Shown piece after piece: positions 1-64,000 of a stretch of 64,000 bases of DNA. This DNA comes from Thermoproteota archaeon (GTDB taxonomy: Archaea; Thermoproteota; Methanomethylicia; Culexarchaeales; Culexarchaeaceae), in contig JAJHRD010000002.1 of assembly GCA_020833005.1 (NCBI GenBank), positions 70,287 through 134,286 of the forward strand, given 5' to 3'. Position 1 is the stretch's first letter, and each line of letters starts with the position of its first letter. The translations under genes and the position numbers were made by a program. The notes under the pieces are model-generated. The model saw only the letters and a program-made list of their open reading frames with translations. It had not been told where the DNA came from and made no database searches.

Positions 1-237
1 CTAAGCCAAAACTTAAAGGAGAAAATAGAGGAATGGATAGAAGACCCTGAAACCTTAAAAATGGAAATAATATCCAGCGAAGACACCTTGCAAAGCGAGA
101 TAAGTCAAAGAATCGTAGATGTGATAAGTGAAGAAATGTTTGCGGAAATAGTATTCACATCATCAATAACAGGCGAGGGGGGAGATGCACTCCTAGGAAG
201 AATAGAGAGAATACTGGGGAAAACGATAATAGAATGA
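1..237 (+). CDS. 3' end of a gene running in from upstream (78 codons in frame 1, stop at 235-237). The tail reads ...FTSSITGEGGDALLGRIERILGK, which resembles the G5 and C-terminal region of a GTPase.
   Basis: Open frame 1 from base 1 to TGA at 235-237. The TSS-ITGEG motif resembles the SAK/TGEG end of GTP-binding proteins. Product is only a guess. Confidence 0.3.
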   Translation, partial: LSQNLKEKIEEWIEDPETLKMEIISSEDTLQSEISQRIVDVISEEMFAEIVFTSSITGEGGDALLGRIERILGKTIIE

Positions 238-295
238 GCAAAGCGTTTTTAAATTAGAGAAATTAAATTGGAGTGAGGTATGTGGGGAAACATCC

Positions 296-988
296 ATGGA
301 TGCAGCGAAGATAATTGAAAACGCATTAAGGGAAGGGAGAAAGTATTTAATGGAACATGAAGCAAAAAGCATATGCCAACAATATGGAATGAGCGTAACT
401 AGATTCAAGGTGGCAAAAGACCTTAATGAAGCACTAAAATACGCTGAAGAAATAGGGTATCCAGTGGTCTTTAAAATAGTTTCACCAGATATAATACATA
501 AAAGTGATGTGGGAGGGGTAATAGTAAACATAAAGAATGAAGAAGAAGCAAAAAATGCATATAAAAAGATCATGGAGAATGTGGCAAAAAACAAGCCAAA
601 TGCAAAAATAATAGGCATACTTGTACAGGAAATGGCCCCAGCAGGATTAGAGGTAATAGTGGGTGCAATAAAAGACCCACAATTTGGACATACAATAATG
701 TTTGGACTTGGTGGAATATTTGTTGAAATATTGAAAGATGTAACCTTCAGAATAGCCCCACTAACCATGGAAGACGCCATGGAAATGATAAGAGAAATTA
801 AGGGATACCCACTACTAAAGGGTTATAGAGGACAACCTCCAGCCGATGAAAATGCAATAATAGATACAATAATGAAAACATCAAAACTACTAACAGACCT
901 CCCACAAATAAGCCAATTAGACCTAAACCCAATATTCGTATACGAGAAAGGGGCAAAAATAGTGGATGCGAGGATAATACTAGAATGA
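296..988 (+). CDS. acdB: ADP-forming acetyl-CoA synthetase, beta subunit (ATP-grasp domain)
   Basis: 230 aa. Near-colinear with archaeal ACS beta: motifs EAKSI..YG.PV..FKVA, YPVVFKIVSPDIIHKSDVGGV, DPQFGHTIMFGLGGIFVEILKDV and LDLNPIF...VDARIIL. Confidence 0.8.
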   Translation: MDAAKIIENALREGRKYLMEHEAKSICQQYGMSVTRFKVAKDLNEALKYAEEIGYPVVFKIVSPDIIHKSDVGGVIVNIKNEEEAKNAYKKIMENVAKNKPNAKIIGILVQEMAPAGLEVIVGAIKDPQFGHTIMFGLGGIFVEILKDVTFRIAPLTMEDAMEMIREIKGYPLLKGYRGQPPADENAIIDTIMKTSKLLTDLPQISQLDLNPIFVYEKGAKIVDARIILE

Positions 989-1860
989 CCAACGAAGAAG
1001 ACATACTAAATGAAATAAGCAAACTAAGAGAAACATATAAGCAGTTAGAAGAGGAAAGAGGAAAACTATTAGAGGAGAAAAGGAGAAGAAAAGAGGAAAT
1101 AGATGGCCTAAACGAAAAGATAAGCGAAGAATACAAAGCAATTGAAGAGATTAATCAAAAAATATCAGAAAAAATAGAAAACAAGAAGAAACTAATACAA
1201 TTGTTAAAGGAGAAGAGCAAAGAAATAATGGATTTACGTAAAAAAAGAGAAGAAATAGTCAAACAAATTAGAGAAAACAGCTTGAAAACAAATAAAGACG
1301 AAATGGAGGTAAAAAGGGAAATAGAGGAATTAGAATGGAGACAACAAACAACAATAATGTCAAAAGAGGAGGAGGAAAGGATAATAAAAAGAATTGCAGA
1401 GCTAAGTAGACTATTAAAAAACATTGAAAAAACTAAGAAGGCAAAGGACGAATACACTGAAATTAAGAGGAAGATAAACGAAAAAGTAATGGAAAGGGAG
1501 GATATTAAAAGAAAGGTGGATGAGATAAGTAAAGAGATAAACGAAATAATAAAGGAGAAGGAGGAAAGGAGAAAGGAAATTGACAAGTTAAAGGAGGAAA
1601 AGCAAAGGAAAACAAATGAATTGAATGAAGTGGATAACCGCATAAAAGACGTATTAAAGGAAGAGGAAAGGATAAGAGAGAGAATTGTGGAATTGCAAGC
1701 AGAAATGAGTAAGATAAAATTCATTAAAAGAAGAGAGGAGGAGATGAAGATAAAGGAGGATCTGGCTAGAAGGGCCCGTGAAAAGATTAAGAGGAAGGAG
1801 AAACTGAGTTTCGAAGAATTCCAAGCATTAATGGAAATGGATGAAAATCATCAACTATAA
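985..1860 (+). CDS. Archaeal coiled-coil protein (COG1340-like), highly K/E-rich
   Basis: 291 aa with long heptad-like K/E/R/I repeats. Its start overlaps the acdB stop as ATGA. Confidence 0.55.
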   Translation: MTNEEDILNEISKLRETYKQLEEERGKLLEEKRRRKEEIDGLNEKISEEYKAIEEINQKISEKIENKKKLIQLLKEKSKEIMDLRKKREEIVKQIRENSLKTNKDEMEVKREIEELEWRQQTTIMSKEEEERIIKRIAELSRLLKNIEKTKKAKDEYTEIKRKINEKVMEREDIKRKVDEISKEINEIIKEKEERRKEIDKLKEEKQRKTNELNEVDNRIKDVLKEEERIRERIVELQAEMSKIKFIKRREEEMKIKEDLARRAREKIKRKEKLSFEEFQALMEMDENHQL

Positions 1861-1894
1861 GTATAACCAAAAAATACTATTTTATGGTATTTGA

Positions 1895-2992
1895 ATGAAA
1901 GAAAACGCTGAGAAATTACTCATAATATGTGTAGATAAAGATAATGATGTGGGGAAGGCTACTGGATTCAAAACACCCATAATAGGGAGAGAGAAAAATA
2001 TTGAAGCTGCCGTGAAATTTGCAATAACATCCCCAGAAGACTCCGATGTGAATGCAATATTCGCAGCTATAAAGGTTTATGATGAATTGAAACGCAACAA
2101 TATGGAATGTGAAATTGCAACCATTGCAGGTGAAGCAGAAGGGGGATTAAAATCAGATATAAAGATAAGGGATGAACTAAATGAAGTTTTAAAATCATAT
2201 CAAGCCACCGGAGCAATATTTGTAAGTGACGGGGCGGCAGATGAACTAATAATACCAATAATACAATCAAGAATACCAATAGTATCAGTTAAAAGAATAA
2301 TAGTACAACAAGAGAGAGGGGTTGAAGAATCATACATACTATTTGCAAGATACCTAAGAAAGATCGTTGAAGAATCACAATACGCAAGAATATTCCTAGG
2401 AATACCTGGATTATTATTCCTATCAATGGCAATACTGATAGTCACAGGATACTCCCAGTATGCGGGTATGGGGGCATTATTCATTGTTGGCATAACATTC
2501 ATAATACGTGGATTCTCCATAGATACGCATGTAATTGGATGGCTAAAGTCCTCCCCAGTAATATTCTTCTCAAGCCTCATGGGGGTAATAACAATACTAA
2601 TATCAATGTATATGGGCGTGGGGAAAGTATTATCCGAAGTTGCTGTAAACCCAAATTTAATGGGTAATATAGCTGGGATGGCTGGAACATTCATAGACGT
2701 ATCAAGCGACATAATCCTAATAGGCTTCTCCATAATAGTTGGAGGTAGAATTATTGAGAAAGTATTGAGGAAGAGTAGTAAAGTTTGGCATGACATAGTT
2801 AGTTTAACATTCATAATAACTGTAAGGCCACTATTAAAGGGGGTTGCAGAAACACTAATAAAGCAAGAATACTCCATTCAAGCCATTCTAACACCACTAA
2901 TAATACCAACGGTCACCACAATAACCCTAATAATACTCTTCACATTAATAGAGGGGGTAATCTCAAAGAGAGGGGGGAGGGGAGGGAAATGA
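1895..2992 (+). CDS. DUF373-family membrane protein (soluble N-terminal domain plus C-terminal multi-pass transmembrane region)
   Basis: 365 aa. N-terminus LLIICVDKDNDVGKATG is followed by about six hydrophobic segments. Family assignment is from memory of the DUF373 architecture. Confidence 0.45.
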   Translation: MKENAEKLLIICVDKDNDVGKATGFKTPIIGREKNIEAAVKFAITSPEDSDVNAIFAAIKVYDELKRNNMECEIATIAGEAEGGLKSDIKIRDELNEVLKSYQATGAIFVSDGAADELIIPIIQSRIPIVSVKRIIVQQERGVEESYILFARYLRKIVEESQYARIFLGIPGLLFLSMAILIVTGYSQYAGMGALFIVGITFIIRGFSIDTHVIGWLKSSPVIFFSSLMGVITILISMYMGVGKVLSEVAVNPNLMGNIAGMAGTFIDVSSDIILIGFSIIVGGRIIEKVLRKSSKVWHDIVSLTFIITVRPLLKGVAETLIKQEYSIQAILTPLIIPTVTTITLIILFTLIEGVISKRGGRGGK

Positions 2993-3738
2993 AGATTAGA
3001 ATTGGAATCATTGGAGGATCTGGACTTGAAAATGCAATAGAGGGAGAAAGAGTATTGGTGAATACACCATATGGTGATGTACTTGTCAAAGTAGGTGTTA
3101 TGGTAAATGAGAAAGTTGCATTTATACCTAGACATGGAGAAAGACATGAAACCCCACCACACAAAGTGAACTATAGAGGAAACTTATGGGCATTGAAAAC
3201 TCTTGGGGTTGAAAGGGTGATAGCTACGAATGCCGTTGGAGGGATAAGGGATGGTCTAAACCCAGGAGACCTACTTATACCACATGACTTCATAGACTTC
3301 ACAAAGGGGAGAACATACACATTTTACGATCAAAAAGCAGTTCATGTAGATTTAACAACACCATACTGCCCAGAGATTAGAAGGATAATCATTGAAGTTG
3401 CTGAGGAAATGGGCATCAAAATTTGGGATGGTGGAGTATATGTATGTACGGAGGGACCTAGATTTGAAACCCCCTCTGAAATAAGGATGTTTAGACTTTT
3501 AGGAGCAGATGTGGTAGGTATGACTGGAGTCCCAGAGGTCATTCTGGCAAGAGAATTGAAAATGTGTTATGCAACAATATGCGTAATTACAAATTACGCT
3601 GCTGGAATGCAGAAGAGGATATCACATGAAGAGGTAAATGAAATTATGAGGGGAAAAACGAGGGTTATTGTTGAAATTATGAACAAAGTTGTCCAGAAAA
3701 TACCAGTTGAACGCAAAAATTGTATGTGTGGATTATAG
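2989..3738 (+). CDS. mtnP: 5'-methylthioadenosine/purine nucleoside phosphorylase
   Basis: 249 aa. MKIRIGIIGGSGLE N-terminus and HGERHETPPHKVNYRGNLWALK, typical of the MTAP/PNP family. Start overlaps the previous stop as ATGA. Confidence 0.85.
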   Translation: MKIRIGIIGGSGLENAIEGERVLVNTPYGDVLVKVGVMVNEKVAFIPRHGERHETPPHKVNYRGNLWALKTLGVERVIATNAVGGIRDGLNPGDLLIPHDFIDFTKGRTYTFYDQKAVHVDLTTPYCPEIRRIIIEVAEEMGIKIWDGGVYVCTEGPRFETPSEIRMFRLLGADVVGMTGVPEVILARELKMCYATICVITNYAAGMQKRISHEEVNEIMRGKTRVIVEIMNKVVQKIPVERKNCMCGL

Positions 3739-3749
3739 GGGACTAATAT

Positions 3750-4838
3750 TTAGAAGAACACTCTCTCCAAGCTATTAAGAATCTCACATCCACCTTCACG
3801 CACCAAAGCCATCTCCTCAACCCTAACGCCACCAACCCCCTTAATGTATATCCCAGGCTCTATGGTAACGATGCTACCACTGGGTAGAGGTGAATTATTC
3901 CTGGAATTCAACCCAGGTTCTTCGTGAACTGCTAAACCAACACCATGACCGAGACTATGCGTGAAATATTTTCCATAACCATACTTCTCTATTACACGTC
4001 TAGCAGCAGCATCAACCTCAGCTCCAGTAACCCCTGCTGAAAGGACATCCACAGCAGCATCTATGGCTTCAAGCACAAGGGTGAACATCTTCTTCAAATC
4101 CTCATTTATGGAGCCTACTGTAATGGTTCTAGTTATATCTGAACAGTATCCACCATACTTAGCGCCAACATCTATAACCACCAATTCACCTTGACAAACC
4201 CTTTTCTGTGTTGTGGAAGCATGTGGAAAAGCTGAACGAACCCCAGAAGCCACTATACTATCAAAAGCATACCCCTCAGAACCAGCTCTCCTCATAGCAT
4301 ACTCAATTTCACCTGCAATCTCCACTTCACTCATCCCTTCATGTAAAACACTCAATAAATGTTTAATGCTCTTCTCAGATATGCTTAAAGCCTTTCTAAT
4401 CAAATCAATCTCCTCAGAATCCTTTACAGACCTAATCTGCAATATGGATGTTGAGAAATCCATGAATTCAGATACATTCAATTTCTTAGCCAATGTGGAA
4501 TACATATCAATATTCATGTACTGGCGTTCCACCGCAATATTCCCACTTACATGAAGCTCCGTCAACTTAGAATTAATAACATCAGATAAACTCATATCTG
4601 CCTTTAGGGGGATTACTACACCATGCTTAAATGTCTCTGTAGCTTCATCAAACTCCAGCTCCGAAACTAACAATATAGGGTCAGCATCTATGGGAACTAT
4701 TAGGCTCCTACCCCTAGGGAATCCCGTCAAGTAATATATGTTCAATGAATTAAATAGTATTGCAGCTTTAGCCCCCCTCTTTTCAATCTCTCCACGTACC
4801 ATCGCTAAACGTTTCCTAAACGTTTGAATTGATGGCAA
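3750..4838 (-). CDS. Xaa-Pro aminopeptidase or prolidase (peptidase family M24)
   Basis: 362 aa. Pita-bread fold signatures HSLGHGVGLAVHEEP and VTIEPGIY, with an N-terminal creatinase-like domain. Confidence 0.8.
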   Translation of the reverse strand: MPSIQTFRKRLAMVRGEIEKRGAKAAILFNSLNIYYLTGFPRGRSLIVPIDADPILLVSELEFDEATETFKHGVVIPLKADMSLSDVINSKLTELHVSGNIAVERQYMNIDMYSTLAKKLNVSEFMDFSTSILQIRSVKDSEEIDLIRKALSISEKSIKHLLSVLHEGMSEVEIAGEIEYAMRRAGSEGYAFDSIVASGVRSAFPHASTTQKRVCQGELVVIDVGAKYGGYCSDITRTITVGSINEDLKKMFTLVLEAIDAAVDVLSAGVTGAEVDAAARRVIEKYGYGKYFTHSLGHGVGLAVHEEPGLNSRNNSPLPSGSIVTIEPGIYIKGVGGVRVEEMALVREGGCEILNSLERVFF

Positions 4839-4911
4839 AATGACACCAAAAATATAATTGAGGAAACTTAAAATTTAAATACATTGTTTTGGGATTTATC
4901 ATCCACCCATA

Positions 4912-5937
4912 TTAACAGATTCTGGGGAGCTGCGACCCAATTGGTGGCGGAACAACTCTACTCCCACCAATTACGGTTTCCATAACAACATACCCCTTAG
5001 GGCTACTCCTAACTTCACCAATTATGCTTGCAGATTCACACCCTTTAAATCTCCTTATCCTATTTAGGATGTCATCTGCATATGCTGGATCCACACTTAA
5101 AACAGCTCTACCCTCACAGGCTAAGTATAGGGGGTCTAAACCCATCATCTCACATACGGCTTTAACCTCAGATCTAATTGGTATCTTGGATTCATCGATC
5201 CATATACCAACATTACATTTACTTGCCCAAACATTTAAAGCCTCAGCTAAACCCCCCCTCGTGGGATCTTTAGCGGCATGAACACCTCCAACTTCAAGTG
5301 CAGCTTCCATCACATTATATATTGCAGCAACATCAGATTTGATTTCCCCAATAAATGATAACCCTTCCCTAACAGACATTAAGGCAATTTCATGTTCACC
5401 AATACTACCAGTAACAATTATCTTATCCCCACACTTAACGCCACGATCAGTTATAATTTTACCCCTTGGCACTATTCCAATTCCACTCATTCCAATAACT
5501 ATTTTATCCAACTTACCCTTAGGTATAACTTTAAAATCTCCCCCCACAATGGCAACATTATTTTCCTCAGCCGTCTTAATCATCGAGTTAACAATTAGTT
5601 CAAGATCCTTCATTGGAAACCCCTCTTCAACAATTATATTATCCATTATGGCAAGGGGCTTAGCACCCATAACAGCAAGATCGTTAATTGTACCACATAC
5701 AGCTAAAACACCAATATCCCCACCTGGGAAGAATATTGGATCAACAGTGTAACCATCTGATGTCATAACCAGTTCAAAATCACCTATGGGGATTGATGCA
5801 CCATCATCAAAATCCCTCAACCCCACACCCCCAAAAACATTATGAAGCTTAACTCTATTAACAAAAAGCTTATCAATGAGCTTATCAGTCAGTTGCCCAC
5901 CACTACCATGGAAAAGCTTTACAAACTCATCAGACAT
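4912..5937 (-). CDS. hypE: Hydrogenase maturation protein HypE
   Basis: HGSGG motif near the N-terminus, DPIFFPGGDIG, and the diagnostic C-terminal PRIC. Start trimmed to the ATG at 5937 (MSDEFVKLFHGSGG), because the longer ORF begins with a hydrophobic non-homologous extension. Confidence 0.8.
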   Translation of the reverse strand: MSDEFVKLFHGSGGQLTDKLIDKLFVNRVKLHNVFGGVGLRDFDDGASIPIGDFELVMTSDGYTVDPIFFPGGDIGVLAVCGTINDLAVMGAKPLAIMDNIIVEEGFPMKDLELIVNSMIKTAEENNVAIVGGDFKVIPKGKLDKIVIGMSGIGIVPRGKIITDRGVKCGDKIIVTGSIGEHEIALMSVREGLSFIGEIKSDVAAIYNVMEAALEVGGVHAAKDPTRGGLAEALNVWASKCNVGIWIDESKIPIRSEVKAVCEMMGLDPLYLACEGRAVLSVDPAYADDILNRIRRFKGCESASIIGEVRSSPKGYVVMETVIGGSRVVPPPIGSQLPRIC

Positions 5938-6010
5938 AATCGTGAACCAAAACATAATACTTAAAAGTATGAGATAAAAATATCGTGATGGCACAGTGAG
6001 GGTGAAATAA

Positions 6011-6409
6011 TTGAGCTACTACCAAGGGAATGACCTTAAAAAACCATCAGGAGGAAGAAAGAGGCCTTATAGGGAAAAGAGGAAATATGAATTGGGGAGA
6101 CCTCCCACAAACACCATTCTCAGCGAAAATGATGAGAGAGTGAAAATTAGAGTTCGTGGTGGAAACATAAAAGTGAGGGAGAAGAAGGCTGCCTACGCAA
6201 ATGTGGCAATAACTGATGAAAGTGGGAGAAAGGTGGTCAAGGTGAAGATTACACGAGTAAAGAGCAACCCAGCAAATCCAGAATACGCAAGAAGAGGGAT
6301 AATAACGAAAGGGGCAATTATAGAGACACCAATAGGAGAAGCAAAAGTTACCTCAAGACCAGGTCAACATGGAGTTATAAATGCAGTATTAATCAAAAAG
6401 ATAAGCTAA
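6011..6409 (+). CDS. rps8e: Ribosomal protein S8e
   Basis: 132 aa. [27 protein letters not shown] and [13 protein letters not shown] start. Confidence 0.9.
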
Positions 6410-6495
6410 AAACAGTAATGAGTAATAAGGAAGACAAACATCCTATAATAGATAGCCTTCAAAATATAAATTTATGAGGAAATAATGAAATTAAG

Positions 6496-6873
6496 GTGAT
6501 AAACATTAATGGAGCTAATGCATATACAGGTAAGGAAACTGTGAAAAGAAGGAAGAGTATAATATGGCCAGCATACATAGATGCAACATTAACCAGAAAA
6601 TATGGGAGGAGGATTCCAAAGGACATGGCAGTACCAAACCCAACAATAGAGGAAATGGAGGCAGCAGCAAAGGAGCTGAAAATGAAGTACACCGTGGAAA
6701 AGGGTAAAAAATATCCAAAAACGTGGTTTAAGTCTGAAGGAAGAATAATAATAGAGGAAACGGGGAGGAAGACGGAGATTATTAAGAAATTGGCATTAAC
6801 AATAAGTAAAATGAGAATTGAAAAACAAAGAATTAAAGAATCTGAGAAAAGCAAAGGTAAAAAAGCGGATTAG
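6496..6873 (+). CDS. srp19: Signal recognition particle protein SRP19
   Basis: 125 aa. IWPAYIDATLTRKYGRRIP is the SRP19 signature. GTG start. Confidence 0.85.
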   Translation: MININGANAYTGKETVKRRKSIIWPAYIDATLTRKYGRRIPKDMAVPNPTIEEMEAAAKELKMKYTVEKGKKYPKTWFKSEGRIIIEETGRKTEIIKKLALTISKMRIEKQRIKESEKSKGKKAD

Positions 6874-6962
6874 AATTAGTAAATGAAGCTTTTTGCTTAA
6901 AATCACAATAAACTTATAAGTTTATTCAACAGTAAGAATTATGTTGAAGTGGAGATGATCCC

Positions 6963-7190
6963 TTGACGCATGCAGGTAAAATCCTGCATAAAGTGAATGA
7001 AAGGCTAATTCTAGCGAGAGCAAAAAAAGCTCCAAAAACAGATTCAAAGGTATATGATGCTGATGGGAAAATCATTGGAAGCGTATACGAAGTATTTGGA
7101 CCAGTAAAAAACCCATACATCCTAATAAAGGTATCAAATGAAAAGTCAACCCCCAAAATAAAGGGGGATAAAGTATACTTCGAAGAGTAG
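6963..7190 (+). CDS. gar1: H/ACA ribonucleoprotein component Gar1
   Basis: 75 aa. GKILHKV...[18 protein letters not shown] matches archaeal Gar1. TTG start assumed. Confidence 0.75.
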
Positions 7191-7201
7191 GAGGAAGATT
7201 A

Positions 7202-8125
7202 ATGGGGGAGCCGGATAAAACCGTAAAAATATGTCCAGAATGCGGGAGCACAAATCTAATTAGAGATGAAGAAAGAGCTGAAATAACATGTCTAAATTGT
7301 GGATTAGTAATAAGTGAAAGGATGATGGATCCAGGACCTGAATGGAGAGCATTCAATCCGGAGCAAAAGGAGAAGAGAACCCGTGTGGGGGCACCACTCA
7401 CATTAACAATACATGATAAAGGATTATCAACTATAATTGATTGGAGGGATAAAGACAGCTATGGTAAAGACCTAACACCAAAAAGGAGGGCACAAGTATA
7501 TAGATTGAGGAAATGGCAGAGGAGAATTAGAATATCAGATGCCACGGAAAGAAACCTCGCATTCGCATTACAAGAAATAGAGAGGATAACATCCCAACTT
7601 GGACTGCCAAAAAGCATACATGAAGAAGCTGCACTAATATATAGGAGAGCTGTGGAAGAAAAACTCGTTAGAGGTAGATCGGTGGAAAGCATGGCTGCAG
7701 CAGCCATATACGCTGCTTGCAGAAAATATGGTGTACCAAGAACTCTTGATGAAATAACGAAAGTCGCTAGGGTAAATAAGAAGGATATAGGGAGAAGCTA
7801 TAGATTCATGGCTAGAGAACTCATAAAGAAGGTAAACCCAACAAACCCCGTCGAATACATACCAAGACTTGCAACACAACTAGGACTTGTGGGGGACGTA
7901 CAAATACATGCAAAGAGAATAGTGGATATAGCGAAGAACAATGGATTAACATCAGGCAGAGGCCCCATAGGAGTTGCTGCAGCAGCAATATACATAGCAA
8001 GCGTGATATTAAATGAAAAGAAAACGCAAAGAGAAATAGCAAACGTAGCAGGAGTCACTGAAGTAACAATTAGGAATAGATATAAAGAATTGGCTGAGAA
8101 AATAGCCATAGACATACCACTTTAA
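7202..8125 (+). CDS. tfb: Transcription initiation factor TFB (TFIIB homologue)
   Basis: 307 aa. N-terminal zinc ribbon CPECGS...CLNCG, B-finger region DPGPEWRAF, and two cyclin-fold repeats. The sequence closely matches Sulfolobus TFB1 as I recall it. Confidence 0.95.
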
Positions 8126-8217
8126 ACCACGAAACACAATTCATTTACAATTTAAAATATAAATTAGTTTGAATTATCATAATATTAACTGAAAATTATT
8201 GGAGTAGATGATATAAA

Positions 8218-8619
8218 ATGCCTAAAGCAGTAAAACTCAGCGAACTGGAGAAGAAGGCCATAGAAATAATCATTAAGAGAGGGGAAAATGGGATAATGCA
8301 AAGCGAATTATGGAAAATCCTTGGAACAGATAGTAGAGAGGGGTCGAGAATAGCTATCAGACTGGAAAAGAAGGGATTTGTGACTAGAGAACCAATAATA
8401 CATGAAGGAAAACATACATATATACTTAAAATCGTTAAAAAGGAGCCTAAGAAGATATCAATATCAAGTGTAAAAGGGATACCATGCTTCACATGCCCAA
8501 TAATAACGAAGTGCGGTCAAGGAGGCGAAGTAAATCCAATTACATGTCAAAAAATGACGGATTGGATTATAAGTCAGGTGGAGGGAATGGAGGAAATTGA
8601 AGGGGGGACACCACAATAG
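8218..8619 (+). CDS. Small winged-helix DNA-binding protein with a C-terminal Cys-rich tail
   Basis: 133 aa. KAIEIIIKRGENGIMQSELWKILG...IRLEKKGFV reads as a wHTH. C-terminal CFTCPIITKCGQGG...ITC gives four Cys. Confidence 0.4.
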   Translation: MPKAVKLSELEKKAIEIIIKRGENGIMQSELWKILGTDSREGSRIAIRLEKKGFVTREPIIHEGKHTYILKIVKKEPKKISISSVKGIPCFTCPIITKCGQGGEVNPITCQKMTDWIISQVEGMEEIEGGTPQ

Positions 8620-8620
8620 A

Positions 8621-9220
8621 ATGGATTACTACTATCGAAAAGCAAAAGCCGAAGGTTATAGATCTAGGGCAGCATACAAATTGAAGGAGATAAATGAGAA
8701 ATATAATGTCATTAGGAGAGGAAACATAGTTGTAGACTTGGGAGCTGCACCTGGAGGATGGATACAAGTTTCAAGAGAAATTGTAGGGGATGATGGGCTA
8801 GTGATAGGTGTAGATATAAATGAAATAGAGAAGTTCCCATGGAGTAATGTCATAACAATACAAGCAGACATAACAGATGAAAAGATAGTGGAGATTATAA
8901 GGAGCGTAATCCCTAATGGGCGCATGGTAGACGTGGTACTATCAGATGCAGCCCCAAAAATTTCTGGAATATGGGATACTGATCATGCAAGACAAATATT
9001 CATAGCAGAAAATGCATTAAAAATAGCTAAAGAATTACTGAAACCAGATGGAAGATGTGTAATAAAGGTTTTTCAAGGCCCTCTATTAAACGATTTCATA
9101 AATAAAGTTAAAGGAGAATTCGTAGAGGTTAAAATATTCAAGCCAAGCGCTTCGAGGAAGGAGAGTTCAGAAGTATATGTGATAGCTAAGAGGAGGAAGA
9201 TTTCACTAAGTCAAAAATGA
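8621..9220 (+). CDS. rlmE: rRNA (uridine-2'-O)-methyltransferase RlmE/FtsJ
   Basis: MDYYYRKAK...YRSRAAYKL..VVDLGAAPGGW..DVVLSDAAP are FtsJ motifs. Start trimmed to the ATG at 8621, immediately after the upstream stop. Confidence 0.85.
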   Translation: MDYYYRKAKAEGYRSRAAYKLKEINEKYNVIRRGNIVVDLGAAPGGWIQVSREIVGDDGLVIGVDINEIEKFPWSNVITIQADITDEKIVEIIRSVIPNGRMVDVVLSDAAPKISGIWDTDHARQIFIAENALKIAKELLKPDGRCVIKVFQGPLLNDFINKVKGEFVEVKIFKPSASRKESSEVYVIAKRRKISLSQK

Positions 9221-10343
9221 TCTTTGAAGGAGCATTCGTCCTAATCCCCTTAGCATGGAAGTGGGTTCTAGAAGCGAAGAAACCCATGGATTTAAGTTCT
9301 TCTAAAATATCATCGACACTTGGGGAAGAGGTTTTAAGGATTTTTGAAATTTCATCCAAAACATAGAATGTTGGAGGCCCCCTACATTCATCAAGTATAA
9401 TGTCCAAGAAACGGGTTAAATCGGGGGTGCTAGCATGCTTCCTTAACTCCACTATGAATTCTGGATTGAAGAGTGGGCCTACCCAAAGGGGGCCTGAGAA
9501 GTGGAGTTTGGAATTACAATTTGGACATTCACGTACATCAGGGGGCAGTATGCCATTCACAACAAATCTATGGAGACACTTATCGCAAAAGGATATGTAG
9601 CCAAGTTTCGACATAGACTCATTCGCGAGATCTACACTAAAATTGAAGCGTGCAAATATCCTTATGTAATGCGCCCTAGAATAGCAGAGTAATGGGGTGC
9701 ATGAGAAATCATATGTGGAAACATTTCTCGAAATGTATCCAAGCAATATTCTAACAGCAATCTCCTGTGAGAAACTGGATTCAATGGGTATGGATCCATA
9801 CCTCCTCAAACATGTGGTGGGATATTTGCCAAACAATACTGGAACATCAGTGGCAGTGATGCACATAAGCCCACCATCCTTTAATGAGGCTATGGCAGGC
9901 TGAATAAACTTCGATGGAGAGCCGAAGGGGTCTATATCAATCACATGGAATCTCCTATTAAAACTGCTATTCATGAAAAACATCCTTCTCGCATCTAAAC
10001 AGGATACTATCACAGATGGTTTAATCGAGTTAAGGAGTATATTTTTATGAATTAATTCAACAGCCAATGGATTCCAATCATTAAACCACACCAGATCAAC
10101 CCCATCCACTTCAAGACCATATCTTATACCACGAACACCAGTACCTGAGAAAGCATCACAAATCCTAAGATTCTCAGAGACGAAACTTCTAAATTGATTC
10201 ACAACTAATACTGATAAACTTCTATCAAAAGCCATCCTTGGATTGTAAAATACTGGGGCATGTGATGGCTCATCATCGCCAACGTAATGGCCATAATAAT
10301 CCATGTCTGGAACATAAAGTTTAGCTTTCCCCTCACATATCAC
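9186..10343 (-). CDS. trm1: tRNA (guanine26-N2)-dimethyltransferase Trm1
   Basis: ICEGKAKLYVPD...FYNPRMAFDRSLSVL...DAFSGTGVRGIRYGLE and a Cys cluster (CDKC...CPNC). Start placed at the GTG at 10343. The longer ORF would overlap the next gene. Confidence 0.8.
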   Translation of the reverse strand: MICEGKAKLYVPDMDYYGHYVGDDEPSHAPVFYNPRMAFDRSLSVLVVNQFRSFVSENLRICDAFSGTGVRGIRYGLEVDGVDLVWFNDWNPLAVELIHKNILLNSIKPSVIVSCLDARRMFFMNSSFNRRFHVIDIDPFGSPSKFIQPAIASLKDGGLMCITATDVPVLFGKYPTTCLRRYGSIPIESSFSQEIAVRILLGYISRNVSTYDFSCTPLLCYSRAHYIRIFARFNFSVDLANESMSKLGYISFCDKCLHRFVVNGILPPDVRECPNCNSKLHFSGPLWVGPLFNPEFIVELRKHASTPDLTRFLDIILDECRGPPTFYVLDEISKILKTSSPSVDDILEELKSMGFFASRTHFHAKGIRTNAPSKIIFDLVKSSSS

Positions 10344-10374
10344 CTTAAGCTTCAGATCATCAGGTAAAGTCAAT

Positions 10375-10899
10375 CTACATCCCTCCAACCAAAAGGTTAA
10401 ATATCTTATTTGGAAGCAACATTCTATTCTCAAAGGTTACTGTGAAAACTTTATAATCAACTTTTATTAGATCCCTTAAATTGTTAACCACTTTCCAGTG
10501 GACAACCATGAGAATTGGCTTATTAATTTTGGGAATTGAAGATAGGAAATTCAACACCACATTACTCTTCAATTCCATAGGGCCAACCTCATCAAAAACA
10601 ATTACATCGGCATCCGTCAAAGCAGAGTTTAATGCATCAATTAAAACATCCTCAAAGGATTTCAACTGCACATAATACTTGCCAACCATAACTGGGGAGG
10701 GAATATTTACATGAGCCAATAATCCACTCTTACCACTCATCAAATCCAAAACTTTAAATCCAACTCTAACTCCCCCCTCCCTAATCTCGGGACAAATAAC
10801 TCCACCAACCCTTAACCCCCTCCCCCTCAACAAATCTATAACCTTAAGGCAAACAGTAGACTTACCCACACCAGGCCTCCCAGTTACAACAATAATCAT
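10375..10899 (-). CDS. Nucleoside-triphosphatase of the THEP1 family (COG1618)
   Basis: 174 aa. P-loop VTGRPGVGKST and a Walker B motif VIVFDEVGPMEL. Confidence 0.8.
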   Translation of the reverse strand: MIIVVTGRPGVGKSTVCLKVIDLLRGRGLRVGGVICPEIREGGVRVGFKVLDLMSGKSGLLAHVNIPSPVMVGKYYVQLKSFEDVLIDALNSALTDADVIVFDEVGPMELKSNVVLNFLSSIPKINKPILMVVHWKVVNNLRDLIKVDYKVFTVTFENRMLLPNKIFNLLVGGM

Positions 10900-10961
10900 A
10901 AACTTAACCTGTAAAACTTTATTAAATAAACCTAGATAAGTTTAAGTTCGAGATTAATGTT

Positions 10962-11603
10962 ATGTTGATAGCTGGAGTAGATGAGGCAGGAAGAGGCCCA
11001 ATAATAGGACCAATGGTAATAGCTGGAATAATGATTAGAGATGAAGACCAAAACAAACTTGTGGAAATAGGAGTTAGGGATTCCAAAATGCTTACAAGGG
11101 AGAGAAGGCAAAAACTATATTACAAAATCTTAGAGTTAAGTGTTAATTGGACATACCAGATATTAACACCCATGGAAATAGATCAAGCAGTACAATATAA
11201 GAGGAGGACAGGGATAGGAGTACTAAACAAACTGGAAGCTGAGATTATGGCTAAGATAATAAATGAGTTGAAACCAGACGTAGCATATGTTGATAGTGCA
11301 GATGTAGATGAAGAAAGATTTAGAAGGATGATCATGGCAAAATTAACCCATAAAATTGAAGTGATATCAAAACATAAAGCAGACCAAACATACCCAGTAG
11401 TCTCAGCGGCTTCAATAATAGCGAAGGTGAAGAGGGATTCAATAATAGATGAAATAAAGAGGGTTTATGGGGATGTAGGCTCAGGATACCCAAGCGACCC
11501 AAAGACAATACTATTCATAAAGAAGTGTCTGGAAAGGGGGGAACTGCCCGACTTCATAAGGAGAAGCTGGTCCACCCTTGATAGGGTTAGAAGGGAAATA
11601 TAG
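10962..11603 (+). CDS. rnhB: Ribonuclease HII
   Basis: 213 aa. IAGVDEAGRGPIIGPMVIAGI N-terminus and DSKMLT. Confidence 0.9.
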   Translation: MLIAGVDEAGRGPIIGPMVIAGIMIRDEDQNKLVEIGVRDSKMLTRERRQKLYYKILELSVNWTYQILTPMEIDQAVQYKRRTGIGVLNKLEAEIMAKIINELKPDVAYVDSADVDEERFRRMIMAKLTHKIEVISKHKADQTYPVVSAASIIAKVKRDSIIDEIKRVYGDVGSGYPSDPKTILFIKKCLERGELPDFIRRSWSTLDRVRREI

Positions 11604-11604
11604 A

Positions 11605-12087
11605 TTATAACTTCACTTCATCCTCAGCAGAGGAGGAGCCTACTTCACCAAACGATATAATCACACAACTAGGAATAGTCATCTTCAATTTAAACATATG
11701 AGGTTTGTAAATTCTAAGTGGAAGTGAAACTTTATCAATAGATACATTTTCACCCATAACCCTTAAAACTGTGAATGCCTCAACCACCCCGCCCACAAGC
11801 TCATAGGCACCTACCCCAAGATCCATCCTCCTAACGAAGACTAACGGCAACTTCAATTTTTCATGAAATTCTGGAGGTAAAACTTTACTTAGAACATTAA
11901 GATCTTCCCTATCAATAATTATATCAGAACCATCCCTAGCTTTAACTGATGGAAGGTTGCTGGAAACTATTTCTTTTAAAGTCTTATATTCCGCTGGTAG
12001 ATGACTATTAATCCTATCAATTTCCAATTTATAAATCAAGTTTAAAACCCTATCTATACGTCTATAATCAATATGCATTAAGATCAC
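11605..12087 (-). CDS. Conserved hypothetical protein, translationally coupled to the fibrillarin gene
   Basis: 160 aa. Its start overlaps the fibrillarin stop. I recognise no named motif, so the family is unassigned. Confidence 0.4.
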   Translation of the reverse strand: MILMHIDYRRIDRVLNLIYKLEIDRINSHLPAEYKTLKEIVSSNLPSVKARDGSDIIIDREDLNVLSKVLPPEFHEKLKLPLVFVRRMDLGVGAYELVGGVVEAFTVLRVMGENVSIDKVSLPLRIYKPHMFKLKMTIPSCVIISFGEVGSSSAEDEVKL

Positions 12088-12785
12088 TTCTCAACATACC
12101 TTGCAACCACCATGGCATGATCCTTATCGTATGGCTCTAAATGAACTACACTTATTATCTCAAAGCCGCCATCTACCAAACAATTTATTTCACGCTTATA
12201 GACTTCACTTGGCTCTAAAGTTACATCAATACTCCTAGCCTTTATTGCAAGCATAGCTAAACCATTGGGTTTGAGGAAAAACTTAGCATTATCTATCAAT
12301 ATTTTAGCTTGATCAGGTTGAGCTACATCACAATACACCCCATCAACAATTGGAACTATACTCCGATATGCAGTTGGGGTACGGGCATCCGATAATATTG
12401 GAACTATATTCCTTCTCTTCTCACATAAAGCCATAAACTCCCTGAAAGGTCTTGGAGCAACTTCAACTCCAAATACGCATCCATCAGGCCCAATAATGTC
12501 GCTCACATGGCTAATGGTTGTGCCAGTTGAAGTCCCCAAATATAGCACATACGAACCTGGCTTAACAGATATTTCACTTACACCCTTCAATATTGCTGCA
12601 GCAAGTTTACTTCTAAAGGCATTCCAAACTCTAAACTCAACACCACCATGGGAGACAAGCTGCTCACCATATACGCGAACTCCTGGAACCATATTGACAG
12701 TTGCAAGCCTCTTAGAACCATCTTCAAATTCACACCAATACACACCTCTAAACTTGCCATCCTCATATATTTTGGTTAAACTCAT
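12084..12785 (-). CDS. flpA: Fibrillarin-like rRNA/tRNA 2'-O-methyltransferase
   Basis: YEDGKFRGVYWCEFEDGSKRL...VYGE..V...GVEFRVWNAFRSKLAAAIL. Start at the ATG at 12785. Confidence 0.9.
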   Translation of the reverse strand: MSLTKIYEDGKFRGVYWCEFEDGSKRLATVNMVPGVRVYGEQLVSHGGVEFRVWNAFRSKLAAAILKGVSEISVKPGSYVLYLGTSTGTTISHVSDIIGPDGCVFGVEVAPRPFREFMALCEKRRNIVPILSDARTPTAYRSIVPIVDGVYCDVAQPDQAKILIDNAKFFLKPNGLAMLAIKARSIDVTLEPSEVYKREINCLVDGGFEIISVVHLEPYDKDHAMVVARYVEK

Positions 12786-12787
12786 TC

Positions 12788-14008
12788 TCACCGCCTCCTC
12801 CTAGCCTTCCCCCTCTCCTTAACCTCAACACGCTTCTTAACGGGCTTTGGATAAAGCTTTCTGATCTCCTCAATCCTCTTATAAAGGTCTTCCTTTAACT
12901 GATCGCCCACATATATGCCTGAGAAGGCATCAACCCTAGCCGCTATGGCAAGTCTACCAGCCAAGGCTCTAGCTATCTTCCCCCTCTGCCACTTTGGAGC
13001 CCCATGAACTTCCTGACATTGAAATATCACACCATGTTTAGGAGGCCTTGTACCTGTACGTAAAGCTCTAAATAGAGCCTTCTCAGCCCCAAGAACCTGA
13101 ATTGTACTTGAGGGGAGTCTAGCAAGTTTATCCAATCCACCAGCCAATGAAATCAATCTAGCACTTATAAGGGGGCCTACAAGAGACTTCAAATTTGGAC
13201 ATACATCATCAGCTACGGAATCAACATAACTTTCCAACTCATCCTTCAAATCATATAGATGCATTATATTCCGAGCGAAATCCATAATAGCGTTAATATC
13301 ATATTCGTTGAAGTCAGCTCCTATAGACGACTTGGCAGCAGATAATATTTTGCTAGAAGAAGATTCAGAAACCCCTAAAGCAGACAAGCTACTTGCATTA
13401 TACTTATCCCTTGAACCAATATTACCCACAATCTTCGCATACAATCTATGATCATCAACTATCGAGTTTAATTCTGGGAAGTGAACGCCATACCATTCCC
13501 TCAAACGGCTAATCATCATATTCAGTATCTTATTAAGATCGTCTATGGCGTTAATTGATTGTGCAAGAAGTAGATCCCTCTTCTCAACAGCCTTCCTCAA
13601 CCTCCTCCTAGATAGGAGTAATGAAACTTCATGTAGGAAAGTATAATAATCTTTAACTGTTGAAACAACCCTCTGCGAAACAGCTACATCAGGCAGAGCA
13701 CCCCTAAACCTCTTAAATAATGGGTTAAGAGGATCTATATGCAATTCAAAATCATGTAAAAGTCGCCTAACCATCATAAATAGCTTCTCATTATCGAAAA
13801 ATACTTTACCAGCTTTAAAGGATGATGAAACCTTATTGCAAAAGGACTTCAACTCCTCAATCATTTCACCATTATCCAATCTAAAAAGTTTATCTGCAAT
13901 AGCCTCCATATCTCCAGTGAAGGGTTCAAATATCAAAACCTTCCCATCAACGTCAAATAACATAAATCCAAATGGAGCATCCACCACAAAATACTCCAAA
14001 CTAGACAT
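12788..14008 (-). CDS. nop5: C/D-box sRNP protein Nop5 (Nop56/58 homologue)
   Basis: NOP domain (GAEKALFRALRTGTRPPKHGVIFQ) and a basic C-terminal tail KKRVEVKERGKARRRR. Start at the ATG at 14008 (MSSLEYFVVD). Confidence 0.9.
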   Translation of the reverse strand: MSSLEYFVVDAPFGFMLFDVDGKVLIFEPFTGDMEAIADKLFRLDNGEMIEELKSFCNKVSSSFKAGKVFFDNEKLFMMVRRLLHDFELHIDPLNPLFKRFRGALPDVAVSQRVVSTVKDYYTFLHEVSLLLSRRRLRKAVEKRDLLLAQSINAIDDLNKILNMMISRLREWYGVHFPELNSIVDDHRLYAKIVGNIGSRDKYNASSLSALGVSESSSSKILSAAKSSIGADFNEYDINAIMDFARNIMHLYDLKDELESYVDSVADDVCPNLKSLVGPLISARLISLAGGLDKLARLPSSTIQVLGAEKALFRALRTGTRPPKHGVIFQCQEVHGAPKWQRGKIARALAGRLAIAARVDAFSGIYVGDQLKEDLYKRIEEIRKLYPKPVKKRVEVKERGKARRRR

Positions 14009-14089
14009 TGAACACCACACTAACCAATAATGCATAATGACACAATAACTTTTAAATGTTTTATATCAATAATAGACGAGGGCTTAACA

Positions 14090-14998
14090 TTGGATGTAGA
14101 TATAAGCACGAAAATAGCAAACTTAAAAATTAGAAACCCACTGATACTCGCATCAGGGATTCTTGGAACAACGGGAGCCATATTAAAGAGAATTGCAATG
14201 GCTGGCGCTGGAGCCGTTACAACAAAATCGGTTAGCAAAAATCCAAGAGCAGGATTCCCAAACCCCACAGTAGTAAAACTCGAATATGGATTAATAAATG
14301 CCATCGGACTATCAAACCCCGGAATGCATGAATTTAAAAACGAAATAAGAGTAGCGAAGGAAGGGGGAGTTCCAGTAATAGTATCCGTCTTCGGAGAGGA
14401 AGTGAAGGAATTCTCTGAAGTAGCCTATCAAGCTGAAGAGGCAGGGGCCGATGCAATAGAACTAAACCTATCATGCCCACATGGACCAAACATACAATAT
14501 GGACAAGACCCAAAACTAACATATGAAGTGGTAAATGCCGTAAAAAGCACAGTAAAAATACCAGTATTTGCAAAACTAACACCAGAAGTAACAGACATAG
14601 TGAAAATAGGGTTAAGTGCAGAGAAGGCTGGTGCAGACGCCATAACGGCAATAAACACATTAAAAGCAATGATAATAGATATAAAGATCGCTAAACCAAT
14701 ACTATCAAACATATATGGAGGATTAAGTGGGAAAGCCATAAAGCCAGTAGCCATAAGATGCGTATACCAATTATATGAAGCATTAAGCATACCGATAATT
14801 GGAGTTGGAGGGGTAACAAGCTATGAAGACGCCATAGAATTCATCATGGCTGGAGCCAGCGCAGTACAAATAGGATCTGCAATAGCATTTAAGGGTATTG
14901 AAATATTCAAGGAAATCGAGCAAGGAATTATGAATTTCATGAAGAATGAAGGATACAAGTCAGTAAAGGATATGATAGGGTTGGCACATAAGAGGTGA
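14090..14998 (+). CDS. pyrD: Dihydroorotate dehydrogenase, catalytic subunit (class 1B)
   Basis: LKIRNPLILASG...TTKSVS..PRAG...LNLSCPH..GGV. Start moved to the in-frame TTG at 14090 so that it does not overlap the divergent nop5 start. Confidence 0.8.
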   Translation: MDVDISTKIANLKIRNPLILASGILGTTGAILKRIAMAGAGAVTTKSVSKNPRAGFPNPTVVKLEYGLINAIGLSNPGMHEFKNEIRVAKEGGVPVIVSVFGEEVKEFSEVAYQAEEAGADAIELNLSCPHGPNIQYGQDPKLTYEVVNAVKSTVKIPVFAKLTPEVTDIVKIGLSAEKAGADAITAINTLKAMIIDIKIAKPILSNIYGGLSGKAIKPVAIRCVYQLYEALSIPIIGVGGVTSYEDAIEFIMAGASAVQIGSAIAFKGIEIFKEIEQGIMNFMKNEGYKSVKDMIGLAHKR

Positions 14999-15816
14999 AG
15001 TTTATGAAAACAATGCCATCAAGAATAATAGCAGTAAGGGATGAGGGGAAAGATAGGAAAACGATAACGGTACACAATAAGGAGATAGCTGAAAAAGCCC
15101 ATCCGGGACAATTCATAATGGTCTGGATACCAGGAGTAGATGAAATTCCAATGGGGATATCACATATAGGGAGAGAGGAAATATCGTTCACGGTACATAG
15201 GGTGGGGGAAGCTACAAACGCACTATACAACAAGAGAGTAAATGAGTACATTGGGGTTAGAGGACCCTATGGCAGAGGCTTCAAAGAAGTGGATGGGAAC
15301 ATAATAGTTATTGGTGGAGGAACAGGCACAGCACCACTAATGCCACTAATTAGGAGGCTCTGTGAAAGAGGGGGGAATAGTGTTACAGTCATAAATGGAG
15401 CTAAAAGTATTGATGAAATGGTGTTTAAGGAGGAATTAAATGAGCTGGCAAAATTGGGGAAGATCAAATATATACCAGCAACGGAAGATGGAAGCCTAGG
15501 ATATAAGGGGTTGGCAACAACTCTACTCGAAAAGTTACTGAGGGAGGGAGAGATGCCCAATGAAATATATGTATGCGGACCTGAAGTCATGATAAAGAGG
15601 GTTGTGGAAATAGCATTGGAAAGGGGTATACATGTCCAAGCATTGGTGGAGAGATATATGAAGTGCGCAATTGGAATATGCGGTTCATGCACCATGGACC
15701 CATTGGGAATAAGAGTATGCGTAGAGGGGCCAGTAATACCAATAGAAATCCTAGCAAAAATAACTGAGCTAGGTGTATATAAGAGGGATTCCTCAGGGAG
15801 GAAGATAAAAATATGA
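14995..15816 (+). CDS. pyrK: Dihydroorotate dehydrogenase electron-transfer subunit PyrK
   Basis: FAD/NAD-binding fold and a C-terminal CAIGICGSC Fe-S motif. The true start may be the ATG at 15004 or at 15013. Confidence 0.85.
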   Translation: MKFMKTMPSRIIAVRDEGKDRKTITVHNKEIAEKAHPGQFIMVWIPGVDEIPMGISHIGREEISFTVHRVGEATNALYNKRVNEYIGVRGPYGRGFKEVDGNIIVIGGGTGTAPLMPLIRRLCERGGNSVTVINGAKSIDEMVFKEELNELAKLGKIKYIPATEDGSLGYKGLATTLLEKLLREGEMPNEIYVCGPEVMIKRVVEIALERGIHVQALVERYMKCAIGICGSCTMDPLGIRVCVEGPVIPIEILAKITELGVYKRDSSGRKIKI

Positions 15817-15865
15817 AGCGCTAAAAATTTAAGTAGCCCATTAAACCATAAAATAGTGAGCAAAA

Positions 15866-16030
15866 ATGCCAAGCCATGGATCACTAACAAAAGCTGGGAA
15901 AGTTAGATCGGCAACCCCAAAAATACCAGCTAAACCAAGGAGAAACTCCCCTCCAAGATTGAGATGTAGGAAAATATACTTTAGACGCGAAATTATGGGA
16001 GGAGTCCCTTGGAGGAAGGAGAAGACTTAA
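15866..16030 (+). CDS. rps30e: Ribosomal protein S30e (54 aa). Too short to appear in the supplied ORF track.
   Basis: [20 protein letters not shown]...[12 protein letters not shown], read directly from the sequence with ATG at 15866 and TAA at 16028-16030. Confidence 0.75.
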
Positions 16031-16114
16031 AATAAATGAAATAATTCAAGCTTCCCAGCATCCTGAAAACAACATAAATAATTTGTTTTAATAATAATTC
16101 AGTTTATATCGTAG

Positions 16115-16212
16115 GCGGGGGTTGCCGAGCCAGGTCAAAGGCGCGAGGCTCAGAAGTTAACTGGGAAACCTCGTGGCGTAGGCCTTCGTGGGTTCAAATC
16201 CCACCCCCCGCA
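16115..16212 (+). tRNA. tRNA-Leu (anticodon CAG) with a 13-nt intron in the anticodon loop
   Basis: Acceptor stem GCGGGGG/CCCCCGC, long variable arm, T arm GTGGG-TTCAAAT-CCCAC, discriminator A. Anticodon stem CGAGG/CCTCG is interrupted by GTTAACTGGGAAA. Confidence 0.8.
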
Positions 16213-16290
16213 TCCATTTAAATTCACAATTAAAGTTGGGAGAATTATGTTTAATAAGCAAAAATGAGTTAAAGTGTTTTGGGATGAGAA

Positions 16291-16689
16291 TTGGCAAAAA
16301 TAGTAAGAACTGGTGTAGCATTTAGGGAAGAGACTTTGAAAATGCTCAATGAATATATGGATAAGACGGGGATGAAGAATAGATCCAGAATAATTGATGA
16401 AGCATTGAGATTATACCTCTCAGACAGAGGGATTATGATGGAGGAGGGGATGTTTGGAGGAGTAATAGCAGTATACTTTGAACATGAAGCAGAACAAAAA
16501 TTAACAGAATTACAACATGAATTTCTAGATATAGTCATATCAAATACGCATGTACATTTAGATGCGGAGAACTGTATGGAAGCAATACTTGTGAAGGGGG
16601 ATATACGTAAAATAAAGGAGTTTATGTTGAAAATAGAGGGGGTTAAAGGGTTAAAAGCTATGAGGAGTAGCTTTTTCAAAATAATGTGA
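16291..16689 (+). CDS. nikR: Nickel-responsive transcriptional regulator NikR-like (ribbon-helix-helix plus metal-binding C-terminal domain)
   Basis: 132 aa. N-terminal RHH (IVRTGVAFREETLKMLNEYMDKTG..NRSRIIDEALRLY) and C-terminal THVHLDAENCME (H-x-H...C nickel-site pattern). TTG start. Confidence 0.7.
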   Translation: MAKIVRTGVAFREETLKMLNEYMDKTGMKNRSRIIDEALRLYLSDRGIMMEEGMFGGVIAVYFEHEAEQKLTELQHEFLDIVISNTHVHLDAENCMEAILVKGDIRKIKEFMLKIEGVKGLKAMRSSFFKIM

Positions 16690-16700
16690 TAAATTGAAGA

Positions 16701-17672
16701 TTAGGGAGATACGACTCCAGGAATTTTTGGGAATGGCACGGCATCCCACACATATTTCAACCCACAAATGTATCTTGTTAGCCTCTCCACACCTATCCCA
16801 AAGCCAGCTGATGGTGGAATACCATCTTTTAGCATTTCAAGATACCAATTGTAATTTGAAGGATCTTCACCGCTCCTCTTCATCCTCTCAACAACGAACT
16901 CATACCTATACTCCCTTTCACCACCAGATATGGCTTCACCATAACCCTCTGGATACATTAAATCAAAATCCCTTAAAAATCCAGGCCTACTCTCATCCTC
17001 CAAGTAATAAAAGCCACGAGCACTGATGGGATAGTTTGTTATCCAGAAAGGCTCTTTATGGAGAAAGGATAATACTTCTTCAGCATCCCATGGTATTTCG
17101 TAACCGTAACTCACATGATACCCCATGGATGACAGAAGCTTCACAGCTTCATCATAAGTGTAACGTTTGAATGGAATTTTCAATGGAGCCAATTCCCTAC
17201 CAAGAGATTTAAGTTCATTGGAACAGTTTATTAAAACATCATCAATAACCCTCTTTAAAAGCCTTTCTGCAAGATCAAACATATCCTCACATTTGGCATA
17301 TGCAACTTCTAAATCAATTTGCCTAAACTCAACTAAATGCCTCCCAGTACTTACGGCTTCCAAAGGCTCTATCCTAATATTTGGAGATAAAGCAAATATT
17401 TTTGGATAGCATTTAATCATCATCTGCTTATATAAGATCATGCTACTCATAACCTTAAATTTCGACCCATAATAATCTATTGAAGCTTGCTTAGCTCCAC
17501 GTATACCAGGATCTGTGCATGGCCCTATTATTGGTGCTAGAATCTCTATAAACCCCTCACTTCTAAGGAAACTTCTAATTGAAGACAATATGCAATCTTG
17601 AATCTTAAAGATGCATTTAAACTTAAGCTCCCCAATCGTTAAATGCCTAAAGATTACAGAGTTAAATGACAT
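16701..17672 (-). CDS. asnA: Archaeal-type asparagine synthetase A. This is an AsnRS/AspRS-like class II catalytic core with no anticodon-binding domain.
   Basis: 323 aa from the ATG at 17672. Class II motifs FRQIDLE and GFGIGVERL are present. There is no N-terminal OB/anticodon domain. Confidence 0.65.
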   Translation of the reverse strand: MSFNSVIFRHLTIGELKFKCIFKIQDCILSSIRSFLRSEGFIEILAPIIGPCTDPGIRGAKQASIDYYGSKFKVMSSMILYKQMMIKCYPKIFALSPNIRIEPLEAVSTGRHLVEFRQIDLEVAYAKCEDMFDLAERLLKRVIDDVLINCSNELKSLGRELAPLKIPFKRYTYDEAVKLLSSMGYHVSYGYEIPWDAEEVLSFLHKEPFWITNYPISARGFYYLEDESRPGFLRDFDLMYPEGYGEAISGGEREYRYEFVVERMKRSGEDPSNYNWYLEMLKDGIPPSAGFGIGVERLTRYICGLKYVWDAVPFPKIPGVVSP

Positions 17673-17898
17673 AATTAAATCTGGAGAATATGAGAGTCTA
17701 AATATAATATAAATCTTTACTGAAAAATTATGAATAAATGTAAAAAATACATGTATAGTATGGAAAGATATATGAAGAATATGATTTGAAAACATCAACA
17801 TATGAAAAACAATTACATATTGAATTAAATGTGAAACTCCAATAGAAATATAGGTAACGAATGGCTAGGATAATTGGGTTTAATTGAGGAGATAAAGC
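17673..17898. promoter_or_regulatory. AT-rich intergenic region immediately upstream of cdc6-1. Candidate replication origin (oriC1-like) with an ORB-like element TCCAATAGAAAT at 17837-17848.
   Basis: 226 bp that are strongly AT-rich. The position matches the known Sulfolobus oriC1 next to cdc6-1. One TCCA-N3-GAAA motif resembles the ORB core TCCAGTGGAAAC. Confidence 0.35.
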
Positions 17899-19098
17899 TT
17901 GTCTAAGAAGATTGATGACATTTTCACAAGCATAATCCATTCACGAATATTCAAAAATAGAGAACTACTTAGACCAGACTATATACCAGATGAACTCCCA
18001 CATAGAGAGAAACAGATAATGGCTATTGCAAAGGTGCTTGCACCATTACTTCAAGATCAAAGACCATCAAACATGTTCCTATACGGATTAACTGGGACAG
18101 GTAAAACTGCCGTGGCAAAATATGTTTTGGAGAGAATTAAAGCTAGAAGGGAAGTTTCGGGGAGAATTCTAACAGCATACGTAAATTGCAGATATGAAGA
18201 CACAGATTACAGAGTACTTGCAACATTAAATGAGGCGATAGGGGTACATGTACCATTCACAGGATTAGCTACAGCGGAAGTATACAAGCGATTCTTGAAT
18301 GGATTAGATAAGAGGAAAGTATCTATGGTGGTTGTGTTAGATGAGATAGATGGACTAGTTAAGAAATGCGGAGATGAACTACTATACAAACTTACAAGGA
18401 TAAACACTGAACTCAAAAATAGCAAACTATGCGTAATAGGGATAACAAATGATCTGAAATTCACAGAGTTCCTAAGCGCCAGAGTTCTAAGCAGCCTTGG
18501 GGAGGAAGAAGTGGTTTTCCCACCATACACTGCACCAGAACTTGAAGACATACTTTTAAGAAGAGTGGAAAAGGCATTTAGAAGTGGAGTCTTGGAAGAT
18601 GGAGTAATACAGTTATGCGCGGCATTAGCTGCAAAAGAGCATGGAGACGCCAGGAGGGCATTGGAACTTTTGAGGATAGCTGGCGAAATAGCTGAGAGGA
18701 ATGGTCAAGACAAGGTAACCATAGAAAATGTGAAACAAGCATATAAGGAGATAGAGAAGGATAGAGTAATAGAAGCCATAACAAGCCTACCACTACACTC
18801 AAAAATCCTCCTACTATCAATATACACGTTGCAATTGGAGATGGGTAAGAGGGAAGCAACCACTGGGGAAATATATGATACATACAAAACATTCTGCGAG
18901 AAAATCAAGATAGACCCACTAACACAGAGGAGGATTGGAGACCTAATAAACGAGCTTGATACGCTAGGAATAATAAATGTGAAGTTAGTGAGTAGGGGGA
19001 GGTATGGAAGGACAAAGATAATAAAGATTGGTGTAAATGAGAAAAGCCTTAGAGAAGGATTATTAAGCGATGAAAAGATATCAAATTTGCTAAAGTAG
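17899..19098 (+). CDS. cdc6-1: Orc1/Cdc6 replication initiator (Cdc6-1 type)
   Basis: 399 aa. LLPDYIPDELPHRE, Walker A YGLTGTGKTAV, VLDEID, and CAALAAKEHGDARRALELLRIAGEIAER in the winged-helix region. TTG start. Confidence 0.95.
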   Translation: MSKKIDDIFTSIIHSRIFKNRELLRPDYIPDELPHREKQIMAIAKVLAPLLQDQRPSNMFLYGLTGTGKTAVAKYVLERIKARREVSGRILTAYVNCRYEDTDYRVLATLNEAIGVHVPFTGLATAEVYKRFLNGLDKRKVSMVVVLDEIDGLVKKCGDELLYKLTRINTELKNSKLCVIGITNDLKFTEFLSARVLSSLGEEEVVFPPYTAPELEDILLRRVEKAFRSGVLEDGVIQLCAALAAKEHGDARRALELLRIAGEIAERNGQDKVTIENVKQAYKEIEKDRVIEAITSLPLHSKILLLSIYTLQLEMGKREATTGEIYDTYKTFCEKIKIDPLTQRRIGDLINELDTLGIINVKLVSRGRYGRTKIIKIGVNEKSLREGLLSDEKISNLLK

Positions 19099-19680
19099 AT
19101 GGAAATGAAGATACTAACATTTGAAGATGGGAAATTTGTTGGAAAGGGGTTTGGGAAAACATTATTGATAGGTTTAAAGACAGAAGACACATTAATTGAA
19201 GACATCTACTTTAGGGAAATTGAAATTGATGGACTTGATGCAACTGAAAAAGCCATTGAAATAATAAATGAAGCAAAACCAATAGACATAATACTTCTAA
19301 ATGGAATATCCTACGCCGGATTCAACTTAATAGATGCTGAGAAAATATGGATTAACCTAAGAATACCATTAATAATATACACTAAGAAAAAGCCAGATAA
19401 TAAGAAGGTTATATCAGCATTAATAAAACATTTCCCAGATTGGCGTATAAGATGGGATATAATAAAAAACACTCTAAAAGCATCGAGAGGGATACATCAA
19501 GTAAAGATAAAAAGCCGTGAAAAACCAGTCTACATTGAAGTCATAGGGATAGACTTAGAGGAAGCAATAAAGATATTGAAGAATAACACCATATGGGGGA
19601 GAACACCGGAACCAATAAGAATAATAGAAATCATAGCTGAAGAATCATCAAAAATATACTTGCAAGTTAAAAATAAATAG
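19099..19680 (+). CDS. Conserved archaeal protein, possibly of the DUF99/UPF0215 (EndoV-like) family
   Basis: 193 aa. Its ATG directly abuts the cdc6 stop. Family assignment is tentative. Confidence 0.35.
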   Translation: MEMKILTFEDGKFVGKGFGKTLLIGLKTEDTLIEDIYFREIEIDGLDATEKAIEIINEAKPIDIILLNGISYAGFNLIDAEKIWINLRIPLIIYTKKKPDNKKVISALIKHFPDWRIRWDIIKNTLKASRGIHQVKIKSREKPVYIEVIGIDLEEAIKILKNNTIWGRTPEPIRIIEIIAEESSKIYLQVKNK

Positions 19681-19706
19681 CAAAAATTAAATCTGAATTA
19701 TAGAAC

Positions 19707-19780
19707 GCCTCGGTAGCTCAGCTCGGTAGAGCGGCGGCCTTGTAAGCCGTTGGTCGCGGGTTCAAATCCCGCCCGAGGCT
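19707..19780 (+). tRNA. tRNA-Thr (anticodon TGT)
   Basis: GCCTCGG/CCGAGGC acceptor stem, anticodon loop CTTGTAA, T arm GCGGG-TTCAAAT-CCCGC. CCA is encoded at 19781-19783. Confidence 0.9.
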
Positions 19781-19800
19781 CCATCCTCTTAAATTAAACT

Positions 19801-19823
19801 GTTTAGGTAAATTTTACCTAAAC
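19801..19823. repeat. Perfect 11-bp inverted repeat with a 1-nt spacer, GTTTAGGTAAA-T-TTTACCTAAAC, 20 nt downstream of tRNA-Thr
   Basis: Read directly from the sequence. The right arm is the exact reverse complement of the left arm. Confidence 0.85.
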
Positions 19824-19965
19824 TTGAAAGGCTATAAGTGGTTCTTCTTAAAATAATGTTGTCCGGGTATGGCTAATGGGAATGAAATTCAAAATAAACT
19901 TTCCTATTAACATTTCATAATCCCTCATTAGAATGACCTAAAAATGTTGAAGTGGATATTAGAAC

Positions 19966-20403
19966 TTAGTCTTTACTTTCAGCAAGCCTTTTAATGAGGT
20001 CCAAGACTTTCTCTTTTATTGCATCTCTGATTTTCCTAGCTTCATCAAGCGGCATATTTGCTGGGTCAGGCATATTCCACTCCTCAACATATCTGGAGTA
20101 TACTATGGGGCAAAGGGCACCACTACACACGATTACTGCTACATCAGCCTTTTCCTGAAGCTCCCTAGTAATCATTTGTGGTTTTTTATGGCTTATGTCT
20201 ATGCCTTCCTCAAGCATTAGCCTTACAGCATTTGGATGAACTTTATCTGCTGGTTTTATTCCAGCACTTATGGCAGTCCAGCCTTTAGGAGCATACTTGT
20301 TAAAGTAAGCTTCAGCAATTTGACTTCTAAAACTATTTTCAACACATACAAATAAAACGGTTTTCAAGTCTATCCATCTCCCCTCAATATTCCCGGGAAT
20401 CAC
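19966..20403 (-). CDS. Low-molecular-weight protein-tyrosine phosphatase or arsenate reductase (LMW-PTP/ArsC family)
   Basis: 145 aa. LFVCVENSFRSQIAEAYF is a CX5R P-loop variant, and DVAVIVCSG is further downstream. Confidence 0.7.
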   Translation of the reverse strand: MIPGNIEGRWIDLKTVLFVCVENSFRSQIAEAYFNKYAPKGWTAISAGIKPADKVHPNAVRLMLEEGIDISHKKPQMITRELQEKADVAVIVCSGALCPIVYSRYVEEWNMPDPANMPLDEARKIRDAIKEKVLDLIKRLAESKD

Positions 20404-20463
20404 ATATAACTATGGCATTATGGGATAAAAATTTATTTCTAACATTACAATACTTTAAATGTT

Positions 20464-20537
20464 GGGCCGGTAGCTCAGCCTGGAAGAGCATCCGCTTGGC
20501 ATGCGGGGGGTCGCGGGTTCAAATCCCGCCCGGTCCA
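20464..20537 (+). tRNA. tRNA-Ala (anticodon GGC)
   Basis: GGGCCGG/CCGGTCC acceptor stem with a G3:U70 pair, and anticodon loop TTGGCAT. Confidence 0.9.
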
Positions 20538-20582
20538 CTACAGTTAAAAATGTTTATGTAATAGATTTGTTGAGATAATTGT

Positions 20583-20647
20583 GAAATGATGTGAAGAGGG
20601 TCAATGAGGGGGGAACCGATGATTTACGCTGGAAACACTGATCATAT
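20583..20647 (+). ncRNA. Candidate C/D-box sRNA
   Basis: C-like box ATGATGT at 20586-20592, internal CGATGAT, D box CTGA at 20638-20641, and TGA/TCA terminal pairing. Confidence 0.25.
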
Positions 20648-20651
20648 AATG

Positions 20652-21362
20652 TTAGACCGTGGAGTATAGGTTCATTTCAATCTCATAATCATGTACAACC
20701 ATTGCGGCTACAACCCATGCATCTAGAGTTTCAGGGTATATTGAGAATTTTACATCGGCCAACTTCAAGTTTTCCTCTGAAAACTCCCCCTCCTGAAATC
20801 CTCCTATAATGACTGCTGGATTATCCTCTTTGACAAGCATTTTCGCTAGATCATTTGGATGTATTCTTTCACCAGCAGAAGTTAATAGTATGGTTTTAGA
20901 TGGGCGAATACTGTTAATTAGATTTGACAAATTGCAAGCCTTAATTGTCATTAGAGGAGTATCACTATTGGGTGGAACTCTTCCAACTTTAAACAATTGC
21001 TCCATTAAACCCACAAATCTATTATAATTCCTTGGTAGGCGGATGGATGGGTGAAAAGTTATGACCATATCATTTATTGTATGAACATACACCTTCACTA
21101 ACCCCCTCTTGCTTGCAGGAAAACCTAAAACATTAAGCAGTATTAAATGTGTTATATCAGGTCTGCCACGTTTCCAAAAATCCTTTAGCGATTTCATAGC
21201 CCAATAATGTTTGGAAATATCTAAGAGAAGTTCAAAACTCTTCTTCCCCCTCCTCTTAGCATCCTTCACCACAGCTGGATGATCACTTATCTCCCTAGGG
21301 ATAAGTTCCAAAGCTGCCTCTCCAACAATTAAGTTAAGATGATTATGCAAAATGAAGAACAC
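20652..21362 (-). CDS. nep1: Ribosome biogenesis protein Nep1/Emg1 (SPOUT-fold pseudouridine N1-methyltransferase)
   Basis: 236 aa. LIVGEAALELIP, RGRPDITHLILLNVL and IRLPRNYNRFVGLMEQL resemble archaeal Nep1. Confidence 0.8.
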   Translation of the reverse strand: MFFILHNHLNLIVGEAALELIPREISDHPAVVKDAKRRGKKSFELLLDISKHYWAMKSLKDFWKRGRPDITHLILLNVLGFPASKRGLVKVYVHTINDMVITFHPSIRLPRNYNRFVGLMEQLFKVGRVPPNSDTPLMTIKACNLSNLINSIRPSKTILLTSAGERIHPNDLAKMLVKEDNPAVIIGGFQEGEFSEENLKLADVKFSIYPETLDAWVVAAMVVHDYEIEMNLYSTV

Positions 21363-21397
21363 CCAATTTAAATATAACCATTAAATCTATTAATTTA

Positions 21398-21706
21398 ATG
21401 CGGAGGATCATACGTGAGATAGGCAGAGAACGCATAGACAAATTATTCAGAATGGCGGAAAAAGTATTTCACGAAAACCCTGAGCTGGCAGATAGGTATG
21501 TGGAGATTGCCCGTAAAATAAGTATGAAAGTCAGAATAAGAATACCGACAAAATGGAGACGTAGATTTTGTCATAAATGCTACACATTCCTAGTTCCAGG
21601 AGTAAACTGCCACGTTAGAATTAGAAGTAGGAGGAGTACGCATATAGTAGTAACATGCCATAAATGTGGAAATAAAATGAGATATATAGTAAAGAGGGGG
21701 AAGTAG
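21398..21706 (+). CDS. rnp4: RNase P protein component 4 (Rpp21/Rnp4)
   Basis: 102 aa. ELADRYVEIARKISMKVRIRIP and a zinc ribbon CHKCYTF...CHKCGN. Confidence 0.8.
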   Translation: MRRIIREIGRERIDKLFRMAEKVFHENPELADRYVEIARKISMKVRIRIPTKWRRRFCHKCYTFLVPGVNCHVRIRSRRSTHIVVTCHKCGNKMRYIVKRGK

Positions 21707-21760
21707 AGGGATACCAGTGAAAAATATTTATTGCAACATCCACTTATTCTATTGATATTA

Positions 21761-22042
21761 ATGGGTAGTGAAAAACGCAAGATCAAATCACTCATAATTA
21801 GAAATGAAATTCCAAAGATAAATGTGGGTAAAAGTGGGTTGACGGAAGCCGTTACGAAGGAGATAGATAGACAACTAGATGAACATGAATTTGTGAAGGT
21901 AAAATTACTCAAGAATTCACCATTAATAGAAGAAGCTGATGTAAAGGAGATAGCTAAAGAGCTGGCTTCATCACTAAAAGCGGAAGTTATAGACGTTAGA
22001 GGGAGAACAATAACATTATATAGAAAATGGAAAAGCAAATAA
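21761..22042 (+). CDS. CRM-domain (YhbY-like) RNA-binding protein
   Basis: Start at the ATG at 21761. KINVGKSGLTEAVTKEIDRQLDEHEFVKVKLLKN...GRTITLYR matches the YhbY/CRS1 fold. Confidence 0.7.
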   Translation: MGSEKRKIKSLIIRNEIPKINVGKSGLTEAVTKEIDRQLDEHEFVKVKLLKNSPLIEEADVKEIAKELASSLKAEVIDVRGRTITLYRKWKSK

Positions 22043-22097
22043 TTTATAATAGATAATACGATTTGAAAAGTAGTTTAACAAAATTTGGTGACGGACA

Positions 22098-22562
22098 TTG
22101 GTTTCACCAAAAACAGTTCCAGCAAATAGATTGATTAAAGAGTTAGCTGAGATTATAAAAGAAAATTACCCACAAATAAAACCGCCAACATGGGCACAAT
22201 ACGTGAAAACAGGAAGCCATAGGGAGAGAATCCCCGATAACCCAGATTGGTGGTATATCCGTGCTGCAGCAATACTTAGAAAAATATATTTAAAGGGTGG
22301 AGTGGGGGTGGAGAGGCTTAGAACAGCCTTTGGCGGAAGGAAGCAGAATGGAACGAAGAAATGCCACTTCAGGAAGGGAGGAGGTAAAATTATTAGAGAG
22401 ATAATGCAACAATTGGAGGATGCAAAACTTGTGAAGAAGGTTGAAGGAAAGGGGAGAACTCTAACTCCCGAAGCTCTCTCACTCCTATACACAACATCGA
22501 ACAAAATATTTAGAAGTCTTATGAAAGAAAATCCTGAACTCAAAAAATACGTTATCGCATAA
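22098..22562 (+). CDS. rps19e: Ribosomal protein S19e
   Basis: 154 aa. PDWWYIRAAAILRKIYLKGGVGVERLRTAFGGRK. TTG start. Confidence 0.9.
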   Translation: MVSPKTVPANRLIKELAEIIKENYPQIKPPTWAQYVKTGSHRERIPDNPDWWYIRAAAILRKIYLKGGVGVERLRTAFGGRKQNGTKKCHFRKGGGKIIREIMQQLEDAKLVKKVEGKGRTLTPEALSLLYTTSNKIFRSLMKENPELKKYVIA

Positions 22563-22578
22563 ATGAGGTGAAGGTAAT

Positions 22579-22929
22579 ATGGCAAATGAGGGAGGTGAAG
22601 AAGAGGGATATGATGAAGAATTAGAGGAAATTAGACGTAAAAGAATGGCGGAATTAAAAAGACAAATAGAGGAAGCTAGAAAGAGGGAGGCAATAGAGGC
22701 AGCTAAACAAGAGGCTTTAAGGAGAATACTTACCCCAGAAGCTAGAAGTAGACTTGCAAATTTAAAAATGGTTAAACCAGAGATAGTTGAGCAAATAGAA
22801 TTACAATTAATACAATTAGCTCAAAGTGGAAGAATTCAAGTACCAATAACCGATGAGCAATTGAAAGAAATATTAAGTAGAGTGATTAGTAGAAGACCAA
22901 CTAAAATTATATGGAAAAGGGGGGAGTAA
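22579..22929 (+). CDS. PDCD5/TFAR19-like dsDNA-binding protein
   Basis: 116 aa. [14 protein letters not shown]...[23 protein letters not shown], in the position it holds in the conserved archaeal ribosomal cluster. Confidence 0.8.
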
Positions 22930-22931
22930 GT

Positions 22932-23087
22932 TTGGCGAGAAATAAACATTTAGCTAGAAAACTTAGATTGGCCCATGCAAATAAGCAAAACTCCCCAGTC
23001 CCATTATGGGTTATTATAAAAACCATGGGTAAGTTTAGGAGACACCCAAAACTCAGACATTGGCGTCAAACAAAATTGAAAGTGTAG
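22932..23087 (+). CDS. rpl39e: Ribosomal protein L39e (51 aa). Too short to appear in the supplied ORF track.
   Basis: Translation from the TTG at 22932 gives [50 protein letters not shown], ending at the TAG at 23085-23087. Confidence 0.8.
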
Positions 23088-23097
23088 GGGGATTAGA

Positions 23098-23388
23098 ATG
23101 AGTAAAAGTGGTGAAAAAAAGGAGGATATAGTCCTAGAACGAATATACACAATACCACTAAAAATAGCCTATTATGTACCTAGAGGTAAAAGAACCCCAC
23201 GTGCAGTTAGATTTTTAAAGGAATTCATAATGAAGCATATGAAAACTGATAAAGTGATCATAACCCCAGAAGTAAATGAAATCCTATGGTCAAGAGGCAT
23301 ACAAAAACCCCCAAGAAGGATAAGGGTAAGAGTGACCAAGAATTCAGAGGGGGAGGTAAAGGTATACCCATTTATGGAAAAAGAGTAG
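23098..23388 (+). CDS. rpl31e: Ribosomal protein L31e
   Basis: 96 aa. RIYTIPLK...RTPRAVRFLKEF...IWSRG..KPPRRIRVRV. Confidence 0.9.
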   Translation: MSKSGEKKEDIVLERIYTIPLKIAYYVPRGKRTPRAVRFLKEFIMKHMKTDKVIITPEVNEILWSRGIQKPPRRIRVRVTKNSEGEVKVYPFMEKE

Positions 23389-23401
23389 GGGTAAAAACAA
23401 T

Positions 23402-24079
23402 TTGATAGAGAGACTATCGGTTTATGGAAGTAATAATATAGGGGTTTTCTTCTCAGCATCAGATAAGTATGTTCTAACACCATCAAATATACCAGTAAAG
23501 ATAATGAAGATAGTTGAAGAAGTATTAGGGGTAAAAACAGTACAAATAAACTTATGCAACTCAGTACTCCTAGGAGTATTAACTGTTGGAAACTCCAACG
23601 GGATACTTGTACCATACTATACACCACAAGAAGAAATTGAATATTTAAGAAGGGAGCTAAAGGAGCTAGGAGTAAACATTGAACCATTCCCAAGCAAGAT
23701 AACAGCACTTGGAAACATAATACTCACAAACGATTATGCCTCAATAGTAAGTCCAGACCTAAATAGAGAAGAAATTAAATGTATAAGGGATGTATTAGGT
23801 GTTGAAGTTGAAAAGTACACGATAGCAGGATATAAAGTGGTGGGATCTGTTGGAGTAGCAAGTAATAAGGGGTGCATAGTTCATCCAATGACCACTGAAG
23901 AGGAACTAAAAAATATAAGTGAGATATTAAAAGTTAAGGTGGATGTAGGAACAGTGAATGCAGGATTCCCCATAGTGGGGGTAGGGATAGTGGCCAACTC
24001 CAAAGGAATACTGGTTGGAAGCTCATCCACAGGACCGGAAATAGCACAAATAGAAAGAGTTTTGGGAGGGATGATATGA
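23402..24079 (+). CDS. eif6: Translation initiation factor 6 (aIF6)
   Basis: 225 aa with the pentameric repeat pattern (SNIGVF, GNSNGILVP, GNIILTNDYASIV, SNKGCIVHP). TTG start. Confidence 0.9.
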   Translation: MIERLSVYGSNNIGVFFSASDKYVLTPSNIPVKIMKIVEEVLGVKTVQINLCNSVLLGVLTVGNSNGILVPYYTPQEEIEYLRRELKELGVNIEPFPSKITALGNIILTNDYASIVSPDLNREEIKCIRDVLGVEVEKYTIAGYKVVGSVGVASNKGCIVHPMTTEEELKNISEILKVKVDVGTVNAGFPIVGVGIVANSKGILVGSSSTGPEIAQIERVLGGMI

Positions 24080-24080
24080 T

Positions 24081-24332
24081 ATGAGTGTGAAAATATATAG
24101 GGTAAGTGGCGAAGTAATTCTGAGAAATGGAGCTAACATGAAATTCACATTAGACATACCTGGATTGAAGCCTGAAGAAGCAATTGAAAGAGTCTATTCA
24201 AATTTAAGTGGAATACATAGAGTGAAAAGGGGGAATGTAAGGATTAAAAACATAGAAGTAATAAATCCAAAAGATACAAAAAATAGTTTGATACAAGTTT
24301 TATGGAGAGAGAAGATAAATGAAGAAGATTGA
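24081..24332 (+). CDS. rplX: Ribosomal protein LX (L20A)
   Basis: 83 aa. KIYRVSGEVILRNG...MKFTLDIP. Conserved position between eif6 and pfdA. Confidence 0.8.
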   Translation: MSVKIYRVSGEVILRNGANMKFTLDIPGLKPEEAIERVYSNLSGIHRVKRGNVRIKNIEVINPKDTKNSLIQVLWREKINEED

Positions 24333-24765
24333 TCGAAAAGAGGTTGAAGAAGAAGTTGGCAGACTATACGCACAGATAACCACACTAAATTCAATAGCAG
24401 ACGCATTAAAGGAGCAGAGTGAAATCTTACAAAGACAGATAATAGACACCCAACTCGCGCTGGAAACTTTAAATGAAATAAGTAAACTGGAAAAAAATCA
24501 TAAAGTTATACTGCCACTAGGATCACAAATAATGGTTGATGCAGTAATAGTGGACAATGAAAATGCATATGTAAACGTAGGCTCCAACATAATAATCAAA
24601 AAACCAAATAAAGAGGTAATAGAAATACTTGAGAAGAGAATGGAAGCCCTACAAAAACAGCAAATGGAAATACAGCAGAAATTAACAGAAACATTAAGTG
24701 GAATAGAATACTTACAAAATCAATTAAACACATTAATACAACAATTGAGAGAAAAAGGCACTTAA
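24319..24765 (+). CDS. pfdA: Prefoldin alpha subunit
   Basis: 148 aa. Coiled-coil, beta-hairpin (ILPLGSQIMVDAVIVDNENAYVNVGSNIIIKK), coiled-coil layout. Confidence 0.85.
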   Translation: MKKIDRKEVEEEVGRLYAQITTLNSIADALKEQSEILQRQIIDTQLALETLNEISKLEKNHKVILPLGSQIMVDAVIVDNENAYVNVGSNIIIKKPNKEVIEILEKRMEALQKQQMEIQQKLTETLSGIEYLQNQLNTLIQQLREKGT

Positions 24766-24777
24766 GGATGATGAATA

Positions 24778-25686
24778 TTGTTCAGCAAACTCAAAAACGC
24801 AATAAAACAAATAATTGAAATAGTATCCACAAAGACACTATCAAAGGAAGAATTAGAACCAATACTATTCGAGTGGAAAATGCAATTAGTAAGCTGTGAT
24901 GTAGCATATACAGTTGCAGAATACTTGGAGAAGAGAATACTTGAAACATTGACAGGCTCAAAAATCCCAAGAAACGAAGACCCAGCAACGAGGGTAAGGG
25001 AGTGTATAAAGAAAGCAATAATGGATATACTTGTAGAAGCAGGGGAAATGGATTTAGAAGAGGAAATTAGTAGGAGGATTAGAAGTGGAGAAACACCAGT
25101 AAAAATAGTCTTCGTAGGAGTAAATGGTAGCGGTAAAACTACCACCATAGCAAAACTTGCATTCAAACTTAAAGAGAAGAATATAAACTCTGTTCTCGCA
25201 TGTAGCGACACATTTAGAGCTGGAGCTGAGGAGCAACTGGCTATACACGCAAATAGAATTGGAGTGAAAATGATAAAACACACCTACGGAGCAGATCCAG
25301 CGGCAGTAGCTTATGATGCTGTGAAATATGCACAAGCACATAAAATACCAGTAGTACTAATAGACACAGCTGGAAGAATGCATACAGACAAAGATCTAAT
25401 GATGGAATTAACAAAGATAATTAGAGTCATCAACGCAGACTACACAATATTCATTGGAGATGCACTAACAGGCAATGATGCACTAAACCAAGCAGAAACC
25501 TTCAACAAATATGTGGGTATAAGTGGATCAATAATAACGAAGGTGGATGCAGATGTAAGAGGCGGAGTAGCCCTATCAATAATGTTTGCAACAAAGAAAC
25601 CAATACTATACATTGGAACAGGACAAAAATACACAGATTTAGTTAAATTCGATGGAAACTGGTTAATACAAAAAATAGTAGAATAA
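24778..25686 (+). CDS. ftsY: Signal recognition particle receptor FtsY
   Basis: 302 aa. NG domain with GVNGSGKTTTIAKLA, DTFRAGA, DTAGRMH and TKVDAD. TTG start. Confidence 0.9.
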   Translation: MFSKLKNAIKQIIEIVSTKTLSKEELEPILFEWKMQLVSCDVAYTVAEYLEKRILETLTGSKIPRNEDPATRVRECIKKAIMDILVEAGEMDLEEEISRRIRSGETPVKIVFVGVNGSGKTTTIAKLAFKLKEKNINSVLACSDTFRAGAEEQLAIHANRIGVKMIKHTYGADPAAVAYDAVKYAQAHKIPVVLIDTAGRMHTDKDLMMELTKIIRVINADYTIFIGDALTGNDALNQAETFNKYVGISGSIITKVDADVRGGVALSIMFATKKPILYIGTGQKYTDLVKFDGNWLIQKIVE

Positions 25687-25747
25687 ATTAACATCGAAAA
25701 ATAAACAATTTTATATTACAAAACAACACTAAATAGCTACAGAGAAC

Positions 25748-26677
25748 ATGTCACTCAAAGGTAGAGACCTCTTAACATTACAAGAATTCACAACCGAGGA
25801 ATTATGGAAACTATTAAAATTAGCAGAAAAGATGAAGATGGAATATTACTCTGGGGAGAGAGTAAAGGAAGTTTTGAAGGGGAAAACTTTAGCAATGATA
25901 TTTCAGAAACCATCAACAAGGACAAGAGTATCCTTCGAAGTGGCAATGCATCAATTGGGTGGAAAAGCATTATACCTAAGCTGGAATGAACTACAACTTG
26001 GTAGGGGGGAAACAATAAGCGATACAGCAAAAGTCCTCAGTAGATATGTGGATGGTATTATGGCAAGGGTATATAGGCACATAGACCTAGAAGAGATGGC
26101 CAGAGCAGCCACAATACCAGTAATAAATGGTTTAAGCGATCTACATCACCCATGCCAAGCACTATCAGATGTATTTACAATGTACGAGAAGAAGGGGTAT
26201 TTAAAGGGGATTAGAGTAGCATTCATTGGAGATGGCTCAAACAACGTATGTAGCTCACTAATAATAGCATCCACAAAATTTGGAATACATGTAAACGTAG
26301 CATCACCAAAGGACTACATGCCCAGACAAGATGTAATGAAAATAGCTGAAATAAACTCCATTGAAAGCGGATCCACAGTAAACTTGTATACATCACCGGA
26401 GGAAGCTGTGAAAAATGTGGACTTCATATACACAGACGTATGGGTAAGCATGGGACAAGAGGAGGAGAGTGAGAAAAGGATGAAAGTATTCGCACCATAC
26501 CAAGTGAATAAAAAATTGTTGTCATATTCTCCAAAGGCAATGGTGATGCACTGCTTACCAGCACACCGCGGCTTAGAAATAACTGATGAAGTCATTGATT
26601 CAGAAAACTCAATAGTTTGGGATCAAGCTGAAAACAGGCTACATGTACAAAAAGCAATACTAGCATCACTACTATAA
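25748..26677 (+). CDS. argF: Ornithine carbamoyltransferase
   Basis: 309 aa. STRTR, HPCQ, DVWVSMGQE and HCLPAHRGLE, which together favour OTCase over ATCase. Confidence 0.85.
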   Translation: MSLKGRDLLTLQEFTTEELWKLLKLAEKMKMEYYSGERVKEVLKGKTLAMIFQKPSTRTRVSFEVAMHQLGGKALYLSWNELQLGRGETISDTAKVLSRYVDGIMARVYRHIDLEEMARAATIPVINGLSDLHHPCQALSDVFTMYEKKGYLKGIRVAFIGDGSNNVCSSLIIASTKFGIHVNVASPKDYMPRQDVMKIAEINSIESGSTVNLYTSPEEAVKNVDFIYTDVWVSMGQEEESEKRMKVFAPYQVNKKLLSYSPKAMVMHCLPAHRGLEITDEVIDSENSIVWDQAENRLHVQKAILASLL

Positions 26678-26740
26678 TGCAAAAACCAACAACAATTTTA
26701 TATGATAAAGATTCCCCTTAAATCTAGAGGCGTGAACGTG

Positions 26741-26911
26741 ATGAGCAGCTTCAGAGAATCCATTAAAAGGATCATAAGACTATCTAGGAAACCAACATGG
26801 GAAGAATACTCATTAACCATAAGAATATGCATACTAGGACTTCTGATACTCGGTGGATATGGATTCATAATACAGTTAATATCACTAGTTTTACAAGCAT
26901 TACCAAGGTGA
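26741..26911 (+). CDS. secE: Protein translocase subunit SecE (Sec61 gamma)
   Basis: Start at the ATG at 26741. Short basic N-terminus followed by a single transmembrane helix. Lies upstream of spt5, as in other archaea. Confidence 0.75.
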   Translation: MSSFRESIKRIIRLSRKPTWEEYSLTIRICILGLLILGGYGFIIQLISLVLQALPR

Positions 26912-26915
26912 AAAT

Positions 26916-27359
26916 ATGGCGCCATACTACACTATTAGAACAACCGCTGGACAAGAAAACAATGTTGCATTACTAATAGAAGCAAGAGCAAAAGCTGCAG
27001 ATATGGGGGTACTCTCAATAATAGTGCCAAAAGACATCAATGGATTCATATTCATAGAAGTAACTCATGCCACGAAAATAATGAATGCAATAAGTGGAAT
27101 AAGACATGTAAAGGGGTGGATTCCAGGAGTTGTAAACATAGAGGAAATAGAGAAATTTCTAATTCAAAAACCACCACTAGAAGGATTAAATGTGGGAGAT
27201 ATCGTTGAGATAGTAAGTGGCCCATTCAGAGGTATGACTGGTAAAATAACAAAGATAAATGCGGAGAAAGAGGAAGTGACATTGGAATTATTGGAGGTAA
27301 CGTATACATTGCCAATAACAATAAATGCTGATGCCGTAAGGAAAGCTTCAAAAACTTAA
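26916..27359 (+). CDS. spt5: Transcription elongation factor Spt5 (NusG)
   Basis: 147 aa. NGN domain plus a KOW motif GDIVEIVSGPFRGMTGKI. Confidence 0.9.
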   Translation: MAPYYTIRTTAGQENNVALLIEARAKAADMGVLSIIVPKDINGFIFIEVTHATKIMNAISGIRHVKGWIPGVVNIEEIEKFLIQKPPLEGLNVGDIVEIVSGPFRGMTGKITKINAEKEEVTLELLEVTYTLPITINADAVRKASKT

Positions 27360-27439
27360 ATTCATAGGAGGAGACAAACAGTATTTAAGAAAAGTATAAT
27401 AGAGAGAGATTATTGGATAAACATTAGCAAAGTAAGTAT

Positions 27440-27952
27440 GTGATGATGGGGAAGCTTATGAAGAGTACTAAAAGCTTTACATTCCTGGTTGAGGGGGGGA
27501 AAGCTACAGGAGGACCCCCCATAGGCCCATCCCTAGGACCTCTGGGAATAAATGTAATGCAAGTGGTAAATGAGATAAATGAGAAAACAAAGGAGTTTCT
27601 TGGGATGAGAGTTCCAGTCACGGTAACTGTAGATGTTGAAACAAAGAAGTTTTCCGTAGAAGTTGGAATACCAACAACAGCAGCCCTAATACTTAGAGAG
27701 ATAAAAGCAGAGAAGGGGTCTGGAACACCACACGCAAATAAGGTTGGAAATTTAACAATACAACAGGCTATAAAAATAGCAAAAATAAAAAGGCCACAAC
27801 TATTGGCAAAAACACTTAAAGCAGCTGTAAAGGAGATTTTAGGAACATGTGTGAGTATGGGAGTCACAGTGGAGGGGAAAGACCCACGAATCGTTCAAAA
27901 GGAAATAGATGAAGGGAAGTATGACAAAATATTTGAGGAGGCTGAAAGGTAA
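27440..27952 (+). CDS. rpl11: Ribosomal protein L11
   Basis: [25 protein letters not shown]. The true start may be the ATG at 27458. Confidence 0.9.
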
Positions 27953-28600
27953 ATGTCATCACTGGAAGATAAATTGAGAGATGCAATAGAAGAAGCAAAG
28001 AAGGAGTCTAAGAAAAGGAACTTCAAACAATCCGTAGAGCTAATAATAAATTTAAGAGATGTTGACTTAAAGAAGCCGGAAAACAGGATAAACGAAAAGG
28101 TCATACTTCCAAATCAAATAGGGAAGGAAATAAGCGTATGCGTTTTTGGAGATGGAGACTTTGCATCAAAAGCTAAAGAGGCAGGGGCAAAGGCAGTTAT
28201 TAGCAGGGAAGCATTGGAAAAGCTGGCATCAAATAAAAAGGAATTAAAGAAGTTGGCTGAAAATTATGATGTATTCATAGCTAGAGCAGACTACATGCCG
28301 CTCATAGGCAGACACCTAGGACCTATACTGGGGCCTAGAAATAAAATGCCCGAACCAATACCACCCACAGGAGACATAGCCTCAGCAATAAGTAAAGCAC
28401 AAAATACTATTTGGATTAGAACTAGAAATCAACCATTAATACAATGCATAATTGGCACAGAAGACATGCCAACAGAGAAACTTTTAGAAAATGCATTAAC
28501 AGTGATATCAAAGATAAGAGAAAAGTTTAAAAGCTTAAGGAATATTGAGTCAATATACATTAAGACCACCATGGGAAAACCAGTAAAAATCACTGTGTGA
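27953..28600 (+). CDS. rpl1: Ribosomal protein L1
   Basis: 215 aa. Conserved position after L11 and the general L1 profile (KKRNFKQSVELIINL). Confidence 0.9.
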   Translation: MSSLEDKLRDAIEEAKKESKKRNFKQSVELIINLRDVDLKKPENRINEKVILPNQIGKEISVCVFGDGDFASKAKEAGAKAVISREALEKLASNKKELKKLAENYDVFIARADYMPLIGRHLGPILGPRNKMPEPIPPTGDIASAISKAQNTIWIRTRNQPLIQCIIGTEDMPTEKLLENALTVISKIREKFKSLRNIESIYIKTTMGKPVKITV

Positions 28601-28611
28601 AGTGATGAACA

Positions 28612-29643
28612 ATGTTGAAAACCATTGAGAAGAAAATTCCGAAAAAAGTGAAGAAGCAAAAAGTCTTAGAAGAACTAATGGAACTAATGAAGTCCAATGA
28701 GATAATAGCCATAGCATCTCTAAAAGGGTTGAGAGCTCGTCAATTACAGGAAATACGTAAAATATTGAGAAACAATGGTATCTACTTGAAGGTAGCTAAA
28801 AACACTCTGTTCAAAAAAGCAATCGAAGAATGTTCAAATGATCTGAAGAACATAGAGGCTTTAGAGAAATACTTGTCAGAACAAAATGCATTCATATTTT
28901 CAAATGGAAACCCATTTGAACTTGCACTAATACTGGAAAAGAATAAGGTATATATGGAAGCAAAGGCAGGGGATATTGCACAAAATGACATAATAGTGCC
29001 AGCTGGAAATACTGGAATGACTCCTGGACCAATAATAAGTAAATTCAATGCATTAAAAATCCCAGTGAAAATTGAGGAAGGATCTATATGGATAACTAAA
29101 GATACCATAGTTGCCAAGAAGGGGGATATAATAAGCCCAGACTTAGCAGATATACTTAAAAGGTTGAATATAAAACCCATCGAGGTGAAGATGAGGATAA
29201 AAGCATTATACTTTAATGGAAGAATACTTGGAGAAGAAGAACTTAAACTAAATATCGAAGAATACCACCAAATGATAAAAGATGCCGTTAGAAACGCATA
29301 CGTAATAGCCATAGACGCTGCACTCCCAATACCAGAAGTAATGGTTCAAGTAATAACTAAAGCTGCAAGAATTGCGAGGAAAATTGCAGCAGAAATCGCT
29401 ACACCAGAACCGGGAATTATAAAGGAAACATTGGCAATCGCAAATAGTAGGGCATTAATGTTAGCTATGAAGCTCATGCAAATAAATCCAGAATTAAAAA
29501 TTATTGAGGGAATAACAATGCCTGCAGCAGCCAGTGCAGCACCATCAGCTGAAGCAAAACCAAAGGAGGAAAAGAAGAAGGAAGAGAAGGAGGAGAAGGA
29601 GGAGGAAGAGATAGCAGAAGGACTAGCATCACTATTCGGATAA
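28612..29643 (+). CDS. rpl10: Ribosomal stalk protein P0 (L10)
   Basis: 343 aa with the acidic tail ...EEKKKEEKEEKEEEEIAEGLASLFG. Confidence 0.9.
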   Translation: MLKTIEKKIPKKVKKQKVLEELMELMKSNEIIAIASLKGLRARQLQEIRKILRNNGIYLKVAKNTLFKKAIEECSNDLKNIEALEKYLSEQNAFIFSNGNPFELALILEKNKVYMEAKAGDIAQNDIIVPAGNTGMTPGPIISKFNALKIPVKIEEGSIWITKDTIVAKKGDIISPDLADILKRLNIKPIEVKMRIKALYFNGRILGEEELKLNIEEYHQMIKDAVRNAYVIAIDAALPIPEVMVQVITKAARIARKIAAEIATPEPGIIKETLAIANSRALMLAMKLMQINPELKIIEGITMPAAASAAPSAEAKPKEEKKKEEKEEKEEEEIAEGLASLFG

Positions 29644-29653
29644 ACAACTTTAA
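29514..29653 (+). repeat. Copy 1 of a perfect 140-bp direct repeat (3' end of rpl10 plus 10 nt past the stop)
   Basis: Identical to 29894-30033 when read base by base. Confidence 0.9.
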
Positions 29654-29684
29654 ATATACGTTTTATAACTCTTTTAATCGCATA

Positions 29685-30023
29685 TTGGAGGTGATTAGTA
29701 TAGAATACGTATATGCAAGCCTCCTCTTACACTACGCTAAAAAGCCAATTGAAGAAAAGAGCTTAAGAAGGATACTAGAGGCAGCTGGCATTGAAGTGGA
29801 TGATGTCAGATTGAAAGCTATGGTGGCAGCTTTAAAGGAAGTCAATATAGATGAAGCAATAAGTGCAGCCTCAACAATCACCCCAACAGTAGCAACAATG
29901 CCTGCAGCAGCCAGTGCAGCACCATCAGCTGAAGCAAAACCAAAGGAGGAAAAGAAGAAGGAAGAGAAGGAGGAGAAGGAGGAGGAAGAGATAGCAGAAG
30001 GACTAGCATCACTATTCGGATAA
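29685..30023 (+). CDS. rpl12: Ribosomal stalk protein P1 (L12)
   Basis: YVYASLLLHYAKKPIEEKSLRRILEAAGIEVD, and the same acidic tail as P0. Start codon is uncertain (TTG at 29685 or GTG at 29691). Confidence 0.85.
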   Translation: MEVISIEYVYASLLLHYAKKPIEEKSLRRILEAAGIEVDDVRLKAMVAALKEVNIDEAISAASTITPTVATMPAAASAAPSAEAKPKEEKKKEEKEEKEEEEIAEGLASLFG

Positions 30024-30033
30024 ACAACTTTAA
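29894..30033 (+). repeat. Copy 2 of the perfect 140-bp direct repeat (3' end of rpl12 plus 10 nt past the stop)
   Basis: Identical to 29514-29653. Confidence 0.9.
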
Positions 30034-30177
30034 TAAAATTTTAAGATTTAAGAGAATCATTTATCGAGTTTAATTTACATAATGATGAAATCAACTTAAT
30101 TGTCAAGTAGTTAATATATAATTGTTGAAACTTATCATTAATCTGTAGAGCATAATATAATGGATGGTGGAAAATGA

Positions 30178-32868
30178 ATGAAAGGAAATGTTGATGAATA
30201 TGCAATAGACTACTTTAAGAAAAATGGTTTTGAAAGGAAAATATGTAAAAAATGTGGAAATCCATTTTGGACCATAAACCATAGCAAAACAACTTGCGGG
30301 GAAGCACCATGTGAACCATATGATTTCTTGATAAATCCAATAATGAAGAAGTATAGTTCATTAGACGATTTGAGGAAGACATATTTAACATACTTTGAAA
30401 AAAATGGGCATACAATAATAGACCCATATCCAGTGGTGGCGAGATGGAGGGATGATATTTACTTAACCATTGCTAGCATAGCCGTATTTCAGCCACACAT
30501 AACAAGTGGAGAAGCAGATCCACCTGCAAATCCACTGGTAATTTCACAACCATGTATAAGATTAGTTGACATTGACGATGTGGGAAAAAGCATGAAACAT
30601 TTAACAATATTTGAAATGGCAGCCCACCATGCCTTCAACTATCCAAACAAGGAGATCTATTGGAAGGATAAAACCGTAGAATTATGCCACAACTTCCTAA
30701 CGGAAATAATGAATGTAGATCCAATGAACATAACTTACAAGGAAAGCTGGTGGGAGGGAGGGGGGAATGCAGGTCCTTGTCTAGAGGTGTGTGTGGGAGG
30801 ATTAGAGATAGCCACACTAGTATTCATGATGTATAAAGTGATAGATGACAAATATGAGTTAATGCCCATGCGAATAGTTGATACCGGATATGGACTTGAA
30901 AGGATATTATGGGAATCGCAAAGCAAACCAACTATATTCCATTCCATATACGATGAAATATTAAATGATGTTCTATCAAAGAGTGATATTGAAGATAAAT
31001 CTGAGATGCTAAGGAAATACGTATATAAATCTTCAATGGGAGACAGACAAGACTATAAAACCTATGGAGAATACTTAAATACAATACAAGGGGTATTTGC
31101 ATTACTAGACTATACCAAATGCTTAACATTCATGCTTGCAGACGGCCTTGTACCATCAAACTCAGGGGGAGGATATCTGGCAAGACTCCTTATAAGAAGA
31201 GCCTTAAGATTAATCAACACAACGAAAATAAATCTTTCACTAAAAGATCTAATTAAACTTCAAATAAGGAAATGGGGAAAAACGTACAGACACATAGCAG
31301 AAATGGAGGAGGAAATATATGACATGTTAAACGAGGAGGAGGAGAAGTATATTGCCACGATGAAGCGTGGGGAAAGGATAATTCAAAACATAATAAATGA
31401 GGTAAAAAGGAAGGGTGCAAATACAATACCATCATCAAAACTCATAGAACTCTATGATTCCCAAGGGATACCACCAGAAATGGTTCAAGAAGTTGCAAAG
31501 AAGAATGATATTAAAGTAGAAGTGCCTGAGAACTTTTACTCAGAAGTGGTTAAAAGGCACTTAAAAGCATGTGGAAGTGGAGAAAAGAAGGAATTGAAAA
31601 TAAGCATTGAAAAGTATCCTCCAACTAAAAGGATATATTATGATGACCCATATCAATTTGAATTTGAAGCAAAGGTCATAGGGATTGAAGGAAACAAAAT
31701 AATACTAGATTCCACAGCATTCTATCCTGAAGGGGGAGGACAACCTTACGATCAAGGGGTAATAACATGGAATGGAGGAAATGCAAAGATAATAAATGTA
31801 CAAAAGGTGGGAGATGTAATTCTACATGAAGTAGAAGGAGATAAACCGCCCTTAGGAGAAATTATACATGGATTTATAGATGTTGAAAGAAGATTAGCGT
31901 TGATGAGAAGCCATACAGCCACACATATACTGGTAGCTGCACTAATGAAAGTATTAGGAAAACACATTTGGCAAGCTGGAGCACAAAAAGACGTATACAA
32001 AAATCGTTTAGACGTAACTCATCATAAACAGTTAAGCGATGTGGAAATAGAGAAGGTTGAAGAAATTGCCAACACTTACGTTTTAAAAAATGTTGATGTT
32101 AAAGTGTATGAAATGCCTAGAGCTGAAGCAGAAAGGAAATATGGAGTAAGAATCTATCAGGGGGGCGTAGTGCCTGGAAGGAATGTGAGGATAGTGGAAA
32201 TAGAGGGAATAAACGTTCAAGCATGCGGAGGATTACATGTAAAGAGGACAGGTGAAGTGGGATTAATAAAGATATTAAAATGCAATAAAATTCAAGATGG
32301 AGTCCTGAGGCTTGAATTCACATGTGGACTATCATCACTAAAACATATACAAAACAAGGAGAAACTAATAAAAGAGGCTACAAAGATCTTAAATACACAA
32401 GAAGAACATCTAATTAAAAACATTGAAAAGCTAAAGGGTGAAAACGAAAAAGTGAAATTAGAATACAGACAGCTCTGGAAGAAACATATACAAGAAATTA
32501 TATTGAAAAACATTATTCCCAATCCAATAGTATACGACCATACAAAAATATTCATAGCGAAATTCAATGACCTCACAAAAGAACAGATGATAGAAATTGG
32601 TGGGGAAATCCTAAAAATGGAGAAGGAGGCAATGGTTATAATATTAAATATGAATGCCAACTTCATTAATTATGTAGTAATGATGAATGAAGATTTAGTG
32701 GATAGAGGGTTGAATGCATCCATAATTGCGGAGAGGATATCAAAAATATTAGAAGGGAAGGGCGGGGGAGATAAAACCATAGCACAAGGATACGGCAAAA
32801 GAATAGATAGAATCGCCATGATAGAAGAGGAAGTGAAGAAATATATTAAAGAGTTGCAGAAAACTTAG
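30178..32868 (+). CDS. alaS: Alanyl-tRNA synthetase
   Basis: 896 aa. Archaeal AlaRS N-terminus (FERKICKKCGNPFW), HxxxH editing motifs (HTATHIL), and the C-terminal oligomerisation region. Confidence 0.95.
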   Translation: MKGNVDEYAIDYFKKNGFERKICKKCGNPFWTINHSKTTCGEAPCEPYDFLINPIMKKYSSLDDLRKTYLTYFEKNGHTIIDPYPVVARWRDDIYLTIASIAVFQPHITSGEADPPANPLVISQPCIRLVDIDDVGKSMKHLTIFEMAAHHAFNYPNKEIYWKDKTVELCHNFLTEIMNVDPMNITYKESWWEGGGNAGPCLEVCVGGLEIATLVFMMYKVIDDKYELMPMRIVDTGYGLERILWESQSKPTIFHSIYDEILNDVLSKSDIEDKSEMLRKYVYKSSMGDRQDYKTYGEYLNTIQGVFALLDYTKCLTFMLADGLVPSNSGGGYLARLLIRRALRLINTTKINLSLKDLIKLQIRKWGKTYRHIAEMEEEIYDMLNEEEEKYIATMKRGERIIQNIINEVKRKGANTIPSSKLIELYDSQGIPPEMVQEVAKKNDIKVEVPENFYSEVVKRHLKACGSGEKKELKISIEKYPPTKRIYYDDPYQFEFEAKVIGIEGNKIILDSTAFYPEGGGQPYDQGVITWNGGNAKIINVQKVGDVILHEVEGDKPPLGEIIHGFIDVERRLALMRSHTATHILVAALMKVLGKHIWQAGAQKDVYKNRLDVTHHKQLSDVEIEKVEEIANTYVLKNVDVKVYEMPRAEAERKYGVRIYQGGVVPGRNVRIVEIEGINVQACGGLHVKRTGEVGLIKILKCNKIQDGVLRLEFTCGLSSLKHIQNKEKLIKEATKILNTQEEHLIKNIEKLKGENEKVKLEYRQLWKKHIQEIILKNIIPNPIVYDHTKIFIAKFNDLTKEQMIEIGGEILKMEKEAMVIILNMNANFINYVVMMNEDLVDRGLNASIIAERISKILEGKGGGDKTIAQGYGKRIDRIAMIEEEVKKYIKELQKT

Positions 32869-32911
32869 TATTAAAGTAAACAGTAATTGATTAATTGAAT
32901 ATTAAAAAAAT

Positions 32912-33583
32912 ATGATACCTATGAATCTAGAAATACTGAAGGAAGCCATAATAGATATGAGATACTTACTCAATAGAGGGTATAATCGAAAGACTGCAGC
33001 AGACTATGTAACATCAAGGTATAAGTTAAGTAAAGAAGAAAGAGCTATAATATTTAGAGCAGTATACCCAGATGAGCAAGCAAAGAGTAGATTAAAGAAG
33101 TTAATCAACATAGAGGAAGTTGCTGGAAATACACTTTTAATAGATGGGTTTAATAATATAATTACCATAGAAAACGCATTAAGAGGAGCAATACTAATAA
33201 AATGCGATGATGGACTAATACGTGATATATCATACACGTCTAGAAAGTTCAAAATGACACAATATACTGAAAAAGCAATAATGCTGATATTTGAAACATT
33301 AAGAATGTGCAGAGCAAAAGAATCGATATTCTTTTTTGATGAACAGATAAGCTTCAGCGGTGAAATAGCATCAAAAATAAGGCAAAAAATGAGGGAAGAA
33401 GGGGTAAATGGAGATGCAAGAACATCTAAAAGGAATGATACTGAAATCATATCAAAAGGTGGGATAATAGCATCAAGTGATTCATTAATAATGGAAAGAG
33501 CTAATAAAATATTCGATCTTGCTGGATATATAATAAACTCAAAATTTAAGGAAAGAATACTCGATATTACAATATTCAAATAG
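32912..33583 (+). CDS. Conserved archaeal protein with an N-terminal DUF434-like region and a NYN/PIN-like nuclease-fold core
   Basis: 223 aa. LLIDGFNNII resembles the NYN/YacP signature LLVDGYN. Family names are given from memory. Confidence 0.45.
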   Translation: MIPMNLEILKEAIIDMRYLLNRGYNRKTAADYVTSRYKLSKEERAIIFRAVYPDEQAKSRLKKLINIEEVAGNTLLIDGFNNIITIENALRGAILIKCDDGLIRDISYTSRKFKMTQYTEKAIMLIFETLRMCRAKESIFFFDEQISFSGEIASKIRQKMREEGVNGDARTSKRNDTEIISKGGIIASSDSLIMERANKIFDLAGYIINSKFKERILDITIFK

Positions 33584-33641
33584 CGTGATATGTGAACAAG
33601 ACACTACTAAAATAATGCCAAAATCGAAATTTAATTGGATG

Positions 33642-33716
33642 CGGGCCCGCCGGGATTTGAACCCGGGACCCCTGGCTCCGAAGGCCAGTGCTCTATCCAA
33701 ACTGAGCTACGGGCCC
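33642..33716 (-). tRNA. tRNA-Arg (anticodon TCG)
   Basis: The reverse complement gives GGGCCCG...CTGGC-CTTCGGA-GCCAG...CGGGCCC-G. Confidence 0.9.
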
Positions 33717-33824
33717 ATCCACAATTACGATATCACAATAAATGTAACATCAAACACAACTCAATAATTATCATTCGAAAAATATTAATAAATATGCTCA
33801 ATTTAATTCTAATGATAAATTCTA

Positions 33825-33899
33825 GCCCAGGTGGTGTAGCCCGGTCTAACATCCGAGCCTGTCGAGCTCGGGCCCCGGGTTCAAATCCCGGCCTGGGCG
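33825..33899 (+). tRNA. tRNA-Asp (anticodon GTC)
   Basis: GCCCAGG/CCTGGGC acceptor stem and anticodon loop CTGTCGA. CCA is encoded. Confidence 0.9.
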
Positions 33900-33980
33900 C
33901 CATTCAATACCGTTGTGAGAGAGTAATTTTTTAATATTCACATTAACATGAAATATTTGGGTTTAAAATTCAGTTGCAGT

Positions 33981-34055
33981 GGGCCCGTAGCTCAGCCAGG
34001 ACAGAGCAGTGGGCTTTTAACCCATTGGTCGCGGGTTCAAATCCCGCCGGGCCCG
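33981..34055 (+). tRNA. tRNA-Lys (anticodon TTT)
   Basis: GGGCCCG/CGGGCCC acceptor stem and anticodon loop CTTTTAA. CCA is encoded. Confidence 0.9.
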
Positions 34056-34225
34056 CCAAATATTTAATGATGATATTGTATGAGGGAGTTAATCATTATT
34101 AGATGATGAAGTGATAAGGTTAACGCCTCACAATTTATTTAATTGATGAAAAAGCGAAATATTTATTGGTTAGTATTTACGCTTAACATTTTTGACTTAA
34201 TATTTTAATGTTTGGTGATATGGGA

Positions 34226-34468
34226 ATGAGTAAAAAGTTTTCCATTTTTGATCATGTTCTTGTGCCACAACACATACTATTAAGTAAGAAAGAAGCTGAG
34301 GAAGTTTTAAAACAACTCGGTGTAAAACCTCATCAATTACCATACATACGTGTTAGTGATCCAGCTGCAAGAGCTTTGGGGGCTAAGAGGGGGGATATAA
34401 TAAAGATTATCAGGAAGAGTCCTACAGCAGGAACTACGATAGTATATAGGTATGTGGTTCCAGGGTGA
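34226..34468 (+). CDS. rpoH: RNA polymerase subunit H (Rpb5 homologue)
   Basis: [58 protein letters not shown]. Start at the ATG at 34226 by comparison with Sulfolobus RpoH. Confidence 0.9.
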
Positions 34469-34473
34469 ATGGT

Positions 34474-37400
34474 ATGGTTAAATTAAAAGATGAAGATAGA
34501 TGGGCTTTAATGGAAGCATTCTTTAAAGAGAAAGGTCTTGTCAGACAGCACTTAGATTCATTCAATGATTTTGTAACTAGAGGGATTCAACAAATAGTGG
34601 ATGAGCAAGGAGAGATTGAGACAAGCATACCTGGATTGAAGGTTAGATTGGGAGAAATAAAGATAGGAGAACCTACAGTTCTTGAGGCAGATGGTTCTGA
34701 AGATAAAATTTATCCCATGGATGCTAGGCTTAGAAATCTAACCTATGCAGCATCGATATATTTAACAATGATACCAGTTGAAGACAATATAGAGGGGGAA
34801 AGAGTAGAAGTTTTCATAGGAAGACTCCCAATAATGGTTAAATCCATCAAATGTAGATTAAACGGGTTAAGTAGGGAACAACTCATAGAGCAAGGGGAGG
34901 ATCCAGACGACCCTGGAGGATACTTCATAATAAACGGTTCTGAGAGAGTACTTGTGGCACAAGAAGACCTTGTGGCAAACAGGATACTGGTGGATGTGGG
35001 GAGAGCAGGCTCCTCCGCAACACACACCGCAAAAGTCTTCTCAACAGCTGCAGGATATAGGGTGCCAATAACGCTCATTAGGTTAAGGGATGGAACACTC
35101 CACGTATCATTCCCATCAGTTCCTGGTAGAATACCATTATGCATACTTATGAAGAGCCTTGGATTAAAGACGGATAAGGAAATAGTGGAAACAGTTTCAG
35201 ATGACCCTGAAATACAGCAATTAATGATACCTTCACTAGACCAAGCTTCTGCAATAACAACCGTTGAAGACGCTTTAGATTACATTGGAAATCGTGTTGC
35301 AATAGGGCAAACTAGAGAGTACCGTATTCAGAGAGCACAACAAATACTTGATAAATATTTCCTTCCACACCTAGGGACAGATGCCAGAAGTAGGAAGAAA
35401 AAGGCATTATTCTTAGGGCAAATGGCTGAAAAGCTACTTGAACTGGTGTTAGGTAGACGAAAACCAGATGATAAAGACCATTACGCAAATAAAAGACTAA
35501 AACTTGCCGGAGACTTATTAATGAGCCTATTCAGAGTGGCATTTAAGAATCTATGTAGAGATGTAAGATATCAGCTTGAACGCGCAAAAAGCAGAGGGAG
35601 AAGAATAAACATAGTGAATTTAGTGAGAGCAGACATAATCACGGAGAGACTAAGACATGCCATAGCAACTGGTAATTGGGTTGGAGGAAAGGTGGGTGTA
35701 AGCCAGCTTCTAGATAGAACAAACTATATGTCAACACTAAGCCATCTTAGAAGGGTCGTTTCACCATTGAGCAGAAGTCAACCACACTTCGAAGCGAGGG
35801 ATCTACACTCAACACACTGGGGTAGACTATGTCCAACAGAAACCCCTGAAGGCCCCAACTGTGGCCTCGTAAAGAATTTAGCATTAATGGCAATAGTGTC
35901 TGTGGGCACAGATGAAGAGAGCATAGAGAGAAAGCTCATCCACCAACTTGGAGTCATACCCATAGAGGTAGCGAAACGGGAAAAGATAGCTGGGGCAAAA
36001 GTATTCTTAAATGGATGCCTAATAGGGGTTCATCCAAACCCAGAAGCTCTATGCACAGAATTTAGAAAACTCCGCAGACTTGGAAAAATACACTATGAAG
36101 TAAACATCGCACATTACAAGGACGAATACATAAATGAAGTATATGTAAATTGCGATGCTGGAAGAGTTCTACGCCCACTATTCGTAGTTGAAAATGGAGA
36201 AGTAACCATCACAGAAGAAGTGATCAATAAAGTGAAGAGAGGGGAACTTTCATGGAGTGATGTTGTAAAAAATGGATACATTGAATATCTGGATGCAGAA
36301 GAAGAGGAAAACGCATACATAGCAGTAAAAGAAGAAGAATTAACTAAAGAGCATACACACCTAGAAATAGCACCACCAACAATATTGGGAATATGTGCAT
36401 CCATAATACCCTACGCTGAACATAATCAATCTCCAAGGAATTCATATGAAGCAGCCATGGCAAAACAAGCCTTAGGACTATATGCAATAAACCAACATAT
36501 AAGAATGGATTCAAGAGCACATCTACTACACTACATCCAAAAACCAATAGTAACAACAAAACCCAGTAAGATAGTTAAATATGAAGAACGCCCCGCAGGA
36601 CAAAACCTAATAGTTGCAGTCTTAACATACTCAGGATATAACATTGAAGACGCAATTATAATAAACAAATCATCCGTGGAAAGAGGCCTAGGACACTCAA
36701 CATTCTTCAGATGCTATGAAGTGGAGGAGAAGAGGTATCCCGGAGGAGAAGTTGACAGAATAGAAGTTCCAGACCCATCTGTAAGAGGGTATAGAGTGGC
36801 CGACGCATATAAACTACTGGATGAAGATGGAATAATAGAACCAGAAGTGGAAGTGAAAGGTGAAGTAGTGCTAGTTGGAAGAACGAGCCCACCAAGATTC
36901 TTAGAAGAACCAACTGGAATAAGAGTTGAAGAACGTACAAGGAGAGAAACCTCCCTCACACTAACACATGGAGAAAGCGGAATTGTCGATAAAGTTTTAC
37001 TAACGAAAACCTCTGAAGGTGATAGACTAGTGAAAGTTAGGGTAAGGGAGATGAGGATACCTGAAATAGGAGACAAATTTGCATCAAGACATGGCCAGAA
37101 GGGGGTAATAGGTATTCTAATTCCACAAGAAGATATGCCATTCACAGAAGATGGAATAGTTCCAGACCTAATAATAAACCCACATGCATTCCCATCAAGA
37201 ATGACATTAGGACAATTACTGGAGAGCATAGCGGGAAAAGTTGGAGCACTTGCAGGAAGATATGTTGATGGAACACCATTCGAAGGTGAAAAGGAGGAGG
37301 ATATAAAGGAAGAGTTGAAGAGACTTGGATTTAAATCAAATGGATGTGAAGTAATGTATGATGGAAGAACAGGGCAAATGTTACAAGCAGAAGTATTTAT

Positions 37401-37803
37401 AGGGGTCGTATATTATCAGAAACTACACCACATGGTTGCAGACAAAATACATGCACGTGCAAGAGGACCTGTACAAATACTAACCAGACAACCAACGGAA
37501 GGAAGGGCTAGGGAAGGGGGGCTGAGATTTGGAGAAATGGAGAGAGACTGCTTAATAAGTCATGGAGCATCAATGCTACTAAAGGAGAGATTACTAGAAG
37601 AATCTGACAAAACAACAGTATATGTGTGTGAAAGATGTGGGACTATAGCATATTATGATGCAAATAGGAGAGAATACGTTTGCAGGATTTGTGGAGATAA
37701 GGCAAAAATCTCACCAGTAATAATGTCATATGCATTTAAACTACTCTTACAAGAATTAATGAGTTTGACAATTATGCCAAAAATAATCTTGGAGGAGATG
37801 TAA
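34474..37803 (+). CDS. rpoB: RNA polymerase subunit B, unsplit as in Crenarchaeota
   Basis: About 1109 aa. It carries the full Rpb2 motif set, including the C-terminal zinc site [11 protein letters not shown]...CRICG. Confidence 0.95.
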
Positions 37804-37804
37804 T

Positions 37805-40462
37805 ATGGAAAGCGTAGTTGAAACGTATAAAAAGATAAAATCATTACAATTTGGATTACTATCACCAGACGTTATTAGGAAAATGTCAGTTGCCATAATA
37901 TCCACACCAGACACTTACGATGAAGATGGATGGCCCATAGATGGAGGATTAATGGATAGAAGACTTGGAACCATAGAGCCAAGTCAGAAATGTGCCACAT
38001 GTGGCAATAGAATGGGAGAATGCCCAGGACACTTTGGACATATAGAATTGGCGAGACCAGTAATACATGTTGGATTCGCAAAAATAATACATCAATTGTT
38101 AAGAGCAACATGTAGAAGATGTGGCAGAATACTCTTAACACAAGAGGAAATAAACAATTATAAAAGGATAATCAATGAATACTCAAAACGCTGGCCTGAA
38201 TTGCTAGATGACCTCTATAGAAAGATACTTTCCAAATGCCTCAAGGCGAAGGAATGCCCACATTGCAATGAAGTACAATACAAGATAAAACTGGAAAAGC
38301 CAACAACATACTATGAAGAAACGAAAGAGGGAGTAGTGAGATTATCCCCAATAGAGATAAGAGCAAGACTTGAAAGAATACCAGATGAAGATCTAACCCT
38401 ACTGGGAATAGACCCAAAGAATGCAAGACCAGAATGGATGGTATTAACAGTGCTACCAGTTCCACCAATAGCTGTAAGACCATCAATAACACTGGAATCT
38501 GGAGTTAGATCAGAAGACGATTTAACACATAAATTAGTGGATATTGTACGTATAAATGAACGTTTAAAAGAAAACATAGATGCAGGAGCCCCGCAACTGA
38601 TAATCGAAGATTTATGGGAATTGCTACAGTATCATGTGAACACATACTTTGATAATGAAGTGTCAGGTATACCTCCAGCACGCCACAGATCCGGAAGACC
38701 TCTGAGAACACTAACCCAGAGATTGAAGGGGAAGGAGGGAAGATTTAGAAGTAACCTATCTGGAAAGAGAGTAGACTTTTCAGCTAGAACCGTAATATCA
38801 CCAGATCCAAACATAAGTATAAATGAAGTTGGTGTACCAGAAGAGGTGGCAAAAATACTAACAATACCAGAAAGAGTTACCCCCTGGAATATTGAAGAGT
38901 TAAGGAAACTTGTTTTAAATGGACCCTTCAAGCATCCTGGAGCAAATTACATAATTAGACCAGATGGTAGAAGAATAGATTTGAGATATCCGAAGGATTT
39001 AAGCGCCATAGCAAACAATCTGGCACCAGGATACATAGTTGAAAGACACATTAGAGATGGAGATATAGTGATATTCAATCGCCAACCATCTCTACATAGA
39101 ATGTCGATAATGGCCCATAGGGTAAAAGTTTTGCCATACAAGACGTTTAGGTTAAATCTATGCGTGTGCCCACCATACAATGCAGATTTTGATGGAGACG
39201 AAATGAACCTACACGTACCACAGAGCGAAGAAGCAAGAGCTGAAGCAGCAATACTCATGCTAGTACAAGAACAGATACTATCACCAAGATATGGAGGCCC
39301 AATCATGGGTGCACTGCAAGACTACATAACGGGAGCGTACATGTTAACAAGGAGAGAAACTTTGCTAAATAAAGAAGAAGTCTGCAAATTACTATATGCT
39401 GCAGGATACGATGGCCCACTACCCCCACCAATAATTAAAGAACCAAAGGAAATGTGGTCTGGAAAACAAATTGTAAGCCTATTCTTACCCCCAGACTTAA
39501 ACTTTGAAAAGAAGGCAAACATATGCAATAAGTGTGATGAATGTAAGAAGGAGAAATGTCCATACGATGCATATGTAGTTATAAGGAATGGAAAATTAAT
39601 TTCAGGAGTCTTTGATAAAAAGATAATAGGTGCAGGACAACCGGAAAGCTTACTTCATGAAATCATCAAAAGATATGGTTCAGAAGCCGCTAAAAAGTTC
39701 ATGGACCAAGTTTTCAAACTCTTCCTAGCATACATAGATATGCATGGATTCACTATAAAGCTTGATGATCAAAGCATACCAATTGAAGCTAGGGAAACCA
39801 TAAAGAGTGTACTTAAAAAGGCTGAGGAAGAATCGAAGGAGATTATAAGGGCATACAAGGAGGGAGAGTTGCAGAGACTGCCAGGAAGAACACTTGAAGA
39901 GACATTCGAAATGAAAATGATGGAAGTATTAAGTAATGCAAGAGATACTGCTGGGAAAATAGCTGCAGAATATCTAGGTTTAAACAATAGTGCCGTAATA
40001 ATGGCGAAAACGGGTGCTAGAGGGAACATACTTAACCTAACACAAATGGCAGCCGTCATAGGACAACAATCAGTAAGAGGCGAAAGGATATCACGCGGAT
40101 ATAACAATAGGACACTACCACACTTCAAATGGGGGGATATGGGTGCAGCTGCAAAGGGATTTGTTTACAACTCCTATAAAACAGGATTAAACCCACTGGA
40201 ATTCTTCTTCCACAGCATGGGTGGAAGAGAGGGACTTGTGGACACAGCAGTAAGAACATCGCAAAGCGGGTATATGCAGAGGAGACTTATGAATGCACTA
40301 CAAGATCTAAAAGTAGAATATGATGGAACTGTAAGAAATGCAAGTGGGAAGATAATTCAATTCACATATGGAGAAGATGGGGTGCACCCAGCAAAAAGCT
40401 ATCATGGTAAAGCTGTAGACATTGACAAAATAATAAAAGAAGTTTTAATGGAGGGGAGTTAA
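37805..40462 (+). CDS. rpoA1: RNA polymerase subunit A'
   Basis: 885 aa. Zinc motifs [17 protein letters not shown], the catalytic [10 protein letters not shown], and the bridge-helix region. Confidence 0.95.
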
Positions 40463-41641
40463 ATGGAAACATTAACTAAAGAAGAAATATTTAAAGAGAT
40501 AGATAAATTAAGCAACATACTTCCAGTATCAATAATTGAAGAATTAAAAGTAAAGCTTCAAAACATCAAACTCACAAAGGAAACTTTAAAAAAGATATTA
40601 GATAGGGTTGTAAACGAATATCTCAATTCACTTGTAGAACCAGGAGAACCCGTAGGGGCGGTGGCAGCACAATCCGTAGGTGAACCAAGCACACAAATGA
40701 CCCTCAGAACATTCCACTATGCAGGAGTCAGAGAATTCAATGTAACATTAGGATTACCAAGATTAATAGAAGTATTAGATGCCAGAAGAAACCCATCAAC
40801 ACCAATGATGACAATATACCTAGATGAAGAACACAAGTATGATGAAGAGAAAGCAAAGGAAGTAGCGAGAATGATAGAAACGACATACATTGAAAACATC
40901 ATAAAGAATGTTGAAATAGATTTTGTATCTGCATCAATAACATTATTAATGGATTTAGAAGTAATGAGAGACAAAGGGATAGACATAGAAAACGTAGTCA
41001 ACGTCATTGAAAAAATGAATATAGGAGAAGTAGAGGTGCAAGGAGAAGACAAGATAATCATACATACGAACATATATGAAATAAATAGGTTACAGAAGAT
41101 AAAGAATAGGATAATGAGTACAAAGGTAAAGGGAGTAAAAGGGATAAATCGTGTAATAGTGAGAAAAGAAAAGAACGAATATGTGCTATACACTGAAGGA
41201 TCAAATTTAGCTGCAGTACTTAGGATAAAGGGGGTGGACGCAACTAGAGTTTACACAAACAATATACATGAAATAGAAGAAGTCTTGGGGATAGAGGCTG
41301 CGAGAAATGCCATAATAAAGGAAGCTATGGGAGTTTTAGAGGAACAAGGGTTAGATGTTGATATAAGACATGTAATGTTAATAGCAGACATGATGACTGC
41401 AGATGGAACAATTAAACAAATAGGTAGACATGGCGTAAGTGGGGAAAAACCAAGCGTATTAGCAAGAGCAGCATTCGAAGTAACAATTAACCATCTACTT
41501 GAGGCAAGTGTACGCGGTGAAAAAGACGAACTACTTGGAGTCACGGAAAACGTAATAGTTGGACAAATAGTACCAGTAGGTACTGGGATAGTTCAAATGC
41601 TTATGACTATGAGAAGTGCAAAAAATGAAGGGAAAAATTAA
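40463..41641 (+). CDS. rpoA2: RNA polymerase subunit A''
   Basis: 392 aa. Trigger-loop region of the Rpb1 C-terminal part. Starts 1 nt after the rpoA1 stop. Confidence 0.95.
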   Translation: METLTKEEIFKEIDKLSNILPVSIIEELKVKLQNIKLTKETLKKILDRVVNEYLNSLVEPGEPVGAVAAQSVGEPSTQMTLRTFHYAGVREFNVTLGLPRLIEVLDARRNPSTPMMTIYLDEEHKYDEEKAKEVARMIETTYIENIIKNVEIDFVSASITLLMDLEVMRDKGIDIENVVNVIEKMNIGEVEVQGEDKIIIHTNIYEINRLQKIKNRIMSTKVKGVKGINRVIVRKEKNEYVLYTEGSNLAAVLRIKGVDATRVYTNNIHEIEEVLGIEAARNAIIKEAMGVLEEQGLDVDIRHVMLIADMMTADGTIKQIGRHGVSGEKPSVLARAAFEVTINHLLEASVRGEKDELLGVTENVIVGQIVPVGTGIVQMLMTMRSAKNEGKN

Positions 41642-41707
41642 ATTAACCCTTATGCATTTTAAATATGAAGCCAAAAGTGAACTTGAAGTGCTTGGACGTG
41701 AGAAGCA

Positions 41708-42031
41708 ATGTCAATAAAAATAGAAAAAGAACTTCAAGTAATAGCTAAAACGGGAAAAATGGTGTTTGGATCAAAAAGCGCTATAAAGAATGCCAAACTT
41801 GGAAAGGCAAAAATGATAATAATTTCATCAACAATACCAGAAGACATAAAAGCTGACATACAATACTACTCAAAGCTTTCACGCATACCAGTAATTGAAT
41901 TCAAAGGATCAAGCTGGGATCTTGGAGCAGCATGCGGAAAACCATATATGATATCAGCAATATCAATACTTGACTTCGGAGAATCCGAAATACAAAAATT
42001 GGTGGAAGGTGATGCAAAATCCCAAGCATAA
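41708..42031 (+). CDS. rpl30e: Ribosomal protein L30e
   Basis: 107 aa. KTGKMVFGSKSAIKNAKLGKAKMIIISS. Confidence 0.9.
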   Translation: MSIKIEKELQVIAKTGKMVFGSKSAIKNAKLGKAKMIIISSTIPEDIKADIQYYSKLSRIPVIEFKGSSWDLGAACGKPYMISAISILDFGESEIQKLVEGDAKSQA

Positions 42032-42033
42032 AA

Positions 42034-42453
42034 TTGACAATAGATGAAATGAATTACATAGCATTATTCGAAAGCGTAACCGGAGCAGTCACAAAGGATT
42101 GCATAATAGATGAAAATAATGATAGGATTATATTCATAGTCAGACAAGGGGATATGGGACTAGCTATAGGCAAAGGAGGGATAAACGTAAAAAGGTTGAA
42201 AAACATATTGAATAAGAACATAGAAGTTGTTGAATATGCGGAAGACCCTGAAACCCTAATTAAACATGCCTTAGCACCAGCAAGGGTAAAAAGTGTAAAA
42301 ATCATGAAAACACCAGACGGCCAAAAGACGGCTTACGTAACAGTTGAACCTCAAGATAAAGGTATAGCCATTGGAAAAGATGGCAAAAATATTTTAAAAG
42401 CAAAATTAATTGCAAAAAGATACTTCGACATAGAGAAGATAGTTATGCTATAA
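42034..42453 (+). CDS. nusA: Transcription factor NusA-like (two KH domains)
   Basis: 139 aa with GLAIGKGGINVKRL and GIAIGKDGKNI KH motifs. Confidence 0.85.
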   Translation: MTIDEMNYIALFESVTGAVTKDCIIDENNDRIIFIVRQGDMGLAIGKGGINVKRLKNILNKNIEVVEYAEDPETLIKHALAPARVKSVKIMKTPDGQKTAYVTVEPQDKGIAIGKDGKNILKAKLIAKRYFDIEKIVML

Positions 42454-42488
42454 GGATTTATAAATTGTGTGGCAACATAATTTAATCC

Positions 42489-43211
42489 ATGAACAATAAT
42501 GCTAATTTCATATCTTCAAAAGCAATCTATAAAGATGTAATATTCGAAGGAAAATGTATAATTCTTGGACAAACAAAAATAGGATCCAACACTATTATAG
42601 GGGAGGGAAGCATAATAGGCTACCCTACAAAAGCCAGCATAAAGGAGCTAATTAAATTAAAAGAGGTAAGCTGGCTAAAATATGACGAGGTAAGTGTAGG
42701 TGCAATTATAGGTGAAAATAGCATAATACGTTCAGGGACAATAATATATGAGCATGTGAGCATCGGAGATAATTTTGAGGGAGGTCATGGAATATTAATA
42801 AGAGAAAATACAACTATAGGGAGAAACGTAAGAATAGGTACCAACACTGTGATAGATGGATATGTAAAAATAGGGAACAACGTAAATATACAAACAGCAG
42901 TATATATACCACCAAAATGTGTAATAGAAGACGATGTATTTATAGCACCAAGAGTTTGCTTTACTAATGATAAGTATCCACCAAGTAAAAGGTTATGTGG
43001 AGTTACCGTTAAAAGGGGGGCTGTTCTCGGAGCAAATTGCACATTAATTTCAGGAATAACTATAGGCGAAAATGCGGTGGTAGCTGCTGGAGCTGTTGTT
43101 ACAAAAGATGTGCCAAGTAACGTTGTTGTAGCAGGGGTACCTGCCAGAATTATTTCAACTAGGAAGGAATTCGATGATAAGAAGAGCATGTGGGAAATTG
43201 AATTTACCTAA
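42489..43211 (+). CDS. Hexapeptide-repeat (left-handed beta-helix) acyltransferase
   Basis: 240 aa with repeated [LIV]-G-x-x-x-x-[LIV] hexads ([22 protein letters not shown]...[19 protein letters not shown]), as in sugar/amino-group N-acetyltransferases. Confidence 0.7.
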
Positions 43212-43644
43212 CAGGCTTTTGTTTCTTACCTTTCAATAGCGCATCTAAGGATACTCCATTAACCTTTATAACCTTATATCTAACTCCGGGAAGATCACCG
43301 TAAGCCTTCCCCATAGACCCACCTATACCCTCTATAATTACTTCATCGTGCTCTTCAATGAAATTGAGCGACCCATCCTTAGGTAAGAAGGCTGTTACTT
43401 GCTTACCATTCTTTATAAGTTGAACTCTAACGCACTTCCTAACAGCAGAGTTCGGCTGTCTACTCTCTATACCAACCTTTTCAATTACTATCCCCCTAGC
43501 TTGAGGAGCTCCTTCCAGGGGATCTGCTTTAATGTCGAGCATTAACATCCTTCTCTTGTAGTCTCTCTGCTTCCACCTGAACTTTTTCCTCTTAGCCTTA
43601 AGCTTTCTTGCAGCATATAGTCCACGAGGGGATTTTGAACCCAA
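43204..43644 (-). CDS. rps12: Ribosomal protein S12, on the strand opposite to the rest of the cluster
   Basis: 146 aa. [28 protein letters not shown]...[14 protein letters not shown]. Confidence 0.9.
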
Positions 43645-43739
43645 GATCCCACCTTAAATAACACAACTTTAAATTAATTCACGGAATCTTGCATTTAAAT
43701 ATTTTTCTTAGTGTAAAAAGTGATGTTAGGATTGTTTTA

Positions 43740-44699
43740 TTAAACGTTTTCACATCTATCCTTCAGGTCCTCCCAAACTGCATCCACATATTCCTGCAAC
43801 TTCTTTATTACCCATTGATTTTGTGGAGTGAATAGATGACTGAATCTACCTTGAACTTTAAGGAATTCCTCTATTGGCTTCTTCATTTCTGGATTTTTAG
43901 CTATCATTAAGCTTCTATCAGTTAACCTATATACACCATTATCATACTCCCATAGTGGGAAGTAACATGTTTCAACAGCTTTTCTGCAAATATCAATGGT
44001 TAAAGCCTCGCTATGCCTCCATCCTCTTGGGCATGGTGATAATGCATGTATAAATGTTGGACCATTAACTTCAAGAGCTTTCCTAGCCTTCCTAATTAGA
44101 TCTAGGTAATGTGCAGGAGTCGCTGTGGCAACATATGGCACCTTATGCGCAACAACTATATCTGCTATTGGCTTCTTATTTTCAGATTTACCTGGAATAA
44201 CCTTTCCAGCAGGCGTTGTGGTTGTCGATGCTCCAAGCGGTGTCCCCCCACTTCTCTGAATTCCAGTATTCATGTAAGCTTCATTATCGAGCAGAACATA
44301 TAGGAAATCATGCCCTCTTTCTAATGCCCCACTCAATGCTTGTATCCCTATATCGTAAGTTCCACCATCCCCTGCAAAGGCTATGACATCTATATGATCA
44401 TACTTGCTCCTCCCCTTCTCACGTAGAATTTTTGAGGCTGCTTCTATCCCAGAGGCCACGGCAGCAACGTTTTCAAAAGCCACATGAATCCAAGGAACAT
44501 TCCAAGATGTGTATGGGTAGATTGTGGTTGAAACCTCAAGACAACCTGTGGCTGTTGCCACTATAGTAGGCCCCCTAGTGGCGAGCAAAATTTGCTTAAC
44601 TATTATGGGCTCAGCGCATCCAGCACACAACCTATGACCTGAAAGCAACCCAAGAGGTTTCTTTGCAGCTTCCCTAATATTAAATCTGAATGTACTCAT
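43740..44699 (-). CDS. porB: 2-oxoacid:ferredoxin oxidoreductase, beta subunit (TPP-binding)
   Basis: 319 aa. GCAEPII...AFAGDGGTYDIG, which is the GDG TPP/Mg motif. Confidence 0.85.
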   Translation of the reverse strand: MSTFRFNIREAAKKPLGLLSGHRLCAGCAEPIIVKQILLATRGPTIVATATGCLEVSTTIYPYTSWNVPWIHVAFENVAAVASGIEAASKILREKGRSKYDHIDVIAFAGDGGTYDIGIQALSGALERGHDFLYVLLDNEAYMNTGIQRSGGTPLGASTTTTPAGKVIPGKSENKKPIADIVVAHKVPYVATATPAHYLDLIRKARKALEVNGPTFIHALSPCPRGWRHSEALTIDICRKAVETCYFPLWEYDNGVYRLTDRSLMIAKNPEMKKPIEEFLKVQGRFSHLFTPQNQWVIKKLQEYVDAVWEDLKDRCENV

Positions 44700-44700
44700 A

Positions 44701-45912
44701 TCACCTCACCCCCAAGAATTTGACTTCCCCACCTTCCAATTTTGGCAATTCCTCAAACATCTTTTCAATTAAAGCTGGCGGCGTATCTCTGCCTCCCAAG
44801 CCATATATGTAATTGACAATTTTAGGTTTCCTTTTACTATTATAGAATGCTGCTAGAGTTTCAACGAAAACAGGACCTCCTATACCACCATAAGCTCCAC
44901 TTCTATCCATAACACCAATAACTTCAACATCCTTTAAAGCGTCAACAATCTCCCTGTACGGAAATGGTCTAAAAGTTCTGAGCCTAAGCACACCAACCTT
45001 CTTACCTCTACCTCTAAGTTTTTTAACAATACTTCTAACAGTACCAGCCGTAGACCCTAAAACTATAACTGCCAATTCAGCATCATCTAAACCATATCCA
45101 TCTATAAACCCATCACCATACCTTCTACCACTAATACCATAATATTCATCATGGATCTCTCTTATAACAGATCTAGACTTCTCCATAGCTTCATGTTGCT
45201 GAACTTTATGCTCAAAGTAGTAGTCATATAGATCCAGCGAACCAAATGTCAGTGGCTTCTCAGGATCTAAAACCATTGGAACCTTCCCCATCCCTGGAAC
45301 CTCTATCTCCACAGGCTTCCTCACACCAACGAATCTTCTCACAACATCATCCGGAAGCACCTCAACCCTCTGCAATGTATGACTAATCGTGAAACCATCT
45401 ATCGTCACCATCACTGGTAACTGAACATCCTCATGCTCAGCTATCCTGAAGGCTTGAATTATGGTATCGTAGGCTTCTTGAGCATCCTCACAGTACATCT
45501 GTATCCAGCAGGAATCCCTACATCCCATGCTATCACTATGATCACAATGTATATTTATTGGTGCAGACAACGCCCTATTAACGACAGCCATAACTATTGG
45601 AAGCCTAAGCCCAGAAGCTATATATAGTATTTCCCACATTAAAGCCAAACCCTGTGAAGATGTGGCTGTGAAAGTTCTTGCACCTAAAGCTGCAGCACCA
45701 ACGCAAACACTCAATGCTGAATGCTCAGATTCCACTGGAACGAAAGAGCATTTAACCTCACCATCAGCAACAAATTCCGAGAACCTTTCAACTATTATGG
45801 TTTGTGGAGTTATTGGATATGCTGACACAACATCAACATCACATTGCTTAACAGCGAAGGCTATAGCCTCATTACCATTAAGCCCCATAACAATCTTATC
45901 CATCACCCTCAC
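44701..45912 (-). CDS. porA: 2-oxoacid:ferredoxin oxidoreductase, alpha subunit
   Basis: 403 aa. Por-alpha pyrimidine-binding domain. The stop is 1 nt before the porB start. Confidence 0.85.
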   Translation of the reverse strand: MRVMDKIVMGLNGNEAIAFAVKQCDVDVVSAYPITPQTIIVERFSEFVADGEVKCSFVPVESEHSALSVCVGAAALGARTFTATSSQGLALMWEILYIASGLRLPIVMAVVNRALSAPINIHCDHSDSMGCRDSCWIQMYCEDAQEAYDTIIQAFRIAEHEDVQLPVMVTIDGFTISHTLQRVEVLPDDVVRRFVGVRKPVEIEVPGMGKVPMVLDPEKPLTFGSLDLYDYYFEHKVQQHEAMEKSRSVIREIHDEYYGISGRRYGDGFIDGYGLDDAELAVIVLGSTAGTVRSIVKKLRGRGKKVGVLRLRTFRPFPYREIVDALKDVEVIGVMDRSGAYGGIGGPVFVETLAAFYNSKRKPKIVNYIYGLGGRDTPPALIEKMFEELPKLEGGEVKFLGVR

Positions 45913-46220
45913 CCTCTCACCATACTAATACATTTAACTGGGCATTCATTGGCACATATACCGCACCCCTTACAATAATCATGTTTCTCACGGACTCTCT
46001 CACCATCCCATTCCATAGCCATATCTGGGCAAAGGATCCAGCATATTAAACACTTAGTACACTTAGTTTGATCTATCTTCGGTTTAAATGGAGACCAATC
46101 TCCAGTTTTATTTTCAATGGAAAGCTTCCAAGCAACCCCACCTATGGGTATTTCCCTCCAACTCTTAAGTTCACTCAACTCCACCCACCCCCCTAGTCTC
46201 AGAATAAGCTCTCTCCACAA
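45909..46220 (-). CDS. porD: 2-oxoacid:ferredoxin oxidoreductase, delta subunit (2x[4Fe-4S] ferredoxin)
   Basis: 103 aa. CTKCLICWILCP and CKGCGICANECP. Confidence 0.8.
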   Translation of the reverse strand: MWRELILRLGGWVELSELKSWREIPIGGVAWKLSIENKTGDWSPFKPKIDQTKCTKCLICWILCPDMAMEWDGERVREKHDYCKGCGICANECPVKCISMVRG

Positions 46221-46737
46221 CTTTAATATTCAATTCAGCAACTTTAGCTGGAAACCTCTCCCTTAAAACCTCTTTAACACTATCTAAACTTACAATCCTA
46301 ACAACTCTAAGGAGACCACCAATCATGGCAGTATTGGTTATTGGTCTCCCCAGAATTTCCAAGGCTATCTCAGTGGCTGGAGTCGTATAAACAGTCTGTC
46401 TACCAGATATCCTCAACATTTTGAGGATATTTTTAGGATCCTCCTTTGAATTAACTATAACCTTCCCCTCACTTTTCAACCCCTCAGTTACATTCAATGA
46501 TTGCAATAAGGAATCATCTAAGACTATGACTACGTCAGGCTCGTAGATATTGCAGTGCAACTCAATAGGCTCATCACTAATCCTTGTGAATGCCATTACA
46601 GGAGCACCCATCCTCTCAGGACCAAATGTTGGAAAGGACTGCACATACTTCCCCTCCTTCAAAGCTGCTTGAGCAAGTATGTTACTTGCAGTCCAAGCGC
46701 CCTGTCCACCCCTACCATACCATACCAGCTCCAACAT
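46171..46737 (-). CDS. porG: 2-oxoacid:ferredoxin oxidoreductase, gamma subunit
   Basis: Start at the ATG at 46737 (MLELVWYGRGGQGAWTASNILAQAA). The longer ORF adds a hydrophobic non-homologous extension. Confidence 0.8.
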   Translation of the reverse strand: MLELVWYGRGGQGAWTASNILAQAALKEGKYVQSFPTFGPERMGAPVMAFTRISDEPIELHCNIYEPDVVIVLDDSLLQSLNVTEGLKSEGKVIVNSKEDPKNILKMLRISGRQTVYTTPATEIALEILGRPITNTAMIGGLLRVVRIVSLDSVKEVLRERFPAKVAELNIKVVERAYSETRGVGGVE

Positions 46738-46898
46738 ACCCCTCACACGTAAGTCATGTAAAAACTTATAAGGTGGATTAACATAAACCTTTTTATTCCC
46801 AATACATAAATAGAATAACAATATTAAACAACTGAAGGTACTGACAAAATTTAAATTATAGTTCACACCCTTTTTCATGATGAAAAAGTGGTGGAAAA

Positions 46899-47477
46899 TT
46901 GAGTGCGCAACAAACGGAGATAAAGCTCTTCGACAAGTGGAGTTTCCATGATGTAGAAGTTAAAGATCCAGGGCTGAGAAGGTACATATGTTTAAAGCCA
47001 GTCTACATTCCACATACTGGAGGTAGGCATGAGCATAAGAAATTCGGAAAAGCAGAAGTACCGATAGTTGAAAGATTAATAAATAAATTGATGAGGCCGG
47101 GTAAGAATATGGGTAAGAAGCATCTTGCAACAAACATAGTTAAACAAGCCTTTGAAATAATACATTTAAGCACAGGTGAAAATCCAATACAAGTACTGGT
47201 TAGAGCTATAGAGAATTCAGCTCCAAGAGAAGAGACCACCAGAATAATGTATGGTGGAATAGTTTACCATCAATCAGTGGATGTATCACCACTCAGAAGA
47301 CTAAACTTAGCATTAAAGTTCATAACTGAAGGTGCGAGAAGCGCGGCTTTTGGAAACCCAAAAAGCATAGAAGAAGCTTTGGCTGAAGAGATTATAAAGG
47401 CAGCAAAATCAGATCCATCATCATACGCTATACAGAAGAAGGAGGAAATAGAAAGGATAGCTTTAGCTTCAAGGTAA
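46899..47477 (+). CDS. rps7: Ribosomal protein S7
   Basis: 192 aa. [16 protein letters not shown]... and the general S7 profile. TTG start. Confidence 0.9.
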
Positions 47478-47548
47478 ACTTAATTTAAGACCACAAAAAA
47501 CTTAAATATGAAAGTAATTCACTAATTTGCGAGAGAGGAGATTGTAAT

Positions 47549-48844
47549 ATGTCTGAAAAGCCACATCTAAACATTGTGGTAATAGGTCATGTAGACCACG
47601 GTAAAAGCACAACAATGGGACACCTACTATACCTAACGGGAAACATAGATGAACGTACAATGAAGACTTTAGAAGAAGAATCTGAAAAGATGGGTAAAGG
47701 ATCCTTCAAATTCGCATGGGTCATGGATAAATTGAAGGAAGAGAGGGAGAGGGGATTAACAATAGACTTATCCTTCTGGAGATTTGAAACGCCAAAATAC
47801 TACTTCACAATAATCGATGCCCCAGGACATAGAGACTTCGTAAAAAACATGATAACAGGAGCTTCACAAGCAGATGCAGCTATACTAGTGGTATCAGCTA
47901 AGAAAGGGGAGTACGAAGCAGGCATGGGCGCAGCAGGACAAACAAGAGAACATGCATTCCTAGCAAAAACGCTAGGTATAGATCAGCTCGTTGTAGCAAT
48001 AAACAAAATGGATGACCCAACAGTAAACTACAGTAAAGAAAGGTACGAAGAGGTTAAGACTGGAGTAGGTAAATTCCTAAGAATGATAGGATATGATATA
48101 AACAAAATCGATTTCATACCAATATCCGGATGGTATGGAGACAACTTGGTAACAAGAAGTGATAAAATGCCCTGGTATAACGGACCAACACTAGTAGAAG
48201 CATTGGACAAACTCACAGAACCCCCAAGACCAATAGACAAACCATTAAGAATACCAGTACAAGACGTTTACACGATTTCAGGTGTTGGAACAGTACCAGT
48301 AGGCCGCGTTGAAACTGGAGTATTAAAAGTTGGAGACACCGTACTATTCCTACCAGCCAAGAAGAGTGGTGAAGTTAGAAGTATAGAGATGCATCACCAA
48401 CCACTACAAAAGGCAATACCGGGAGACAACATTGGATTCAACGTGAGAGGTATATCAAAGGAGGATATAAGGAGGGGGCATGTATGCTGCCACCCCACAA
48501 ACCCAGTTAAAGTTGCTAAATCATTCATTGGAAGAATATTTGTGTTATACCATCCAACAGCCATAGCCGCAGGGTACACACCAGTCCTACACATACACAC
48601 AGCAACCGTGGCTGTGAGATTCGATCAACTACTAAAGAAGATAGATCCAAGATCTGGTGCAACAATAGAGGAAAATCCATCATTCCTAAAGCAAGGTGAT
48701 GCAGCGATAGTTAAATTCGTACCACTAAAACCAGTATGCATGGAGAAGTATGCAGATATCCCACAACTAGGTAGATTTGCCATAAGAGATATGGGAAGAA
48801 CAATAGCTGCAGGAATAGTAATGGATATAGAAGAAGAGAAGTAA
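47549..48844 (+). CDS. tuf: Elongation factor 1-alpha
   Basis: 431 aa. GHVDHGKST, DAPGH and NKMD. Confidence 0.95.
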   Translation: MSEKPHLNIVVIGHVDHGKSTTMGHLLYLTGNIDERTMKTLEEESEKMGKGSFKFAWVMDKLKEERERGLTIDLSFWRFETPKYYFTIIDAPGHRDFVKNMITGASQADAAILVVSAKKGEYEAGMGAAGQTREHAFLAKTLGIDQLVVAINKMDDPTVNYSKERYEEVKTGVGKFLRMIGYDINKIDFIPISGWYGDNLVTRSDKMPWYNGPTLVEALDKLTEPPRPIDKPLRIPVQDVYTISGVGTVPVGRVETGVLKVGDTVLFLPAKKSGEVRSIEMHHQPLQKAIPGDNIGFNVRGISKEDIRRGHVCCHPTNPVKVAKSFIGRIFVLYHPTAIAAGYTPVLHIHTATVAVRFDQLLKKIDPRSGATIEENPSFLKQGDAAIVKFVPLKPVCMEKYADIPQLGRFAIRDMGRTIAAGIVMDIEEEK

Positions 48845-48866
48845 ACGAAGATAACCAGCGAAATAG

Positions 48867-49184
48867 GTGAAGAAATTGGTTAGAAAAGCGAGGATAAAGC
48901 TTTCCAGCACCAATCACCAAAAATTGATGGAAGTATGTGAGGAAATAAAGAGGATTGCAAAAACCACGGGAGTAAGAATAGCTGGACCAATACCATTACC
49001 AACCAAGAGACTAGTAATACCAGTAATGAGAACTCCCTGCGGAGATGGAACAAAAACTTGGGACAAATATGAAATGAGAATACATAAAAGGATAATAGAT
49101 ATAGATGCCGATGAGAGGACAATGCGCCAAATAATGAGGATAAGAGTTCCACCCGAAGTCAAAATAGAGATTGAATTGACATAA
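48867..49184 (+). CDS. rps10: Ribosomal protein S10
   Basis: 105 aa. [41 protein letters not shown] start. Confidence 0.9.
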
Positions 49185-49263
49185 ATTACGAGGAAATATA
49201 CCCATACCCCCTTTTTTAATTTTGAATACTTTATTTTGTTAAGGGTTAAATAAAGCATTATGA

Positions 49264-49363
49264 CGCCGGGGGCGGGATTCGAACCCGCGCGGCCTCAAAG
49301 GCCATCGGCTTTTCGCGGAAGACTTAGCAAGCCGACGCCCTAACCAGACTAGGCGACCCCGGC
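49264..49363 (-). tRNA. tRNA-Ser (anticodon GCT) with a 14-nt intron
   Basis: Reverse complement: GCCGGGG acceptor, D stem GCCT/GGGC, anticodon stem TCGGC/GCCGA with loop TTGCTAA interrupted by GTCTTCCGCGAAAA, long GGCC-TTTGA-GGCC variable arm, T arm GCGGG-TTCGAAT-CCCGC, discriminator G. Confidence 0.85.
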
Positions 49364-49423
49364 CCAAATATAGCTTTAAGAAAAGTTTCTTTTATCTGTT
49401 TCCTTCAAAATATGTGGAGATGT

Positions 49424-50386
49424 ATGTATAAAGTTATTGACTTATTCTGTGGTTGCGGAGGATTTGCAAGAGGATTCGTGGAGGAAGGGTTTGAAATATT
49501 GTTAGGTATAGATATAGATGAGAATTCACTAGCTACATATTCCAGTAATGTAAAAGGAGCCATTACATGGAGGATGGATTTAAGGGAAGTACACTCACAA
49601 GACATAACAAACATCATAGGCTCAAGCCCAGATGTGATCATAGGAAGCCCTCCATGCGAACCATTCACACCAGTTAACCATAAAAGAATGAAGAATGAGC
49701 TTGACAGACTATACATAGATGAAATGGGAAAACTAACATTACACTTCATACGTATAGTTGGAGATTTAAAACCAAAAATTTTCGTAATGGAAAACGTCCC
49801 ACAAATAGTTGAAGGAGAATTGAAGTGGGCATTAAAGTGGGAATTCAACAGAGTTGGATATAAGAGGGTATACTTCAATATACTCAGAGCAGAAGATTCA
49901 CAAACACCATCAATTAGAAGACGAATTTTCATATCAAACATACCAATTAAAATTAAACGTGAAAGTAAAAGGGTAAATGTGGAAGAAGCTCTGAGGGGAT
50001 TACCAGACCCGGAGGAGATGATAGACTACCCCAATCATGAAATAACACCATTAACTGAAAAGAAGATTAAGAAGATAGCTAAGCTAAGGTGGGGGGATGC
50101 TTTAATATTATTTAAGGGAGCTGATGGAAAAATATATAGGAATATGATTAGACTACATCCAAAACGGCTTGCACCAACGGTTATGGGAGGATCAAGATTT
50201 ATACATCCATACGAAAATAGGTTATTAACCGTTAGGGAGCAGGCGAGGCTAATGGGATTTCCAGACACCCACATATTCTACGGCTCAAGGGAAGAACAAT
50301 ACAACCAAATTGGAGAAGCTGTCCCTCCAACATTATCTAGGGCTATTGCGAAACAAATTAAAAGAGTACTTGATGAGGGATGGTAA
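49424..50386 (+). CDS. C5-cytosine methyltransferase (Dcm/Dnmt fold)
   Basis: Motif I DLFCGCGGF, motif IV GSPPCEPFT (a PCE variant of PCQ), motif VI FVMENVP, and the C-terminal GEAVPP. An alternative ATG lies at 49412. Confidence 0.8.
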   Translation: MYKVIDLFCGCGGFARGFVEEGFEILLGIDIDENSLATYSSNVKGAITWRMDLREVHSQDITNIIGSSPDVIIGSPPCEPFTPVNHKRMKNELDRLYIDEMGKLTLHFIRIVGDLKPKIFVMENVPQIVEGELKWALKWEFNRVGYKRVYFNILRAEDSQTPSIRRRIFISNIPIKIKRESKRVNVEEALRGLPDPEEMIDYPNHEITPLTEKKIKKIAKLRWGDALILFKGADGKIYRNMIRLHPKRLAPTVMGGSRFIHPYENRLLTVREQARLMGFPDTHIFYGSREEQYNQIGEAVPPTLSRAIAKQIKRVLDEGW

Positions 50387-50881
50387 ATGTACGAAAGAAT
50401 AAAGAACCTGATAATGACAATACATAACATAAGTTCACAACAAAGGTTAATTGAACTAGCAAAAGTATTCTATGGATTGGGATACAAGAATCTAGTAATA
50501 TCTAAAGCCACTGGAACAGCAGCTCAGATTGGAATACCAGAAGTACAAAAGATATCAATAAAAAATGGGGGGAAACTCATAATAACTGCAGACTTGGAAG
50601 ATGCAATAGAACTAATAAAACCAAACACGATAATCCTATTAACGCAAAAAGCGTACGGAAAAACCGCATATAAACCTGAAAACATTGCAGAGAAACTAAG
50701 TAGGGGGTTAACCGTAATGATAGTGATCGGAGGATTAGAACCTGGATTAACATCAAGAGATCTATCCTTAGGCGAACCCACATATATTCAAGGCATAGAA
50801 GGAGACTTAGGGTCAGTTGGATTGGCAACTATAGCCCTATATGAATTGAAAAAGCATATAGAAAATCATAAAACATGTTAA
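50387..50881 (+). CDS. SPOUT-fold (alpha/beta-knot) methyltransferase-like protein, possibly aTrm56-like
   Basis: 164 aa. Its ATG abuts the MTase stop. The C-terminal half MIVIGGLEPGLTSRDLSLGEPTYIQ...GSVGLATIALYEL resembles the SAM-binding knot of aTrm56 and TrmH-class enzymes. Assignment is from memory and has low certainty. Confidence 0.35.
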   Translation: MYERIKNLIMTIHNISSQQRLIELAKVFYGLGYKNLVISKATGTAAQIGIPEVQKISIKNGGKLIITADLEDAIELIKPNTIILLTQKAYGKTAYKPENIAEKLSRGLTVMIVIGGLEPGLTSRDLSLGEPTYIQGIEGDLGSVGLATIALYELKKHIENHKTC

Positions 50882-51306
50882 TGCAATATTAGGAATGGTC
50901 TAAACTTTAAAATATCCTTTAAAACTCTATCCACATAATCATTAAGATAATTCGCGACATCCTGTGTTGTGAGAACCCCATAGATAATCCCATCCCTAAC
51001 AACTGGAAGTTTACGAACCCTCTTCTCACTCATAATAGCGGCAGCCTCGCTTAAAGTGGCATCAGGATCGATAGTTAAAAGTGGGGTCGTCATAATATCA
51101 GATAACTTAGTGGTTTTAGGGTCTCTATCGGCAGCTAAAACCTTACTGATCAAATCCTCTTCAGTAACAATTCCAACAGGTTTACCGCCATCCAAAACAA
51201 TGATGTATGGAATCTTCTTCTCAACCATAAGCTTTGCAGCTTCAAAAACGCTCAAATTCTTGTCAGCAGATAAAATAACCCTAGACATATAATCTTTAAC
51301 AGACAT
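50878..51306 (-). CDS. Tandem CBS-domain protein
   Basis: 142 aa with two CBS repeats (VILSADKNLSVFEAAKLMVEKKI..IIVLD and DIMTTPLLTIDPDATLSEAAAIMSEKRVRKLPVV). Confidence 0.8.
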   Translation of the reverse strand: MSVKDYMSRVILSADKNLSVFEAAKLMVEKKIPYIIVLDGGKPVGIVTEEDLISKVLAADRDPKTTKLSDIMTTPLLTIDPDATLSEAAAIMSEKRVRKLPVVRDGIIYGVLTTQDVANYLNDYVDRVLKDILKFRPFLILH

Positions 51307-51486
51307 ATTTAAATCACTAAAATAATTTAAAGATAATATTGAAATATAAAGTTTGACTTACAAAACGATAATAAGAATTCTGATTCAATTACAGAATTAT
51401 CAAATAATTATGCAAAAACAGCACATGTAAGTTTAAGGGGATGATCATTCTTTGTAAAGATGGAAGTTTCCTTTTCTGTCTGATGG

Positions 51487-51560
51487 TGGGCGGGCTGGGA
51501 TTCGAACCCAGGACCACCGCCGTGTCAGGGCGGTATCCTAACCAGCTAGACGACCCGCCC
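51487..51560 (-). tRNA. tRNA-Val (anticodon GAC)
   Basis: Reverse complement: GGGCGGG...CCGCC-CTGACAC-GGCGG...CCCGCCC-A. CCA is encoded. Confidence 0.9.
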
Positions 51561-51671
51561 CCTCTCATACTTACATAGGACTGAAATTAAATAAACTTTT
51601 TTTGTTATATCCCTTTTTATTTGGAATTGTTAAGTTCAAAATTTTATATCTATGAGGTAATTTATATTATT

Positions 51672-51745
51672 GGGCCGGTAGCTCAGCCTGGAAGAGCATC
51701 CGCCTCGCACGCGGGAGGTCGCGGGTTCAAATCCCGCCCGGTCCA
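51672..51745 (+). tRNA. tRNA-Ala (anticodon CGC)
   Basis: Identical to the tRNA-Ala at 20464 except in the anticodon-stem and variable-loop region. Anticodon loop CTCGCAC. Confidence 0.9.
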
Positions 51746-51895
51746 CTAAACTTGAACCTAATAGACCCCTAAAGTATAGATGACTATTTATAGTGTCATC
51801 ATAGGTCATTTGTAAGAAATGATGCACTGAAAATGATGTTAACAGGATTTAAAGGCATTAAATAGTTGTGCATTTATAGGCGATATTCTCCAGCT

Positions 51896-53275
51896 CTATA
51901 TTTTCTTGCCTGGATTCATGATGTTGTATGGGTCTAGAGTCTGCTTTATCATTGATAGTAATTTTAATGTGTTTGCATCTATTTCAAGAGGCAGATACTG
52001 TTTTTTAGCTATGCCAATACCATGTTCTCCACTTAAAGCACCATTATTTTTTACTGCTATCTTGAATATGTTTTCTTTAATTTTCTCTATTTCAGGGGTT
52101 AGAGATTTCTCCTTTGGAACTAGTATGCTTGGATGTAAATGTCCATCACCAGCATGTCCAAAAACAGCGATATTTACATTGAATTTACTGCTTAATGATT
52201 TTATTTCCATAATCGTTTTCGGGAGTAGAGATACTGGCACTATAATATCTTCATCTATTCTACCACCGTAAACCTTTTCAAGGGATTCTCCAGCAAGCTT
52301 CCTTTTCCTCCACATTTCATCAGCATTATAATATACATGAACATTTTCATCAGGTATTCCAAGGTTTTTTAGATAAGACGCCAGAGCTTCAAGCTTATTA
52401 TCCATATCGTTACTTGAGAAGGCCTCAATCTCCAATAGTATTATTGCATCCGATTCTGGGAGACTTGCATTATACGCTTTGTTTATAGCAGCTATGGTTA
52501 TATCATCCATTAACTCTATTGCAGAAATGTCTATGTTTAGTTTTGTCAACGCAACTATAATTTCGCCTGCATTTTCCAAATTATTGCTGGATATGGATAC
52601 TCCAATTCTATATTGCGGTTTAGGGGCAACCCTCAACAATGCTTTAGTTATTATCCCAAGAGTCCCCTCACTACCAACAATAAGTGACACTAAATTGTAT
52701 GCGGACACCCACTTCTTTGTCCTTGAACCAATCCACACCTTACCAACAGAGGAAGTTATAACTTCCAACCCTAAAACCCAATTTTTAATGGTGCCATATT
52801 TGTAACTGCGAGGGCCAGCAGAATTTTCAGCAAGCATCCCACCTATAGTGCATTGATCTCCAGTTGCAGGATTTGGGGGTAAGAATAGGTTATATTTAGA
52901 TAGAAAGTCATTTAAATTGTCATATATGACTCCAGGCTCCACCAAAACTTGCAAATTATTTAAATCGAATTCCAAAATCCTATTCATCCGTTTAAAATCC
53001 ACAATTATTCCACCAAATATTGGGACACTACCACCGCTAAGTGAAGTCCCGCCACCTCTAGGAATAAGTGGAATTCTAAATTCCTTAGCCACCTCAACCA
53101 ATTTTTCCACTTCTTCAGAAGTTTCAGGTATTACCGCAAGAGATGGTTTACCTTTAATGTATGATTGATCCTCCTCATATTGTTTTAAGATTTCCTCATC
53201 AATAATGATCCTATCCCCAAATATGCTTCTCAACTTGGATAAACACAGTTCACTAACACCACGCATAAGGCTCAC
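51896..53275 (-). CDS. FAD-linked oxidase (GlcD / D-lactate dehydrogenase family)
   Basis: 459 aa. N-terminal FAD-binding PCMH domain (RGGGTSLSGGSVP) and a C-terminal FAD-oxidase domain. Confidence 0.8.
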   Translation of the reverse strand: MSLMRGVSELCLSKLRSIFGDRIIIDEEILKQYEEDQSYIKGKPSLAVIPETSEEVEKLVEVAKEFRIPLIPRGGGTSLSGGSVPIFGGIIVDFKRMNRILEFDLNNLQVLVEPGVIYDNLNDFLSKYNLFLPPNPATGDQCTIGGMLAENSAGPRSYKYGTIKNWVLGLEVITSSVGKVWIGSRTKKWVSAYNLVSLIVGSEGTLGIITKALLRVAPKPQYRIGVSISSNNLENAGEIIVALTKLNIDISAIELMDDITIAAINKAYNASLPESDAIILLEIEAFSSNDMDNKLEALASYLKNLGIPDENVHVYYNADEMWRKRKLAGESLEKVYGGRIDEDIIVPVSLLPKTIMEIKSLSSKFNVNIAVFGHAGDGHLHPSILVPKEKSLTPEIEKIKENIFKIAVKNNGALSGEHGIGIAKKQYLPLEIDANTLKLLSMIKQTLDPYNIMNPGKKI

Positions 53276-53367
53276 CCATCACAGCAATATTCGATGTTAA
53301 ATTTATTAATGTTTGGTAAATAACATTATCCTTCCACATTGGCATTGTAAAAGAGAAAGTTTAGATG

Positions 53368-53442
53368 TGGGCCCGGTGGGATTTGAACCCACGACCCCCC
53401 GGTTATCAGCCGAGTGCTCTAACCATGCTGAGCTACGGGCCC
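53368..53442 (-). tRNA. tRNA-Ile (anticodon GAT)
   Basis: Reverse complement: GGGCCCG...CTCGG-CTGATAA-CCGGG...CGGGCCC-A. Confidence 0.9.
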
Positions 53443-53510
53443 ATGCAGACAATATATCTATCTACAAAAATTTAAGATTTCATTTCATAATAAATTCTTT
53501 TTGGACGCAC

Positions 53511-54413
53511 ATGTATGATGAGGAGTATATTGAAAAAACTTTGAAGGCTGGTGAAATTGTAAATAGAGTTTTAAGGGATTTACCAAGAATGGTGAAGCCT
53601 GGAGTAAAAGTTTTTGATTTATGTGAGAAGATAGAGAATCTAATAATTGAGGGAGGAGGGAAGCCAGCTTTCCCATGCAACATATCCATAAACAACATAG
53701 CAGCCCATTATACAGCGTTTCCAGAAGATCAATCAATAATTCCAGATGATGCGGTGGTTAAGGTTGATATAGGTGCCCATTTTGATGGTTACATAGTGGA
53801 TGCGGCAACCACCATATCATTCAACAGCAAGTACGATGACATGGTTGAAGCGAGTAGGATAGCTTTGAAGAATGCATTGAAAGTAATTAAGCCGGGGGTA
53901 AGGGTGAGCACAGTGTCAAAGGAAATTGAAAGGACAATTAGTGGATTTGGGTATAAGCCAATAAGCAATTTAACGGGACATATGCTTAAACGATACATAT
54001 TGCATGGCGGGAAAAATATACCTAATGTTTATGGGGAATATCCATGGATCATGGAGGAAGGGGAGATATATGCAATTGAACCATTCGCTACTGATGGTAT
54101 AGGTAGCGTTACTGAAATGCAACAAGCATACATATACTCTTTAGCAAAAGTACATTCTGGAAGAACAAGACTGGAAAAAGAATTATTAAGGTACATTTAT
54201 GACAACTTTAAAACACTTCCATTCTGCGAAAGGTGGTTGAAAAATTTTAATGTGAAGCAGGAAAATATAAGGGAAATAATTTATAGATTGGTTGAGAATG
54301 GGGCATTAAACATTTATCCAGTTTTGAGAGAAGTTAAGAATGGTATAGTAACTCAATTTGAAACAACAGTGATAGTTTCAAAAGAGGGACCAATAATAAC
54401 TACGGAAATGTGA
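53511..54413 (+). CDS. map: Methionine aminopeptidase, type 2
   Basis: Start at the ATG at 53511 (MYDEEYIEK). The longer ORF runs back across tRNA-Ile. M24 fold with the archaeal/eukaryotic-type insert. Confidence 0.9.
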   Translation: MYDEEYIEKTLKAGEIVNRVLRDLPRMVKPGVKVFDLCEKIENLIIEGGGKPAFPCNISINNIAAHYTAFPEDQSIIPDDAVVKVDIGAHFDGYIVDAATTISFNSKYDDMVEASRIALKNALKVIKPGVRVSTVSKEIERTISGFGYKPISNLTGHMLKRYILHGGKNIPNVYGEYPWIMEEGEIYAIEPFATDGIGSVTEMQQAYIYSLAKVHSGRTRLEKELLRYIYDNFKTLPFCERWLKNFNVKQENIREIIYRLVENGALNIYPVLREVKNGIVTQFETTVIVSKEGPIITTEM

Positions 54414-54417
54414 GGAG

Positions 54418-57400
54418 TTACCATAATTTCCATAAGAGGCCATCCATATATTCATTCAGAGAACGAATAGTCATGTATTTCACTTGCTTCATAGCTTTAA
54501 CCAGTGCTTTAGCCAATTCAACGGTTGTTATCAGTGGGATATTGAACTCCACAGCTATACGTCTAAGCTTATATTCATCATGATACTCTTTGTAGTGGGA
54601 GTTATTTTTAGAGCATACATTTATTACAATGTCCACCATCCTCCTCTTAATAACATTTATTGGCGCATTATCTTCATTAAAAACGGCGATTTCATAAGGA
54701 GGTGCATATTGACCATTGAAGCAATCATTTAATAGTTCAAAAGTACGTTTAGTGAGGTATACTTTAAAACCAATTCTAATTAAATCAGCAATTATTTCTT
54801 TAATGTCGTTTATCTTCGTATTGTCACTAATACTTAACAAAACGGTACCATTTCTAATTGGTAAGTTAAGTTCTGCTGCGTGAAGAGCCTTCAATAATGC
54901 GTCAGCAAAGTTCTCACCCAAACATGCCACTTCACCTGTACTCCTCATCTCCACTCCAAGCACGGGATCTGCACCGGATAATCTCATAAAACTAAACTGG
55001 GGAACTTTGACACCCACATGAGGTATTGGTGGTAACTCAAATATTCCAATATCCCTAAACCTTTTACCTAAAATTGCCATTGCCGCTAAATCTATTAAAT
55101 TTACACCAACAGTTTTACTTGTATATGGGAATGACCTTGAAGCCCTCAAGTTACATTCAATTACATAAACAACGTTATCTTTTACCAAAAACTGAATGTT
55201 AAATGGTCCAACAATCTTAAGCCTCCTAGCTATTTTACTAGAGTAATCTCTGATAACATTTATGATTGAGGGCGCTAGAGTTTGAGGTGGCATACACATG
55301 GTTGCATCACCACTATGCACCCCAGCCTCCTCCACATGCTCAATAATGGCACCTATAATGACATCATCGCCATCAGAAACGCCGTCAACCTCCACTTCCT
55401 TGGCTCCACTAATAAATTTTGAAATCACCACAGGATGTTCTGGGGAAACTTTAGTGGCGAGGGATAAATATTCTTCTAATTCCTTCTCATCATAAGCTAC
55501 ACGCATACTTGAACCTGATAAAACGTAACTTGGCCTTATTATTACGGGGTAACCGATCTTGGAAGCAAATAGTTTTGCTTCATCAATCGTTTTAAAAGAG
55601 CCCCAAGCAGGTTGAGGTATTTGTAATTCATCTAATATGGAGCTAAATTTAGCTCTATCCTCGGCCATATCAATACTTATAGGCGAAGTACCGAGAATAT
55701 TAACACCATTCATACTCAACTTCAAAGCAAGATTATTGGGTATTTGACCACCTACAGAAACTATTACTCCAATAGGTTTCTCAAATTCATAAATATCTAA
55801 AATTCTCTCTAAACTCAATTCCTCAAAGTAAAGCTTGTCTGAAACATCATAATCCGTTGAAACGGTTTCAGGATTGTAATTTATCAATATAACCTCCTTA
55901 ATACCATGCTTCTTTAAAGCCCAAACCATATTCACTGCACACCAATCAAACTCAACGCTAGATCCTATTCTAAACACACCAGAACCTAAAACTATGATCT
56001 TACTTTTTTCAGGTGAACTTTCTGTTGTTATGTCATTTTCATCCCCACAATATGTTAAGTATAGGTAATTGGTTTTCGCAGGCCATTCAGCAGCTAAAGT
56101 ATCTATTTGCTTTACACAAGGAAAAATTCCAAACTTTTTCCTTAACATTCGCACATAATCTTCTGCAACTCCCAAGCATAACGCTATTTGCTTATCTGAA
56201 AAACCAAGCCGTTTTGCTTCTTTTATTAATACCGCGATATTCTTGTCATTTATATTTGCTTTACGGAGTTTCTCCTCCATATCTACAATGTTTTTAATTT
56301 TATATAAGTAGAAGGGGTCTATGCCGCTAAGCTCATATATCTTTTCGATACTAACACCAAGTTTTATGGCTTTAACTATCTTGAATATTCTATCATCTCT
56401 TGGATGGGAAATTGCATATAGAATGTCTTCAAGCGATTCACATTCATTTTCATCAGTATTACACACTAAACCATTTTTCCCAATATCCAGCATTCTAATG
56501 GCTTTTTGTAATGCTTCTTCAAAACATCTCCCAATGGCCATAACTTCTCCTACAGACTTCATCTGAGTGCCTAAACTTCGATCTACACCAACAAACTTTT
56601 GAAAATCCCATCTTGGAAATTTAACAACCACATAATCCAAGGCTGGTTCAAAACATGCCGTTGTAACCTTTGTCACTTTATTGATAAGTTCTGGCAATAA
56701 GTAGCCTATCGACAACTTGGCAGATATATATGCAAGCGGATATCCAGTGGCTTTACTAGCCAAAGCAGAACTCCTCGACATACGCGCATTAACCTCAATA
56801 ACCCTAAATTCCTCAGAATTAGGATCCAAAGCCCATTGAATATTACATTCACCAACTATTCCTAAACTTTGAATAACCCTAATCGATGCAGACCTTAGAA
56901 TATGATATTCGCGATTAGTAAGAGTTTGTGATGGAGCAACAACAATAGAGTCTCCAGTATGTATCCCCATTGGATCCACATTCTCCATACAACAAACAGC
57001 AATGCAGTTATTCGCATAATCACGCATCATTTCGAATTCTATCTCTTTCCAATGCTCCAAATATTCTTCCACGAGAACTTGGGAGATGGCGCTTTGAGTT
57101 AATGCACGCTCAACGATTTCAATCAATTCTGAATCATTATGGGCTACTCCAGAGCCTTTCCCACCAAGAGTGTATGCCACCCTCACCACAACGGGATAAC
57201 CTATATCTTTAGCTGCTTTCAAAGCTTCTTCAACGGAGGTTGCGGAGAAACTTCTAGGTACAGGGATTCCCGCATTTATCATTGCATTTTTAAATAGCTC
57301 CCTATCTTCAGTTTTCTCTATGGCATCTATAGGCGTACCTAAAACCTTAACGTTATATTTATCGAGAATACCCATTTTAGACAATTGTACGCCACAATTC

Positions 57401-57687
57401 AATGCCGTTTGACCTCCAAAGCCGAGTAGAATACCATCAGGCTTCTCTTTCTTAATAACCTCCTCCACATAAAATGGAGTTACAGGTAGAAGGTATATTT
57501 TGTTTGCAAGCTTAGGATCTGTTTGTATTGTTGCAACATTTGGATTCACCAGTATAGTCTCAATCCCCTCCTCCCTCAAAGCCTTCAAACACTGACTACC
57601 AGAGTAATCAAATTCTGCTGCTTCACCAATCTTTATAGCTCCACTCCCCAATATCAGCACTTTTCGAATACCATCAAGTTTAGGCAT
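54418..57687 (-). CDS. carB: Carbamoyl-phosphate synthase, large subunit
   Basis: 1089 aa with duplicated ATP-grasp halves and a C-terminal MGS-like domain. Confidence 0.95.
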   Translation of the reverse strand: MPKLDGIRKVLILGSGAIKIGEAAEFDYSGSQCLKALREEGIETILVNPNVATIQTDPKLANKIYLLPVTPFYVEEVIKKEKPDGILLGFGGQTALNCGVQLSKMGILDKYNVKVLGTPIDAIEKTEDRELFKNAMINAGIPVPRSFSATSVEEALKAAKDIGYPVVVRVAYTLGGKGSGVAHNDSELIEIVERALTQSAISQVLVEEYLEHWKEIEFEMMRDYANNCIAVCCMENVDPMGIHTGDSIVVAPSQTLTNREYHILRSASIRVIQSLGIVGECNIQWALDPNSEEFRVIEVNARMSRSSALASKATGYPLAYISAKLSIGYLLPELINKVTKVTTACFEPALDYVVVKFPRWDFQKFVGVDRSLGTQMKSVGEVMAIGRCFEEALQKAIRMLDIGKNGLVCNTDENECESLEDILYAISHPRDDRIFKIVKAIKLGVSIEKIYELSGIDPFYLYKIKNIVDMEEKLRKANINDKNIAVLIKEAKRLGFSDKQIALCLGVAEDYVRMLRKKFGIFPCVKQIDTLAAEWPAKTNYLYLTYCGDENDITTESSPEKSKIIVLGSGVFRIGSSVEFDWCAVNMVWALKKHGIKEVILINYNPETVSTDYDVSDKLYFEELSLERILDIYEFEKPIGVIVSVGGQIPNNLALKLSMNGVNILGTSPISIDMAEDRAKFSSILDELQIPQPAWGSFKTIDEAKLFASKIGYPVIIRPSYVLSGSSMRVAYDEKELEEYLSLATKVSPEHPVVISKFISGAKEVEVDGVSDGDDVIIGAIIEHVEEAGVHSGDATMCMPPQTLAPSIINVIRDYSSKIARRLKIVGPFNIQFLVKDNVVYVIECNLRASRSFPYTSKTVGVNLIDLAAMAILGKRFRDIGIFELPPIPHVGVKVPQFSFMRLSGADPVLGVEMRSTGEVACLGENFADALLKALHAAELNLPIRNGTVLLSISDNTKINDIKEIIADLIRIGFKVYLTKRTFELLNDCFNGQYAPPYEIAVFNEDNAPINVIKRRMVDIVINVCSKNNSHYKEYHDEYKLRRIAVEFNIPLITTVELAKALVKAMKQVKYMTIRSLNEYMDGLLWKLW

Positions 57688-57691
57688 GAAA

Positions 57692-58846
57692 TCACCTCAG
57701 CATTCTTATAAATACATCAAAGAAGAAACATGTATCGAGGGGGCCTGGAGAACCTTCAGGATGCCATTGAACGGAAAAAGCATCTTTCTCCACATGCCTT
57801 ATTCCTTCAACAGTTCCATCATTAGCATTTACATACCAAACTTTCAACTTGGTATCTTTCAATGACGAAGCATCCACAGCAAACCCATGATTTTGAGAAG
57901 TTATAAAGCAAGTATTATTTTCAATATTTAGTACTGGCTGATTTTGAGATCTGTGACCATACTTCAATTTATACGTCGAACCACCCAAAGCTAAAGCGAG
58001 TATTTGATTTCCAAGGCAAATCCCAAAGGTGGGAATACCACTATCAACAATTTCCCTTACAGTTGCAATAGTTTCAGTTAATAATGCTGGATCACCAGGA
58101 CCATTGCTTATTAAAACACCATGAGGCTTATAAGATAAAATATCTTCAAATGGGAAGTTATATGGAACTCTAATAACATTAACCCCTCTTCTCAAAAGGT
58201 TGCGAATTATACTCAACTTAACTCCACAATCTATCACGACAACATTCTTATCGCTACCAATATGGTAGGATATAGGCTCTTTAATGGAAACTTTTTCCAC
58301 AAGATTACTTTCAATCGGATTAGCTGAGCACTTCAATTCCTCAAATAATTTCCCAGAATCAACAGATACACATTCATCAAACACGTAAAGTAAACCCATC
58401 ATAACACCTTTGGACCTTAATTTCTTAGTAATACTCCTAGTATCAACGCCAAAAATACCTGGAACACCATTTTCAAGCAACCACTCATTAAAAGATTTAG
58501 AGGAAGCCCAATGTGAGGGCATAGTACATAAATCACTAATGACAACACCCGAAACTTTTATACCAAATGACTCGAAGTATAGAGGTATGTTAAACTCGTC
58601 AACTAAGTCTAATGATGGAACACCATAATTTCCAATCAATGGGTATGTAAACAATAAAATTTGACCCATATATGAGGGGTCGGTTAAAGCTTCAGTATAT
58701 CCAACCATAGAAGTCGAAAAAACAACTTCCCCTACAACCTTAGTGGAAGCGCCGAATCCATAACCAACATAAGTAGAGCCATCCTCAAGAATTAGCACAG
58801 CCCTTTTAAATATTGTCTCAGTCATTGGAATGTTTTCAGCCTCCAA
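57692..58846 (-). CDS. carA: Carbamoyl-phosphate synthase, small (glutaminase) subunit
   Basis: 384 aa. GATase-I catalytic triad region (ICLGNQILALALGG...H..E). The start may be the ATG at 58825. Confidence 0.9.
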   Translation of the reverse strand: MEAENIPMTETIFKRAVLILEDGSTYVGYGFGASTKVVGEVVFSTSMVGYTEALTDPSYMGQILLFTYPLIGNYGVPSLDLVDEFNIPLYFESFGIKVSGVVISDLCTMPSHWASSKSFNEWLLENGVPGIFGVDTRSITKKLRSKGVMMGLLYVFDECVSVDSGKLFEELKCSANPIESNLVEKVSIKEPISYHIGSDKNVVVIDCGVKLSIIRNLLRRGVNVIRVPYNFPFEDILSYKPHGVLISNGPGDPALLTETIATVREIVDSGIPTFGICLGNQILALALGGSTYKLKYGHRSQNQPVLNIENNTCFITSQNHGFAVDASSLKDTKLKVWYVNANDGTVEGIRHVEKDAFSVQWHPEGSPGPLDTCFFFDVFIRMLR

Positions 58847-59061
58847 GAACTTGAAGAGAAAGACGCTTTAAATTTTATGTTACAAATGTAACGAGAAGGG
58901 GATTCATCAGAAAATAAGAGCATCATCGTAAGAATGACATTAGGATTGCCATGAACCCTAGAAATAAAAATGTTACCTAATAAACGTCATTTCATCATCA
59001 CAAATTATAAAAATGGTTCCTCAAATTCAGAGTAAAAATATTAAGTTTATGTAATGTTTTG

Positions 59062-59137
59062 AAGCCTCGGGCGGGATTCGAACCCGCGACCTACGCCTTA
59101 CCAAGGCGCCGCTCTAACCAGGCTGAGCTACCGAGGC
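59062..59137 (-). tRNA. tRNA-Thr (anticodon GGT)
   Basis: Reverse complement: GCCTCGG...GCGCC-TTGGTAA-GGCGT...CCGAGGC-T. Confidence 0.9.
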
Positions 59138-59207
59138 ATTACACCAATATAAATTAAAAATATAAAGATTCTTTAAGTTTTTGCTGGAATGGCAATAGCA
59201 TGCTACA

Positions 59208-59372
59208 CTACTTCTTTATGAGATCCATGAACCTAGCGCAATTAACACAGACTTGCATGCCCTCCCTCTCCGTTATACAGTTTTTACACACGTTTTTGAA
59301 ACACATTTCACACTTGTATATTTCATTAACTTTAGCTCCACATATTGGACATGTATACAAAGCGCTTTTCAC
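59208..59372 (-). CDS. Small Cys-rich (4x CxxC) zinc-ribbon protein of 54 aa. It does not appear in the supplied ORF track.
   Basis: Minus-strand translation from the GTG at 59372: VKSALYTCPICGAKVNEIYKCEMCFKNVCKNCITEREGMQVCVNCARFMDLIKK. Lies 40 nt downstream of pheT on the same strand. Confidence 0.3.
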   Translation of the reverse strand: MKSALYTCPICGAKVNEIYKCEMCFKNVCKNCITEREGMQVCVNCARFMDLIKK

Positions 59373-59412
59373 CTTTAAAAATAAATTATTGTAAAATAAT
59401 ATTTATTCTTTG

Positions 59413-61104
59413 TTAAAGCCATTTCGCTGTTAAATCATCCTTGAACGTTTTCACTTTGACACCTTTAAGAGGGAAAGTTGGTTGGCAATGGGTAAACTCC
59501 AAAATAGATACTGGCATTTCAATGTTAAAATTAATTAAAACTTTTGGATGAATTTCACCTATTAAGCCAATGCATCTATTTTTAACTTTCACAACAGCAA
59601 CTCTGCCACTTATAAATGATGGATGATTATACTGTTCTAGGGATGCCTCGACTCCAAGCCCATCCATTAATGACGTCAAAACTTCCTTAGCATCTGTAAA
59701 TGTAGCCCTTGAGGCTGAAATAGCAATGGCAGTATTTCTCTGAACATAAATGTCATCTTCCGACGGTATTGCCACATACCCTATTTCAAATATTTTTTGA
59801 GGATAAGCAGAATGTTTATTTTGTGAAAGGAAGCGTAGTAGATTCGGAGTTATCCAAAATCTATAACAATTGTACTCTTCACTAACTGGATTCACTAATC
59901 TCAATACATTTGCATTAGTGATATTCATTAGAGTTGTTTGATTAGCAATATTTGTTAATGTGAAGGTCATTACCTCCTGAAAGCCCATTCCAATGAGTAT
60001 TCCTCTGATTTTTCCTTCTAAAACTTCTATCAATGATGGTTTCCCAACAGTCATTATTGATGGGAGTTCGGGAGTTATATTCTCATATCCATAAGAGATC
60101 AGCATATCCTCAATAATATCAACGGGATGAAGAATGTCAACTCTATATGGGGGTATAATGACCTTGACCTCTCCATGATTTACCACTTCAGCTCCATAAC
60201 CCATTCTCCTCAATAGTGTTAAAGCTTCATTTAGGTTTATCCTCAAACCAGTAAGTTTATTGAACATCTCAACATTGACGTACATTTGTTTAGGCGTTAA
60301 ATCGGGGGTTATTTTGCTAAAATTGGGATATTTAATGGAAACTCTTTCCACAATGCCGCCTCTCTCAAGAATGTTACAGACAAGCACATTTAATGTTTGT
60401 TCAACAGCTTTCTCATCGGTTCCAGTCAATTCTATAAATAGATTCTTCGTAGATTCATTTACTCTAGTACGTGCTCCATTTATTATAGGAGGAAAGCTGA
60501 AAATACCTTTCCCATCAATGTATACTGGATAAGTCCCCTTTACAAGTGCAGAATAAGCTTTACCCTTAGGATGCTTAACCAATATTTCTTTAAGAGACAG
60601 CTCCTCCTCCATATCCAATGGAACCATCTTTTCATCCCCACTCACTTCAGTATATATTATTGGTGGCGTTATTTTGTCATAATCATGTATTCCTATAGCA
60701 ACCTTCCTTCTATTCCTACCTAAAGTTATATGTAAAGCCTCTTGCATGTTCATTAAACTCTTTATGAAAGCACTGTCAATAGTTAAATTTCTAATTATTG
60801 CGCACGCTATATATGGGCGTGTCTGAGCATCTTTAACGTAAACCTCCACGCAAGGTTTATTTGAAGACAAGAGAGCATATGTAGTGCAACTTAACTCGAT
60901 TTCAAAGAAGTTTCTTATAGCTCTGGATAACCCCTCAACGCTTAAGAGATCGGGGCGATCAGGCTCAAGTTCAACTATGACCTCTTCCCCCTCAACGTTT
61001 TTAATTTCCCCCTTAAATTGCCGTATAGCATAAAATATCTTTTCAACACTTTCCACACGACTAAACTTCATTAAATCATTTATATTGAAACTTAAGGTGG
61101 GCAT
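59413..61104 (-). CDS. pheT: Phenylalanyl-tRNA synthetase, beta subunit (archaeal type)
   Basis: 563 aa. B3/B4 and B5 domains and a class II-like C-terminal domain. Confidence 0.9.
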   Translation of the reverse strand: MPTLSFNINDLMKFSRVESVEKIFYAIRQFKGEIKNVEGEEVIVELEPDRPDLLSVEGLSRAIRNFFEIELSCTTYALLSSNKPCVEVYVKDAQTRPYIACAIIRNLTIDSAFIKSLMNMQEALHITLGRNRRKVAIGIHDYDKITPPIIYTEVSGDEKMVPLDMEEELSLKEILVKHPKGKAYSALVKGTYPVYIDGKGIFSFPPIINGARTRVNESTKNLFIELTGTDEKAVEQTLNVLVCNILERGGIVERVSIKYPNFSKITPDLTPKQMYVNVEMFNKLTGLRINLNEALTLLRRMGYGAEVVNHGEVKVIIPPYRVDILHPVDIIEDMLISYGYENITPELPSIMTVGKPSLIEVLEGKIRGILIGMGFQEVMTFTLTNIANQTTLMNITNANVLRLVNPVSEEYNCYRFWITPNLLRFLSQNKHSAYPQKIFEIGYVAIPSEDDIYVQRNTAIAISASRATFTDAKEVLTSLMDGLGVEASLEQYNHPSFISGRVAVVKVKNRCIGLIGEIHPKVLINFNIEMPVSILEFTHCQPTFPLKGVKVKTFKDDLTAKWL

Positions 61105-62712
61105 TTAGACCCCCCACAATGTTGGAATCCTCTTTGATCTTAGCCAATCTAAGTCATTGGAGAAAAGTAGTCGTATATCTTCTATCCCGAGAGCCACCAT
61201 AGCCAATCTATCTATCCCAAGTCCCCAAGCAAGAACTGTAGCTTTAATTCCAAGTGGGTACGTGACTTCAGGTCTGAAAATCCCTGCAGGTAATGCTTCA
61301 ATCCAACCCAATTTATCATGTTTAATGTACCCAACAACACTGGGTTCCGTGAATGGGAAATATGCTGGCTGAAATTTAACCTCCTTTATGCCAAAGGCTT
61401 CCGCAATAGTTTTTAAGAAGCCCAGCAAATGTTTAAAATTAACATCATATGATACAACTATACCCTCACACTGATTAAATTCCATTAAATGAGTTGCATC
61501 GATTTTATCAGGCCTATAATTTCTGTCAATCGTAAATATCTTCTTCGGCAAATCAGAGTCACTTAACTGAGATAAACAACGCACAGATACTGCTGTAGTC
61601 TGACTCCTCAATATACGTTTTAAAGCGAGTTCAGGATCCCAGTAACCCCAGCCTTTCGAACCAGTTTCCCAGCCGTTTTCATGAGTAGCTTTAACACGCT
61701 CCCATATTTCCCTCTCGCAGACTTTATCTAAATTCATCCGTTTATAATCAACATAGAAGACATCATGTATATCTCTTGCAGGATGATCTGAGGGCATGAA
61801 GAGGGCATCTGTATTCCAGAAGTTGACTTCTATTGGTGGACTAGTAACCTCTTCAAATCCCAATCCTATAAGTATTTCTCGAATTTCATCTATTATCTCC
61901 CTATATGGATGCTTCTTCCCAAAAATAAGTTTCTTTACAGGAGCGGAGACATCATAAGGTCTAAAGTAAAGATTAGACCACTCCCCAGAAACTATAATGT
62001 CCCTTGTAAGTTCATTAACTATTTTTATGTTTTTAATGTCCAATACATTACGAATTGAGAAAAGCTCCTTAATCATACTCAAAGCTTTTAAGCCAACTTG
62101 AGTTAATGAGGCTTTAACTTCCTTTACACTTCTATCCTTAATAATCCTCCCTCTCTTCCTCAGAGATCCCAGCAAAACAAGGTCTTCCTCAGAAAGTGGA
62201 AAGCCATTATTAATTTTACTTAATAGTATGTATGGAGGATAATTGTTTAGTAGGTCGGTAGCATTTTCAACCTTCAATTTTACAAGTCTATTTCCATTCA
62301 CTTTTTCAATAGAAATCCAACCCAATTTCACAGCCCAACTTAATCCTATCTTTAATTCAGCTTCACTCAATTGAAGATCTTCAATTAAAGATGCACCACC
62401 ATGCTCAATCAATTTCTTGATAACCCGTTGCTCTGGAAATAGTTGCTCTAAGTATTCCTCTCCTTCCACATCCAATTCATATGTGGATATAAGAACTTCT
62501 TCTACTGATATTAGATTCTTGACCTTTAGAGATTCAAAAGCCCATAACACAGAGTCCACTGATAACCCAGTTTTCTCAGAAACATCTTTTAATGTATGGG
62601 AAGTCTCTAAGGCAATCAAAACCTTCATTTCAATTGGATGAAGCATCCCTATGATTTTTTGAAGAAGATCTATTGAAATTGGAGCTCCATTACTCCCTCC
62701 CATATTACACAT
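61105..62712 (-). CDS. pheS: Phenylalanyl-tRNA synthetase, alpha subunit
   Basis: 535 aa. Class II motifs FRPE..........GLGIDRLAMV at the C-terminus, and N-terminal winged-helix repeats. Stop abuts the pheT start. Confidence 0.9.
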   Translation of the reverse strand: MCNMGGSNGAPISIDLLQKIIGMLHPIEMKVLIALETSHTLKDVSEKTGLSVDSVLWAFESLKVKNLISVEEVLISTYELDVEGEEYLEQLFPEQRVIKKLIEHGGASLIEDLQLSEAELKIGLSWAVKLGWISIEKVNGNRLVKLKVENATDLLNNYPPYILLSKINNGFPLSEEDLVLLGSLRKRGRIIKDRSVKEVKASLTQVGLKALSMIKELFSIRNVLDIKNIKIVNELTRDIIVSGEWSNLYFRPYDVSAPVKKLIFGKKHPYREIIDEIREILIGLGFEEVTSPPIEVNFWNTDALFMPSDHPARDIHDVFYVDYKRMNLDKVCEREIWERVKATHENGWETGSKGWGYWDPELALKRILRSQTTAVSVRCLSQLSDSDLPKKIFTIDRNYRPDKIDATHLMEFNQCEGIVVSYDVNFKHLLGFLKTIAEAFGIKEVKFQPAYFPFTEPSVVGYIKHDKLGWIEALPAGIFRPEVTYPLGIKATVLAWGLGIDRLAMVALGIEDIRLLFSNDLDWLRSKRIPTLWGV

Positions 62713-62825
62713 TTTAACTCTCCTTTTATATATTTATTCATTAACAGTCTTCCTAGTTTATAAGGTTTTAAGTACAATACGTAAACAAAATTCTTAAATA
62801 GAATTTACAATAGGGAAATTATATC

Positions 62826-63704
62826 ATGGAGATAAAAGGGATATATGTACCACATGTCACACCATTCAAACATGATGGGGAAATAGATAGAGAAGCTCTG
62901 AAAAAATGCATAGAGTTTTGGATCAATAGTGGAGTTAACGGCCTTGTAACATTAGGTAGTAATGGGGAATTCCCATACTTAACCTATGAGGAGAAGATAT
63001 CTGTAGTGAAAGATGTAATTGACTATGTTAATGGAAGAGTGAAGGTCATAGTGGGAACAGGAGCGCCGAGTACATATGAAACAATAAAATTCTCTAAAGA
63101 GATTTTAGATTTAGGGGGAGTGGATGCACTAATAATAGTTACACCCTACTACTTCCCACTATCATCAAATGAATTAATAGCCCATTATTCAGAAGTACTA
63201 AGTAAAGTGGATGCACCAATACTACTATATGATGTACCAAAATTCACTGGATATAGCATGGATGTAAGTGTAGTGGAAAAACTTGTAAAAGAGTACAGCA
63301 ATATTATAGGTATAAAGGATAGTACTGGAAACATGCTTCACATATCAGAAACCATAAGAACCGTGGGGGACAAAATTAGCGTATTGTCTGGGACTGCCGA
63401 ATTTATATTGCCAACATTAATGCTTGGAGGGAAAGGAGCAATAGTAGCTGTAGCGAATTTCATACCAGAACTCACAGTGAAACTCTATAATGACTTCATT
63501 ATGAAAAGATATGGAGAAGCTGCAAAAATCCAATTGAAAATAAATGCCATATGGAATGCTCTTAGAAAATTCAATCAGCTTTCAGCAGTAAAAGCCTGCA
63601 TGAATATAAGGAATATTAATGCAGGATATCCAAGAAGACCATCACTACCATTAAATGACAATGAAATGAACTATGTAAGAGAAATACTATCAAAGTACTT
63701 GTGA
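62826..63704 (+). CDS. DapA-family class I aldolase (dihydrodipicolinate synthase / KDG-aldolase-like)
   Basis: 292 aa. TPFKHDGEID..AL...I...I..GVNGLVTLGSNGEFPYLT and the Schiff-base region IGIKDSTGN. Confidence 0.75.
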   Translation: MEIKGIYVPHVTPFKHDGEIDREALKKCIEFWINSGVNGLVTLGSNGEFPYLTYEEKISVVKDVIDYVNGRVKVIVGTGAPSTYETIKFSKEILDLGGVDALIIVTPYYFPLSSNELIAHYSEVLSKVDAPILLYDVPKFTGYSMDVSVVEKLVKEYSNIIGIKDSTGNMLHISETIRTVGDKISVLSGTAEFILPTLMLGGKGAIVAVANFIPELTVKLYNDFIMKRYGEAAKIQLKINAIWNALRKFNQLSAVKACMNIRNINAGYPRRPSLPLNDNEMNYVREILSKYL

Positions 63705-63764
63705 AGAGTAAAACTTATTTAAATTTTATTCCTAAATAGATGATTGAATTGGTGATTGCCGAAG

Positions 63765-64000
63765 ATGGAGGAAAATGAGCAAAGTAAAAATATTGCTGAA
63801 TTGAAGGAAAGAGCTCAGAAGATTTTATCATTGCTAAAGCATGCATATCCAGATGTAAAGGGGACTGAACTGAATTTTAGCAATGCATGGGAATTGTTAG
63901 TTGCAACAGTATTAGCCGCACAAACACCAGATGCTAGAGTAAATGAAGTAACAAAAGTATTATTTCAAAGATATAGGTCAATAAAAGATTACGCTAAAGC
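63765..64000 (+). CDS. nth: Endonuclease III (Nth), 5' part. The gene runs past the window end.
   Basis: ATG at 63765. ...NFSNAWELLVATVLAAQTPDARVNEVTKVLF is the helix-hairpin-helix glycosylase N-terminus. Confidence 0.8.
   Translation, partial: MEENEQSKNIAELKERAQKILSLLKHAYPDVKGTELNFSNAWELLVATVLAAQTPDARVNEVTKVLFQRYRSIKDYAK

Follow-up and report, generated by a model that had tools for sequence, protein, structure and literature searches.

A probable ORB element within the predicted orc1 promoter of Candidatus Culexarchaeum and its possible role as an Orc1 operator

Does the short intergenic region upstream of orc1 in this archaeon serve as an origin of chromosome replication? An origin adjoins the Orc1-1-type gene in nearly all archaea with mapped origins (PMC4010727, PMC12141716), and the prior for an origin at this place is therefore high. 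In the literature, no replication origin or Orc1 binding site is described for Culexarchaeia or their Methanomethylicia relatives. We analyzed the locus within a stretch of DNA of 64,000 nucleotides, referred to below as the window, and compared it with orc1 loci of other archaea. The region had been named a candidate replication origin in an original prediction made from the letters of the window. We tentatively favor another reading, in which the region is a conserved control region holding an operator for Orc1.

The asnA-orc1 spacer and the encoded initiator

The gap between the divergent genes asnA and orc1 spans exactly positions 17673-17898, bordered by the ATG of asnA (17672-17670, minus strand) and the TTG of orc1 at 17899. 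It had been described as a 226-bp, strongly AT-rich intergenic region; these coordinates were exact, and the gap has 24% GC (0.239, compared with 0.377 for the window). When all 64 kb were scanned, the lowest-GC stretch of 200 nt was 17653-17852 (0.205), and 17701-17820 tied for the lowest-GC stretch of 120 nt (0.175). Several other promoter gaps were similarly poor in GC, with values of 0.196-0.22 for those at ~8.1, 30.0, and 62.7 kb. The features of the locus are summarized in Table 1.

Table 1 Features of the asnA-orc1 locus (positions in the window).
Feature	Position	Strand	Remarks
asnA (asparagine synthetase A)	16701-17672	minus	323 aa, NCBIfam equivalog
Intergenic spacer	17673-17898	none	226 bp, 23.9% GC, length kept in relatives
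Inverted CTCCAG half-site	17681-17686	minus	Present, not conserved, not an ORB
Conserved block A	17706-17753	none	Variable at 1 of 48 positions (0.02) in a comparison of three Culexarchaeum genomes
Predicted asnA TATA box, TTTATAT	17707-17713	minus	35-41 nt before the ATG, in the conserved ATATAAAyyTTT block
AT-rich tract between the two predicted TATA boxes	17714-17836	CTCC end of the ORB faces the tract	Sole candidate unwinding element, by composition
Second clade-conserved motif, TGTAAAAAAT	17739-17748	plus	Part of the palindrome ATGTA-AAAAA-TACAT at 17738-17752
Conserved block B, including the ORB	17802-17858	none	Variable at 1 of 57 positions (0.018) in a comparison of three Culexarchaeum genomes
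Single full-length ORB (probable), CTCCAATAGAAATATAGGTAA	17837-17857	plus	Ungapped match to the 21-nt ORB
ORB parts	GG at 17853-17854	plus	Dyad CTCCAATAGAAAT, spacer ATA, G-string shortened to GG
Predicted orc1 TATA box, AAATATA, inside the ORB	17846-17852	plus	-53 to -47 from the TTG; predicted from position only
Shine-Dalgarno-like GAGGAG	17886-17891	plus	-13 to -8, 7 nt before the TTG
orc1 (Orc1-1/Cdc6-1 ortholog)	17899-19098	plus	399 aa, TTG start conserved in six genomes
Endonuclease dU family gene	19099-19680	plus	Abuts the orc1 stop codon

The asnA product scored 443 bits against the NCBIfam equivalog 'asparagine synthetase A' (cutoff 368) and matched Pfam tRNA-synt_2 (1.8e-58). A mechanical open reading frame of 366 aa would place the start of asnA at 17801; this start was rejected because orthologs begin at the site homologous to 17672 (ATG or GTG). 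We find it hardly credible that the spacer codes for a product, whether as an N-terminal extension of AsnA (reading frame to 17801) or as a 5' leader or non-coding RNA with structure. In the window and in two other Culexarchaeum genomes (L081 and L001), the minus-strand frame upstream of the asnA ATG stays open over 43 codons, but by our own estimate an open frame of such length is not rare in a T-rich strand (~0.05 per frame), third codon positions are not overrepresented among the variable sites (9 of 24 by hand count), and orthologs from loci at ~80% Orc1 identity start at the homologous ATG or GTG and have no extension. Rfam and tRNA scans of the gap found nothing, and RNA folding energies of the gap were no better than those of shuffled sequences (z = 0.21 and 0.54).

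The orc1 product scored 515 bits against the NCBIfam equivalog 'ORC1-type DNA replication protein' (cutoff 501) and contained the Pfam domains Cdc6_C (8e-32) and Cdc6_lid (6e-27). Its best relatives of solved structure were S. solfataricus Cdc6-1 (2qby_A, 8e-129) and A. pernix ORC1 (2v1u_A, 1e-120); Orc1-3 (6e-55) and Cdc6-2-type proteins (1e-25 to 1e-29) were weaker relatives. By sequence comparison, the encoded protein is thus an Orc1-1 ortholog, as assumed when the gene was called Cdc6-1. The wing (RGRYGRT) and the recognition helix are conserved, and the Orc1 proteins of this clade carry RV[L/I]SS where 107 of 121 other loci carry RV[K/R]SS. Orc1 paralogs were not found within the 64-kb window. 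The pairing of orc1 with the endonuclease dU gene is conserved across Culexarchaeia, Methanomethylicia-type, and Nezhaarchaeota loci.

The Orc1 protein is 100% identical to that of the metagenome-assembled genome (MAG) 'archaeon YNP-LCB-003-016', 93-96% identical to those of the Ca. Culexarchaeum genomes (L001, L081), and ~80% identical to those of MAGs labelled Methanomethylicia (L002, L003, L082, L161). Identity to Thermofilaceae, Desulfurococcales, Methanosarcinales, and others was 50-60%. The host is a member of Ca. Culexarchaeum, an uncultured hot-spring lineage, and not Sulfolobus.

A probable ORB in the predicted orc1 promoter

The sequences of ORB2 and ORB3 of S. islandicus were taken from the oligonucleotide table of PMC12141716, and all exact CTCCANTNGAA matches were collected from 160 orc1 loci of other archaea. 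Between -600 and +199 of the orc1 start, 79 of the 104 exact matches were found. Copies on the plus strand predominated at -400 to -1 (50 matches), and those on the minus strand lay further upstream or abutted the orc1 start codon. From 63 distinct ORBs that precede orc1 in archaea other than Culexarchaeum, we built a 21-nt matrix, and the resulting pan-archaeal consensus was CTCCAGTGGAAATAAAGGGGT.

The sequence CTCCAATAGAAATATAGGTAA aligned with this consensus without gaps; its dyad and A-rich spacer are retained, as are the first two Gs of its G-string. This sequence was the top matrix match of the window (16.5 bits; runner-up, 12.8 bits; ~128,000 positions) and coincided with the only exact CTCCANTNGAA match in the 64 kb, at 17837-17857. 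The 13-nt ORB core at this site scored 18.1 bits, and the next best core in the window scored 12.7 bits. Core scores of at least 18 bits occurred 11 times in 753,645 bp outside orc1-upstream zones, corresponding to ~0.003 expected per 226 bp. Its orientation is that of most orc1-proximal ORBs in other archaea. We therefore regard the element at 17837-17857 as very probably a genuine ORB homolog.

The original prediction had placed an ORB-like element, GTGAAACTCCAATAGAAAT, at 17831-17849, which was correct in position and letters, and had likened it to the Sulfolobus ORB core. That likeness is at chance level for the 11-mer TCCAGTGGAAA alone, for which 28 matches with at most two mismatches were found in the window compared with 20.5 expected; it is the longer element, extending to 17857, that is significant. 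The second-best matrix match of the window (62619-62639) was discarded because it lies inside the PheRS alpha gene, and other ORB-like sites (10.5, 45.7, 46.1, and 60.6-63.5 kb) lie within open reading frames or protein-like reading frames.

The element departs from the canonical form in its G-string. Only GG (AGGTAA) is present at ORB positions 17-18, where the canonical GGGG[T], the part touched by the AAA+ domain, spans positions 17-21. The window, L081, and L001, which represent Culexarchaeum, have identical ORBs, and the core ATAGAAATATAGGT is invariant in L082, L161, L002, and L003, all of which share the asnA-orc1 arrangement. In these asnA-linked relatives, ATAGAAATATAGGT retains the GG where the G-string canonically lies and stands 43-47 nt before the conserved TTG start, and the AGGT following the TATA is invariant in all of them. 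Outside the three Culexarchaeum genomes CTCC is altered, being replaced by TCCC in L082, TTTC in L003 and L161, and GATC in L002.

The AAATATA of the ORB coincides with the predicted position of the orc1 BRE/TATA. The GAGGAG before the TTG implies a leadered orc1 mRNA, and a GAGG/GGGAG-type element is present in all orthologous gaps. In four leadered genes, the distance from the TATA-like box to the start codon was 39-47 nt by eye, and that of orc1 was 46 nt. Proximal ORBs stand at fixed distances from orc1 in other clades too, either at -80 to -117 or abutting the start codon. In relatives with 66-69% identity, the gap to the neighboring gene hjc is only ~50-107 nt long. It contains TTATATA between two convergent ORB-like elements and is too short to accommodate an unwinding element as well. 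Together with the position of the ORB on the promoter, this pattern fits an operator on the promoter of the initiator's own gene.

In another reading, the spacer holds no more than two back-to-back archaeal promoters and the ORB likeness is accidental, the element being a BRE/TATA, ATAGAAATATAGG, that happens to follow CTCC and is not bound by Orc1. The deepest-conserved part, ATAGAAATATAGGT, does resemble the BRE/TATA block of asnA on the other strand, TAAAGATTTATAT, the CTCC is confined in intact form to the three Culexarchaeum genomes, and low GC content is common to several promoter gaps of the window. We nevertheless consider this reading improbable. It would have to account for an ungapped 21-nt match to the pan-archaeal ORB, including the GG, that ranks first among ~128,000 positions; for a core match of a strength expected only ~0.003 times per 226 bp; and for the invariance of AGGT after the TATA in all asnA-linked relatives. 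In addition, a Thermofilaceae locus carries the same box with the short G-string in inverted orientation (CTCCAGTAGAAGTAGAGGTTAA) adjoining orc1, where it cannot be the same TATA box; this speaks for a box with more than a TATA function.

The conservation of the spacer extends beyond the ORB. Its length in the window and its relatives is 226, 226, 225, 226, 224, 224, and 211 bp. Among the three Culexarchaeum genomes, the fraction of variable positions was highest in 17673-17705 (0.39; 13 of 33) and was 0.21 in 17754-17801 and 0.15 in 17859-17898; the two blocks in Table 1 were nearly invariant. For comparison, the variable fraction was 0.27-0.34 at third codon positions, 0.13-0.72 in other gaps, and 0-0.04 in tRNAs. 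The constrained DNA sits between the two predicted TATA boxes and not between each TATA box and its gene, and these ~150 bp are conserved far beyond the needs of two core promoters.

Block A contains a second clade-conserved motif, TGTAAAAAAT. Its summed distance over five other lineages was 2, compared with null minima of at least 4 in 40 Markov surrogates, and it also occurs upstream of orc1 in L166, where the neighbor is a gene other than asnA. This motif might be bound by a regulator or might act as an accessory element of an origin. A repeat search inside the gap returned only short chance-level pairs; the apparent direct repeat TGAAT(T)AAATGT(A/G)AAA was rejected because the best self-alignment was not significant (p = 0.12).

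Origin hallmarks and strand asymmetry

We then weighed these observations against an active bidirectional origin of the oriC1 type, in which Orc1 bound at the ORB and at undetected weak sites would load MCM on 17714-17836. Several features suit such an origin. The adjacent gene encodes an Orc1-1 ortholog, the probable ORB has the canonical orientation with its CTCC end toward the AT-rich tract, and the gap holds the lowest-GC 200 nt of the window. The AT-rich tract adjoins the dyad end of the ORB, with 17.5% GC in 17701-17820, an observation of composition only. The non-coding DNA between the promoters and the length of the spacer are strongly conserved, the second motif TGTAAAAAAT could parallel the Sulfolobus ucm in role (PMC12141716), and the homologous proximal ORB of euryarchaeal relatives is part of multi-ORB clusters with inverted partners.

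The expected partner of the ORB was not found. With the 13-nt core matrix, no other site in 17500-18000 scored above 2 bits. The intragenic minus-strand matches at 17176-17188 and 18828-18840 (core ranks 4th and 2nd), which lie beyond this interval, were rejected because they are not conserved in L081 or L001, that is, not even within the genus. A degenerate inverted ORB on the asnA TATA, TTTCAGTAAAGATTTATAT, agreed by eye at 11 of 19 ORB positions, and it was also rejected since only its BRE/TATA part, and not its dyad, is conserved in relatives. An inverted half-site had been proposed at 17681-17686. CTGGAG (reverse complement, CTCCAG) is indeed present there, but the corresponding letters are CTGAAA in L081 and CTAAAG in L001, and the half-site sits in the most variable part of the gap; it is not an ORB. 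The picture of inverted ORBs flanking an unwinding region therefore does not hold for this locus, which has one ORB only.

This absence weighs against an active origin, as both inverted ORBs are required in the two genetically dissected systems: loss of either abolishes activity in oriC1 of S. islandicus (PMC12141716) and in oriC1 of H. hispanica (PMC3936714). The G-strings are essential in H. hispanica oriC1 (PMC3936714), and that of the present element is cut to GG. The Sulfolobales ucm motif, ATTATACAAAAG, had no match with three or fewer mismatches inside 17673-17898.

Unexpectedly, the two strands proved to be very strongly asymmetric in composition. At 4-fold degenerate sites, the component of AT skew that is independent of gene orientation was +0.41 to the left and +0.35 to the right of the gap, and the codon component was only ~0.10. 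At third codon positions, A exceeded T in all 42 plus-strand genes except one at -0.02, and T exceeded A in all 23 minus-strand genes, on both sides of the gap. The same polarity continued 10 kb past the left end of the window (~0.37) and ~9 kb past its right end (~0.18). Thus, the AT skew showed no sign change from -10 kb to +73 kb in window coordinates, that is, in 83 kb around the gap.

The cumulative curves agreed with this result. The amino/keto curve rose monotonically across the window, and none of the cumulative disparity curves had an extremum at 17.8 kb. Cumulative skews of GC, AT, and purines largely followed gene orientation along the window and had no feature at 17.8 kb. Regression of third-position GC skew gave no side-of-gap effect (-0.017 +/- 0.026). 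A small step in asymmetry was detected at the gap (side coefficient, -0.040 +/- 0.015). It would suit a weak origin if the plus strand is the lagging strand and would otherwise have no such meaning; the weak G-C component did not settle which of the strands is leading. Sign changes of amino/keto asymmetry on short flanks, found at 10 of 32 multi-ORB loci and 5 of 54 others, were too noisy to serve as a control.

We know of no established cause of such strand asymmetry other than the direction of replication. Strand asymmetry is the basis of origin prediction by Z-curve and Ori-Finder 2 and has been used in archaea (PMC4588119). Since no flip position was seen in these 83 kb, the link of the asymmetry to replication in this host is one that we infer. 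If a dominant bidirectional origin lay at 17.8 kb, the asymmetry should change sign there, and no flip was found. With no inverted ORB pair, an ORB that overlaps the predicted promoter, and no asymmetry flip, the candidate origin of the original prediction is possible but is not the most likely reading of the locus, and we consider an active bidirectional origin rather unlikely.

A single, polar ORB might also be imagined as a minimal origin that loads one MCM hexamer and replicates the chromosome in one direction. Such an origin would explain why the very strong asymmetry keeps its sign across the orc1 gap, and the embedding of the orc1 TATA in the ORB would make initiator synthesis and licensing mutually exclusive. 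If this were true, the asymmetry would never flip around the whole genome. The asymmetry, however, declines rightward from 0.37 to 0.18, and we hold a unidirectional origin to be very improbable.

Proposed role and comparison with known systems

Our preferred reading, held tentatively, is that the box is an Orc1 operator: an orc1-proximal ORB of the oriC1 type that lies within the orc1 promoter, in a conserved control region, and has weak or no origin activity. The spacer would be a conserved divergent control region for asnA and orc1 with one Orc1-1 recognition box. This box would be the homolog of the orc1-proximal ORB of oriC1-type origins, standing alone, and its AAATATA spacer would double as the orc1 TATA box. 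The Orc1 protein encoded at 17899-19098 may bind the box as a monomer, with its winged helix touching CTCCAATAGAAAT and the initiator-specific motif of its AAA+ domain touching the shortened G-string AGG. We propose that this binding would occlude TBP and TFB, so that the initiator would repress its own transcription. The locus would then be at most a weak or vestigial origin, and the main origin of the chromosome would lie elsewhere. Orc1 binding, repression, and the lack of strong origin activity are what we infer from the features described above.

Elements of this kind are well known, and what is new is the lineage. For the encoded Orc1, the locus offers a candidate site defined precisely to 21 bp. 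The locus also calls for caution: here the box stands on the predicted promoter of orc1 itself, without a partner and without a turn in strand composition, and thus an ORB beside orc1 is insufficient to call an origin. If the strand asymmetry is linked to replication, it is strong enough for whole-genome curves, drawn on available contigs (0.24 to 1.08 Mb), to reveal without culture where replication truly starts in this class and whether the initiator gene has become separated from its origin.

The site resembles oriC1 of Sulfolobus and Saccharolobus in lying directly upstream of the Orc1-1 ortholog. ORB2 of S. islandicus (CTCCAAATGAAATACTGGGGT) and the reverse complement of ORB3 (CTCCAATGGAACCGAAGGGGT) have the same dyad as CTCCAATAGAAATATAGGTAA, and in both systems the CTCC end faces an AT-rich tract (oligonucleotide P23, PMC12141716). 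Unlike Sulfolobus oriC1, which has three ORBs, the Culexarchaeum locus has one, without an inverted partner. The G-string is GGGG in Sulfolobus and GG here, the ucm of Sulfolobus has no counterpart within three mismatches, the present ORB overlaps the predicted orc1 TATA box, and there is no switch of strand composition at the Culexarchaeum locus.

The orc1-proximal ORBs of Methanosarcinales and Methanotrichales share strand, orientation, and 21-nt architecture with the present element. They also stand at a fixed short distance from orc1, -80 to -117 compared with -62 here. Unlike the Culexarchaeum locus, these loci have 2-6 strong ORBs, including inverted distal ones ~550 nt upstream; the Culexarchaeum gap has room for one ORB, and one is present. 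A single strong ORB adjoining orc1 is also seen in loci of the Thermofilaceae/Desulfurococcales type, and the locus L005/L088 shares the short G-string form, CTCCAGTAGAAGTAGAGGTTAA. In these loci, unlike here, the ORB is inverted and lies between the promoter and the start codon, not on the TATA box.

The proposed self-repression by Orc1 would be analogous to the DnaA boxes in the dnaA promoter, through which the initiator DnaA regulates its own gene. Both would place initiator sites near the initiator gene in a control role, although the proteins and the organisms are different. An ORB cluster that regulates rather than initiates is known from oriC2D of Haloarcula hispanica, which has no origin activity (PMC3936714). 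The oriC2D cluster consists of 11 ORBs downstream of cdc6E and acts by titration, whereas the Culexarchaeum locus has one box on the core promoter, where the action would be repression.

Orc1 protein segment and the origin recognition box

The Orc1-1/Cdc6-1 ortholog encoded in the window was compared with those at other archaeal orc1 loci (denoted by L-numbers). The segment aligned with ITNDVKFVDLLDPRVKSSL of Sulfolobus solfataricus Orc1-1 (see table) contained RV[K/R]SS at 107 of 121 loci. In the Culexarchaeia-type clade, the same segment reads LSARV[L/I]SS, and the origin recognition box (ORB) of this clade carries only GG, as opposed to GGGG. To judge from these sequences, the protein and its site may have changed together, but the association probably goes back to one evolutionary event.

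Coordinates of features in the window.
Feature	Position	Strand	Remarks
TGTAAAAAAT motif	17739-17748		Upstream of orc1
Orc1 segment, residues ~181-199	~18439-18495		Aligned with ITNDVKFVDLLDPRVKSSL
Endonuclease dU gene	19099-19680		Paired with orc1
Gap after tRNA-Thr	19784-19965		Hypervariable
Second-best full-length ORB matrix match, ATCCAATTGAAATGAAGGTTT	62619-62639	minus	12.8 bits
Weaker ORB matrix match	62672-62684	minus	45 nt from ATCCAATTGAAATGAAGGTTT match
Long tRNA match (Rfam)	16115-16212		98 nt, 44 bits
Long tRNA match (Rfam)	49264-49363		100 nt, 50 bits

Conserved elements upstream of orc1

The motif TGTAAAAAAT was kept upstream of orc1 in the Culexarchaeia and Methanomethylicia-type lineages (L082, L161, L002, L003, and L166), in every case on the orc1 strand. 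It is present in two copies at L082 and L161, and in the window a palindrome, ATGTA-AAAAA-TACAT, is built around it. At L166 (28% GC; source label Verstraetearchaeota), the motif is directly followed by three direct repeats, CCAAAAATTGTTT, CCAAAAATTGTTT, and TCAAAAACTGTTT, located between about −345 and −290 relative to the start of orc1, within the 419-nt upstream gap. On sequence grounds, this layout looks iteron-like.

In Methanosarcinales and Methanotrichales-type loci, including L016, L021, L061, L063, L105, L124, L131, L133, L140, L146, and others, the orc1-proximal ORB lies at a near-constant −80 to −83 relative to the extrapolated start, and a conserved ACCAT follows after 9 nt. Because of this near-constant position and the conserved ACCAT, coupling of the ORB with the promoter is suggested to be widespread.

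Other sites and strand asymmetry in the window

The two further matches to the ORB matrix, derived from ORBs of other archaea, both fall inside the PheRS alpha gene at its 5′ end, adjoining a gap of 22% GC, and probably occurred by chance. The gap after tRNA-Thr differed at 132 of 182 aligned positions among three Culexarchaeum genomes, in contrast to the conserved gap upstream of orc1; the sequence after tRNA-Thr was probably replaced or cannot be aligned. Neither of the long Rfam tRNA matches was called by ARAGORN; they are probably archaeal tRNA genes with introns.

Strand asymmetry was very strong, regardless of gene orientation, throughout the window (1-64000) and its flanks (L171, 10 kb on the left; L174, ~9 kb on the right). 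Plus-strand genes showed A3 >> T3 with a coding skew of ~+0.4, and T3 exceeded A3 in all minus-strand genes. The strand component at 4-fold sites was 0.35-0.41 and dropped to ~0.18 past 64 kb. This magnitude is unusually strong for an archaeon, and the origin and terminus should be mappable from the asymmetry on long contigs.

Gene neighbourhood of orc1 in relatives

At L162-L165, whose Orc1 proteins are 66-69% identical, hjc (Holliday junction resolvase) replaces asnA as the upstream neighbour. The gap upstream of orc1 is just ~50-107 nt there, with a central TTATATA between two convergent ORB-like elements, as exemplified by TTTCAATTGCAGTTAAGGTTATATACCAATGTTTCCAATGCAA at L163. The orc1-endonuclease dU pair, in which the orc1 stop codon abuts or overlaps the endonuclease dU start, is kept from Culexarchaeum to Nezhaarchaeota (window, L161, and L163-L168). 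At L166 and L167, the PolD small-subunit gene is convergent with this pair, an arrangement reminiscent of the oriC-cdc6-dp1 cluster of Thermococcales.
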